From: Octopus sinensis
Lineage: Eukaryota
Length of the DNA stretch: 64,000 nucleotides
Direction: 5' to 3'
NCBI RefSeq assembly: GCF_006345805.1
Contig: NC_043001.1
Span: forward strand, 59,892,001-59,956,000
The notes under the pieces are model-generated. The model was not told where the DNA came from. It ran no database searches and saw only the letters and a program-made list of their open reading frames with translations. Numbering within the stretch: position 1 is the first letter of the stretch; the number at the start of each line of letters is the position of its first letter. Made by a program: the position numbers and the translations under genes. Below, one piece after another: positions 1 through 64,000 of the stretch.

Positions 1-263
1 TGATGTGGTGGCTGAAAGCTTTCTGAATCTTCTTCGTAATTACAACAATGCAGATTGAATCTGTCAACGAGCTATCCTTGCTCCAAAAGATGTTGATGTA
101 AATATGCTATTGGATAATTTTTTGGGAGAAGTATTCCTTTATAACTCAATTGACAGTGTTTTTGATGATCAGGATATTGTTAACAACCCCTTCGAATTTT
201 TTAATTCGCTAGGACCACCAAGTACAACTCCTCATTGTCTTCCGCTGAAAAAAGGGACTCCTA

Positions 264-1556
264 CGAGGGGCGTTCAATAAGTAATGCCCCTGACCCACTT
301 CCCATAGTAGTAGAGCAACGAAACTTGGCACAGTTATTAGGCGTTTTATACACAGGAACCATCCAGAGTTACGCATTTCTCCCTTTATTTGATGCAGCTC
401 TGGAGACCGTTTTTGTAGAAGACCCCAGCTTGGTCCTCCAACCACGACGTGACTTCAGAAATCAAGGCTGCATCATCTGGGAAACTCTTTCCTTTCAAAA
501 ACAACTTCATGACTGGGAAGAGGTGAAAATTAAAGGGTGCAAGGTCAGGAAAGTAGGGGCGATGGGGGAGGAGTTCATAGCCATACGCCTGTGCTTCTGA
601 TCTGGCGACAAGCGAGTTGTGGACTGGAGCGTTGTCCTGCAGGAGGAGCATGCCTTTGATGATCTTGCCCCGCCTCTTGATTTTGATAGCTTCTCTTAAT
701 TTCCTCAAAAGTGAAGCATAATAGGCTCCTGTAATTGTGGTACCCTTTGCCAGGAAATCTGTCATCACTACTCCGTCCTGGTCCCAGAAGACTGTGAGCA
801 TGACCTTGCCAGCGGAAGGCTGCACCCTTGCCTTCTTTGGAGGGGGTGAGTCACGGTGCTTCCACTGCATTGACTGAGCTTTGGTCTCTGGATCATCGTG
901 ATGGACCCAGGTTTCATCCTGTGTAATCAGTCTTTTGAACAATTTAGACTCATCTTCTTTGCACATCTCCAAATTCACCCTCGAGTACTCGACGCGTTCT
1001 TGCTTCTGGAATCGGTGTGAGCAACCTGGGAATCCATCTGGCAGACACCTTTTGCATATGCAAATGGTCATGAATGATAGTTTCTACAGACCCGGTATTA
1101 ATCTTGACCTCATGGGCTATTTGGAAAATAGTTATGTGTCGATCTTCCAAAATGGCAGCCTCAACTTGACGGACAGATGCCTCATCAATGGCAGAAAGAG
1201 GGCGACTAGATCTGGGAGCTGTTTCCACAGAGTTCCGACTATGTTTGAATTCACAATGCCAGCGTTTTACAAGGTCATATGATGGGGCATCATCACCATA
1301 AGTTACTTTCATTTCATCAAACGTCTCCCGTGGTGTGCGTCCTTTCAAATACAAAAACCGGATCACTGCTCGACACTCAACAGGCTCTATTTCACACTTG
1401 ACTCAGTTCAAACACCTGTAAATCAGAAACCACAATTAGTTCAGAGCTATAATTTGCCGCTTAATCCATAGAGATATAAATAATTGTACATGCAAAATGC
1501 AGCTAGATCAAACAACAACAAGTGGGTCAGGAGCATTACTTATTGAACGTTCCTCG
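264..1556 (-). mobile_element. Full-length mariner (DD34D-type) transposon, 1293 bp, TA target-site duplication
   Basis: 37-bp TIRs: 264-300 (cgaggggcgttcaataagtaatgcccctgacccactt) and 1520-1556 (3 mismatches). TA at 262-263 and 1557-1558. Confidence 0.95.
340..1390 (-). pseudogene. Frameshifted mariner transposase
   Basis: ORF 950-1366 (HTH region, WIPRLLT) and ORF 385-1071 (TQDETW, LQDNAP, HRPYFPDLAPFNFHLF; third catalytic Asp replaced by Asn) lie in different frames. Confidence 0.9.
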
Positions 1557-2081
1557 TATTATTTTATAGCATAATTTGTCCCAACCAAAATTATACAATG
1601 GTACAAAGCTAATTGTGCACAAACTTATGAGAAACTGCACTGAGGCAAATATCCTCACTAGTTGTGGTAAATATGAGACCGTGTTCATTCCTCACATACC
1701 AGTTATACCCTTTAATACCCTTTTCCAATATAAGCGGTTACATTTTCCTATCCAAGTTTATTATGCCATGCGCATTAATAGAAGTCAGGGACAAACACTA
1801 AAAATTGCTGGATTGCAACATGAAGAACCATGTTTTTCGGTTGGCCAACTTTATGTAGAGGCATCACGTGTGGGAGCAGAAGCAAATATAATAGTCAAAC
1901 ATTAATTCTTATATGAAATTGACCTTTATTCTACTTCAGTTATTACACGATTTTCTCTTGTAAAATACATACATAGAAGGGGAGTAAATTTTATATAGAG
2001 TAATATTTTAAATGTGGCTCCTGAGAAAGAGTAATAGAAATTACCCGATGAACGACGGCAGTTACTGAGCTAGTAATATAT

Positions 2082-2146
<65 letters not shown>

Positions 2147-2287
2147 AAAGTTTTGGGAGAAGCATTCATTATAACTCAATTGACAGTGTTTTATATATAT
2201 ATATATATAATGTATGTATGTATGTATGTATGTATGTATGTATGTATGTATGTATGTATGTATGTATGAATGTATGTATGTATGTAT

Positions 2288-2528
2288 GCGCAAGAGTGGC
2301 TGTGTGGTATGAAGCTTGCTTACCAGCCACACATTTCTTTAGGTAAGTGACTTCTACTATAGCCTCTTTGAATTTCCTTTAACACCTCAAAGTGAAATCT
2401 CTTCCCTGAACATGGAGGCTCGTCTCACCTACGACGGAATCAATTCTTAAACATTACTGCGGACCATCGAGACACCAGAAAAAGCCTTGTGAGTAGATTT
2501 CGTAGATGGAAACCGAAAGAAGCCTGTC

Positions 2529-2575
<47 letters not shown>

Positions 2576-2792
2576 GTGTGTGTGTGTGTGTGTGTATGTA
2601 TTTGTGTGTTTGTCCCACCACCATCGCTTGACAGCCAATGTTGGTACGTTTACGTCCTCGTAAATTAGCAGTTCAGCAAAAGACATAGAATAGGTACTAG
2701 GCTTACAAAGAATAATTCCTTGTGATCGATTTGTTCGCCCTCAGGTTGTGCTCCGTCATGGCTGCAGTCATGTGACAGAAACAATTAAAAGA
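2288..2792 (+). mobile_element. tRNA-derived SINE with internal microsatellite, carrying an inserted HHR-family fragment at about 2365-2480
   Basis: Head gcgcaagagtggctgtgtggt; body aaagccttgtgagt...gaaagaagcctgtcgta...tagaataggtactaggcttacaaagaat. Matches copies at 22615-22925 and 42207-42410. Confidence 0.75.
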
Positions 2793-2856
2793 ATATAAAA
2801 AAGTATACCACTACATACATACATACATACATACATACATACATACATACATAAAC

Positions 2857-3408
2857 ATGGTGGCTGACACTTCGTTATCGAGTATGGCCATTGCACGAAG
2901 CTTAATCAATGTTATCATGTAATGCCTGTGCAAGAAGATAATTTTTAAAGTGAGGAAAGGCTGTGCACTGAATCAATTCCCTTTCACTAAGCTACAGCAG
3001 CCATAATCCGAAAAGAACAAGTGAACATCATCGGTAACCATTGAGTCGCAGGTTTATATCGGAGTTATTGCAGTTACCTGAGTTATCTTCTCCTAGAAGG
3101 ATGCTATAACAAAGGCTAGGAGCCCTTCACTCCCAATGGTTTAACCGCGCGATCGGGTATTCAGACCGATTATTTCTACGTCCCCGCGCATGATACAGCC
3201 TTAAGACATTTATTGGAAGGCCGTTGACTCTCAAGAGTTCCTCCGCCCTTTGACGGGTTTTGTTTTTCATCCTGCAGGGTGTCCAATAAACACCCTCCTC
3301 ACCAAGCAAGCTTGGTGGGGTTGCCTGTTTAGTCGCCGATGACCCGACCATGCAACAGGTTGTACTGGGTTGCATGTTACCAGTAGCACTCGAAAGTGAC
3401 CTGACACA
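2857..3408 (-). mobile_element. Probable non-autonomous retroelement / RTE-like 5' UTR fragment
   Basis: GC-richer non-coding block between TACA tracts. Minus-strand ggcgactaaacaggcaacccc resembles RTE-type 5' UTRs. Family assignment is tentative. Confidence 0.35.
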
Positions 3409-3489
3409 TACAAATACATACACATACATACATATATACTAGGACACTTCAGAAGAAATAAAATGGATTATCTCGAACATAAGCCCAAA

Positions 3490-5546
3490 GGTCGGAAATG
3501 GTTGGACACTGCACGAGAGCGTGCAGAACGGTTTCATCGCTCTGACCGTATCTCGGCTAGCTCTACCGACACGGCTCGAGAAATACGTGTTTCTCGAGCC
3601 GTGTCTGTAGAGCTTATGCCGAACGGGTAGCTTATCCCGAACGGGTAGCGCTTGTCGGTAGCACTGCTAGGTCAGGGATCTCTGGAAGTTGTCCATGGGC
3701 CCTGGCCCGAAAGTCGTCCTGAACAGGCGGGTCAGGTATTCCTCGTCGACGTCCAGGTTCGCTCCGAGCTCGTCGTCGTACCTCCCCCCACTAATCCCCT
3801 ATAGAACGCTTTGGTTGATTGAAATCACTCAAGGTCGACCCGGGACGGCATAGTTGCTTGAGAGTACAAACGACGACCACATCTGCTCACTGTCGTGTAC
3901 GCAGAGCCTGATATGTCGCAGTCTCAGCGCGTGTTTGCGGATCAGCAACCACGGCATACCCAGTCCACCTTTTAACGAGTGTTGACAGCAAATGGATCGC
4001 CTGACCATCGGGACGCATCCTTTCCACAAGAAGCGAAAGAGAATGCTTTCTAGTTTGGTGATGGTAGGGTCGGGACAAGGCACGACGGTCAGGCGGTAGT
4101 AGATGACGGACGCGATGTACGTGTTCGCCACCTCCGCCCGACATTTTAGGGACAGTTTCCTCTCGGCCCATTGCCGGGTGAGAGTGACCACCCTACTCGT
4201 TATCTCCTTCCAGTTCTTCTCCATTTGGAGGTCCGGACCAAACCAGACCCCGAGCAACACGACCGGACCGTCGGTCCAGCGTCCCACGACGGAGGCGCTG
4301 GTGGACGGCATGGGCTTGCTTCTCCAGGTGCCGAGCCGCAATCCCACTGACTTTTCCCTGTTGATTTTCGCTCCTATCACCGCTTCGTAGTCATTCAGTG
4401 TCTCGCTGACCAGCTCGATGTGCTCGTGGCTAGATACTATGATGGTGACGTCGTCCACGTATGCAGACACACTCGTCCCGCATCCCAATTCTCGCGGTAT
4501 GCCCCTCATAGTTGCTAGGTTCCGCAATAATGGCTCGAGAGTCATTACGTAAAGAAGCGACAAAAGGGGGGACCGAACGTACAATGTCAAAAGGTCTCGA
4601 TAGATGTCCATTTACGCGAATTACCGAACGGATACCTCTGTACAAAGCAGCTATTGAGCCGCGGAAGACGGGACCGAAACCAGCTGCTCTGAGGACAGCC
4701 TCCAAGTATCGATGCTCTACTCTATCGAAAGCTTTCGATTGAACCAAATTGATCAGGGCCCCTACCATGCCAGGTTCCTTAACTACCCTGTCTATGATGT
4801 AGCGCATCAGATGGAGGTTGTCATGGATGCTCGGCCCGGCACGGCGCACGTTTGCGCCTTGTCGATGACAAGCGCCAACCTCTTGGCTAACACCTTGGCC
4901 AAAATTTTCAAGTCTACATTAAGCATAGTGATGGGCCTAAAGTTATCTATTACATCCCCTTTGTGTAGATCTCCCTTCAGCAATGTTACGGCTCCTCGGC
5001 TCACAAAACCAGGGATGCTCCCGATTTTGCTGCCAGTTGCAGTACGCCGCTCCCAAGATGTCTCCAAACAAGTCTGCCATACGACTGTAAAGCTTGTAAG
5101 GTAGACCATCCAAACCCGGCGATTTGTTCCTCGAGCATTCTGCCACCGCGTCCCGCAATTCCGCCGCCGTGATGGCACCTTTGCAGCGCCCTGCCTCTCT
5201 TGTCGAGAGTCATGGCAGGCTTTGTAGGTAGGCACTGAAGTCCACCCTACGTTCTTGCCCGCCACTCGTCCCGAACAGTCGGACAAAATGCTGTTGAAAG
5301 GTCTCACACATTTTACTTGGCTCGAGTAATTCGCGCTCCTGTTCATCTACCAGAGACCGAATGGTTGATTTGTTACCCTGTTGCGCCTGTGCCACCCGGG
5401 TCTCTCCCGTGGCTCCAACACCTTCATTCCCTAGAGCACGCATCCTAGCTCTGACAACACATCCTTCCTGTTTGGCATTGAAGTGTTGGTGGAGGACCCA
5501 CCTAGCCGCCAAAACGTCGGATGTGATGCCGCTTCTAACTGCCTCA
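3490..5546 (-). mobile_element. Tx1/L1-clade non-LTR retrotransposon RT relic (frameshifted)
   Basis: Motifs across frames: KSPGLDGLPY, NFRPITMLNVDLKILAKVLAKRL, QTCAVPGR/IHDNLHL, SKAFDRVEH, SAYVDDVT, AKINREKS, FRFLWKG, GGLGMP. Confidence 0.9.
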
Positions 5547-6175
5547 TAGATAATCTCCAGATATTCATTTTATAGAATGCACTTAGTAGTTCTCGTGGGA
5601 TAAGATAGGGATAAGCAAATTAGACATATCAACATATGAAGTATATTAAATTCAAGAAATACAAAAATGTACATATGTACATATATAAAGATATCCAAGT
5701 TACACAAAATATAAATAATATAGAGGAACAAAGGGGAGGAGGAAATGTATTACAGATCGAACAGCTGTTTCTGGTGGATCGGCAGTCTGTAGTAACGTTT
5801 GAGGATTGATTTCGTCGTAGAATGAGACGAGCCTCCTTGAGGCACGAGATCTTACATTTGAGATGTTAAAGGATAGAAATTCAAAGATCTTTGAACTTCT
5901 GTCCTTTATCATCTCGAATGTAGGATCTCTTCCCTGAAGATGGAGGCTCATCTCATCCTATGATATAATCAATTTACAAACATTACTACGGACAACCGTG
6001 GCCCCAGAAACAACTGTTGGAACTTTAATACTTTTCATCCACCCTTTTAATTCTCAATATTATTTGTTTTCTGTGTGAATTAGACTTTTTTATATGTATA
6101 CATACATACATGTTTTATATTTCATATATTTAATATACTTTATATGATCTGTCTAATTTGCTTATCCTTACATTT
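5547..6175. repeat. Fold-back (inverted) pair of an HHR-bearing PLE pLTR-like family, centred at about 5887
   Basis: Arms diverge from the central palindrome ttcaaagatctttgaa (5880-5895). Same family as 41640-42015 and 2365-2480. Confidence 0.75.
5930..6022 (+). ncRNA. Hammerhead ribozyme-like motif with long helix-II insertion
   Basis: TTCC CTGAAGA TGGAGGC...GGCCCCA GAAA CAACTG TT GGAA. Confidence 0.55.
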
Positions 6176-6391
6176 ACTTATGTAGGCATACGTTTACTTG
6201 CCGCTAGATTGATTCTCTGATTGGGCGGCGCGTTTTGGTCTTGAGAAAAACACTTCATTTCACGTTGCTCCAGACCCCTTTTTCTATCACGAGAGATGTT
6301 GGCCTGCTCGCCTAGCCAGTGGGGTGGCGTCATTTGAAGGCAAAAACAATGTAAATATTATTGTGACCAGCCTGGTCGGTGACGTGATCAT

Positions 6392-6455
<64 letters not shown>

Positions 6456-6458
6456 GAA

Positions 6459-6531
6459 TCTTACTGAAGAGCCAGCCTGAGTAAATAAATACTATTTTTA
6501 TTACTGAATTTGGCGAAACTGCAGTATAAGA
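6459..6531 (+). ncRNA. Minimal type-I hammerhead ribozyme (copy 1)
   Basis: TCTTA CTGAAGA GCCA...TGGC GAAA CTGCAG TA|TAAGA; predicted cleavage after 6526. Confidence 0.85.
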
Positions 6532-6862
6532 AAAGTTAAGTTTGTAAAAGTTTTTAATTTTCATCTCACTAAATTTATCCAGCTATTGTGTATCTAGTGC
6601 ACTCTTCGCCTTGAATGTAATGATATATGTATAATATATGGCGTGTACTGGTACACCGGCGATTATAATTAATTTTATTGTATCGCATTTATCTTTGTTT
6701 ACATATTCTCTCGATAAATTTCTGACCGTTAGACGATATACCACAATCCCCTATTTTGTCGGGTTTGTTCTGAGTCTGCGCAGTGTTTTGAATAGTTTAG
6801 AAAGAGCATTTCGATAGACGCACATGGGTCTATTGATATGGTCTTCCCATCATTAACAGGAA

Positions 6863-6935
6863 TCTTACTGAAGAGCCAGCCTGAGTAAATAAATACTATT
6901 TTTATTACTGAATTTGGCGAAACTGCAGTATAAGA
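6863..6935 (+). ncRNA. Minimal type-I hammerhead ribozyme (copy 2)
   Basis: Same sequence as 6459-6531; predicted cleavage after 6930. Confidence 0.85.
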
Positions 6936-7100
6936 AAAGTTAAGTTTGTAAAAGTTTTTAATTTTCATCTCACTAAATTTATCCAGCTATTGTGTATCTA
7001 GTGCACTCTTCGCCTTGAATGTAATGATATATGTATAATATATGGCGTGTACTGGTACACCGGCGATTATAATTAATTTTATTGTATCGCATTTATCTTT

Positions 7101-7157
<57 letters not shown>

Positions 7158-7645
7158 CATACATATACGTGTATGTAAGCAAAGATTCAGTAGAGTCAAC
7201 GACCATCTGAGAGCTGGGAGTAAGAGAACGCTCGCGTTTGTTTAGGCATCCCTCTAGAAGAAAATCTCTGATTTACCACCTGCGATGTCGATTGAATCCA
7301 ATGATGTATTCCGAATCTTTTGTGCAAATGCCTACATTGTTTAGAGATTGGGTTTAAGTCTGTGCTAGGTTTTTCCTAACTCAAAACCTTTCAGGCATCG
7401 CTTGATTTTGAACATCTCTGTTACGTGTTGCATAATACGCCTGGTGTAGTGGACTAACATCAAACACTCAATAAAATATTTCATGATGAAATGAAGCCAA
7501 AGGTCAGCATGCGTGAGGTGTCCATCGTGGACACATTTATACAAAATGGTATGGAACACTAGCAAGACTGAAAACCACACTTTTACTGATTTAAAAAAAA
7601 GATTGAAACTGAAAGGCATCTACCATGTATAAACTCAACGTCTGA

Positions 7646-7683
<38 letters not shown>

Positions 7684-7774
7684 TTCTCCCTCTCTCTTTC
7701 ACTGCATATAATATAATTGATATAAAATATACATACATGTATATTATGAGGATAACAATAGTAGTAATAACAAC

Positions 7775-7830
<56 letters not shown>

Positions 7831-7832
<2 letters not shown>

Positions 7833-8386
7833 GTCCTGATGCAGTACCAGGCAGTGGCTCTCATGGCTTCTGATCTTAACTGATTGGAAGTGTTATCATG
7901 TACATTGTTTTGTCTTGGTATAAAAGATGGGCTACAGCAAATATTCTGCTCAATACCACAGATTTGCTTGTCAGTTGTTTGACCTTAACCAGTTGAGCAT
8001 GTCCCTTCGTGGCTGACAATATGTGCATCTCTGATCACGAGCAGAAGTAGTGGGGGAGCATCATGGCCATGTGTTGAGAGGGATTCTTTGGGGTTTGAAT
8101 AGTTCACCTCTGGAAACATGGGTGGTTCTTTCAACATCCTTAAACAACCCTTATTCAGGGACCGTTTGAGCGGAATGGGCTACTCAATCTCAAGAAAATT
8201 CTAACTGGGCCCCACCTGCAAGGTCATGTGCTGTTTATCTTGATATGAGATCACCATGTCGCGCACATATGGTTGTGATGCATGTGCCTGGTGTACCTTT
8301 ATCAGACGGGTAGTCATGATGGGTATATTGGGCTTCGTATATTTTACCCCAGTGTCACTTTGATGGCATGCACTGCTCTCTCACTC
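7831..8386. mobile_element. Non-coding interspersed element inserted in an (AAT)n microsatellite (possibly Dong/R4-dependent)
   Basis: Complex 556-bp sequence with long (AAT)n on both sides (about 7775-7830 and 8387-8523). Lies directly upstream of a Dong-like RT. Confidence 0.5.
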
Positions 8387-8514
<128 letters not shown>

Positions 8515-8523
8515 TAATAATAA

Positions 8524-9686
8524 TGGCTCACGAAGGGGAAAACCATCTTAATTCCCAAATCCAACGAGACAGCAAAACCAGGAAAATACAGACCTATAAC
8601 CTGCCTCCCTACAATGTACAAAGCATTTACTGCAGTAATATCACGAAGATTGAACAAGCACCTGGACGAAAACAACCTATTTCCAGACGAGCATAAAGGA
8701 TGCCGCAAAGGCTCATATGTCTGTAAAGATCAACTAATGATCAATAAAGCCATAACTGAAGACAGCCACAGAAAGAGGAAAGGCCTCAGTATGGCCTGGA
8801 TCGACTACAGAAAGGCGTGTGATAGCAATCCTCCACGCATGGATCCTCGAAACACTAGCCATTAACAAAGTAGGACCAACAATTATAAATTACATAGGAC
8901 ACTCTATGAATAAATGGCAGACAGTGTTACAACTCCAAACAAAAGAGGGACTCGTGAAAACCAAAGCCATCCCCATTGGAGGGAGTCCGCTCTCTCCACT
9001 TCTTTTCTGCTTGGCACTGTCACCTCTATCTAATATGCTAAATATAACTGGATGCAGGTATAAATGTTTCGGCAAAACGATCAGCCACCTTTTATATATG
9101 GATGACCTAAAACTATACGCTACAACTGACAAACAGCTGGAAACACTACTAAAGACAGTTCATAGATTTACCAAAGAAATAGAAATGAAATTTGGATCAG
9201 AATAATGCGCCAAAGTAACCCTGAAAAAAAGGAAAACTAGTTAAGAGTAGCAACATCACACTAGATAAAAACCAATGAAATAAAAGAATTAGACCAAAGC
9301 CAAACTTACAAATACTTAGGAATCCATGAACTAGATAAGACACAGCACACACAAATGAAAGAGAAAATAAAAAAAGAATATTATAGATGAGTTAGATCAA
9401 TACTAAAAACAGAGCTCAATGATAAAAACAAGATAATATATATTAACACTTTGGCCGTCCCAGTTATAAGTTATAGCAACAATATCCTTAACTGGACACT
9501 AAATGAACTGACCAAAATAGATAGGAAAGCAAGAAAAATGATGACAGGATCTAGGATGCATCACCCAAAATCTGACTTACAAAGGCTATATATACAACGT
9601 ATAGGAGGTGGTAGAGGCCTTATACGGCTGGAAAACTTCTATAAAATAACCACCATAGGACTGCAAAAATATCTACTTCAGAAGGA
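8524..9686 (+). mobile_element. R4/Dong-clade non-LTR retrotransposon RT relic, 5'-truncated at (AAT)n
   Basis: WLTKGKTILIPK...YRPITCL; MYKAFTAVIS...KGCRKGS..CKDQLMI...SMAWIDYRKA; LSPLLFCLAL; SHLLYMDDLKLY; RLYIQR.GGGRGL. Confidence 0.9.
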
Positions 9687-9910
9687 CAATCTACTGTATG
9701 TATGTATATATATATACATACATATATATATATATATATAGAATGGTTGTATACTGTCAATCTAACACGAACGTGACAGTAGGGGGGTTACACCACCGCT
9801 CTTTAGCCCTAGGAAGCATCGACGCCTCCTGATGGCTTTGACACGTTTTTCCTGTGTCCTTATATACATTTACGAAGGGGATACAAATACCCCCAGCCGC
9901 CCGGGCTGCA

Positions 9911-9955
9911 TCTAGGGACACGTGCTTCAGGATGATTGTCCTTCGTCGGCCTAGA
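9911..9955 (-). ncRNA. Hammerhead ribozyme copy (GAAA mutated to GAAG)
   Basis: Reverse complement: TCTAGG CCGACGA AGGA caatca TCCT GAAG CACGTG TC CCTAGA. Confidence 0.65.
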
Positions 9956-10299
9956 GTAGCAGACACCGGTCAGCTGACGATATCTGTCTCGACTCTTAAT
10001 GTATATATCTAAATTTCAGTGAAGTCTATTCACTGATTATCAAAATCTATTATCAAAGCCATCAGGAGGCGTCGATGCTTCCTAGGGCTAAATAGCGGTG
10101 ATGTTCCCCGCTACTGTCACGTTCGTGTTAGATTGACAGTATACAACCATTCTATCGCCCCACCACCGTACATGTCTCTACGAGAGATTTAGAAATTTAG
10201 TATTTCTGATTTTGATAATCAGTGAATAGAATTCACTGAAATTTAGATACTTACATTACGAGTCGAGACAGATATCGTCAGCTGACCGGTGTCTGCTCC

Positions 10300-10344
10300 T
10301 CTAGGCCGATGAAGGACAATCATCCTGAAACACGTGTCCCTAGA
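10300..10344 (+). ncRNA. Minimal hammerhead ribozyme, U4C core variant
   Basis: TCTAGG CCGATGA AGGA caatca TCCT GAAA CACGTG TC|CCTAGA. Confidence 0.8.
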
Positions 10345-10562
10345 TGCAGCCCGGCGGCTGGGGATATTTGTCTCCCCTTCGTAAATGTATATAAGGACAC
10401 AGGAAAAATGTGTCAAAGCCATCAGGAGGCGTCGATGCTTCCTAGGGCTAAAGAGCGGTGGTGTAACCCCCTACTGTCACGTTCGTGTTAGATTGACAGT
10501 ATACGACCATTCTATCGCCCCACCACCGTACATGTCTCTACGAGATTTAGAAATTTAGTATT

Positions 10563-10608
<46 letters not shown>

Positions 10609-13600
10609 CTTATATATGTATATAATACTTATATAGATCTTTTTATTCTCTTACATGTCTTGGCCCAAAGGAGTGGCCATGCTGGGGCACCACCAGTGTA
10701 ATCACCGTTTCAATGGTCAAATTTACGCCATTGGCTTTCACTGAAAGACGGAGTTCGACACCACTGCCCGCTTTTGATTCCTTTGCTTTGATAATGTTTA
10801 AATATATTGTAGCTGGGATCATGCAGAAACTTTAATGAAAATATGATTACGGAAAATGAATATATTATACACTAAATAAATGCAATAAGCGTTATAATCC
10901 TTAAGGGTTTCTAAGCAGTGCATGTACAATTCACTATGATATAATATACACAGATTGTAGAAAGACTCTTGGGTTTGAGGAACACACTAGTTCAGTTTGT
11001 AGGTATAACAAAATGATGATCACTTGTAATTTTGTAGGAAATCTTCATAATGCACACAAATCTGTTCACGAGGAAATAGAAACATAAATGTGTAATCAAG
11101 CAAAATCGGTAATATTAGTAGGAATGTGTGTGCATTAATGAATGATTATGCCTATTTATGTCTTCGTTGTACGTATGTAAGAAAATATACACACATACGC
11201 AGACACACAAACACACACACAGTCACTGGATTGCACACAGACAAACACATATACAAACACACACACACTCTCACACATATTGATACCGGAATTTATGGAA
11301 ATTTCACGAAAGCTTAGATGTTACAATGCCTAATTTGAAGCAATCAGGAGGAATCTCGAATAAACGAAATAACATATAATAAAATGAAGATGGTATATAA
11401 TTTTCAAATTCCCCATTTGCAGAATTGCTGGCTATGATATTAATCTTAAACACTTATTTTTATACTCCTGTATTTATACTTGTCGTATCATTTCCAGTAT
11501 TAGCATTATAAATTTTTGAGAGAATACGCATGATTGCCTATGGGGATTTCAGTATTTCCTTGTACATTGTTAGTCAATATTTCGCCAATAATAATTCTGT
11601 TTTTCTCTGTCCCTGGTTCCATAATTCTGTAGCAGTTACCTCAAAACGGGCATTTTTCTTTGTTATCATTTCACTTTCAAATTTGAAGTATCAATATTGT
11701 CTTATACATCTTTCAAAACGTTATTGAACCTATTATACGCATTTCAGTTATGATGGGAATTATTTAGGACTACATAATTGAAATCAGCATATCGAATGTT
11801 GACCTTCACTTAAGAAAAAAATACATGACATGTTTTGTGTGCCTTATATGATTTAATTTCATATTGGTAAAAAAAGATGCCACATTTTACATTATTTCGG
11901 CAGCTTAATGTCTTGTTCATAGTAATCCTGAGAGTCACAGGGAAAATGGTATTCCCGAAGCTAGGTGTAGCAGAAAGTAATCTAGGAGTTTTCTCGAACC
12001 ATAACCAAGTTTTCGGAGGTCTTTCTCATATGCGTAAATTTATACAAAAACCTACATAGTAAGGAGGTGGTAACATATAAGAACATTGATTTAAAGCATC
12101 ATCTAAATTAATGATAGACGTTATTAGCAAGAGAAATTTCATTATCTGAACGTGTAATGTGTTCAAGAAAGACAAGAAACAACTCTAGAAACTTAAATAC
12201 TAATATAAAACAATGCATAGTAATTAAAGATTATATGGCGCAAGAAATAAGGAGTTTATTTTATTTTGGCAATATTCTATACTCGCTTCGGGCTTTGTCG
12301 GCTATCTAAACGAAGAATAGCTTTACAAGTGCTAGCCAGACTTTAGACGACAATGATATAATTATTGTTAAAAACAAAAATAACATATGACAATTTGAAG
12401 GAATGAATGAGGCGAAATAGAGATGTCTTCTACGTCAAAAACAAAGAGTTAATTCAAAAATTTTATTTTTCTGTGATGTCAAAATTAATGCCGTGTGCTC
12501 ACCTATTTTAATTTTGTTTTAATTACATGTTTAATGTATTAATTAGTAAATTGAAATATCAATTTCACGTAATGTTTAAGAATGTGCATGTAATGAGTAT
12601 CAATATTGAACTTAAGTTTTATAGAACCACTTTAACCCATATTTCGGCATATCATGCTGTGCTTTGTAGAATCGCGATATGGCTTAGAAAGCAGTATAAG
12701 TTATGGCCAAGGTAGTCAGACCATTGGATAGACTGTACTGTGCAAAAGAATCTGGAACAATAACAATTGAGAAAAGGACCAAAACAAGTGTAAACAGAGC
12801 TGGTGCTCTTATCGACCCTCTTGTAGGGCTCAGAGTTGTATATTATCTATTGGCTCCGCCTACAATTCTTGAGTGATTTCGTGTGCGCTGCATTCCTATC
12901 ATCTTCAGCATCCAGTTGGGTGACTCTGTCAATTAACGTTGAGATCTTAGAACAGGTGAAAGGTACTAGCATCAAATCAATTCTGAAGATACAGCTACAC
13001 TGAGCATGTTATGTCACCAGGATGGACAATTATCGATTTCTAGAATTATGTTGTATAGCAAACACATAGACTATTTCAGACATGCATGGGGGCTTTACAG
13101 CAAAGGACAAGCAGTGATGTCATACATTTGGGACACAAACGTTTGGCACGAATAAAGAACTATGAATGTTTCGCGTTTGCTTTGTGAACGTCAAGATGAT
13201 AGAACAAAATAGTCGAAGTGGATGTATGCAAATATCATACCAGGGTATAAATATAGCATATCATTTGTTGCAGGAAATTTGAGTAACCTGCTCTCTACTT
13301 ATATCCAGGAATATTTCTAACTTCTATAACACTTCGTAATAAGTCAATTACACTGCCGCTGATGATTATGAAATTAATAACTGTGACATTCATGAAGTTG
13401 AATATATTGGTGGTTATGAAAATGACAATGATGATAATTATTTTTCCATAATAGCAGTACTGAGAACGGTAATATGTGAATGTTCATATAATCGTAGATA
13501 ATATAATCATGTTATTTTCCAAAGTTTGTAATTATATTTTGCCATTTTAGAAAGCATTATCGCTAAAATTTCGGCGCAATTTGATTGAAGCAGTACGAAA

Positions 13601-14294
13601 AAGACATCCATAGTTGGGCATCTACAAATAGTCACTTATTTGATTATTAAATAGTCACTCATTTGATTATTGATCGTTTCACTGATTTTACACATTATTA
13701 ATAAAAAGATAATTGTTACTGTGCTGCTCTCAGCTTGGCACATCGAATGTTGTTACAGGTAGTAAGTACATTTACCCACTTATCCATAGATATTATTTGA
13801 GTGAAAAGTTCGTTGGTCACAGAATCAAATTAATGCAGTAAAGCATTATCATATAATTGAAATTAACTCACTGGAATCGGCTATTAAAAGTTGCATTTCG
13901 AGATAATAACTTGAAAGTTATAACCTGTAAATGATTTATGTATTTACAGGTTATGATGCTCCTGGATTAGAACTACCAAAAATTGTAACTTTAAATAATT
14001 GTAGTTCCATGAATGCTTGTAAGAACATCACTATCCTAACTAATGCTGTGCATTTCGTCCATGTCATAAACTGAAGTGCGTGTAATAGTCTTTGTATCTA
14101 TCTGTCTTTCTTTCTGCCTCTCTCTCTCCTCATATATATACGTGTGTTTGTACGTGTGTGAATATATATACTGAAGTCACAAATTATGTATTCGAGTAAT
14201 TCGATAGAACTCATAATAAAGCTGGTTAATTTACCATTCTAGAAAATATATAGAATATATAGTACGACAGAAGTTAGAACGATAAGGAATGCAT

Positions 14295-14672
14295 AAAATC
14301 CTAAGTGACAAAGAAATAGATTTATGAAATTTTATTTGACAATAAATTCTGATATCACAACAAATGTTTCGTAATTTGACAAACATGTAAATAATTTATA
14401 TTATCACATCTAATAATGAATAAATTACTTACATGCCTGCATTAATCCAAAATACAAACATCCTTCAAAATGATGCAGAATTTAAGCTACGTCGTCACGT
14501 GAAAGAAGGTATGTGTTAAATAGTAGACTTTTTTGCATTTTGCATTAATGCAGGCATGTTAGTAATTTATTTAATTTTTTTTAAATTACGAAACAATTTG
14601 TCGTGATATTAGAATTTTCTGATGTTAAATAAAATTTCATCAACCTATTTCTTTGTCATTTATGATTTTATA
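14295..14672. repeat. Diverged inverted repeat with arms of about 130-150 bp
   Basis: taaaatcctaagtgacaaagaaatag...tacatgcctgcattaat versus attaatgcaggcatg...ctatttctttgtcatttatgatttta. Confidence 0.7.
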
Positions 14673-14718
14673 TGGTGTTGGCGATTTCTTTGCCTTCTAT
14701 GGATTTTTCTCTTTCCCC

Positions 14719-14751
14719 TTTCTGATGAAAAGCTATGCTCGAAAAGTCAAA
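14719..14751 (+). ncRNA. Degenerate minimal hammerhead motif
   Basis: TTT CTGATGA aAAGC tat GCTC GAAA a GTC AAA. Related to 15421, 42605 and 43880. Confidence 0.5.
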
Positions 14752-14854
14752 TTCTCTCTTTTGAACGAGCGTCAAGCTAATACATTCCTGGTGCACATCC
14801 TCTTGTTGTCCGTTAATTTTATTCGTTTACTTGAACCGATCGTTTATTTGAATT

Positions 14855-14899
<45 letters not shown>

Positions 14900-15420
14900 A
14901 TATATATATATATATATATATGGATCAAAACGGTTAAACTATTTTGGTTCATCCATGTAACTCCAAATAAATGTGTTGAGTGTCCTACTTTCGTTTGTCT
15001 ACTCAAGGATAGGTTTGGGTCACTGATGATCTAAACCATCAATAGGTACGCTACTTAAGCGCTGCACGTGGTAATTCGTTAGGATCCAAGTTCACAACGG
15101 AGGCTGGAGCTGGGAATCTCTAACAAACCTCCGAGTTAGCCTGTATAAATTAAAGGAAGAGGATAACAAAATAAGGCAGAACAGGCTTAGATCATTTAAA
15201 ATGTTTTAATTAATGTAGTTAATGTAATGGTGAACCGAAGAAAGGAAAAGGAAAAGTAAATGTCAATGTACTTTTAATTTTCCTTACTTCAATTTACCTT
15301 TACATTAATTACATTCATATATGTGTATATACATATATACATATATATACATATATGTGTATATATATATCCCTGTTGCCCACTCTGGGATCTTTCTTTC
15401 CTCTCTCTTCCTTCTTTATG

Positions 15421-15452
15421 TTTCCGACGAAGAGCTCCGCTCGAAACGTCAT
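15421..15452 (+). ncRNA. Minimal hammerhead-like motif (CCGACGA core)
   Basis: TTT CCGACGA a GAGC tcc GCTC GAAA CG TC; helix I is weak. Same family on the minus strand at 43880-43912. Confidence 0.45.
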
Positions 15453-15542
15453 ACCTCCCTGCTTCCATTTCCTGAGCGCCTATTAATAATAATACTGTAA
15501 TTGTTCCTGTTGTTGTTGTTTTTTTTGTTTCCCGTTTGGATT

Positions 15543-15576
<34 letters not shown>

Positions 15577-15580
<4 letters not shown>

Positions 15581-15627
15581 AAACAAGTGGTAGTAGTGGT
15601 AGCAGCAGCAGCAGTAGCAGCAGCAGC

Positions 15628-15667
<40 letters not shown>

Positions 15668-15787
15668 ATGGTACATATATACATATATATACATATATGT
15701 GTATATACATATATACATATATATATATAAATATATATAAACAAACAAGTGGTAGTAGTGGTAGCAGCAGCAGTAGCAGCAGTAGTA

Positions 15788-15820
<33 letters not shown>

Positions 15821-15833
15821 CAGTAGTTGTAGT

Positions 15834-15892
<59 letters not shown>

Positions 15893-15923
15893 CAGTTGTA
15901 GTAGCAGCAGCAGCAGCAGCATC

Positions 15924-15972
<49 letters not shown>

Positions 15973-15978
15973 ATGGTA
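15577..15978. repeat. Duplicated compound (TAG)n/(CAG)n microsatellite
   Basis: aaacaaacaagtggtagtagtggtagcagcag...agtaatggta occurs at 15577-15673 and, expanded, at 15738-15978. Confidence 0.85.
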
Positions 15979-16759
15979 GCAGAAGTTGTAAATAGTGTAC
16001 CATGTAGTAAACAGTAAACGTTTACAGTTGTTACATAGAGAAACACAATTTTAATTACATAAGTTAGTTTAAAATTTATCAAATGAGCATGTAAAATATT
16101 ATACACAGAACTATCTACAGAATCGAATCTGGTATCCGTTTTGATACAGAAATGAGAACTCAAATAATTAGTAGAAAAAGATAACCTGAGAGGATCTTTT
16201 TATAGTTGAGGTTAAACTGTCACTGTTAGTTTGTATTAGAAAGTTCACACTTTGGTGTGAATGTTAGTTAGCTCTAAATAATCACACTTGATTAAAATGT
16301 TTTAACTACCTCAGTGAACTGAACAATAACCTCCATCCTCACTAAAAACAGTAGGTTAGATCTTCTAAATAGTGTTCAAATAACTTCAACACCAATTTAA
16401 CCCCAGTTATACTGTGAACTATAACACAACACCAACTTTGAAAATCAAATCGTTCTATAGTGTCATTCATCAGAAATCACCCTAAAAATTCCCAGTAAAC
16501 AATATGAAAGCAAATGAAATCACATCTACTACAGTTCGATGAAGGCTTGGAATCCGAAACTTTGAAGTTTGTAAATATATTTTATATTATTTGTGTTTAT
16601 GTACATGCTTAAATTGTCGTTGACTGAAACAAAACAAGCACTAGGCTAGCTTGTTAATAAAAAAATTTAGAAGACTAAAAGTATAATTTGCCAAAAGTTC
16701 AGAGGAATCTAATATAGGTTCAACTATTTTCTATCATTAATGCATAAAGATATAAAAAT

Positions 16760-16815
16760 TACAGGTGATAATATCGAGCACACAATAGGTGCAATGCTCG
16801 ATATTATCACCTGTA
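16760..16815. repeat. Perfect 21-bp hairpin with 14-nt loop
   Basis: TACAGGTGATAATATCGAGCA cacaataggtgcaa TGCTCGATATTATCACCTGTA. Confidence 0.9.
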
Positions 16816-17244
16816 TAGATGGAGCACCATTTCTAGTAAGAATATCCATCTGCAGATTAGAAAACGCCAATTACAAGCAGACCATGAAAGGTAAAATTAT
16901 GATAGATTCTCCAGTATCGTAAATTAATCTCAATGCCGAATGTAAACTCGGTAGAATTTTACTAAGAGAACTCCTCTCTGAAATAATCCAATGCGTAGGG
17001 GGTATGCAATTTTTATATGGTTCGCGTGAAATTAGGTTTGCCTGAATATGTAGGTTGTTCAATACAATCTTAAATCTCATTTATAATGTTTTGTAGAGTA
17101 GAATTGGCATTATTTCACGAACAATAATTTTTATATTTACGGTTCTCATAATATTGTACCGGTACACACACGCTTATACACATATATATACACAATTAAA
17201 AACACATGAACATAGATATATACCCTACAGTCTCAGGTATTCAT

Positions 17245-17370
17245 AGTGCACATCAGAGCAAGACAGCGGAACAGGGGCAACCTTAGAATCTCTGTGGCCA
17301 TCCTCATACATCAAAGAAAACCAAATATCAACAAAAGAAGAAAGTTACAGGAAGCTAGCTGGTTGCTATA
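17245..17370 (+). pseudogene. Penelope-like GIY-YIG endonuclease C-terminal relic
   Basis: VHIRARQRNRGNLRISVAILIHQRKPNINKRRK resembles the PLE endonuclease tail (R..EA..I....P.LN). Confidence 0.5.
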
Positions 17371-17446
17371 GCAACACCTTTCCGCGCATGTCCACTCGAC
17401 ACACGCTCACACACACGCACATCGGCAACAGTTATGCACCAACCCA

Positions 17447-17483
<37 letters not shown>

Positions 17484-19150
17484 AGTGTATCTGTATGTGT
17501 GTGCGTGTGTGTGTGCGTGTGTGTATGACTGTATGTGTATATATATATATATATATATATGAAGAGAGAAATAGAGAGAGAATGCAAATTATACAGTAGG
17601 TAGACACTTATACGCGCCTGCACGCATTTGTACCGGTGTACGTGTACACAGATTTATGTGAAAATTCGTTACTTTCACCGAATTTATATAACCATTCAAT
17701 TATCTACATTTATATGAAGGTTAGAGGATGTGAGTATAGATATATTTTGATTCTAGACATACTGTAGAGATACTTCCTCACAACATCCTAAATAATACAG
17801 ACGCACTCACCCACACATATATTCTAATCTTGAAATACAACCCATTCTCCTTATATTTTGCCCTCATATTTACAAATAAACTGATTTAGTATGTGCTTAA
17901 CATCACGAAAGTACAGCGTAAACGAATTTAATCATACAACGCATTAAAGATATACACTCAATGATCTAAATCATTCTGAAGATTAACATGTTTCAATGTA
18001 TATAAGAAAATAAAATACATTTGGATGCGCTTCAATTTGATTATTTGCTTATACACTCAAAAATGCTCTCGGACACACAAAAACACGCAGGCACACAAAC
18101 ACACACACGCATGCACACACAAACACACACAAACACACCTAGACGCACAAACGTAAACTGATACACACGCACACTCATATTTTTCTATCTAACTATATAA
18201 TGTGTGCAACCTTGTATATATTATTACATATATGAGTTTAATTGTACACCACTCTACGTTTCTTTATTTACGTTATACAGGGAAACAAAAATCACATTGC
18301 ATTCACACAAACACACGTACACATACATACATGTATATGAAGTACACATTCATAGAAGTGTTGCTGAAAATAATTGTCCCATGTGTAACAATACTTCTAT
18401 CCAATTTTCGACTGCAAATGTTGGAAAGTGTGAAAATAACGGAAGCATTCAATTAGATAGAATGAGAACAAAATTATAATCCTGGATATCAGAATACTTA
18501 AATAATTGCCTTGAGATAGAATAGTAGTGGATGTAGAGTTACTATAACATTATATCTTGGAATTTTCTTCTTTTGAATGCTAAAGCAATTTCAATTTCTG
18601 TATTTTTAAGCATATGACTTGCCAAAGATAATTCCTGTAGATTCCCCTGAATATGAGAATAATTCTAAAGCCCTCTTAAGCATAATGCGTATATATGTAT
18701 GTGTGTGTATGTCTCTGTTTGTTTCTCAGTGTACGTCTGTGTCTGAGTGTGAACGTGTGTATGTGTGCGCGTGCGCGTATGTGTCCATTAACTGTTGCAG
18801 AACCATTAAATTCATTGTCATTTTTTCAAAATATATTTTTGTACATGTTAATATTGTTGTTACTTCTACTCCTGCATGCATATCAAATTTAACATTTCCG
18901 AAGTGTATAGCTGTAAAAGAAAAATGCGGCCGCTAAACTGCGTACGTCATTCGAATATTTCGCATCGTAACTAAGATGGCTATATATCTGTAAACCTTAC
19001 GGAATATCTCTTCAGCATTTTGTGTTCAAGATTATGTATCATTGTTATGTCTAAACCAGAGAATAATATTCAGGAGCACAAGAAATAATACAAAAAATAG
19101 ATTGTCAGTATCTTATTTAGTGCTAGTTTGTAATACGATTTAATATTGCT

Positions 19151-19355
19151 TTGAAATGTTGGCACAAGGCATTTCGGCAGAGCAGGTAAGTCGATTACGT
19201 CTATTCTAGTGTTTAACTAGTATTTATTTTATCGAATACGAAGGGATGAAAAGAAGAGCTGGTCTCGGAAGAATTTGAATTCAGAAGGTAAAGACTGACG
19301 AAATGTCGCTAGGCATCTCGTCCAGCATATTTTCGATTCTGCCAGCTCGCTGCCT
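19151..19355 (-). mobile_element. tRNA-derived SINE (gcctttcatcc...gtcgataaa...agtaccag core family)
   Basis: Reverse complement matches the copies at 39775-39960 and 50420-50625. Confidence 0.75.
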
Positions 19356-19960
19356 CAGCACTACTTAATATTGGTGGATTTTGTAGCGTAGGCCTTGTAG
19401 CGACTAAGCTTATGAAAAACGCTATGCGTACTTTGCGTTCTAATTTTGTGGGTTTATTTGTCGTGCAAGGAATTTGAGCTGAGCCCCATGCAGATGCTTC
19501 ATTTCCCAGTGAGGCTACTGCATCGAACGAGGACTCTTCTTATCATTTAATAGCTCACACATCGCTATATTTACTTTGAATATACATATATAATTTTTAT
19601 TACATGTCTAAATATTCATCGTACATATGCGACATGGTCAATGATACTTCTAATCCAACTACTTGAAAGTCTCATTCCTTTATAGTTTATTCTTTATCTA
19701 TTTTATATCTTTCCTCGCGGTTGAACTTAAAGACATGTTGTAATGTTGTAGATAGAATATGACAACAAAATTTGCTTTCGCCATTCGTCCATAAACGAAA
19801 AACAATACCAGTAGAAGTTTAAATAAATGCTTTGTTATTGTATCTGCTTAGCTAGATTCTTTATGTGAATTCGTGTGTTGAAATGGATTTTGTTGTGATT
19901 GGGGAAAGTTATACTACCTTAATATCAAACACATTCACCGGTTCAATTACCTTATTATTT

Positions 19961-20460
19961 ACTAGCAGTATAACACGGCTTTGCCCGGGATTAAGTTAGA
20001 ATTATTAAGCTAATCAAGTTCCTTATTTCAAACCAAGCTAAGTAACATCGACATCAAATGTGAGCGAAATCCGTTGGAATTGGTTTATATAATATATATA
20101 TATATTATATATATATATATGGGCAGCACATACACACACATATACACACGTACGTACGTACACCAATTTCATACCTGTTTTTTGTACGCATACATGTTCG
20201 TGTGTGTGTGTGAGTGTGTATGGGTTGCCCGTATATCAACAAAACACTTTTTTTCCTCCGTGGAAGGGGACTTAACTCCTATTTGCAAACAATGTTGATT
20301 TCTCCGACTTGAAAATTGTTAAAAGTTTTGGTTGAAAATTTATTTTTTCTGCTATTCGCTGGTGCCTCTGGGGAAAATACGTTCATGAAAGCACAGCTAG
20401 TATCATAACGAATGTCCTCCTAAATTTGGAGCGACATGCGTGCTAATTTGTGGAAGTGCA
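19961..20460 (-). mobile_element. Non-autonomous Helitron-like element (3' hairpin plus CTAG terminus at 19962)
   Basis: Reverse complement tcccgggcaaagccgtgttatactgCTAGT resembles the termini at 31784 and 42159. The 5' extent is uncertain. Confidence 0.45.
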
Positions 20461-20476
20461 TAAATTACATTCACGT

Positions 20477-20513
<37 letters not shown>

Positions 20514-21329
20514 TTTTCCTTCCCAAAATATTCATTGCTTATGCAACGTTGTCAATGGATGTTGATCCTATCCGTTTTTGGAGCAGCGTTCCTTTTGCTT
20601 ATTTGTGCGCACGTGTGTGCGCCAGCGTGCACGTGTGCTTGTCTATGCACATACGTATGTATGCATGTATGTATGCATGCCTACATGCATGTATGTGTAT
20701 ATATGCAAGTATGTACGTATGCGTGCGTGTACGTATATATGTATTCTGCATATTCATATGTTTGTGTGTGTGTGTGTGTGTGTGCGGGCACGTGTGTTAG
20801 TGTATGTGTGTATGTGCGTATGGGCATGTGCGTATGTGTATGTATGTATTTCTGTGTATACCTGTTTCCTTGTATGTGCATGTTTGATTGTGTCTATATG
20901 TATGAGTTTTTATGACTTGGTACGTGTGTCTGTTATGGATAGATGTGTGTCTCTGTCTTTGTGTGTATGCGTGTGTGTGGAGTGTGCGTGTGTATGTATA
21001 TGGACATGTTTTTTGTCTCCTTTCGTGTGTGTGTTTGTATATGCATGTGTGTCCGTGTGTTTGTGTTTTTGTGGGTGTGTGGGTGTCTGTCCGTATTACC
21101 TTTGTACCTATCTATCTACTTATGTATCTATCTGTTTAGTCCCTATCAAACTAGATTTTGCTTAAGTAGGAATTCAACATTGTACTATATGCGAACAGGA
21201 TCTTAATAGCTTCTTCGTATATTGAACTGTGATCAATTACCAGGTTACATGAAAATAAATTACGTTACAAGGATACTAGTCGAATTACTCCTTTAGGCAT
21301 TTTAATTTTTACCAAATGACTAAAAGTTG

Positions 21330-22570
21330 CTATTTTAAAGGTTTTTAGATGTGTATTTCAGTCTAGCCTTCTTAGAGAGAATCCTTTGGCGACAGATGTT
21401 GGTCAAGCTAGTATTGATGGTGGACTCTAGTTGGTGAGATTTGTTGCTGTGAACATTTTCGTATAGTGTGGGGTCACTGAAGTGGTCGATAGTTAGTTTG
21501 TCGTGGGTGGGTTTGTCTATAATGCAGAATTCTTTCCCTTTGTCTCAAGGTAGGTAAATGAGGTTTTTGTTTTTTAAGTTTTGGGAGGTTAGGAATTGGG
21601 ATTTAGTAAGGTTGGGTGATGAGGAAGTGCATGATGAGGAAGTTAAGTATGGATTGTTTGATTCTAGCTAGTTTGGTGTTGAAATCAGCATTGTGAGGGA
21701 GATGGTGGAGTGGGTTATCGATGTGATAAATGGGGAATCTAAGTGTAGGGGAGGAGGGAGAGGAGGTGTTAGACGAAGAAGAAAAATATGACGATGATGA
21801 TGAAGACTGTGAAGATGACGATGAGGGAGATGTAAGGGCGATGGAGGGGAGGAGGAGGTAGGAGGTAAAAGGGTAGATGATGACGATGACGCTGAAGAAG
21901 ACGGTAAAGATGTTGATGGAGAAGAAGATGTAGATGATGGTGAGGGTATTATCGGCGATGATATCGATACTGAAGATATTGGTAGCGATGACAATGAAGA
22001 CGTAGATGATGTGGGAGGAGGGGGTTTACTGCCCTTAAACATTATACGAAAAGAATGTTTTTAATCCTAACCTGTCTGAGATGTTTCGAATGAAGCCAAA
22101 CTTTTTCAGACAATCATTCATCGTCAGAAAAATTTCTTAGGTGTTATTGTACAACGCAATCCATCCGGCCTTCAGCTGTGTACTCCGTAAAAGTCGTCCA
22201 AATTTTGTTCATTTACTTTGTGGTCTCTGCAATCGATGCAGCTACTTTTTATAGACAGACAACTAGAAATTAAAAACATTATTTGACGAATGTGGTGTTC
22301 AGTAATTGGTAATGAGCACTGGAGTGCACAACAAATGACAATTTCTTTAAAATTTACACACTATCGAATGATAACAGAAAGAACGATACAGCAAAGAAAT
22401 TCAAATGAAACACTGAAAGACAAACATTTCAATTGATAACCTCTAAAGATATGAAGCCGTCAAAAGGAATTTTGCTCAGAGTTGTAAGGCCCAGGGCGAT
22501 GGATGGCGGATGGGAAAATGTTGTGCCATTGGATATCTATTTCTACACCATACTCTGATTCTAAATTCAA
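21330..22570 (-). mobile_element. Penelope-like element relic: pLTR (endonuclease tail plus HHR), Ser/Pro-rich N-terminus and RT N-terminal region
   Basis: Minus strand: EIDIQWHNI...PGPYN (endonuclease tail, about 22480-22560), HHR 22075-22130, ORF 21668-22042, then KNLIYLP*DKGKEFCIIDK...HFSDPTLY (PLE DKG motif, about 21460-21575). Confidence 0.7.
22075..22130 (-). ncRNA. Minimal hammerhead ribozyme upstream of a PLE ORF
   Basis: Reverse complement: TTT CTGACGA t GAATGA...TCATTC GAAA CATC TC AGA (helix III probably CATG originally). Confidence 0.6.
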
Positions 22571-22614
22571 TGGCAAATCAAAGGGTACAGCTGAGAGTAA
22601 GCAGCAATTCTACA

Positions 22615-22925
22615 TGGTTTGCGTGTCTTCTACTATAACCTCGGGTAGACCAAAGCCTTGTGAGTGGATTTGGTAAACAGAAACTGAAAGAAACCCGTCG
22701 TATATGTATATGTATATATCTACGTGTGTGTTGGTATGTCTGTGTTTGTCTCCCCTCACCATTTGACAACCAGTGTTGGTGTGTTTACGTCCTCGTAACT
22801 TAGCAGTTCGCCAAAAGAGTCATAGAATAAGTACTAGGCTTGAGAAATAAATCCTAGTGTCGATTTGTTCGACTAAAACCCCGTCAAGACGGTTCCCTAG
22901 AATGGCCGAAGTCAAATGACTGCAA
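22615..22925 (+). mobile_element. SINE, same family as 2288-2792
   Basis: gtgtcttctactataacctcggg..accaaagccttgtgagtggatttggta...tagaataagtactaggctt. Confidence 0.75.
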
Positions 22926-24572
22926 AAAAAAAAAAAAAATGAAAACCAAATTTGTTTGCCAAATACTTTTGTAAACGTCGACGAAAACTGGTAGCTGAAC
23001 AAGATTGTGATCTTTTTGTATATTTTCTAATTCGAAACTAAACATTAATATTTTTCTATTGGATTATTGATGGACTGTTATATAAGAGACGTTTGCTTTG
23101 TGAACACAGTTATTCGGTTGGCAATGAAAATACTTTATATTTTGAACAAGCATTTTATTTTGTCCGTCAAGGGATCCCATATATAATCCGTCTATCTTCA
23201 CTTAGGAACTTCAATATTGTGCAAATTCTCATGGATCCATTATCAGCGATTGCGTGAGCAATTGATTGTGAAGACTTTTCCGCATCAATAAAATCGTGTT
23301 ATACCCATGCATTTGGGTACAATAGCAATTCACTATTTTTGAATTAATGTACCCGTATGTATGTATGTATGTATGTATGTATGTATGTGTGTATGTATGT
23401 ATGTATGTATGTATGTATGCTTGAATGTATGCATATATAAACATACACACACACGTATATATAAACATACATTTATGTGTGTATGTATCAATATATGTTG
23501 ACATATATGCTTGGAATAATTATGTATATCCATACAATTTTACATACATTGTATCTATGTATATTTACAGATATTATATCTATGCATGTGGTCTATGCAT
23601 ATGTATTTGTTTGTATATACGTAAATATGTACGACCTATGTTTATATGTATCCTTGTATGTGCAAGTTCTAGTGGGTATGTGCTGCACTGATGAGTGCGA
23701 GATCGTGTGTTCGATTCCAGAACAGAGTGGCGTATAGTTTTCTTGAGCAAAATGCTTTATATCGCGTTGCTCACGTGCTGTGTGTGTGACCTAGAAAACC
23801 AAATAAGAGAACCAACTTTGCATATACATGTCGTAAGCGTCGACAAGAAGATGCTGTGATTTGATTTATTTTACGATCTCATAACATACTCGCCAGCAAC
23901 AACTACATAAACAGACCCATGGGTTGGAGGGTTATCAACTAGTGTCTTAGAAGTTTCAGCCAGCTATTGTCGGACTGCCTATGGTAGCTGGCAGAAGTCA
24001 CTGTCCAGAATATTCTTGTTTCAGAGTGATGGATATGTAAGCTACAAAAATATAGAATTTCCTTCCAGATTAATGTAAAATTGTTTTCATTATAACTGAA
24101 TATAAGCATTAATATATATATATATATATATATAAATAGATTGGTAGTATTCCAGAGGGAATAAAATGATATACAACAATGCGATCTTCTCATCAGGGAG
24201 AAAAAGAGAAATAAAGCACAGCAATAAGCCATTTTAACAGAATGTGATGCCTGAGTATATGATGAACGCTTCATCATACACGCAGTCATCATATTGTTTT
24301 ATATCACTTTATTCCCTCTGGAATAATAGTAATGCTTTCTTCGAAGCATACGTAGGAAGTATGAAATTTTGAATAACACATGCATTTAATTCCACTTCTT
24401 TATTTATCTGGCATACAAAAACATTTCACTAAACCCTGGAATTTCTACCTTTATAAGTAGGCCGTAACATCCTTGGTACTTATGTGAATTTTTTGCTACC
24501 CTGTTAACTAATTTTTTTTTTCATGTTATTTGTACACATTAAATCTACACATACATTAATATATATACATAT

Positions 24573-24706
<134 letters not shown>

Positions 24707-24808
24707 TAGATATAGATATAGATATTTTATTGACAATGCAGTAATTTATTTATATTTAGTTTGTTCATCCTTATTCCACAAGCAAGGGAGCTAATGTCTC
24801 CACTCAAT

Positions 24809-24853
24809 CTACGGACCATGGTGTCTTAGTTACTGCTCTTCATCAGTCTGTAG
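24809..24853 (-). ncRNA. Degenerate hammerhead-like motif
   Basis: Reverse complement: ctacaga CTGATGA agagcagtaactaa GACA CCATGG TC cgtag. Confidence 0.35.
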
Positions 24854-26945
24854 TAGCTTGGCCTTGCTTGATATCGCTGCTAATCTACTGTTGAAAACTT
24901 AAAGAATTTCAAGTGAAATGCATTCATATATATACGCTTATAAATTGAGGGCATAATCGTTAAAATGATTATACCAGCGTATAAAATCCACTATATCAGT
25001 AAAATCAATATTTAAGTATATAATTATAAACATATAATTATAATTAAGGGCTTTGGAGGGGCAATTTAGACTAGTACATGTCAAATGTCTACAAACTACT
25101 CTAAATTTGTCCTCCTTTTTTAACACAAGGCTGATTAGTGTAAAGTAATTTTCATGGCACGAAATCTTAAGTTTTAGAGTTGTTCGAAAGTTTATAAATC
25201 TTCTCCATTTCCTCGCTTTCAGCAATGTGTTAAGAAACAATGTCCCATATATACATACATATATACATATAAACATATATACATATAAACATATAAACAT
25301 ATATACATATACACATACATGTATACATATATACATATATATATGAGAAAGAGCGTGGGAGGGCGAGAGAGAGACAAAGAGACAGTAAGACACAGACAGA
25401 CATAAAGATAGATAGATAAATAGATAGATAGATAGATAGATGTTGTAATCCCTGGGCGGGGATTTTCCACTAAATAGTGTTATATCATACATGGTCTTCA
25501 TGTTGCAACCTATATTTAAATTCTTTCCGTCATAAACATACACCACTTAAGTGGATCCGTGGAAGTTATGATGTGTTGCAGGGGCGCTCAAATTTGAAGG
25601 CAAACTTCTTGTTGCAGAAACCACTGTGACAGTCTTTACGGAACTCTATTTCTTTTATTATTGATAAATTGTCATATACCCAAAGCATACACACGCACAC
25701 ACTCTTACATATACAAATATGCATGCTCACACACACACATGCCACTTCTTCGTGAGGCAGCAATATTTTACTATGTGTCGCTGTAATTGTATCTATGTAA
25801 GATATTTACAAACGACCATTTTGTTTGAATGGAATTATACTATTCTCATATGGCGCTAAGCTTCAATGACTTCACTTCACAGATGATTTAAACCATCAGC
25901 GTGGAGCAAGAATTTAGTTATGATCGTATTAACTGGTGATTTTAACTTATGAACCTTTTATGTAATTGCTAGTCAAGCAAATCATACTATATTCACACAT
26001 TGTTGATTCATTTCAACTCGCTACCACAAGTGTTCCGTGTCCTGTCATTTTTCATTTAGAAATGCGAATACAATGAAAATTTACTGCAGCTTCTCTAGTT
26101 ATCCAAGCGATCTTCCTGCCAGTTTTCCTCCATTACACATAACATCAATACGATAACAGGCACAACTAACGCAATCGGAGAACCGTGAAGGAAAATCAGT
26201 CTTGTACGAGAACCGTTTGCTTTGGAAATGGTTCGTCTTTTTATTGTTTTGATTATTTGGTAAATATTTCGAGCATTTACTAACTAGTGTGGTTTGTGCT
26301 AAGTGCAATTCTACATACACAATTCAGTGAACTCAATTGTTTAGGAAGATTCCATTCCATCATTTTTTTCCTTTTTGTCATTGTGTACCGTCCATAAATA
26401 TATTCACCAAAATATTTTTTTTAATTACATTTCTGCCAGAATTGTACTTGGAGCATTGCCACACACATTTTAATGTTTCTTTTCACAACAATATATATGA
26501 AAATTTAATGGCATCACCAAAATAGACATCTGTTCCAGCACGTTTCAATATATTGAAATATAGGTAATTAATACTGTAATCAATAATCATAAGATAATTA
26601 TCCTTTATTGATATAATTCAGATATATCAAATAATGATTGAATTTAAAACAGAAAATGAAAAAAACAAATTATCTATAAGAACACATTTTCGTGACATTG
26701 TATCACAAAATATGTTTGATATTAGATTGACTTATAATGAAATATTACGTGTTATTGCATTAATTTTCAATATATTCTTATGTGATATTCGTATGGTTTT
26801 CTCTAGACAAATCGATCGAGGAGATTGATCAACCACAACCTCGGTAAAAAAAAATCATTGTATCCAATTGGGTTAGATATTATTTGACTGTATAGGTGTC
26901 GGATTTGTTGTATACTTTTTTATTCATAATACACACACACACACA

Positions 26946-26997
<52 letters not shown>

Positions 26998-27937
26998 CTA
27001 TCTCTCACACACACACATTCTCACACATACAAGCAAACAAATTCAAGGAATATAATGACTATAAATTATTACCTATGCAAGATTTATTGTTGATACAGAC
27101 TGTAGCACACACACTCGCAGACACAAATTATAGAGTTATGTGACAAATGATTTTTGTCTTAGTGATATTGCTTTCATCTACCTGGCTCGATCGTCTATTA
27201 TATGTCAGCATTACCTGTTGCAAATTAATCATCTATAAGAATCTCACAATAAAATATGTGAAATTTTGTTACATCTGAATTTATCTAATCACAATCATGC
27301 ACGGCTATTTCACTTAATGGGAGGATTATTTTTTTTATGATAATAATAAAACACCCCCTTTCAGTAATGAATCTATAGAACTTTACTCTATTTCTTAGAC
27401 ATATATTTACACAAGTTACATAAAATAATTCAGTCTTGCGTTACTAGAGTTTTGGCAAAATGCTAATCACCAACATTTGTTGCTATCAAAATATCACCAG
27501 GTTTTTGGGAAAACTATTTTTTGTTATGGCTTGCTAATCTGCTAGACTATTTCCGTTGACAAAGAAAAATTGAAAGCAAACGGAGCATTATATAAGCATA
27601 CGGGAAATTACATGAATATATCAAGCAAAAGAGTTTGATTTCGCTGTATGTAATCGATTAAACTCTATGTTCACAGCAAAAGAAAACATATTTTACTTCG
27701 ACCTTAAGGGCTTACTTTATAATTTTTTATGTAGTTGCAATCTTCCTAATCGTTAATGGTATATTAAGTAACTAGCTGAACTAGAATAACAAATTTATAG
27801 ATTGAATATTGCCAGCAGGTCAATGATTACCACTTTTTCACTTTAAATGTATAGCATACAAGATTTATGTATGCATGTATGTATGTTTGCATGTATGTAT
27901 GTACGTATGTATCAATCATTCTACATATCTATACACA

Positions 27938-27968
<31 letters not shown>

Positions 27969-28563
27969 TATATAATATATATATATATATATAATATATA
28001 TATATATATATTATATATATATATTATATATATATACATACATATATACATACATACATGCTTCTGTGTGTATGTATGTGCGTGCAATATCTATGTTCAA
28101 CATATCCGGTATTAGGAAACCTATCAAGAATTAAAAATAATTACTCTGTTTTTGTGTCATTCCTTAGAGAATTTTAAATAGATATAAATGCATGTTTATC
28201 TTTTCGGCCAGTGAAATATAAAAAGTTGGATTCTCTTCTCATGTTTGGAAATGTACTTTTCTTCTCCACAGGAGAAGTAGATCACCTTCCTCTGTCCATG
28301 ATAAGAGATTGTTATGACGCGTTCCACCATTTGTTAGCTACTCATCAGTTTCCATCTACATACTATATTATCATAACGCAGGGTAAAATATATCCTAACC
28401 CGATTGGTAGTGCGATAGCTTGATAAAGTACGAATCCTTATATATGTGTGTGAATATCACTTCTGTGTAAGTATATGTATACATACACATGAATACACAC
28501 ACACACACACACACCACACACACATATATATATATATATATAATATATATATATATATTATAT

Positions 28564-29372
28564 AGAGGGCATTATTACATATAAATGCCTCTTTCTACCA
28601 AAAATTTTACTAATCATACCCAATGCAGTTTTTCAAAGCAAGACATTTAAAAAATGAATTTAGTCTTATATCACCTGTGATTTCGCACTCACCGCAGAAG
28701 AATTTGCGTCCATGCTCATCAGTAAGACTGATTCTGAACATATCATAAATAAACGACCAGTACCGTCGAAGTCGAACAGCCAACTGCCATTTCTAACGAA
28801 GCACATGGAGAAGTTTACAAATCATATATCCGGTAAATGGCGGGCTTCTACGAACTGCATTTCGGATAGGAAAAGTTTTTTCGGAATAAATTTAACAATT
28901 AAGGATAACTTCTTAATAAGGAATCTTAACAAGAAATTATAAGGTAGATAACGTGAAAAACCTCATAAGAGAAAAATTTCGAAAATAATTCTTTCTTATT
29001 GAACATATTAATTTATATTATATGGAGGGCATTATTACATATATTATATAGAGGGCATTATTACATATAAATGCCTCACGCTAATAATATAAATTAATAT
29101 GTTCAATAAGAAAGAATTATTTTCGACATTTTAAATGCCTTGCTTTGAAAAACTGCATTGGGTATGATTAGTAAAATTTTTGGTAGAAATGACTTATGTC
29201 CCTCTTAGCGTGAGGCATTTATATGTAATAATGCCCTCTATATAATATAAATTAATATGTTCAATAAGAAAGAATTATTTTCGAAATTTTTCTCTTATGA
29301 GGTTTTTCACGCTATCTACCTGATAATTTCTTGTTAAGATTCCTTATTAAGAAGTTATCCTTAATTGTTAAA
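28564..29372. mobile_element. Rearranged inverted/tandem copies of an HHR-bearing pLTR-like family between (TA)n tracts
   Basis: gagggcattattacatat recurs at about 28564, 29025, 29050 and inverted at about 29211-29240. 28890-29040 is inverted at 29220-29372, and 28588-28650 is inverted at 29130-29190. A second family member lies at 42905-43090. Confidence 0.75.
28662..28729 (-). ncRNA. Type-I hammerhead ribozyme, intact core
   Basis: Reverse complement: AGTCTTA CTGATGA GCA..CGCA...TGCG..TGC GAAA TCAC ag GTGA TA|TAAGACT. Confidence 0.85.
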
Positions 29373-29406
29373 TATATATATATATATAAAACCAGCTTAG
29401 AGAAGA

Positions 29407-30530
29407 AGAAGAAGAAACGAAACGAATCGAATCGGTGCGAGGGCGCTCAGTCATACAATAGTGTAATAAATAAAATATATGCATACATACAAACATATAT
29501 GTACGTACCTACATCTACATGTATATATACATGCATATATAAATATATATACGTGTGAACAGGACACCACAAATAGGCGTAGAACTCAATGAGAAACGAA
29601 AAAGTAAAAACAGCATGGAACGGACCATTTTTTTAACAACGAAAAATCTGAGTACAAGACAACTACATGAGGAAAAATCCCCTTCATCAGCTGTCCCTAG
29701 TTCAACTCCAGCGTGTTTTGAAGGTGAGGACAGAACACGTCTCGTCGAACTAGTCCTTCCTGCGAAAGAATTAAATAAAATTCCTTTTGCAGATGGGGAA
29801 AAAACAAGGAAACAAATGTGACAAAAACAGGACGTAAAAACAATACAATTAAAAACAAATACAAAATGAAAATACAATTACAAAAAATACAATACAAGAA
29901 GGAATAGAAACAGGACAGGAAAACAAATATTGAGGGCCTATAAGCCTAGACGAGGAAAAAATTTTCACGAGCGCAGGAAGAAACATGTTTACTTGAAGAA
30001 GACCGCCAGCGAAAGGAAAATCGTCGACCCGGCTGTGAGAGAGATGAGGAGGAGTGTGAGAGAGGGAGAGATAGAGAGGAAGGAAGCCAAAGAGGGTGAA
30101 AGAAAGAGAGAAGAAGAGTTATAGAGTTTCGCGTCATAATTATATATAAAATCCAACTTAGAGGTGAAGAAGAAACGAAACGAAACGAAACGAATCGAAT
30201 CGAATCGACGCGAGGGCGCTCAGTCATAAAATAGTGTAATAAATCAAATATATGCATACATACAAACATATATGTACTTACCTACATCAACATGTATATA
30301 TACATGCATATATAAATATATATACGTGTGTACAGGACACTACAAATAGACGTAGAACTCAACGAGAAACGAAAAAGTAAAAACAGCATGGAACGGACCA
30401 TTTTTTAACAACGAAAAAAACAGAGTACAAGACAACTACACATGGAAAAATCCCCTTCATCAGCTGTCCCCAGTTCAACTCCAGCGTGTTTCGAACGTGA
30501 GGACAGAATACGTCTCGTCGAACTAGTCCT
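29407..30530 (-). mobile_element. Tandem direct repeat (about 350-bp copies, period about 773 bp), pLTR-like, with a variant HHR-like motif
   Basis: 29407-29757 matches 30165-30530. Reverse complement of copy 2: CTAGTT CGACGA GACGT...ACGTTC GAAA C..G TT GAACTGG, then a downstream CTGATGA. Related fragment at 50231-50420. Confidence 0.7.
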
Positions 30531-30532
30531 AT

Positions 30533-30627
<95 letters not shown>

Positions 30628-30637
30628 AATAAAAGTA

Positions 30638-30844
30638 AATTTGTGTATTATAGTGTAATTTGTGTATTATAAATGGAGTTGAACGAAGATGCTATTAAAA
30701 TTATTTTACTTTCGACAAATGTCTCGAAGACAACATGGTATTATTCCTTTGTCTTCGAAACATATGTCGAAAGGAAAAGAATTTTAATAACATCTTCGTT
30801 CAACTCCATTTATAATACACAAATTACACTATAATACACAAATT
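30638..30844. repeat. Fold-back palindrome containing an HHR 3' half (GAAA CATATG TC GAAAG at 30757-30773)
   Basis: Arms aatttgtgtattatagtg...gacaa / ttgtc...cacaaatt. The same family recurs at 53278-53535. Confidence 0.8.
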
Positions 30845-31111
30845 ACTGCACATTAACCCGGAGTTTCTACCTTTGAATAAGTCGCTTCATCCTTGTTACT
30901 TGCGTGAATTTTACTACTCTGGTAACTGTTTATTGAATTTTCCATGTTAACGGTCATTAAAGGATAATTCATTCATCCATTTAAATATATATATATATAT
31001 ATATATATATACATGTGCGTATGTATATGTATACATATACATGAATACATACATATATATATATAATATATATGTGTGTGTGTATTTTTTGTATACATAT
31101 ACACGAATACA

Positions 31112-31146
<35 letters not shown>

Positions 31147-31434
31147 GTATGTATTTTCTTAAAGGCGTCCTATCGGGCGGTTTTCAAGCTAACTCCAGTG
31201 CAGGACTCAACAATGATACTTCATGCATTGTGTACATATAAAATTTTATTGAACTTGAACAATATTTTTCAAGCAATGAACAATTTTCATTAAAGTAATG
31301 ATACAATTTGTCGACTTGGAACTTATTGCAAAGCTGCATGATAGACATTTTTTACCTTCACATTCGGGATCAGTGCAAATAGCTTGTTTCCAACAAAAGT
31401 TCGTGTATGAAATTGATCTTTTTTAACTTCAATT

Positions 31435-31745
31435 AGAAGAGTAAACCTATGTATATAATAACACTGAGAAAATGAGAAAGGGTAAAAGTAATTACCCGAT
31501 CAACGAAGGGTATTACTGCTAGTGCATATATATAGAGATTAAATGAACATTTGAGACAATATGACGACAAAAATAACAGTACTCCATACTCTACCAACAT
31601 GTCAAGCACGAACATGGAAGCAACTCGGGTCAACTTGACATCCGCATTATATCCAAGCGCCCAAATGAACCAACACTCAGACAAATACAGGAGTACGTCC
31701 TCATAAATGAAACACCCTCAGTACTAAATAGGAAATATACGTAGT
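31435..31745 (+). pseudogene. Penelope-like GIY-YIG endonuclease relic
   Basis: ...RLNEHLRQY / SILYQHVKHEHGSNSGQLDIRIISKRPNEPTLRQIQEYVLINETPSVLNRK. Confidence 0.6.
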
Positions 31746-31783
31746 AGGTAATCATACCCCCATACTCACAGTTTATATTTATA

Positions 31784-32467
31784 CTAGCAGAGATACCCGG
31801 CGTTGCTTGAGGTTAAAATGAATGGCATAGTTTGTATCAAATATATTAGTTATGTTGAAACTGGTGATATGGGAAAGTACAGCATTGACAACAAAACATT
31901 TGTTGAGTAAATGATGGGTTAATTCGAACAAGCAACTTACTATGCGTCCGTTTGGAGTATTTCAGGCCCTAACCTGTCACGAAAAATTGGGGAGGGGGTT
32001 ATGTAATTTTTGGAGACACCGAAAGCTGTCAGTGAATATACCTTCTTTTGTAGCAGTCGGTGCTGTATATAACACGACCAATCATCTGAAATTTTGACAC
32101 CTCCTTCGGGTTCATTGTCCTACATCACTCATAATGTAAATTAAGAGGAACTGTGGTTGTTCATTTTTGGGTAACAGGGAATCAATGAGGTGATAGACTT
32201 GCCCTTGAAATTTGACGTCGGCGTAAATTCATGTTCAAATATTTTCTTAGATGCAGTAAACGATGTCATTTGAAATGCAGAATTGTATTTCTGATATTAT
32301 TCAGAAAATTATTTGACTGGATGGAAGTGTCTTCTAGAAGATCCACAAAAAGTTGAGAAGGAGCTGGTAGTGCTTGCAATGTAACCTGACCGCCTGAGCA
32401 GCACATACCATTTGTTTCATTTGGAAATTTTAAACATCTACAGAAACGACAATTTGTGTTTAGCACA
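31784..32467 (-). mobile_element. Internally deleted Helitron (N-terminal Cys-rich RepHel region joined to the 3' end)
   Basis: CRFCRCLKFPNETNGMCCSGGQVTL...FLNNIR/YNSAFQMTSF...QGQVYHLI. Terminus on the reverse complement: gcaacgccgggtatctctgCTAG|T. Confidence 0.8.
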
Positions 32468-32625
32468 CGAAATACGAGATAACCCACCTATACCTGGATA
32501 TAACTCACTCAACAAGAACTCACAACTTCAATGGACTATGATACAACAAAACGTGACTTAAAATGATTCAAATAATCCTATCAGGTGGTACTATTAAGTT
32601 AGACATGGCCTGGACCAAACTTTGG
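32468..32625 (+). mobile_element. Inverted copy of the 3' end of the adjacent CR1-group LINE
   Basis: Reverse complement of 33297-33452 (ggaccaaactt / aagtttggtcc). Confidence 0.75.
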
Positions 32626-32650
32626 TTGAAACATATCTAAGTTATCTAAG

Positions 32651-32702
<52 letters not shown>

Positions 32703-33296
32703 CTATATATGGAAAAGAATATCTGAAGGATATTTATTTAGAATTCGAAAACAGATTATGGCTGTTAAATGGTAAAGAACATTAGAGTAGTCTCTATTCT
32801 CCCTACTCCACTAGATTCAGCCTACTAACTTTAGCTAAAATACATTCAAATAAGCCAAAGTTAAATTCCTCACAATGAGGATGGATTTATGGCTTTGACA
32901 TTTGTACTACCCCTTCCTCTAAATGTAAATAGAAAAAAATCTTGTTTGTCTCTATTGAACCAAATATAGAAGCCCCCTCCCCATTGATAATCTAAATAAC
33001 AAAGTGAACTCAGTGATAAAAAATCTACAGATGGAGAAGGACCTTCTACTACCATGTTCTTAATGATAAAATTGACCTCTCTGTCTATATATCTACCCTC
33101 TTTGTAATGTTGGCAATTGAGATAAGTATAAAAATGTACATTGTCCATTTAATTAAAAAAAATCTATATGTGGCTGAAGATTGCTTTACATTTTTAAACT
33201 GATGTAATACTTAAATTGTTTAATAAAATGAAGTAGCAAGAAACGATTGTACTACACAACCTTGAATATCCTTGTTGCTTATTTTGATATATATCG

Positions 33297-36200
33297 AAAG
33301 TTTGGTCCAGGCCATGTATAACTTAATTGCACCACCTGATAGGATTATCTGAATCCTTTTAAGTCAAGTTTTGTGGTATCATGGTCCATTGAAGTAGTGA
33401 GTTCTTCTTGAATGAGTTAAATCCAGGTATAGGTGGCTTATCTCGTATTTCTTGGTGAAATTTGTCCAGATTCCGTTTAAAGGTGATGGGATCCTTTTCC
33501 TCTTTGATCAGTTTTGGGACAATGTCAAACAGGGTAGGGCTTGATGAGGAAAATAAAGTGTCGCAGTGTACCTATATGTTGTGATCCTGAATTGGGCAGG
33601 GGACGTATGACCCGTGTTCCCACACTTGGATGAACCTTGAAGCTATTGTCCAGGTTGTTTGGCCAATACTGGCGGTATATTCTCTACATCGTGCAAATGA
33701 TGTACCGATCGCAACACGCTGAGAGAGTAGTTTCAAGGCTTTACGGCGGTCCCAGTAATCGAGATCAGTCATGCCTTTAATTATTTTAGTGAGTGTCCCC
33801 CGGGGGGCGATTCAATTTTCGAGATGTTTCGTTTTCTATGGGGAGACCACAGGCGGAAGCAATATTCGAGGTATGGCCGTACAAAGGAGGAAAAAAGTCG
33901 AATGATGACAACGTGTTCTCTGAACCGGAAGGTTCTTAAGATCCAGGAGCTCATCTTACGAGCTATAACAACCTTGTTGTTGATGTGGGCACTCCAACTG
34001 AGATTGTTATCAACAATTACTCTTAGGTTTCAGATATTATTAGATGCTATGGCTGTTTTAGTATAGTCTTTCTTCCAAAATACATCACCTAAAATGTTCC
34101 CTCGTTTATTTGCATTTTGTTTTGTCTGTATATAGATCAGACTGGGTCTTCTTTTTCATTGATGATTTGCTGGAGCTTAGTGTCATCAGCAAATATTTTC
34201 GTTTTGCAGTGTTTTACGACGCTGGAAATGTCGTTTATGTAGATTATAAAGAGGAGCGGGACCAAGACAGTCCCCTGAGGGACACCATTGGTGACTTTTG
34301 CTGGGCTTGAGTGGACTCCATCGACCACAACATGTTGTGTTCTATTCTCCAGGAAATACTCAATCCGGTGTAAAAGTTTCCCACGGATTCTAACATTTGC
34401 CAATTTTGAGAGTAAGATATTATGGCTAACCCTATCAAACGCTTTACTGAAGTCAAGATATATGACATCAGAGTTCGAATCTGTTCCCAAAGCTTTAAGT
34501 ATATCCTCAATGTGGTGTAAGAGCTGTGTTAGACAGTCCCTGCCACAGCGAAAGCGATGCTGACTTGCATTCAGGACTTTGTGGATCTCCAGGAAGCCAG
34601 CTATCCTTGATCTTATCACTCTTACAAACACTTCAATGATGTGCGAGGTGAGTGAGATTGGGCGATAGTTGACCGTGAGCGATCTGTTTCCCTGTTTGAA
34701 AACCAGGATGACAGACTGGGATAGGAGCTGATTCGGTATATAACCTGAGCCTAAAGAATTTCTCCAGAGGTTGGTCAGATGGACAAGTTGGTGTCTACCT
34801 TCCTTCAGGAGATTAGCGGGGAACCTACCAGGACCTACAACAGAATAGTATTTGACCTCATTTATTGCTGCTACGATGTCTGAGGCAGGGAAGGTTATGT
34901 CCGAGATTTTATGTTGGGAATCACCTTCGTTTGATTCATTTACGTCAATATCAGTGGGATCACTAAAGACAGAGCAGTATTGTTTCTGCCATTTCTTAAG
35001 CATTGTATTGAGGAATGCGGTTATCATCGACCAAAGGCCCAATAGGTGAGACAAAACAGAACACTTTTGAGTTCTGTTTGATATTTTTGATTACCCAGTG
35101 TTCCTCTGCAGTTCTTTGATTTTCAATGGAGGCTTTCATGTCGGTCTGCAGATGAAGGTTTTCGAACTCCAGCATCTTCATTGTTGTTGAATATGGATGT
35201 TGTATGTGGGAGTATTTTAATTGGTTGATTTCTTTTATTGAGTCTTTTGATGCGCCTGATCAGGGTTTTTTTCTGTCTAGGGATCTGGTTTCTGTTTGTG
35301 TTAGTGGATTTCGTAGGAGCGTATTTTGAGCATGTATAGGTGACAATGCCATGCAGTCGCAATGTGAGTGGAACTGAGAGTGAAGGAAAAGTCGATGACT
35401 GCCAGATACTTTCTGATTGCTGCTCAGTCCGCTTTGTGGAAGTTTAGGTTGTCAAATAAGTGCAGTGGAGTGGGGTCGGCTGGTTTGGTTTTATATATGC
35501 TGGGAATTAAAATTACAGAGTATCATATTGTTGTCTGCGAGGAGACATTTTTCAACTGAAATACTGTGAACGGAATTAGATTGGTTGGTTAATATTAGAT
35601 CCAAGATCGTTTTATTCTGTCTTCTGGGTTTCGAGTCAGGAAAAAATTATCCATTAAGTTAAAGAGTAATTCTGCTGCTGCTTTGTCTGATTTAGAGCAT
35701 TTGCCTAACTTCAGAGAAATTGTGGCCAGTTTATAAGAAGGAGGTTAAAATCACCCATCACTCGTAAGTTTCCTGAGTTGGATTTTTGAAGGGAGGACTT
35801 TATTTTGTCGAGGCAATCTTCAAAGTAGTTTAGGGGTATTTGGGGAGGCCTGTAAAAACCAACAGAGATTATGTCTTTGGTCTTGTTGAATAGTGATATA
35901 GATTCACAATATCCATTAGAAAATATGCCCTTGGCATCAACTGAAAAGGTGTCATGGAGAAAGATGGCTGTCTCCACCTTATTTCGGTCTGTGCGATCTG
36001 CACAGATGATGGTGAAATCTTTTATTTTCGCCTCGGCATCCATACGTGTGCTGTTTAGGTGAGTTTCAGTAAGGATAAAGAAACGGAAGCAATGTGCCGT
36101 TTCGGCAAGCCAACTGTGTATGTATAGGATCTTCCACTTTTTGGCAATGAGTGATGACTGATGCCACGTACATTTAACGGGAATGCCGAGATAAGGGTAG

Positions 36201-36299
36201 TTTGATGTTTGCATTGTTCTAAGAGCCCAGTGTTATCTTTTATTTTGTTTAGAGGTAGCAATGAGGTTCGTTTTTGTATGGAGTTGTGTGTGTGTGTGC

Positions 36300-36338
<39 letters not shown>

Positions 36339-36880
36339 TCTAGTTGGTGGTGGGTGGCTGTTCTTTGCGTTTTTCATAAATGGTTGCTGATAGCTCATTG
36401 GATCTTCTGACTTAGGTCAGCCTTCATATTTTCTAGATAAATTAGTAAAAAAGATTTCCTTCTTTGGTTTGCCACTTGGTCAGATTATGCATAGTTCATG
36501 TAAGTGTTATGGTTTTTCCATAGTTCTGTCTTTGTTGTTTGATTGTAAGAGGTGAAATATGGTTGTATTTCATCTTTGTTGTTGTCGTAGGTCTCCTCTG
36601 TTGCTGTTTATATTTATTTTTCGATCGTTTTGTGCCCTTCAGATGGTGGTGGTTGCATTTTGGGTTGAATTCTGTGTCACTAAGGATATATTCGTTTCTC
36701 CAGGTTGTAGAAATTTGTGTAAATTCATCCTCCGATGATAGTAAAATAGAATAGTAGAATCTAATGGTTCTGGGACTAAAAACAAGGACTGTTACTGCTG
36801 GTTTGAGTTGAAATCTGTCTCTTTGGCTACTGACTGGTCGGAGCTATGAAAAGTACGTCTTGCCACGTTGAATGCCAATA
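33297..36880 (-). mobile_element. CR1/L2-group LINE, degenerate (APE endonuclease plus RT)
   Basis: FFILTETHL, VGFYRPP, VMGDFNL; NYRPISLTS, DVIYLDFSKAFDRV, GVPQGTVL, IFADDTKL; the 3' UTR is shared with 46020-46075. Confidence 0.9.
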
Positions 36881-36939
36881 TGTATATATATATACATACA
36901 CATAAAATCAAAATAAGCAACAAAATATCAAGTAGTGAC

Positions 36940-37023
36940 GCAGTACGACCGTTTCAAGTGGCTCCATTTAATTGAACAATACAATCATTACATCAATTTA
37001 AATACAGTGCCATCTTCAGCTGC
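36940..37023 (-). ncRNA. Hammerhead ribozyme-like motif with extended helix II
   Basis: Reverse complement: GCAG CTGAAGA TGGC...GCCA ctt GAAA CGGTCG TA|CTGC. Confidence 0.6.
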
Positions 37024-37884
37024 TCAAATAAATAAGTAGAATTTTAACCAGTAGGGCATTTCAATATAATTGTTTTTCAAACATTTTAACAGATCAAGAA
37101 GATGGAAGAAATTCATGTTGCCTCTATTGCCTCTAATAACTTCCAAGAATCGCATGAAGCCTATTGGATTCATAGTGTTGTAAGGGATGGCAATTCATTT
37201 CTAATTCATTTATCTCTTTATCAACTACTAAATCTAAGACTAGAAGACTGTATATTTTGAAGAAAGGGCAAGAGTGAGTTGAGAGACTATGGCTAGGTAT
37301 GATCATAAATATTATCATATGTATCCCATTTCCTCAGGGAGAAAAGAAGACATTAGGAGTAGACAATTGGATATAAAGTAAATGTCTATAAAAAAAAGGC
37401 TGGGTAGGGGAAGACTTTAAATCATAATGTTAATTACTAGCTAAAGGGACAAGATACTAAGAAACCTAAGATGTTAATACAGAGGAAATTTTATTTTGAG
37501 GCACTATGGGGGGGGGGTTATTTATAAACAATATTGTTATATTGTGTAACAAATAAAATTTAAGATTTTCAAAAATGACATCATAACCAAAATAGGTAAA
37601 ATGTGTGTATATATCGATTATAAACATTTAAAAGTAAAGATTATACAGAATCTGTTTAATATTCATTCATTTACTTAAATAATTGCTTATTAGGAGGTTT
37701 CTATAAAGATTGCTTAGGGCATTACTTATGGGATAACTGGAAAGGTAAACATGCTATCTATTAATTTTAAGCTGTGAATATTATTCAAAATACGCCAATT
37801 GATTTTAATTTAACAAGGTCCTATACATGCATGTGTACACACACATACATACATATATATATATATTCATTGTTAATAAATAAT

Positions 37885-38875
37885 ACTGGAATGTCAGACG
37901 TTCAGGAGTATGAAAGGAGCCTTTGACATTGTCCCTTACTCATGAATGCTAGAAGCACTTCAACTTGCTAATGTTCCAGTGAACATAGTCAAGGCCAGAG
38001 CTGACCTTACTTTATCATGGCCACCATCTTGAAATTAGACATAAAGAGTGATTGTATTACCAGTGATAGAATACTGTATCGTGGAGGCATATTCCAAGGG
38101 GACAGCTTCTCTGTGATGTCGTTTATACTTTCTGTAAGCCCCTTGTCATCCACGTTAAGGAAGTCTGAAGGATAGCTCACTGGTTCACAAGGAAACAGAA
38201 ATACCAAAAATTATGCACCGTTTCTTTGTGGATGACTAGAAAATATATGCCAAGACGATGCATGAAATGAAAAAGTGCCTTGACCTGGTTACAACATTCT
38301 CAAAGGATATGGGGCTGAAGTTTTGTGAGGATAAATGTTACTAAATGGTTGAGAAAAGAGGGAAAATATATCTTAGTATGGTACCTGTAACAAACTACGT
38401 GTCACTAAAGAGTATTACAAGCAAATAAAGAAAATTTAGACCTCGGAACACTCTTTATTCCACAAAATAGTGGCTCACAATGTGTTTGCTGTGACGGCAC
38501 TCATACCAACATTTGGGCTGTTTCATTGGACGCTTAATGAAATCTGAGCTATTGATGTGAAAACCTGGTAGAGACTAACTAGCACACATAATTTCCATAT
38601 CAACAGTGACGTAGACTGCCTCTATCTAAAACGAAAACAAGGTGACAGAGGCTTAACATCGAGCCAGGCTGCCTTTGAATGGCCCATCATATCTCTCCGG
38701 CAACATCTGTTAACCACCAAATGAAGTGCATTCCTTGATCAAGTTTGCATACATGAACATGATAACATCCTAATACATGGAGAGCAGCTTCTTGAGCAGC
38801 ATTCCTTGTCAGATAACATTAAATACATGCCCAAAGATGTCGTACAACTGTACTACAATGTATTATTAAAGGACG
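37885..38875 (+). mobile_element. Old R4/Dong-like RT relic
   Basis: GIFQGDSFS, RFFVDD*KIYAK, HNFHINSDVDCLYLKRKQGDRGL; many stops and frameshifts. Confidence 0.75.
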
Positions 38876-39774
38876 AGCGTATATCAGCAGGCTCATTAGC
38901 CACAGAAAGCAAATGTTCTATTTCTGTGGCTTAGGGGTCTCTTACAGATATTTCTAGCAACGGCGGTCCTCCCTGCATCCTAGGTCACTTTTTAGAGACG
39001 GCGAATTATTTCGTTTTTGTTTCTAACTTGCGTCTAGCCTTCTTAATTATAAACACACAAACACACAGACACGCACAAACGCACACACACACACACACAC
39101 ACGCACACTCACACACACAATACCAAGAGTCCTCATGTAGAGCCTCCTTGAGAGTGATTATAGGAATGTTGGTCAACCATGGCTCAGATATAAGGGCAAG
39201 CTGTACAGTAACCTGTTAGAAATGAAGATAGCTCGCAACACATTTGAGTGAACGAACAGAATGGAGATTGGTTGTGTCAAAATGGTATTAAATACTTTGT
39301 TGCAACCAGCATTAACAAACTTTGTGCTGTAAGACAGTAAACGGCTGCAAATATACCACCTGCACTGACCTGTAATCCTCATACTTGCAAAATCTGATTT
39401 CCATGATGCTGATCACTACTCCGTGGAAGACAACCTTGTAGATGTGTTGGGGAAGACACTATAGTTTCAGTACATCAAGTGCTAAGTTTTTGCAATACCG
39501 TTCATGGATGGTAAACGCAGTAATATTTATCAATATCGATGTTAACTAAATAAAGTATTTAGCTACTGAGTTGTACAATGTATCTCAAAGGTATTTTACA
39601 TCACATAGACTCCGATTAGTTGGAATGTACGAGTTCATGTCATGAAATCGAATATGATTTTACTGTCCTTTAAGCTTCATTTTTAAGTTACTATAAAACA
39701 TCCGTGTTTTGTACCTAGTATGTCTTCCTTAGTGGATAAGAGGAAAAATATTATCCAATATATACACTATTTAA

Positions 39775-39960
39775 AGCGGGGAGCTGGCTGACTCGTTAGC
39801 ACACCTGACGAAATACTTAGCGGCATTTCGTCCGACTGTGAGTTCTAAATTCATATTCTGCCGAGGTCCACTTTGCCTTTCATCATTTTGGGGTCAATAA
39901 AATAAGTACCAGTAGAAAACTAGGGACGATATTTCAGGCGTTGTGCTAAAGTCTGAAACC
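39775..39960 (+). mobile_element. tRNA-derived SINE
   Basis: gcggggagctggc..cgttagcac...ccgaggtccactttgcctttcatc...aataagtaccag. Confidence 0.75.
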
Positions 39961-41178
39961 AATATATATACTTCATTTAAGATGTTATGATAACTTGATG
40001 GAGATGACTATGCAGAATCCTGTTGTTGAACACGGATACCAACCAATATGTATTTAAGTGACAACACGTGGCAGAAATAATATTTATCTAGTGATATATT
40101 AGGCAGACCAGATCATACTCCTGCCAGCCAGAAATCAAGTCTGTCTTGCATGCTCACACTTTCCGTTGCTTAACACAAGAACCATGGTTTGTCTTAGAAG
40201 TATTAATAGCTACGAATTACTTTATTTCAAATACAGAGGGGAGCGTTTGATGTAAGTGGCGGGGAGTTATGAGACGATTATGGTAAATAAAATAGGTGAG
40301 AAGTAGAAATGATAATGTACCGCTCACATATGTAAATGTCTTGAGCTCCATGCGTAAGAAGAAATCTCAATTAACCATAGTAGAAATATATTTAAATTAC
40401 ACATTTCGTTGTTTGTGTCGTGTTCATTTTTCAAGCTACATGAATACTCTGAGACTTTTCTACGCCTCCTCTATTTCAGTACCATATTTGTTTCACTTTC
40501 AATTGTTTACATATTGATGATTAGAAGTAATCTCTCACGTTTCTAACATAAGTATATCTATTTCTGTCAGGATCTCACGGAATTTGACAGCGAGTAAACG
40601 AATAATTCAAACCAAAGTAAACTGTGGGTAATTGTGGAAGGTAGGTGTAACACTTTTTAATAACGTAAAGTTAACCAAAAGAAATCTAGGTCTAAATACT
40701 ATCGTTTTATAAAATGAAAAACAAAAATATGCATCGAAATATAATATTTCTTGTTAATTTACTCGGTTTTAGTTTGTAACTGTCAGATAATATTTGGTAA
40801 CAGTAAGATTATAAATTCGATGCAGAGTCAGCATTTAAGTTAGGTTGTTACAATTTACGTTTACTCTCACGGCGAAAACGTGCATTTCATGAAATACATT
40901 GAATTGATTTATACATAGACGCTAAAGGGTAGGAAATAAAGTAGAATGTAATATATTCTATTTCCATTTAAAAGTTCCTTGCATGAATCGGATTACACGA
41001 CTAAAATCACCAGCACCACCACCGCCATCACCAGCACCACCAGCACCACCACATATATAGTAACAGTTATTTGTAACTAATTAAGAAGGGGAAGTCATAC
41101 ACACTGCTTGTGCTTGCATGCACTTATAAGCAAACACACAAACTCACAAGCACAAATACAATTATACACATGTGCGTG

Positions 41179-41217
<39 letters not shown>

Positions 41218-41283
41218 ACACACACACACACACATATATATATAAATATACATACATACATACATGCATACATACATACATAG

Positions 41284-41316
<33 letters not shown>

Positions 41317-41684
41317 TATATTAGAACGAATGAGATAAATTCAAGATTGAGAGTTTACAGGACATTTATAAAGAACATTTACATCTTACAGTTGTTTGTG
41401 GGATATCATGGATATCATGGAGACGATGTGAGAAATATTTGAGTTCTAATTGTTGAAGAAAAGATAAGGAATATAGAGGAAAATAAGAGAATGAAAGTAT
41501 AAATAAGATATATAAAGATATATACACCATTCCAGGAAAATGGTGTAAAAAGTGGTAGAAAAGGTAAAACAAGTTTCCTGTACATGGTGTGTAAGATCCA
41601 ATAACAGTTCATACTTAGTCATTGTAAAACATTTATATACTTATAAACACTTCTCTGTTTTAATATCTCTAAGGTAAGATATTT

Positions 41685-41777
41685 TCCCTGAAGACGAAGG
41701 CTCGTCTCATCTTCTCTGAGGAAATTAATCTATAAACATTATTATGGATCGCTGGGTCCCCAGAAACAGCTGTCGGA
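41685..41777 (+). ncRNA. Hammerhead-like motif with long helix-II insertion (family of 5930-6022)
   Basis: TCC CTGAAGA cgaaggctc...gggtcccca GAAA CAGCTG TC|GGA. Confidence 0.55.
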
Positions 41778-42158
41778 TTTCTAATAATTTTCTCTCCCCC
41801 TCCTTTAGTTTTCTGTATGATTTCTGGTCAGTGTAAGTTGGGCCAGTTTATATGTATACATGTATACATAGTTTGCATTTCATGTATATAATATACTTTA
41901 TATGATGATCTGTCTAATTTGCTTATCCCCATATTTGCTTCTGTACCCGCTCAAATTTCTATCTCTGAGCACTACTAAGTATCATTCTATACGAAGAATA
42001 TCTGAATCTCATCTCAGTCACTGTCCGTCTCTCTCTCTCTCTCTCTCTCTCTCCCCCTCTCTCTCTCTCTGCCACTCTCTTTCTCTCTCTATATATAGCT
42101 TTTTCCTTCGTTAATGTCCGTATGTGTAAATATATGTGTGTGCGTGCGTGTGTGTATA

Positions 42159-42410
42159 CTAGCAGAGAGACACGTCGTTACCCGGGGATAAAATGGCATA
42201 GTTTGTCTTGTTTCACTTGTTTCGGTCACGTGAATATACCCATCCAGGAGCACAGGTTTTATTCTAAGAAATAGACTGCGTGATTTCTTTGTAAGCGTAG
42301 TACTTATTCTATCAGCGTGTTTTACCCAACGATTAAGTTACGGAGACGTAAACACAGCAACATCGGTTCTCAGGCGATGGTGGGGGTACAAACACAGACA
42401 TACACACACA
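42159..42410 (-). mobile_element. Helitron-type 3' terminus (42159-42207) abutting a SINE fragment
   Basis: ctagcagagagacacgtcgttacccggggataaaatggcatagtttg matches 31784-31835. The sequence after it is the reverse complement of the 2288-family SINE tail. Confidence 0.55.
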
Positions 42411-42425
42411 CGTATACATACATTC

Positions 42426-42500
<75 letters not shown>

Positions 42501-42604
42501 CATATGTATACATAGTTGGAATTTACAGAAAAACAAAAGACGAAGACAGGTGTATAAATAACAAACAGATGTATTAGTTTAACGCTCGGGAAGGTAAGAA
42601 AGTA

Positions 42605-42639
42605 TTTTACGTTTCAAGCTTACGCTCTTCAACAGAAAA
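42605..42639 (-). ncRNA. Degenerate minimal hammerhead motif (CTGTTGA core)
   Basis: Reverse complement: TTTT CTGTTGA a GAGC gtaa GCTT GAAA CG TA AAA. Confidence 0.4.
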
Positions 42640-42863
42640 GAAACGCAAGGAAATAAACAGAGAGAATTTTTAAAATCCTTAGGGGCTTAGCGATCAACAA
42701 GCGGCTGGCTTGACTGAGGTAGTGAGACAGGAGAGCTAGTAAAAGGGGGAGATAATAAAGTAATGGTGATCCCAAAACGAAGTTGCGCGAGCGTGGATGA
42801 TGGTGTGTCTAATGGGAACTGGCCAGTGCTAGTGTATGCGGGGAGGTATGCATATACATACAT

Positions 42864-42904
<41 letters not shown>

Positions 42905-43023
42905 AGAGGGCAATTACACATAGATGCCGCACGCTAGGCGGGACTTTTAAAGTCAAAACTACCAAAATAAACAAATTGTACCGAATGCAATCCTCGAAGC
43001 GAGTCATTTAAAAAGAGAATTTA

Positions 43024-43087
43024 GTTACATATCACCTGTGATTTCGCAATCAATGCAGTATATGCATTTTATGTTCTTCAGTGCAAC
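43024..43087 (-). ncRNA. Type-I hammerhead ribozyme (family of 28662)
   Basis: Reverse complement: GTTGCA CTGAAGA ACA..ATGCA...TGCAT..TGC GAAA TCAC ag GTGA TA|TGTAAC. Confidence 0.7.
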
Positions 43088-43123
43088 ATATATATATATA
43101 TATATATATGTATATATTTATAC

Positions 43124-43156
<33 letters not shown>

Positions 43157-43332
43157 CATATATACACACACATATATATATGCATATATACATACACACA
43201 CAATATATATATATATATATATACATGATTATATACATATATATGCAAAATATATATATGTTTAAATTATAATATGTATAAACATATATATGTATATATA
43301 TTATAAGGTTTGGAGATGATGTACAGATATTT

Positions 43333-43611
43333 TATATTAGAAGAAATGAGGTACTCAGAAAATCGGATGGTTTATATTTACAGATATTTATTTGTATATT
43401 ACATGTTTTTATACATCATATAACTTAGATCATATATTAGCGCTTTCTCCCTTTCTAGTGGGGTTTTGAAATCGAACTGTTCGATTTGAAAACCCCACTA
43501 GAATGGGAGAATGATCTAAGTTATATGATGTATAAAAACATGTAATATACAAATAAATATCTGTAAATATAAACCATCCGATTTTCTAAGTACCTCATTT
43601 CTTCTAATATA
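43333..43611. repeat. Near-perfect fold-back palindrome (about 130-bp arms) between TA-rich tracts
   Basis: Centre ctagtggggttttgaaatcgaactgttcgatttgaaaaccccactag. Confidence 0.85.
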
Positions 43612-43725
43612 TATACATATAAATATATATATATACATACATACATACATACATATATATATATACATACATACATACATATATACATACATACATACAT
43701 ATATATATACATACATACATACATA

Positions 43726-43772
<47 letters not shown>

Positions 43773-43984
43773 ATGTATATATAAGGTTAATCCAAACGGG
43801 AAAACAGAAAAAACAACAACACGTGGAACAATTACAGTATTATTATTATTAGGCGCTCAGGAAAATGGAAGAAGGAGGGTATGACGTTTTGAGCGGAGCT
43901 CTTCGTCGGAAACATAAGAGAAAGAAAGAATGATCCCGAGACGGGAAGACAGAGGAAAAAAATTGCAGGTCGTCTTCACGAGGT

Positions 43985-44102
<118 letters not shown>

Positions 44103-44158
44103 CGAATGAGAGAAATCAAGGCTGAGCGGAGTTTACAGGACATTTATAAAGAACATTA

Positions 44159-44207
44159 CGTCTTACAGTTGTTCTGGGATATCATGGATATCCCTTCATC
44201 AGAGACG
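44159..44207 (-). ncRNA. Minimal hammerhead ribozyme (one A missing from GAAA)
   Basis: Reverse complement: CGTCT CTGATGA a GGGATATC cat GATATCCC a GAA CAACTG TA|AGACG. The family also occurs at 41322-41530, with the core deleted. Confidence 0.65.
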
Positions 44208-44311
44208 GTGTGAGAAAATATTGGAGTTCTAATTGTTGTAGAAAAGATAAGGAATATAGATGAAAATAAGAGAATAAAAGTATAAATAATATATATAAAG
44301 ATCTTAAAATT

Positions 44312-45480
44312 TCAAACAATCTTACTTTTACATGGGGTAAGACGGCCTTTGGCAGCAACTATACCTTGAATTCTACGGGGTATGGACTCGTACAACTTAT
44401 GAGTTGTTCCCAAAGGAATTTTTGTCCATTCATCAGATAAAATATTCTCCGTGTTTTTAATGGTGATGCTAGAAGATATCGACTCCTTACATAAATGTTC
44501 AATAATATTGAGAGCTAGAGACTGTGGTGGCCAGATAAGATGTTCAATTTCACTAGAATGTTCCTCGTGCCATTCAGTAACAATTTTAGCTGTGTGAATT
44601 GGTGCATTATACTGAAATTGGTGCATTATCCTGAAATATTGCGTTTCCCTCCGGAAACAGTTACGCAAATATAGTCACGTGTATTAATTCTGCCATGATG
44701 GGAAACCATTGGGGCGGTGGATTTCCAAGTATAGCTACCACCCGCAGATCATCACAGATCCTCCTCCATGTTTAACAGTTGGAAGGCAGTCTGGGGCAAA
44801 CGCTTGTTTTGGCTTTCTCCACACATATACTCGGCCGATGGTCGGAAATAATATAAAGGATGACTCTTCCGAGAAAATAACATTCTTCCACTGCTCTAGG
44901 GACCAATTCTGAAGGTTTTTACTCCATTCTAAACGCTTAGCAATATTTGCTTTCGAAAGTAGTGGTTTTCTGATTGCACCCTCCTAAGAAATCCGGCTTT
45001 GTGTACCTCCCGGCGAACGGTTTTTGTGGAAAATGGGTTCTCAAGGTGGTCACTAAGCTCTGCAGTAATTTTTGGAGCTGAACTTTTGTGATCCTTTCTA
45101 ACAATACGCATAAGAATCCGACGTTCCATATCTGAAAGTTTTGGTTTCCTTTCGTAGTTTTGTTTCTAGGAGGAGGTTTTTCACTCTTTTTCGAAGGTTG
45201 CCATTACTTTCGAGACAGTACTTCTTGATAAATAAAAATTTCCGCTGTTTTCGTTACCCTAGCAGCTGCCATACGTGCACCAACAATTTGACCTCTTTGA
45301 AAACTGGTATATCGGTTATTTTAATGAATTTTAATTACCTTTTTCTTATGATATCAGATAAGTAACAGTAATTTTAGCGAGATATGTTCAGCAACACGAA
45401 TAATAAAAAAAAAAAACAAGCGTATTTCCACATTATGAAGCTATGATGATAAGCGGTTCCATTATTTTGGCCAACACCTG
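44312..45480 (-). mobile_element. Tc1-family (DD34E) transposon relic, one TIR retained
   Basis: TIR reverse complement caggtgttggccaaaataatggaacc at 45455-45480, plus TA. Motifs STKTVRRE.HKAG, VIFSEESSF, YNAPIHTAK, WPPQSLALNIIEHL, LYESIPRRI. Confidence 0.85.
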
Positions 45481-45494
45481 TATATGTATATATA

Positions 45495-45571
<77 letters not shown>

Positions 45572-45602
45572 TATATATATATATAGACATATATATACAC
45601 AA

Positions 45603-45644
<42 letters not shown>

Positions 45645-45833
45645 TAATGCAATACAAAGTATCGCCTTCCAGTAAAAAGTAGCCTGGAGGTAAGACGTTT
45701 TTTTGCTCTAGTTTGTTGCACACACGCATTTTTGCTAATACATACGCGGTGAAGCTACACATTAGCGTCGTATTTTTACGTTCGCTATTTCCAGTAAATA
45801 TCGGTACTTAGTTGTGCCATTTATTTACTAATT

Positions 45834-45889
<56 letters not shown>

Positions 45890-46001
45890 CACACATATCT
45901 ATGTATATATACTTCTGTACATATATATGTATATATACATATATACATATACATCTATACGTATACATGTATATGTATAGATGTATATGTATATATACAT
46001 A

Positions 46002-49000
46002 ACTTAAAATATTTTAGAAAGGTTTTGGCTAGTGTTGGCCCCGGCCATCTCTAACTTAATAGCACCACCTAGTGAAGTATTTCAATTCGGGATTTGGGCA
46101 CCAAGGTCCATTTGAACAGAGAGTTATTGTTTGCGGAGACATATCCGGGTGTGGGTGATTTGTCCGGGACTGTTTGAAGGAATTTGTCCAAAGAATTCTT
46201 GAATTTTGTGTGGTCAGTTTCTGTTTTGACGTGTCCTGGTGTTGAAGAGAGCGGGTCGAATTGAAGTGAAATAATTGTGCCGTATTGTTGTTATGAGATG
46301 CGATTTAGATTTTTTTTGTGGACGGATGGCACGGAGTCCAAGTCTTGGATGTTTTTGAAGGTAATGCCAACATCATTTGGACAGTGCTGATGGAATATTT
46401 TCCACATCATACAGATAATATAGCATTCGTTGGAGTGAATAAAGTTTCAGCTTTTCTAATCGACCCCAGTAGTCGAGGTCTGACATGCCATCTATCTCTT
46501 TCGTGATTGACCTTTGGGGAGCTTCAATTTTCATATTTTGTTTTGTGTAGGGAGACCACAGTTTACAGCAGTATTGAAGCTGGGGTCGGGCAAAAGTGGA
46601 GAAGAGAAGGATAATGGTATTGGAATCTCTCGACTGGAAGGTTCTGAGAATCCAGGAACACATTCTGCGAGCCATGTCAACTTTGCTGCTTATATGTGTA
46701 GCCCAGCTTATGTTGCTGTCCACAGTTACTCCCAAGTCTCAGTAGTTGTTAGATGCCATGAGAAGTTCATCAGAAGGAAGGGAGTATGGGAGTTTCAGAG
46801 CGTCCTTCTTTCCAAAGTGGATCAGTTCGTATTTGTCTTCGTTTAACAACATGTTCTTTTCTGCCCATTGGACAAAAGCCAGTAGGTCTGACTGAAGGCC
46901 TATCCTGTCATCCACACCATTGATGACCTTCTGGAGCTTGGAATCATCAGCGAATATTCTGATGTTACTGTGTTTGATGATATCAGTAATGTCATCAATG
47001 TAGATGATGAAGACAAGTGGGCCCTACACAGTGCCTTGTGGGACACCACTACTGACTTTGCCTGGGCTGGATTTGATTCCTTTGACTACAACATTTTGGG
47101 TTCTTTTTGACAGGAAACACTTGATCCGCTGCAGCAGCTTTCCAGTGACACCAATATTGGACAGCTTTCTCAAAAGGATCTCATGATCAACCCTGTCAAA
47201 GCCCTTGCTGAAATCAAGGTAGATAACATCAGTGTTGGAACCCTCTCCCAAGGCTCTCAAAATGTCATAGAAATGATGCAGTAGCTGCGTCAGGCAATCC
47301 CTTCTATTACAGAATCCATGCTGGTTGGCGTTCAGCATATTATGACTCTCAAGGAAGTGAGTCATTCGCGATCTCACCACTCTCTCAAATACCTTAATGA
47401 TATGAGTGGTGAGTGAGATTGGACGGTAATTCACGGCAAGGGATTTGTTTCTTTTTTCGAAAACTGCGACAACAGACTGGGATAGCAGGTTTTCTGGTAT
47501 ATATCCAGCATCCAGTGAGTTCCGCCACAGATTGGCTAGAGGGGGTGCAAGTTGGTGTCGACATCTTCAAGACACAAGCAGGGAACCTATCGGGACTTAC
47601 TGCTGAATTATGCTTGATTTCCTTTATTGCTGCTAAGACATCAGGGGAGCCAAAGTTATGTCCGATAAAGTGTACTGGGGAGTAACATCACTGATACTGC
47701 CCAGATCAGCCATATCAGGATTGATGAAAACAGAGCAGTATTGTTTCTGCAGCATCTCTCCCATGGTTTAGGCATTGTCTTGAAGAGTACCATTTTCATC
47801 AATCAGTGGGCCAACAGTAGAGCCAGTGACTTTGTGTTTTTTTGCAAATGAAAAGAATACTTTGGGATTAAGTTTGATCTTCTCAATGGCCCAGGCCTCT
47901 TCAGCTCTTCTCTGACTATTGATGGTAGACATCATGTTGTTTTGGAGGTTATGTTTTGTTAATCTCTAGTGACATGATGGAAGTCAGGTTGGTGTGTTGC
48001 TGTGGACAGTATTTCAGCTTGTTTATTTTTTTGTTAATTCTTTTAATTTTTCTGATGAGAGTTTTTCTATTTCTAGGGATTCTGCACTTAGATTTGTTTG
48101 CAGATTTTAATGGGGTGTGTTTTGCACATATGTTTGTAATGGTGTCTACAAATGATTGCCAGGACATTTTGATGTTAGTGGGTGTGTATGTGTGCGTCAA
48201 GGACCAGTCGACGTGTGCAAGATCATTACTGATCGCTTCCCAGTTTGCGTTGCGGAAATCCATAGTGTTAAATGGATGGACAGGAGGGATGACGTTTGTT
48301 TTGCATTTTGGCCAGTGAAATCTTAGATCACAGAGAACCATGTCATGATCAGAGACCAGAGTTTTCTCCACTGCAATATTGTGGATAGTGTCAGTGTGAT
48401 TGCTGAAAATTAGGCCTAGGACGTTTTTGTGACATCTCGTTGGTTCGAGCACCAGTTGGGACAGGAAGAAATCATCCATGAATTCAAGAAGCGATTCCAA
48501 TACCTCCCTGTCAGGGGTTGAGACAGAAGAACCTGGCGGCAGACTGCTTGTAGACCAGTCAACCCCGGGGAGATTGAAGCCCCCCCCCCCATCATTAAGA
48601 TGTTGTCAGGTTGACACTGCTGGATGAAGCACTTTATGTTGTTGAGGCATTCCTTGAAGTATGGTAGAGGCGTTTGGAGTGGTCACAGAGCCCAACAACT
48701 ATTAAGTTGGTTTGACTGAATACAGCGACTGCTTCGCAGTATCCATTAGAAAATATGTTCGTAGCCTCTGTCGCGAAAGAATCATGAACATAAATGGCAG
48801 TCCCACCCCTTCTTCTGCCAGCACGATCAGAACGAATGGCTTTGAAATTTTTAAGTTTCACCTCGGCTTCCAAGTGGAGGTTACTAAGATGGGTTTCAGG
48901 GAGGACGAAGAAAGGGATGTGGTTTGGAGGGGCATCAACCAAGTCCTCAGGGAATTTTATCTTCCATTTTTATCTTCCATTGGTGGAAGGGCTGATAACT

Positions 49001-50188
49001 TGGGCGTTAAGCAAAAATGTTGAAGCGAGAGAGGATGGTTTTAATTGTTTTGGTGTTTTGTTTATTTCTTTGCTTTTTAATGGCATGCGCAGTGTGGTGG
49101 TAGTGGTGGATGGTGGTGGGTGATAGCTCCGATGATTTTTTTCCAGTTCTTTTGCTAGATTCATTATAGCTAAAAAAGAGGAATAAGTTTCCTGTGTAGG
49201 GAACAGTAGGTGTCTGTGGTTGTGGTTATTTTTATATGAGTGATTATTTTTATATGAGTGATTATTAGTCATAGGTATTTTTTGCTTTTATTTTTATTAT
49301 TATTTGTCCGACGATTCTCCGGGAGATGGGTAAAGGGACAATCCCTGTGCAGACACAATCTGTCTCGCTGGGAATAGCGGCAGATTTGGGGATTCCTTGT
49401 TTGAGATATTGGTGGTTGTGGTGGTGTTGTAATAGAGTATTTATTATGGTGGTGGCTGTTGTAGTTTGTGGGGTTAGAACGTTTTGTCCTTAGTAAATGG
49501 GTGAATCTGCAGTCTCTATCAGTGCATAATCTATAGCAGAGAGAATAGCGGCAAATGATGGGGTTTCGAGTGGGTGTGTTGGTGCGGGTGTGAGTTGTGG
49601 AAGGTATAAATGATAGTTTGTTGAGGTTTTGGCGACATTTGTGACCTGTGGGAGGTGGAGTTCTTGAAAAAGTAGTATGAGGTAGATTCCTTGAGGTAGA
49701 AGTAGTAGTAGTAGTAGTAAGCAGAGGAGCTGATGTTTACAGTGATGATGATTGAGCTACTGGGGCAGTGAAAGGTGGTGCTTCCTGCTGTGAGACCCTG
49801 GTAACTGGGGGGGGGGGGGTCAATCGTTTCGTTTAAGAAACAAGCCATTGTAGATGAATCAAGAAGTCTCATACTGTTGTTGTTGTTGCCGCTGAGGTTG
49901 TTGTTGATGCTGCTGAAGTTGTTGTTGTTGTTGTTGCTGTAGCTGTTGTCGTTGTTGTTGTTGTTGATGCTGCTGAAGTTGCTGTTGTTGCGCCGGTGTT
50001 GCGTTCGAAGAGAAAACATATCTCAGTTTATCCAAAGTGTTTATTGATTAATTTAAAAGCAACTTCGATTTGCTTTAATTTATTTTATATCTGCTGTTCA
50101 GATCGAGATCGCAAAAGGTGAACTGTCCACTTCGAGCATCCGAAACTCGGAGTTGTATCATGACTACCGAATAATTGTCACATATGAC

Positions 50189-50190
<2 letters not shown>
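46002..50190 (-). mobile_element. Near full-length degenerate CR1/L2-group LINE with CCCH zinc fingers in the 5' region
   Basis: RT motifs NYRPISLT, YLDFSKGFDRV, GVPQGTV, IFADDSKL; endonuclease motifs ETHL and VSDH; zinc fingers at about 49325-49390 and 49497-49555. Confidence 0.88.
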
Positions 50191-50234
<44 letters not shown>

Positions 50235-50419
50235 CCTCCGAAACACGCATTGAGTCGAAACATGGGCAGCTGATGAAGGGGAATATTCCTTGTATTGTTT
50301 TTCGTTGTTAAAAAAAGTCCGTTTTCTTGTTTGATTTTATGTTTTCATTTCTCGTTGTGTTCTACGTTTATTTGTGGTGTCCTGTAGTCATATATGCATG
50401 TATATATACATATAGATGC

Positions 50420-50625
50420 TAGCAGAAACGTTAGCACACCGGGCGAAATGTTTAGCGGTATTTCGGCTGCCGTTACGTTGGCAGTTCAAATTCCGCCGAG
50501 GTCGACTTTGCCTTTCATTCTTTCGGGGTCGATAAATTAAGTACCAGTTACACACTGGGGTCGATGTAATCGACTTAATACCTATGTCTGTCCTTGTTTC
50601 TCTCCTCTATGCTTAGCCCCTTTTG
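50420..50625 (+). mobile_element. tRNA-derived SINE
   Basis: gcagaaacgttagcacaccgggcgaaatg...gttcaaattccgccgaggtcgactttgcctttcattc...aagtaccagtt. Confidence 0.8.
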
Positions 50626-50819
50626 TAAGTTTATATATATATATGTGTGTATATATATATACATATATATATATATACATAATATATATATATATAAATT
50701 AATAAATAAAATATATGCATACATACATACATATATGTACGTACCTACATTAGAAAAATGCCTTGGGGCAAAGAGAGAGAAAGCCTATATATATTTATGT
50801 ATATATATATATATATATG

Positions 50820-51110
50820 AAAAAAGGAAAGGAAGAAAATGCTGACAAAATAATTTAAGTAAGGGAGAGTGTAATTAATTAGGTGAAAGTTCTTTTTACC
50901 GGTTGCGCATTTGTTATGCTTATCAAAAGATATTTTGAGTGAGATAGAGTTCCTTTCTGTAAATAATCAATCAGAAAGGAACTCTATCTCACTCAAAATA
51001 TCTTTTGATAAGCATAACAAATGCGCAACCGGTAAAAAGAACTTTCACCTAATTAAACACACTCTCCTTTAATTAAATTATTTTGTCAGCATTTTCTTCA
51101 TTTCCTTTTT
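50820..51110. repeat. Near-perfect fold-back palindrome (about 140-bp arms, 12-nt spacer) between (TA)n tracts
   Basis: ...gagttcctttctg taaataatcaat cagaaaggaactc... Confidence 0.9.
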
Positions 51111-51129
51111 TATATATATATATGTATAT

Positions 51130-51187
<58 letters not shown>

Positions 51188-51221
51188 GTGTGTGTGTGTG
51201 TATGTATTTATGTATATATGT

Positions 51222-52685
51222 AAATATTGTTCTCTGGACCGGAAAGTTCTTAAGATCCAGGAACTCATCCTACGAGCTATATCGACCTTCTTGTTGATGT
51301 GTGCACTCCAACTGAGATCTTCATCAACAATTACACCCAGGTCTCTGATATTGTTAGAGGCTGTGAGCGGTTCCCCTGAAGGAAGAGAGTATGGCTGTTC
51401 TAGTGAGGAATTTCTTCCAAAATGCATTAGCTCAAATTTTCCCTCGTTCAGTTGCATTTTGTTTCTGTCTGCCCATTGACTCACAGCATATAGATCAGAC
51501 TGGAGTTGAGTTCGGTCTGCTTCTTCATTGACGATTTGCTGGAGCTTAGTGTCATCAGCAAATATTTTCACTTTGCAGTAATGTACGACACTGGAAAGGT
51601 CGTTTATGTAAATTATGAAGAGTAATGGACCCAAGACAGTCCCCTGAGGGACACCGCTGGTGACTTTTGCTGGGCTTGAGTGGACTCCATCAACTACAAC
51701 ATGTTGTATTCTATTCGCCAGGAAATACTTAATCCAGTGTAGAACTTTTCCACGGATTCCAGCATTTGCCAATTTTGAGAGTAGGATATTATGGTCTACC
51801 CTGTCGAACGCTTTACTGAAGTCAAGATATATGACGGCAGAGTTCGAATCTGTTCCCAAGGCTTTGAGTACATCTTCAATGTGGTGTAAGAGCTGTGTTA
51901 GACAGTCCCTGCCACGGCGAAAGCCATGCTGATTTGCATTTAGGAGTGTGTGGGTCTCCAGAAAGTCAGCTATCCTTGATCTTAACACTCTTTCAAACAC
52001 TTTAAGGATGTGGGAAGTGAGTGAGATTGGGCGATAGTTGAGTGCGAGGGATCTGTTTCCTTGTTTGAAAACCAGGATGACTGACTGGGATAGAAACTGT
52101 TTCGGTATATAACCTGCGTCTAACGAATTTCTCCAGAGGTTGGTCAGAGGGACTGCAAGTTGGTGTCTACATTCCTTCAGGAGACTAGCGGGGAATCTAT
52201 CAGGGCCTACAGCAGAGTAGTATTTGACCTCATTTATTGCTGCTACGATGTCAGTGACAGTGAAGGTTATGTCTGAAATTTTGTTGGGAGTCAACTTCGT
52301 TCGCTTCTCTGACGTCGATATCAGTGGGAACACTAAAGACAGAGCAGTATTGTTTCTGCAGTATTTCTGCCATTTCTTTAGCATCGTGTTGGGGAATGCC
52401 GTTATCATCAATCAATGGCCCAATGGGTGAGACAGTGGTTCTATGCTTATTTGCATAAGAATAGAACACTTTTGGGTTCTGTTTGATGTTTTTGATTAAC
52501 CACTGTTCCTCCACAGCTCTTTGATTTTCAATGGAGTTTTTCCAGCTCTAGCCTTTTCATTGTTGTTGAATGTGGATGTTGTGTGTGGGAATATTTTAAT
52601 TGGTTGATTTTTTTGTTGAGCCTTTTGATGCGCCTGATGAGTGTTTTTCTTCTTTTTAGGGAGCCGGTTTCTGTTTGTGTTAGTA
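51222..52685 (-). mobile_element. CR1/L2-group LINE fragment with an open RT core
   Basis: ORF 51110-52411 contains NYRPISLTS, QHGFR, YLDFSKAFDRV, GVPQGTVLGP, FADDTKL and DLGV. It is closely similar to 33900-35300 and is cut by microsatellites at both ends. Confidence 0.92.
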
Positions 52686-52783
52686 GATATATATGTAAAT
52701 ATATATGTATATGTATATAAATATATAAACGTATGTGTATATATTTATGTACATATATATATATACGTATGTGTATATATTTA

Positions 52784-52857
<74 letters not shown>

Positions 52858-52882
52858 CATAAATATATGTATATGTATGTGA

Positions 52883-53195
52883 AGGCGCGTGGTTCAGTGG
52901 TTGTGAGCTCGAATCCCGACCGGGCTGAGTGTTGTGTTCTTGAGTAAGACGCTTTACTTCACGTTGCTCTAGTTCACTCAGCTGTAGAAATGAGTTGCGA
53001 CGTCAATGGTGCCAAGCTGTATCGGCCCTTGCCTTTCCCTTGGATAACAATGGTGACGTGGTGAGGGGAGGCCGGTATGCATGGGCGACTGCTGGTCTTC
53101 CATAAAAAACAACCTTGCTCACACTTGTGCCTCAGATGGTAACTCTCTAGGTGCAAGTCCATGGTCAGTGTCTGACCGAAGGGGGTCACAATCAC
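52883..53195 (+). mobile_element. tRNA-headed SINE
   Basis: A/B-box-like ggcgcgtggttcagtgg...ctcgaatccc, followed by ttgagtaagacgctttacttcacgttgctc. Confidence 0.65.
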
Positions 53196-53226
53196 AATAT
53201 ATATGTGTGTATATATACATACATAT

Positions 53227-53269
<43 letters not shown>

Positions 53270-53277
53270 GTATTTCG

Positions 53278-53535
53278 ATGGGTGAAGGAATTATCCTATG
53301 TTCACCGTTAACATGGAAAAGTCAATGAACCGTTACCAGGGTAGCAAATTCACCTCAGAAACACGGTTGAAGCGACCTATCCAAAGGTAGAAACTCCGGG
53401 TTAATGTGCATTAATTTGTGTGTGTTATAGATGAGTAAATAAATAAATGGAGTTGAACGAAGATGTTAAATAATATTCCTTATATGTCGAAAGTAAAGGA
53501 ATTTTATTAACATCTTCGTTTAACTCCATTTATCT
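53278..53535. repeat. Second copy of the 30638-30985 pLTR-like family, with a short fold-back
   Basis: 53278-53410 is the reverse complement of 30850-30985. aaatggagttgaacgaagatgtt...aacatcttcgtttaactccattt forms the fold-back. Confidence 0.7.
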
Positions 53536-53799
53536 ATGTATTTATCTATGTATTCACATATATATATATATGCGTGTGTGTGTGTCTAATTTATGTATTA
53601 TACACACATACACACACACACACACATACACACACACTCACACATACACACTCACACATACATACACACACACACATGTATATATACATATATATGTGTG
53701 TTTTAGAAACAACTTGCACATGCAAGTGCTACCAGTTGAGAACTCCGCGTATCGGAAGCTAGGAAGTTCACCGGACCTCTCATGATATGAGGCCCCGCT

Positions 53800-54275
53800 T
53801 CCTAGATCAACTGGTTATTAAATAACCCTCAATATTCTTCTAGCCATCGCACATCGTATCTTTTTGTCCAAATCCAGCGGCTAGCCTTTTCCACTGTATT
53901 TTGGATATCGGTCATAAGTGGTATTTACTTTACGATGCTTTAGGTCTAACAATAACAACATTCGTTTCACACCATATCCAACAAACCTTCTACATCCGAC
54001 TGCGATTGGAAAATGCTCCGCTTTCCAGCCTGCGTCTTTATATTCCTCGAGAAAGTTTACAAAGCGGTCAGACTTTCGTACCCGAGCGGTGTCCATGTTA
54101 TCTTCATGAAAACTTGTTAACTCTTCTAGATTCCCAACTTTCTTTCCTTCACACCACATGTACACATACCCATTTGAGGATTTCTTCCGCAAATTTTGCG
54201 GGTGCCGTTAAAGGCACGAAACTAGGTATTAATAGTTTTGGTCGATAACTGAGGAAGAATTAGAGTTCTTATGTC
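53800..54275 (-). pseudogene. Restriction-like endonuclease C-terminus of an R2-superfamily (NeSL/HERO-like) retrotransposon
   Basis: ELTSFHEDNMDTARVRKSDRF..FLEE.KDAGW..EHFPIAVGCRRFV. Confidence 0.7.
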
Positions 54276-54315
54276 TGTCCTACGTGTACGTTTTTAGGAT
54301 TTAATGCATTATCAT

Positions 54316-54358
<43 letters not shown>

Positions 54359-54545
54359 AGAGAGAGAGAGAGAGAGATAAATAGATAGATAGATACATAC
54401 ATACATATATACATATATATATACATATACATATACACACACACACATATATATATACATATTTACATATATATCTATCTATATGTATGTATGTATGCAG
54501 GTATGTATGATGGTATGTGTGCATGTATGTATGTATCTATGCATG

Positions 54546-54667
<122 letters not shown>

Positions 54668-55535
54668 AAGAGAAATAAATGATTTAAAAATTAAGTGCCA
54701 TCACATGATCATGCCTATTAGCCTTTTTACATATTTTCGAGGCATCAATGAATGCGATCTCCATCAGTTGTCATTTTCACAGAGATATAAGAAGTGAATA
54801 TGAGGCTGAATATGACAGAAGGATTTATAGGGACGGGGATGGGTATTGAAATCGAAATAAGAAATTAAGCGATACGTTAAAGAGTAAACAGACAAAGAGG
54901 TGTTCATAATCAATAAAACTCAGTTGTTAAACTTGGAGCTATCACCGCTTCACAGCATCGTCAATTTAGTGCTAACTTCAACAGCGTGCTTAACGTAATA
55001 GATAAATTGTCTGACGCAGTGATTCATACTGACTACATTTGTTCGTCAGATTGTCACATACACTTGCATTGCGCTTCTAGGACAACGTGAACTGAATGAT
55101 TCCCACGGTAATAAAAAGAAACACCATTAAACGGCCATTAAAAGGAACGCCATTAAACGCTGTACACTTTTAAGTTTGAATCCTATGTTTATTATCGGCA
55201 ACGTTATTTAAAAAAAAACTTTCCTAATATGAATAAATTACATTAACAACTGAACACAAACCGTTACAAATATAAACTGCGTTTCTTGATTTTACATCTT
55301 GTATCGCTAACGTAAATTTGTTATGGACATCTTTAATAGTAAACATGTGTTCTGTTTACAATAAAGGTGTGGGCACGTGTGTAGCAATAGTACAACGGAA
55401 CAATGGCCTGGAACTATTTACGTTGTCATATTCTACTATCATCTTCGCAATATTGTCATTTTCTTCATTGTAGCAATACAATTGCATGTATGTATGTATA
55501 TACGTATGTATGTATGTAACAATCTATCTTCATAC

Positions 55536-55579
<44 letters not shown>

Positions 55580-58491
55580 GTGTATATATATATAAGTATA
55601 TATATATGTATATGTAAGTATATACATATATATATATATATGTATGTATGTGTGGGAGTGTGTGTATTTGTGTGTGCACATTTGTGTGGTTATGCATTTG
55701 TCTTTATCTTCACTTTATCACTTGCCATGCCTCTGTTAATAGAGGCTGTCCTTCTTTTTCTAGCACCTTCACTCACATCATCTCATTTTTACAGGTATTT
55801 AATTTCAAATCCTTTTCCGACTTCATTTGCTCATTTTCCTCCCTCCTCTGATTGACACATTTATGAAGAATTGCAACCTTACTTGATAGTTATTCCTTTC
55901 GATGTATCCTGACTTCTTGTATGTGAGGGTTGGCATATTCCTTTGCAGTCTTGCCTTGTCTTTATCCGGAATGGTTTCTTTTGCATATTTAAATCACCTC
56001 TTTCCCGATACTGTTTTATAATTTTGGCATAAGTTCCAGTGTATGGATCACTTGCATTATTATACTTCAGAATGTATGCATGCATTATCTTTAAGATAAG
56101 ACTGGGTGACAAGAGAGAAATAATTGTTCAAACCTAGCCTTTATGTTTCGTAAATATATTTAAAATAAGCTCATCTATTATAAGATCTTTCTAGTTAGTG
56201 ATGGGACGGCTTTGATCTTTTCCGTCGATTTACAAAGTCGCAACTTGAGAATATATAAAACATATCGAAAAATAGGAGAGCGAATAACCTTGATCTGAAA
56301 GTAACTTAATCTCGTTGCACACTAATTATGTTTTCACATCGAAAATGTATCTCGCAAAAGCACAACATAAAAATTGATAGAAAAAATATAAAAAAGAACA
56401 AATTGCATGAAAAGTAATATTTTTAGAGTATGCATACACTATTCATAATTTAAAAATCAATTATTTATCATAATTTCGAAATTATATATAAACGAGAATT
56501 TGACGTAGGCTTAAGACAATTTCCGCTAGCCATAACGTATAAGCATTCACGGAAAGAAAAAATGTCAACGTTCTTCAAGATGATACGCTTCTACATACAA
56601 TAACTATTAATAATTGTTGTGGAATGCTTAAGTATCAGTGAACCTAGATTCAATTGAATTGTTTGGATATCTGCCTAAGAAATATTTATTACTGGGAGAT
56701 GTATGATGTAGTAACGAATTCCTAAAGAATTCCTAAGCGATATATATGTGGAACAAAAATGAGTAGCAATAAATTACATCCATTTAGCTTCTACAATCAA
56801 ATCCTATTTTGGTTAACTTTTTCAATGCTCATAAAATAAATGGCAAAGATTTAATGAGTAGATCTAATCGATTATTGTCCATCTATAAATTTTGTGATCA
56901 TATGCCTATTCTAGGACTCGTTACTTTTATTATTAGACTAACGAAGTTAGAACATTCAAATATCTAAATAATATATTTGTTGCAATTGATGTCTACTAAT
57001 GTTTTTCTGATCATTTTCTCCAGCTAATATGCTATCAAAGACGTATACATATGCACATGCATGCATACATAATACAGATATACATACACACATGCATACA
57101 TACACACGCACACGTAAGTATGTATATATGCATGTATATATGTATATATGTATGTATATATTCATATATATAAATGCTTTCCAATTAGCTTTATTTCTTA
57201 AAATATATTTTTGTCTGTCTTAGATCTGTTATATTTGCATTCCCTTGCTTTTCATCTCAAATTAAATTTTCAGTCAACCGTCTGCTTCTTTGTAATGCTT
57301 AACCGTATTACTGCGAATATATCTGACTAAAATTTCCTTGCTGCTTCAACGGTTGGACCATCACTTCCCCTATGTTCATTCACATTGTCCATCAGAGGTA
57401 AAAGATTATTTTATCGCTGATAAAAAGCCAGTTCCGCTAGTATTGGTTTATATTTTGCATGTGGCTTATGCTTTGACCTTGAGCCGCCTTCAACGAACTC
57501 AGACCGAATGTGTCTTAAACCAATATGGGACATAAAAGTCTGTATTGCTCTAGGAAGAGAAGAGCTTTTGTCACAGTTGAGGTGAGATTATTCAACAGGA
57601 ACACTAAAGGGCGCTGAATATATAAATCCAATATAACTGTCAGAAAGTTGGCAAACTAAAGAACAACCTCATTGCTAATGGCGGTCATGTTATATACCAC
57701 AGACAAAAAGAAAAATGGTGGGACCACGGGCCGGGCAAGGAGAATTGGTCATACAGCATGAACTTTCCGGACTAATAATATGCTTTCTTGTTAGAAAACA
57801 GACCATCGTAGGTTAGAAGCCTTCCCTGTCTTGTTCAACCTTCCAAATCGCTTAGGACTTTCCAAAGCATTGGATACCGATGTGCTATATATTTGGGGAC
57901 TCAAACTAGCCAAGAGCATTCTGTCAACTGTAAATGAAAGGTGTTGGAAGAACACATCTGCCTGCCAACGCCTTTACCCCAGCATCAGCATCAATAAAAG
58001 GAGTAGTAGGACGAAGAGCAACAGTAGTAGCAACAGTAGCAGCAGCAGCAAATCTATCAACAACGAAAATGCACTGAAAGTCACCAGCCGCAGACACCAA
58101 CTCAACAACCCAGGAGAAATGCATCACCAATACAATAATAACGTAGGAGATCGTACCGCTAGAAGTCAATATGACTAAACACATTAACTCAGATATACGC
58201 ATTTGCGCTCACATACCTAGTCCTCTTTGTCACAGATATTCTTCATCTGCACAATTTCGCATTGTAAAGAAATTAGTTTGAAAGGAACATCAGAACAGAT
58301 ACTTGTGAAGGGCAAGAAAATTAAAAACATTACATCACCTAAAACAAAAACAAAAAACAAAGAAGCAAGACAAAGAAACAAACTGACTTAGATAAGAATA
58401 CATAGAAACGGGCAAACTACTAAAATTACAAGCACCACAACAAAGGTAAAGGCAACCAATTCCATACTAAATGGATAGATAAATAGATAGG

Positions 58492-58564
<73 letters not shown>

Positions 58565-59862
58565 GCATACATGCTTACATAATACATACATACATACATA
58601 CATACATGCATACATACATACATACATACATACATACATACATACATACATACATACATTGATACGAGAACATAGGTAATGAAGGATGTAACGAATATTG
58701 ATAAAATTAGATTATTAGATTAGACATATTTATCAAAATGCACAAATTATACCAACTGAGACAATCGAAGTGACATGATCATCACATTGCAACCAGTCAA
58801 CCTAGATAATTCCATAAGAGACATGCGATTTGTTGTTGAATTTCTTGTGTAAGGTATATAATCTGATTTCGTGAATTAGGTTTAAAATATTTATGATGCA
58901 CTAATCAGAGGATAACGGCTTGCCCCATCTTACAAAATTACACATGCCATTATGTGTGTTATACCTTAAATAAATACCTTAAATAAATTTGGTTTGGGAG
59001 AAATATGAAACAACTCATAAATGGAAAGAAGCTTGGAGGATAACTTTACTATGACAAACGACAGGAAAAATTTTAACGTTATGGATACAGTAGATAATAT
59101 AGCCCTGACTCTGTCGGATGAATGGTAAATAGAAAAGTGTACAACCAAAATGTTTTCGCGCCTTCAAGGCGTTTTACGCTATAGAATGTCTAAAACAAAG
59201 TCCCTTAAGATATTGTGCAAGTGGAAAATGATGAATAGTTTAAAAGATTTATAAAAATAAAACGTGAAGTAATTGGGTTTCCATAAGTCTATATTTTATG
59301 CTTCTATTGTGAGGAGCTACAGCAGTTAGGAAAAAAGCCAACGAAAGATGATGTTATAGAAAGCTCGCCTACACTATTTTAGATGACAGAAATGATTGGG
59401 GATAAAGAATTGGCACTCAGAGAAGATATCTGCTGTTAGTTGTAACAAAATTGTACTCGTAAACATAACCAAAGATGTAGACTGTTACTACATTCAGTTT
59501 TACATAGGAACAGGGTTGTTGTCATATTCAAACAGATATTCATAATATCGTCACCTATAAAGAATTTCACTGATGATGATGATGATGATGATGATGAAGA
59601 GGATGATGATGATGATGTCTGTCTAAAAGATGTGGGTATTACCGCATTCTTTGGTATTTCCTTGTGCATGCCTCTTCAGATATATATATATATAACGTAA
59701 AGTGTAACAGCCATCTCAATATGGCTAACCACAAAGTGGGGGTGTTACTGTAGCTTTTAGCCCCAGGAGATCGACGTCTCCAGCTGGCTTTAGACACACT
59801 TTCTGTGCCCTTTAGGTATTTGCAAAGGGAAGCCACCCCTTCCTCGTAAGCCTTAGTGATAC

Positions 59863-59906
59863 GCACCGGACCGCGGTTTCGAGATTATTGTCTCTTATCA
59901 ACGGGC
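59863..59906 (-). ncRNA. Minimal hammerhead ribozyme, U3-A8 core variant
   Basis: Reverse complement: gcCCG TTGATAA GAGA caataa TCTC GAAA CCGCGG TC|CGGtgc. Confidence 0.75.
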
Positions 59907-60220
59907 GGTGACCACCAGGTCACGATGGAAGGCAAGGCTTCCCTTTGCTAATACCTAAAGGGCACAGAAAGTGTGTCTAAAGCCAGCTGGAGACGTCGAT
60001 CTCCTGGGGCTAAAAGCTACAGTAACACCCCCACTTTGTGGTTAGCCATATTGAGATGGCTGTTACACTTTACGTTGTTGAGCGGTTACTGTATACATCT
60101 CGCTCTGAGATTTAATAATGCTTACAGTCAGTTTTTCGAAATCAGTGGCAGACGTCACTAGAAAAACTCTTATATATTTGCAAAGCAAGCCTTACCTTCC
60201 ATCGTGACCTGGTGGTTACC

Positions 60221-60264
60221 GCCCGTTGATAAGAGACAATAATCTCGAAACCGCGGTCATGTGC
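60221..60264 (+). ncRNA. Second copy of the U3-A8 hammerhead (helix I damaged)
   Basis: gcccg TTGATAA GAGA caataa TCTC GAAA CCGCGG TC atgtgc. Confidence 0.6.
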
Positions 60265-60470
60265 GTATCACTAAGGCTTACGAGGAAGGGGTGGCTCCCC
60301 TTTGCAAATACCTAAAGGGCACAGAAAGTGTGTCTAAAGCCAGCTGGAGACGTCGATCTCCTGGGGCTAAAAGCTACAGTAACACCCCCACTTTGTGGTT
60401 AGCCATATGGCTGTTACACTTTACGTTGTTGAGCAGTTACTGTTTACATCTCGCTCTGAGATTTAATAAT

Positions 60471-60535
<65 letters not shown>

Positions 60536-61127
60536 CATACATTTATTGAACCTATGAACATCTAGACATTTTTTTATTTCCGAGCATATTTTCGAGCTCA
60601 TGTTTCACTAGTATTTCGCTAAAGACCATCTCATTCTGTTATGCGGAATTCAATAGGAAAAACGTTCTCATAACGGAATTCTCTGGAATGTGTAATTTTA
60701 GAAGAAGGGGCAAGCCGTTATCCTCTGATTAGAGCATCGTAAATATTTTAGACCCAATTCACAAAATGAGATTATATAACTGGCACAATAAATTCAACAA
60801 CAAAATGCATGTCTCTTATGAAATTATTTAGTTTGAACGGTTCCAATGCGATGATCATATCACTTCGATTGTCGCAGTTGGTATAATTTGTGTATTTTGA
60901 TAAATATGTCTAATCTAATAATCCAAATTTATCATTATTCGTTACATCCTTCATTACCCATGTTTTCGTATCAATGTATGTATGTATGTATGTATGTATG
61001 TATGTATGTATGTATGTATGTATGTATGTATGTATGTATGTATTTATTTATCTATCTATCTAGCTAGCTAGCTAGCTAGCCATTTACTTATCTGTCTTTC
61101 TGCCTGTCTCGCTGTCTGTCTGTCTCT

Positions 61128-61192
<65 letters not shown>

Positions 61193-61392
61193 CAAATAAG
61201 AAAACGGAGAGGATATAAAATCGACAGGCATCACCCTATAAACATTCCAGTATGTCGATTTATTCAAAGATATTGGATGAATATACACACATGTATGAGT
61301 GAAAGGTGTGAGACCATATAAGCATATAGAGACAAATGAGCAATTGAGCAAAAGAACAAACTGGCAATAAACTGAATGGGTATGCATGTGCT

Positions 61393-61459
61393 AGTCCTTT
61401 ACGGCCGTTTCTGCCAAGGGGCAACGAAATCTTCCAGGTAATCTCTAAGTTGTAGGACT
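61393..61459 (-). ncRNA. Hammerhead 3' half; CUGANGA core not recognisable
   Basis: Reverse complement: AGTCCT...TGCC cctt GGCA GAAA CGGCCG TA AAGGACT. Confidence 0.35.
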
Positions 61460-61825
61460 GGCTATGACACCACCCCACTACGAATAGGGATTTCGAGATT
61501 TCTTGACCGGCATAAAAGTAACGAACACTAACACCGCATTTTGGCCTCACCGTTTTTTTTTGTCATTGATACACTCATGCATCAAATTTTCACAAGATAT
61601 ATTCATTATCAGTTGCTTATGCCATACCCTCTGCAACGCTACACCTACTAACTGGCACTCTACATATAAGCTTTCACCTTTGTAACACGGACCATACCAT
61701 CAAACCCTCCATTTTGGATGTTATAACTGTTAAGAGAACGAAAAGGAAATAGAAGCTGAAAGGAAAATGATACTTAGACGAAGTGCTTTTGTTTTGTTCG
61801 TGCTTAATCGCATATATACATACAC

Positions 61826-61876
<51 letters not shown>

Positions 61877-61890
61877 GTGTGTGTGTGTGT

Positions 61891-61953
<63 letters not shown>

Positions 61954-62206
61954 ATACAAAATTTAGAGGATTGACCACTAAAAGTGGACATCCTGTATAC
62001 TAGAAATAGACGTCAAAATCGCCATTTTCCACGGAGAATGTGTTCTCAAAAAAAATTCAGCAAAAAACCAAAGCGTAAAAATAAGCTTTGGTTTTTTGCA
62101 GAATTTTTTCTTGAGAACACATCATCCGTGGAAAATGGCGATTTTGACGTCTATTTCTAGTATACAGGATGTCCAGATTTAGTGGTAAATCCTCTAAATT
62201 TTGTAT
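61954..62206. repeat. Fold-back palindrome at the 3' end of a PLE relic
   Basis: atacaaaatttagagg...gcaaaaaaccaaagc / gctttggttttttgc...cctctaaattttgtat. Confidence 0.85.
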
Positions 62207-62279
62207 GTAAAAAATTTTTAATCTTCGGATTTTTAAAAATATACTTCGTGTAGGCATCTGGGTAATTTTTTAATGAATT

Positions 62280-62880
62280 TATTTATAATGCGCTCATTCG
62301 TTAACTCCTTCGTTAATTTTATCGAGAGTGACTCCTTGGAGAATAATTGACATTAGACATAGTGTTGTAGGGACTCGCGTATCTAAGTATGGACTATGAT
62401 AGGTCGCATTTTGTCTAAGCTTCTTTAAGCGTCCAGATAAAATCGGCCAGTGGTGTTACATGTCGTTTAAGGATATTTCGAATGCTGCCGATGTGGTTGC
62501 GGTAGCAACTCTTGAAAAATTAGGCCGAAGCCCCGATATATCGGGTTATCATTGTTATTGTAATTATTGCTCTGTTAGCTGGTAGTATGATTCGAGTTAT
62601 AAACATTGTCGTTAGGTTGGTCATATGAGTTATGTTTGATGTCGAGTTTATTTTGAGTGCTTGGCAAGTCTTTGCCTCAGTTTACGGCTGTCAATTTTAT
62701 GAATACGGTACTCAAAGTTTGATGAATTTGCATAGGATAATTTTATAGTGTGACGATTGAATATTTTGCTGTACACTCCATTTTTAGGAAAGCAGCAAGC
62801 AAGTGCGGTGAAAAATTGTTTCGCGATCATAGATGAGATGTTGGAGTTCCAGATTGGGTTATATCAAATGACGTCATAGT
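62280..62880 (-). pseudogene. Penelope-like element RT-EN linker and GIY-YIG endonuclease relic
   Basis: YNPIWNSNISSMIAKQFFTALACCFPKNGVYSKIFNRHTIKLSY (PLE linker); RYIGASA*FFKSCYRNH...LADFIWTLKE; SPYN. Confidence 0.8.
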
Positions 62881-63188
62881 TTTTATATTGTCAGTTAGGT
62901 CTGTTTGTCTGGGTGCTTGGAGCGGCAATTGTATATATATATATATATTTATCTATCTACCTATCTACCTAAGTAGATAGATAGAGAGATACATACATAC
63001 ATACACGCACATATACCTACTTACGTACATATATACATACATACATGCATACATAGATACATACATATGCATGTGTGTGTTTCTGTGTCTGCGTATGCTT
63101 ACATGCGTTTTAACCATTCAATTAATCAATAGATCAATCAATCTGTCTGTGTGTCTATCTATCTACCTATCTATCTATCATCTATATA

Positions 63189-63219
<31 letters not shown>

Positions 63220-63790
63220 GTATGTCTGTCTATCTGTTTGTCTATATGTCTGCCAGTCTGTCTGTCTATCGATACATGTATATCATTGATAGATATATAT
63301 ATGTGGATGTGCCTATATTTATGTGCGTTTGTGTTTGTGCGCTTATGTATGTTTATGTGTGTGTTTGTGTGTCTGTCTGTGTGCTTGTGTTTGCATGTGT
63401 GTGTGTAACTGCATAAGTATATGTAAGCAATGCACGGTTGTGAAATAAAGATTTAGGAATAAATGAGAGCACAATAGATATGTACATAAACGCGTGAACT
63501 TCACATTTGTTGACGACAAGATGGCACCAAATTTCGTCACCTTGAAATATAGTTCATCCGTCAATGTTGCAGTTGGCAACCTGCCGGGGTACTGATGAGC
63601 GTAAATTAAGAAAAGAAAGTGAAGAAACTAATTATACATTTCTGGTATGAAAACAATGGAAGAAAGGGAACATATACTGTCTTCGTTTGAAACGGCAAAA
63701 ATATAATCCAAAACAGATCTGTATATATGTAAACGAAATATATATATATGTATATGCGTATATATATATATTATATATATATATATAATA

Positions 63791-63849
<59 letters not shown>

Positions 63850-63861
63850 TATGTATATGCG

Positions 63862-63892
<31 letters not shown>

Positions 63893-63900
63893 GTATATGC

Positions 63901-63944
<44 letters not shown>

Positions 63945-64000
63945 ATATGTACGTATGTATGTATATATATATTTATATTTAATATCTATATCTATATCTA

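What the first reader, a model, noticed from the sequence alone, without database searches (positions are those of the whole stretch)
9739..10568. Two homologous ~360-nt HHR families with the same inverted-plus-tandem architecture and a conserved second stem-loop
Seen: 9739-10568 and 59694-60468 both read (TA)n - inverted copy - partial direct copy - full unit - (TA)n, with periods of about 360 and 357 nt. The HHR loop II is caatca versus caataa. Downstream both keep an AGCC..GGAG-(gtcga loop)-CT(T)CC..GGCT stem-loop (about 10417-10449 and 60338-60369) despite divergence, and neither has a conserved ORF. Inference: a non-coding retroelement lineage whose second hairpin may be an RT-recognition, packaging or kissing-loop signal. 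The architecture matches PLE-type integration.
Basis: partly seen in the sequence, partly recalled or inferred. Interest (0 to 1): 0.72.

Follow-up and report, generated by a model that had tools for sequence, protein, structure and literature searches.

The report
Penelope-type hammerhead retrozymes with conserved hairpins

Summary
Observation confirmed. Both loci are dispersed insertions of two families (A, B) of one large lineage of ~350-360-nt non-coding units with a type I hammerhead: animal non-LTR retrozymes (7,666 matches to a lineage motif, control 0). The cores are variants: U4C in A, U3-A8 in B. Arms end at two fixed homologous sites 44-59 nt apart, often in (TA)n; two autonomous Neptune-like Penelope elements of the same genome show the same signature. 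The second stem-loop is real: over 35 subfamily representatives (60% mean identity) one pair covaries at E=0.002 among proposed pairs (not significant in an all-pairs test), and 4 of 6 upper-stem pairs change on both sides. Its loop is mostly GAUG, not gtcga, so a kissing loop is not supported; the conserved palindrome is hammerhead helix III. No autonomous element I sampled carries the hairpin, so RT recognition stays a hypothesis; a CUC/GAG tail hairpin shared with one young autonomous family is a post hoc lead. Cleavage and circles untested. The class and its Penelope link are in print, and this scan found such elements many times before on other DNA of this genome, and similar second motifs in two other genomes.

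The parts
9697..9740 (.). (TA)n-rich target, left of locus A; it also interrupts an older non-LTR RT fragment
9738..10047 (-). Inverted arm of A, unit positions 1-309, ending at internal site 1
9911..9955 (-). Hammerhead of the inverted arm of A; private change at core position 15.1, predicted inactive
10048..10052 (.). Junction of the two arms: 5 inserted bases within a short duplication
10053..10210 (+). 5'-truncated direct lap of A (positions 207-361), no hammerhead
10211..10568 (+). Full unit of family A, 358 nt, GC 0.455, folding z -8.1
10300..10344 (+). Type I hammerhead, U4C core variant, palindromic helix III, predicted cut after 10338, at the tip of a long rod
10396..10414 (+).
10417..10449 (+). 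Hairpin b, the 'second stem-loop': 4 bp, 4x3 internal loop, 6 bp; covarying upper stem
10513..10515 (+). Site 1: fixed 3' end of inverted arms (inferred internal RT start), 66 nt after hairpin b
10516..10568 (+). Tail between site 1 and site 2, with a CUC/GAG hairpin
10567..10606 (.). (TA)n target, right of locus A
59680..59694 (.). Short (TA)n, left of locus B
59694..59953 (-). Inverted arm of B, unit positions 62-321, with an intact U3-A8 hammerhead
59922..60119 (+). 5'-truncated direct lap of B (from position 167); overlaps the inverted arm by 32 nt that pair in the rod
60120..60470 (+). Full unit of family B, 351 nt (private 6-nt deletion), GC 0.456, folding z -4.8
60220..60265 (+). Type I hammerhead, U3-A8 core, palindromic helix III, predicted cut after 60258; two private changes weaken stem I in this copy
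60318..60334 (+). Hairpin a of B
60338..60368 (+). Hairpin b of B
60426..60428 (+). Site 1 of B, 65 nt after hairpin b
60475..60539 (.). (TA)n target, right of locus B

Best explanation
The two loci are dispersed insertions of two families of one lineage of non-coding, hammerhead-bearing ~360-nt units (animal non-LTR retrozymes) that are likely copied into TA-rich DNA by the protein of an autonomous Penelope-like element, and the second stem-loop is a conserved predicted RNA hairpin that probably helps dock that protein or a host adaptor. Shown: unit anatomy, head-to-tail laps without an ORF, two fixed 3' ends, microhomology between arms, 10-15-bp duplications, one template per insertion, covariation. 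Inferred: multimeric transcripts are cut by dimeric hammerheads (palindromic helix III) and ligated to circles; the PLE protein nicks both strands of an AT-rich target and primes two cDNAs, one at site 2 running more than one lap and one at site 1; the two 5'-truncated cDNAs join through a few complementary bases, giving inverted + partial + full. These two copies have one hammerhead per strand and would not release a monomer on their own. My odds: class and PLE mobilisation 0.9; hairpin b selected as RNA structure 0.85; docking role about 0.45.
For: Families: 2,125 and 3,171 first-look candidates, 40 scored each; 7,666 exact matches to a two-hairpin motif, 0 for the control. Ends: 85 of 103 direct arms end at site 2 and 39 of 58 inverted arms at site 1 in families A-D, at homologous places 64-66 nt after hairpin b, tails 44-59 nt. 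Same signature in autonomous RT+GIY-YIG elements of this genome: inverted arms end at one upstream site in 7 of 10 (PLE-1) and 5 of 6 (PLE-2), (TA)n follows 25 of 30 and 24 of 30; two RT starts bounding a tail are shown in vitro for anole PAc (PMC11167929). Direct arm longer than one unit in 24/28, 21/29, 16/22, 24/25 loci (hits chosen for a full unit). Laps of one insertion agree at 493 of 528 polymorphic-site comparisons against 0.49-0.59 between loci; 28 of 58 inverted arms cross the cut site, 3 of 58 stop near it. Covariation: stem I, stem II and hairpin b pairs at E<0.05 among 49 proposed pairs; hairpin b upper helix Fisher p 7.7e-6, slid controls 0.41-0.79; 4 of 6 pairs change on both sides, 0 of 500 shuffles reach the score. 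Core 3:8 pair C-G 19, U-A 8 of 32. Helix III perfect palindrome in 19 of 34, at least 9 different sequences.
Against: No autonomous element sampled shares DNA or the hairpin model with the units (96 loci; 99 loci; 60 loci), so the helper is not named and the docking role has no direct support. No pair is significant in the all-pairs test (best E 0.077; hairpin b pair E 1.6). 26 of 35 representatives came from pattern-selected loci, which fixes hairpin a and part of hairpin b. The distance cut site to hairpin b is as constant (78-82 nt) as hairpin b to site 1, so spacing does not single it out. Retrozyme tails (44-59 nt) are longer than those of PLE-1 and PLE-2 (about 25-40 nt). Only 11 of 29 B loci touch (TA)n. 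U4C lowers cleavage in vitro (PMC3088659), 8 of 9 Xenopus retrozymes did not cleave (bioRxiv 2026.07.22.740005), and PAc inserts from unprocessed RNA (PMC11167929), so the circle step may be dispensable.
Confidence: 0.8

Rival explanations
1. Same class and same mobilisation, but hairpins a/b serve RNA stability, processing, transcription or a host-protein contact unrelated to RT capture; the true start signal is the tail hairpin and its AT-rich surroundings.
For: The two-hairpin model is absent from all PLE ends sampled, whereas a CUC-N3-7-GAG hairpin lies between the two ends in 18 of 25 retrozyme representatives and in the PLE-1 tail; background 24 of 1,259 windows.
Against: The tail match is 6 bases, found post hoc, and PLE-2 lacks it. 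In PAc the active RNA runs from about 90 nt upstream of the first RT start to just past the tail (PMC11167929), a span that in these units would begin at hairpin b.
Confidence: 0.4
2. The template is an uncut multimeric transcript from tandem source loci, not a circle; the hammerhead is incidental to insertion.
For: PAc uses unprocessed RNA and hammerhead mutants insert normally (PMC11167929); family A spread with a U4C core; arrays of 3 units exist (L122, L029).
Against: Stems I and II, the 3:8 pair and helix III palindromes are maintained by compensatory change, so the ribozyme fold is selected; circles are shown for coral, mussel and axolotl retrozymes (PMC7229834). Lap concordance fits either model.
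Confidence: 0.3
3. The loci are merely 5'-truncated stubs (pLTR ends) of an autonomous PLE.
For: Inverted + partial tandem + tail in (TA)n is the standard PLE footprint (PMC8557442 passages).
Against: Upstream of a full unit comes the 3' end of another unit, never an ORF, in 85 of 104 loci; PLE protein hits in 210 retrozyme loci are scattered fragments at unrelated distance or orientation; no long PLE-like frame upstream of 93 motif matches.
Confidence: 0.05
4. Hairpin b is a kissing-loop dimerisation signal with a self-complementary gtcga loop.
For: The loop holds a TCGA palindrome in both window copies and in the A clade.
Against: Loop columns read GATG in 15 and GTCG in 9 of 35; a 4-nt palindrome is present in 12 of 33 loops, 7 of them one clade; half of family B has GATGA. 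No loop-loop covariation among the top 45 pairs.
Confidence: 0.05

Closest known systems
Animal non-LTR retrozymes (Cervera and de la Pena 2020, PMC7229834, parts 2-4 of 6 read, supplement not readable; Li, Clavereau and Pollet, bioRxiv 10.64898/2026.07.22.740005, parts 1-3 of 5 read, supplements not seen)
   Same: Type I hammerhead in 350-360-nt non-coding head-to-tail units, GC below 50%, highly self-paired, duplications longer than 4 bp, coexisting with PLEs; mussel units are 350-390 nt.
   Different: Mostly 1-2 laps with an inverted arm and two fixed ends, not described in the parts read; variant cores; a covarying hairpin module outside the ribozyme, whereas a 2020 review says these repeats show no conserved motif pointing to their helper (PMC7761336, passages). 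Unlike Xenopus families, no DNA link to a PLE terminal repeat was found.
Insertion units of EN+ Penelope-like elements, and anole PAc (Craig et al. 2021, PMC8557442, 12 passages; Frangieh et al. 2024, PMC11167929, parts 1-3 of 4)
   Same: 5' truncation, partial tandem, inverted 5' copy, tail between two RT starts, AT-rich or (TA)n targets.
   Different: No ORF; tail 44-59 nt against 30-40; hammerhead cut site 173-178 nt before the first end; a canonical-size hammerhead on a long rod rather than a minimal one.
Hammerhead core variants U3-A8 and U4C (PMC4209133 parts 1-2 of 4; PMC3088659 section 8 and passages)
   Same: U3-A8 reported in Schistosoma PLEs and as a natural, active covariation; U4C reported in a viroid with reduced in vitro activity.
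   Different: Here U4C is fixed in a high-copy animal retrozyme subfamily and both states alternate with the canonical core within one lineage.

Membership tests
Animal non-LTR retrozyme | Type I hammerhead in the unit | tested here: met
   Stems, core and triplet present; stems I, II and pair 3:8 covary; cores are variants
Animal non-LTR retrozyme | Head-to-tail units of about 150-450 bp | tested here: met
   351-361 nt; over one lap in 85 of 104 loci, up to 3.2 laps
Animal non-LTR retrozyme | No coding capacity; GC below 50%; no tRNA-derived part | tested here: met
   ORFs 8-56 aa, unshared; GC 0.43-0.46; ARAGORN 0 in 8 loci
Animal non-LTR retrozyme | Target duplications longer than 4 bp | tested here: met
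   10-15 bp in 10 of 31 loci outside (TA)n; unreadable at the two window loci
Animal non-LTR retrozyme | Two consecutive complete hammerheads ('active' copy, Li et al.) | tested here: not met
   Each window locus has one hammerhead per strand; met by other copies such as L018, L122
Animal non-LTR retrozyme | Self-cleavage and monomer-size circular RNA | not testable with these tools
   Only assembled contigs of runs guessed to be RNA were on hand
PLE-type insertion | 5' truncation, partial tandem, inverted 5' copy, two 3' ends bounding a tail | tested here: met
   same pattern in PLE-1 and PLE-2
PLE-type insertion | AT-rich or microsatellite target | tested here: met
   (TA)n at 21/28, 11/29, 19/22, 21/24 loci
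Autonomous PLE | ORF with RT and GIY-YIG joined to the repeat | tested here: not met
Derivative of a named PLE pLTR | Sequence similarity to the terminal repeat of an autonomous family | tested here: inconclusive
   None in 156 PLE loci of Neptune-like and one other C-terminal-EN group; Poseidon and Naiad families not sampled
Kissing-loop dimer signal | Conserved self-complementary loop | tested here: not met

The most novel reading that the evidence does not exclude
The covarying two-hairpin module plus the CUC/GAG tail hairpin are the cis-signals by which an animal retrozyme captures a Penelope protein and sets its two RT starts, and the young Neptune-like family PLE-1 (intact 781-aa frames, U3-A8 hammerhead, (TA)n targets, tail with the same hairpin) is the helper: a named parasite-helper pair that can be reconstituted in vitro.
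Probability: 0.25. Interest if true: 0.65.

Novelty: new member of a known kind. Interest (0 to 1): 0.38.

Why it matters
How animal retrozymes are mobilised is still inferred from co-occurrence and pLTR similarity. This lineage adds a direct insertion footprint shared with autonomous PLEs of the same genome, a covariation-supported fold outside the ribozyme, and young helper candidates with intact frames, which makes helper identity, circle-versus-multimer template and the role of each hairpin testable with the existing PAc-type assay. The class, the PLE link, the architecture and both core variants are already in print, so the surprise is modest.

Tried and rejected
Rfam at gathering: 0 hits. 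Search for the autonomous partner: GIY-YIG family search and an RT protein search gave Neptune-like and other PLE loci; nhmmer with unit profiles, a junction profile and the hairpin covariance model hit only nested retrozyme insertions (L097, L109, L110 read in full; L270, L313 and five hits judged by position only) and one weak 44-nt flank hit (L079, E 0.004). Expression: no RNA holder listed on record; contigs of runs guessed to be RNA match both families in short pieces, which cannot show strand, level or circles. G-U versus A-C asymmetry was counted but discarded, because the selecting pattern allowed G-U and forbade A-C in hairpin a. A pol III B-box reading of the loop was rejected by eye (recalled consensus; most loops are GATG). 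A vestigial second hammerhead at the 5' hairpin was considered and left as weak. One representative without an anchor (A7) was dropped before the 35-row alignment and one with a deleted hairpin (A4b); duplicate loci (L019, L023, L049, L115, L119, L126, L159) were removed before counts. One loop row (B1b) was mis-parsed and is not counted among the 12. Literature searches listed no paper on cephalopod retrozymes or on a conserved non-ribozyme motif in them; subscription journals and Repbase were not searchable, PMC5785218 is not held, and the supplement of PMC7229834 (structures of many retrozymes) could bear on this.

Full report
Observation. Both loci have the architecture described. A: inverted arm 9738-10047, a 5-base junction, a partial lap 10053-10210 and a full unit 10211-10568 between (TA)n runs; B: inverted arm 59694-59953, partial lap 59922-60119 and full unit 60120-60470. 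Spacings are 360 and 357. No ORF is shared.

The hammerheads. Rfam misses them at gathering (weak HH9 hits for B) because both cores are variants. Family A has C at position 4 in 25 of 28 copies (1 canonical, 2 unparsed); family B reads TTGATAA, a U3-A8 pair, in 26 of 29. U3-A8 is reported in Schistosoma PLEs (PMC4209133) and is active (PMC3088659); U4C is a viroid variant with lower in vitro activity (PMC3088659). Across 35 representatives the 3:8 pair is C-G in 19 and U-A in 8 of 32. Helix III is a perfect palindrome in 19 of 34 rows by a crude parse, with at least 9 different sequences, the hallmark of dimer-acting type I hammerheads (PMC4209133). Each window locus has only one hammerhead per strand, and two of the four carry private damage, so these copies are probably dead ends.

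The lineage. DNA searches gave 2,125 and 3,171 first-look candidates for A and B (40 scored each). Related families C and D turned up in the flanks of unrelated loci (1,989 and 2,659 candidates), sisters of A through variants seen (591 matches), and a degenerate two-hairpin pattern matches 7,666 places with 0 for the reversed control. I took 35 representatives of about seven clades, mean identity 0.60.

Insertion footprint. In A-D, 85 of 103 direct arms end at one site and 39 of 58 inverted arms at another, 44-59 nt upstream, at homologous positions. Arms mostly overlap by 0-7 bases; in locus B by 32 bases that pair in the rod. (TA)n touches 21/28, 11/29, 19/22 and 21/24 loci; 10 of 31 other loci show 10-15-bp duplications. 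Laps within an insertion agree at 493 of 528 polymorphic comparisons (0.49-0.59 between loci), and rare variants are shared in 9-18% within against about 1% or less between loci: one template per event. 28 of 58 inverted arms run through the predicted cut site and 3 stop near it, so the template is a circle or an uncut multimer, not a cut monomer. The genome holds young RT + GIY-YIG elements with 775-781-aa frames ('Neptune-like' from their cysteine linker, no tree made). They leave the same footprint: inverted arms end at a single upstream site in 7 of 10 (PLE-1) and 5 of 6 (PLE-2) cases, with (TA)n after 25 of 30 and 24 of 30 copies. This matches the published PLE tail (PMC8557442) and the two internal RT starts of PAc (PMC11167929).

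Not PLE stubs. Upstream of a full unit lies the end of another unit in 85 of 104 loci (loci chosen for a full unit). PLE protein hits in 210 retrozyme loci are scattered nested fragments. No PLE end among 156 loci matches the unit profiles or the hairpin model; Poseidon and Naiad families were not sampled.

The second stem-loop. I ran my own R-scape-like test (G-test with APC, 150 tree-based null alignments; not R-scape). Among 49 pairs proposed by RNAalifold on the same alignment, four reach E<0.05: two in stem I, one in stem II and one in the upper stem of hairpin b (G-C 19, A-U 10; four switches on the tree; E 0.002); three more hairpin b pairs have p 0.002-0.022. In the all-pairs test none is significant (best E 0.077; this pair ranks third, E 1.6). 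Helix-level Fisher p is 7.7e-6 for the upper stem against 0.41-0.79 when slid (pairs are not independent). The tool count on a separate alignment gives 95% of cells paired, 4 of 6 upper pairs changed on both sides, 0 of 500 shuffles (this control ignores relatedness). Caveat: 26 of 35 rows came from pattern-selected loci, which fixes hairpin a and part of the 5' strand of b, though not the covarying pair; that pair also differs between the two window copies (G-C in A, A-U in B). The loop is GATG in 15 and GTCG in 9 of 35 rows and about half of family B has GATGA, so the gtcga loop and the kissing idea fail. Hairpin b ends 64-66 nt before site 1 in all four families, but its distance to the cut site is just as constant.

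Mechanism. Most likely: read-through transcripts of multi-lap copies are cut by dimeric hammerheads and ligated to circles (inferred from PMC7229834); a PLE protein binds the RNA, nicks both strands of an AT-rich target and primes two cDNAs at sites 1 and 2; the truncated cDNAs join through microhomology. Hairpins a and b are the best-conserved part outside the core and lie in the span that PAc needs around its starts, so I favour a docking role (about 0.45), closely followed by a stability, processing or transcription role (about 0.4). A post hoc lead favours the tail instead: a CUC/GAG hairpin lies between the two ends in 18 of 25 representatives and in PLE-1 (background 24 of 1,259 windows), and PLE-1 also has a U3-A8 hammerhead; its tail is shorter and PLE-2 lacks the hairpin.

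Known and new. The element is a non-LTR retrozyme by every feature I could test; cleavage and circles could not be tested (only contigs of runs guessed to be RNA). The PLE origin of such elements is argued in bioRxiv 10.64898/2026.07.22.740005. A 2020 review states that they show no conserved motif pointing to a helper (PMC7761336), and my searches listed no description of this lineage, so the covarying module is a small addition. Earlier notes of this scan describe the same kind of element many times in this genome and similar second motifs in two other genomes; I did not test whether those are homologous. Verdict: real, new member of a known kind, interest 0.38.

Noticed in passing
L261, L262, L264, L265, L266 (for example G000:C2:46825500-46830000; C2:69190000-69198700): Sister subfamilies of family A are interrupted at one fixed site in the 5' strand of the rod (about 19-bp duplication) by a Tx1/L1-like element: a full copy with AP endonuclease and RT (L265) and 1.6-kb versions with only the first frame, which has no Pfam match. 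Earlier scan notes mention this too.
   Followed up: partly
L091, L092, L067, L068 (PLE-1); L074, L075, L079: Autonomous Neptune-like PLEs carry minimal hammerheads with U3-A8 cores; L079 appears by eye to have A3-U8. PLE-1 has several intact 781-aa frames and a 3' region with repeated CCAAT-like and TGACGT boxes.
   Followed up: partly
window 8756-9690: Broken non-LTR RT fragment (Pfam RVT_1; resembles R4/Dong by recalled motif) that ends at the (TA)n run holding locus A, downstream of an (AAT)n array at 8387-8524.
   Followed up: no
window 10211-10250 and L213: In A1 and D3 the 5' hairpin is preceded by a TTGANAA-like motif and followed by GAAA, like a vestigial minimal hammerhead; stem I is poor and other subfamilies do not keep it.
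   Followed up: partly
window 60339-60348 and families C-H: The 5' strand of hairpin b contains an 8-nt palindrome in B, C, E, G and H and a different one in D, absent from the A clade; could be a by-product of the stem changes.
   Followed up: no
L267, L270-L315: A further abundant PLE group (8,315 first-look candidates, frames up to 1,124 aa, C-terminal GIY-YIG-like domain, long AT-rich 3' regions), clade not determined.
   Followed up: partly
window 385-1402, 3829-5346, 34137-36232, 46373-48605, 51110-52411: Mariner-like transposase remnant and several non-LTR RT/endonuclease fragments (names by recalled motifs).
   Followed up: no
runs X17-X19: Three further organism labels hold the family A stretch in part, and organism B's run holds many family B-like contigs, so the lineage is not confined to this genome.
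   Followed up: no
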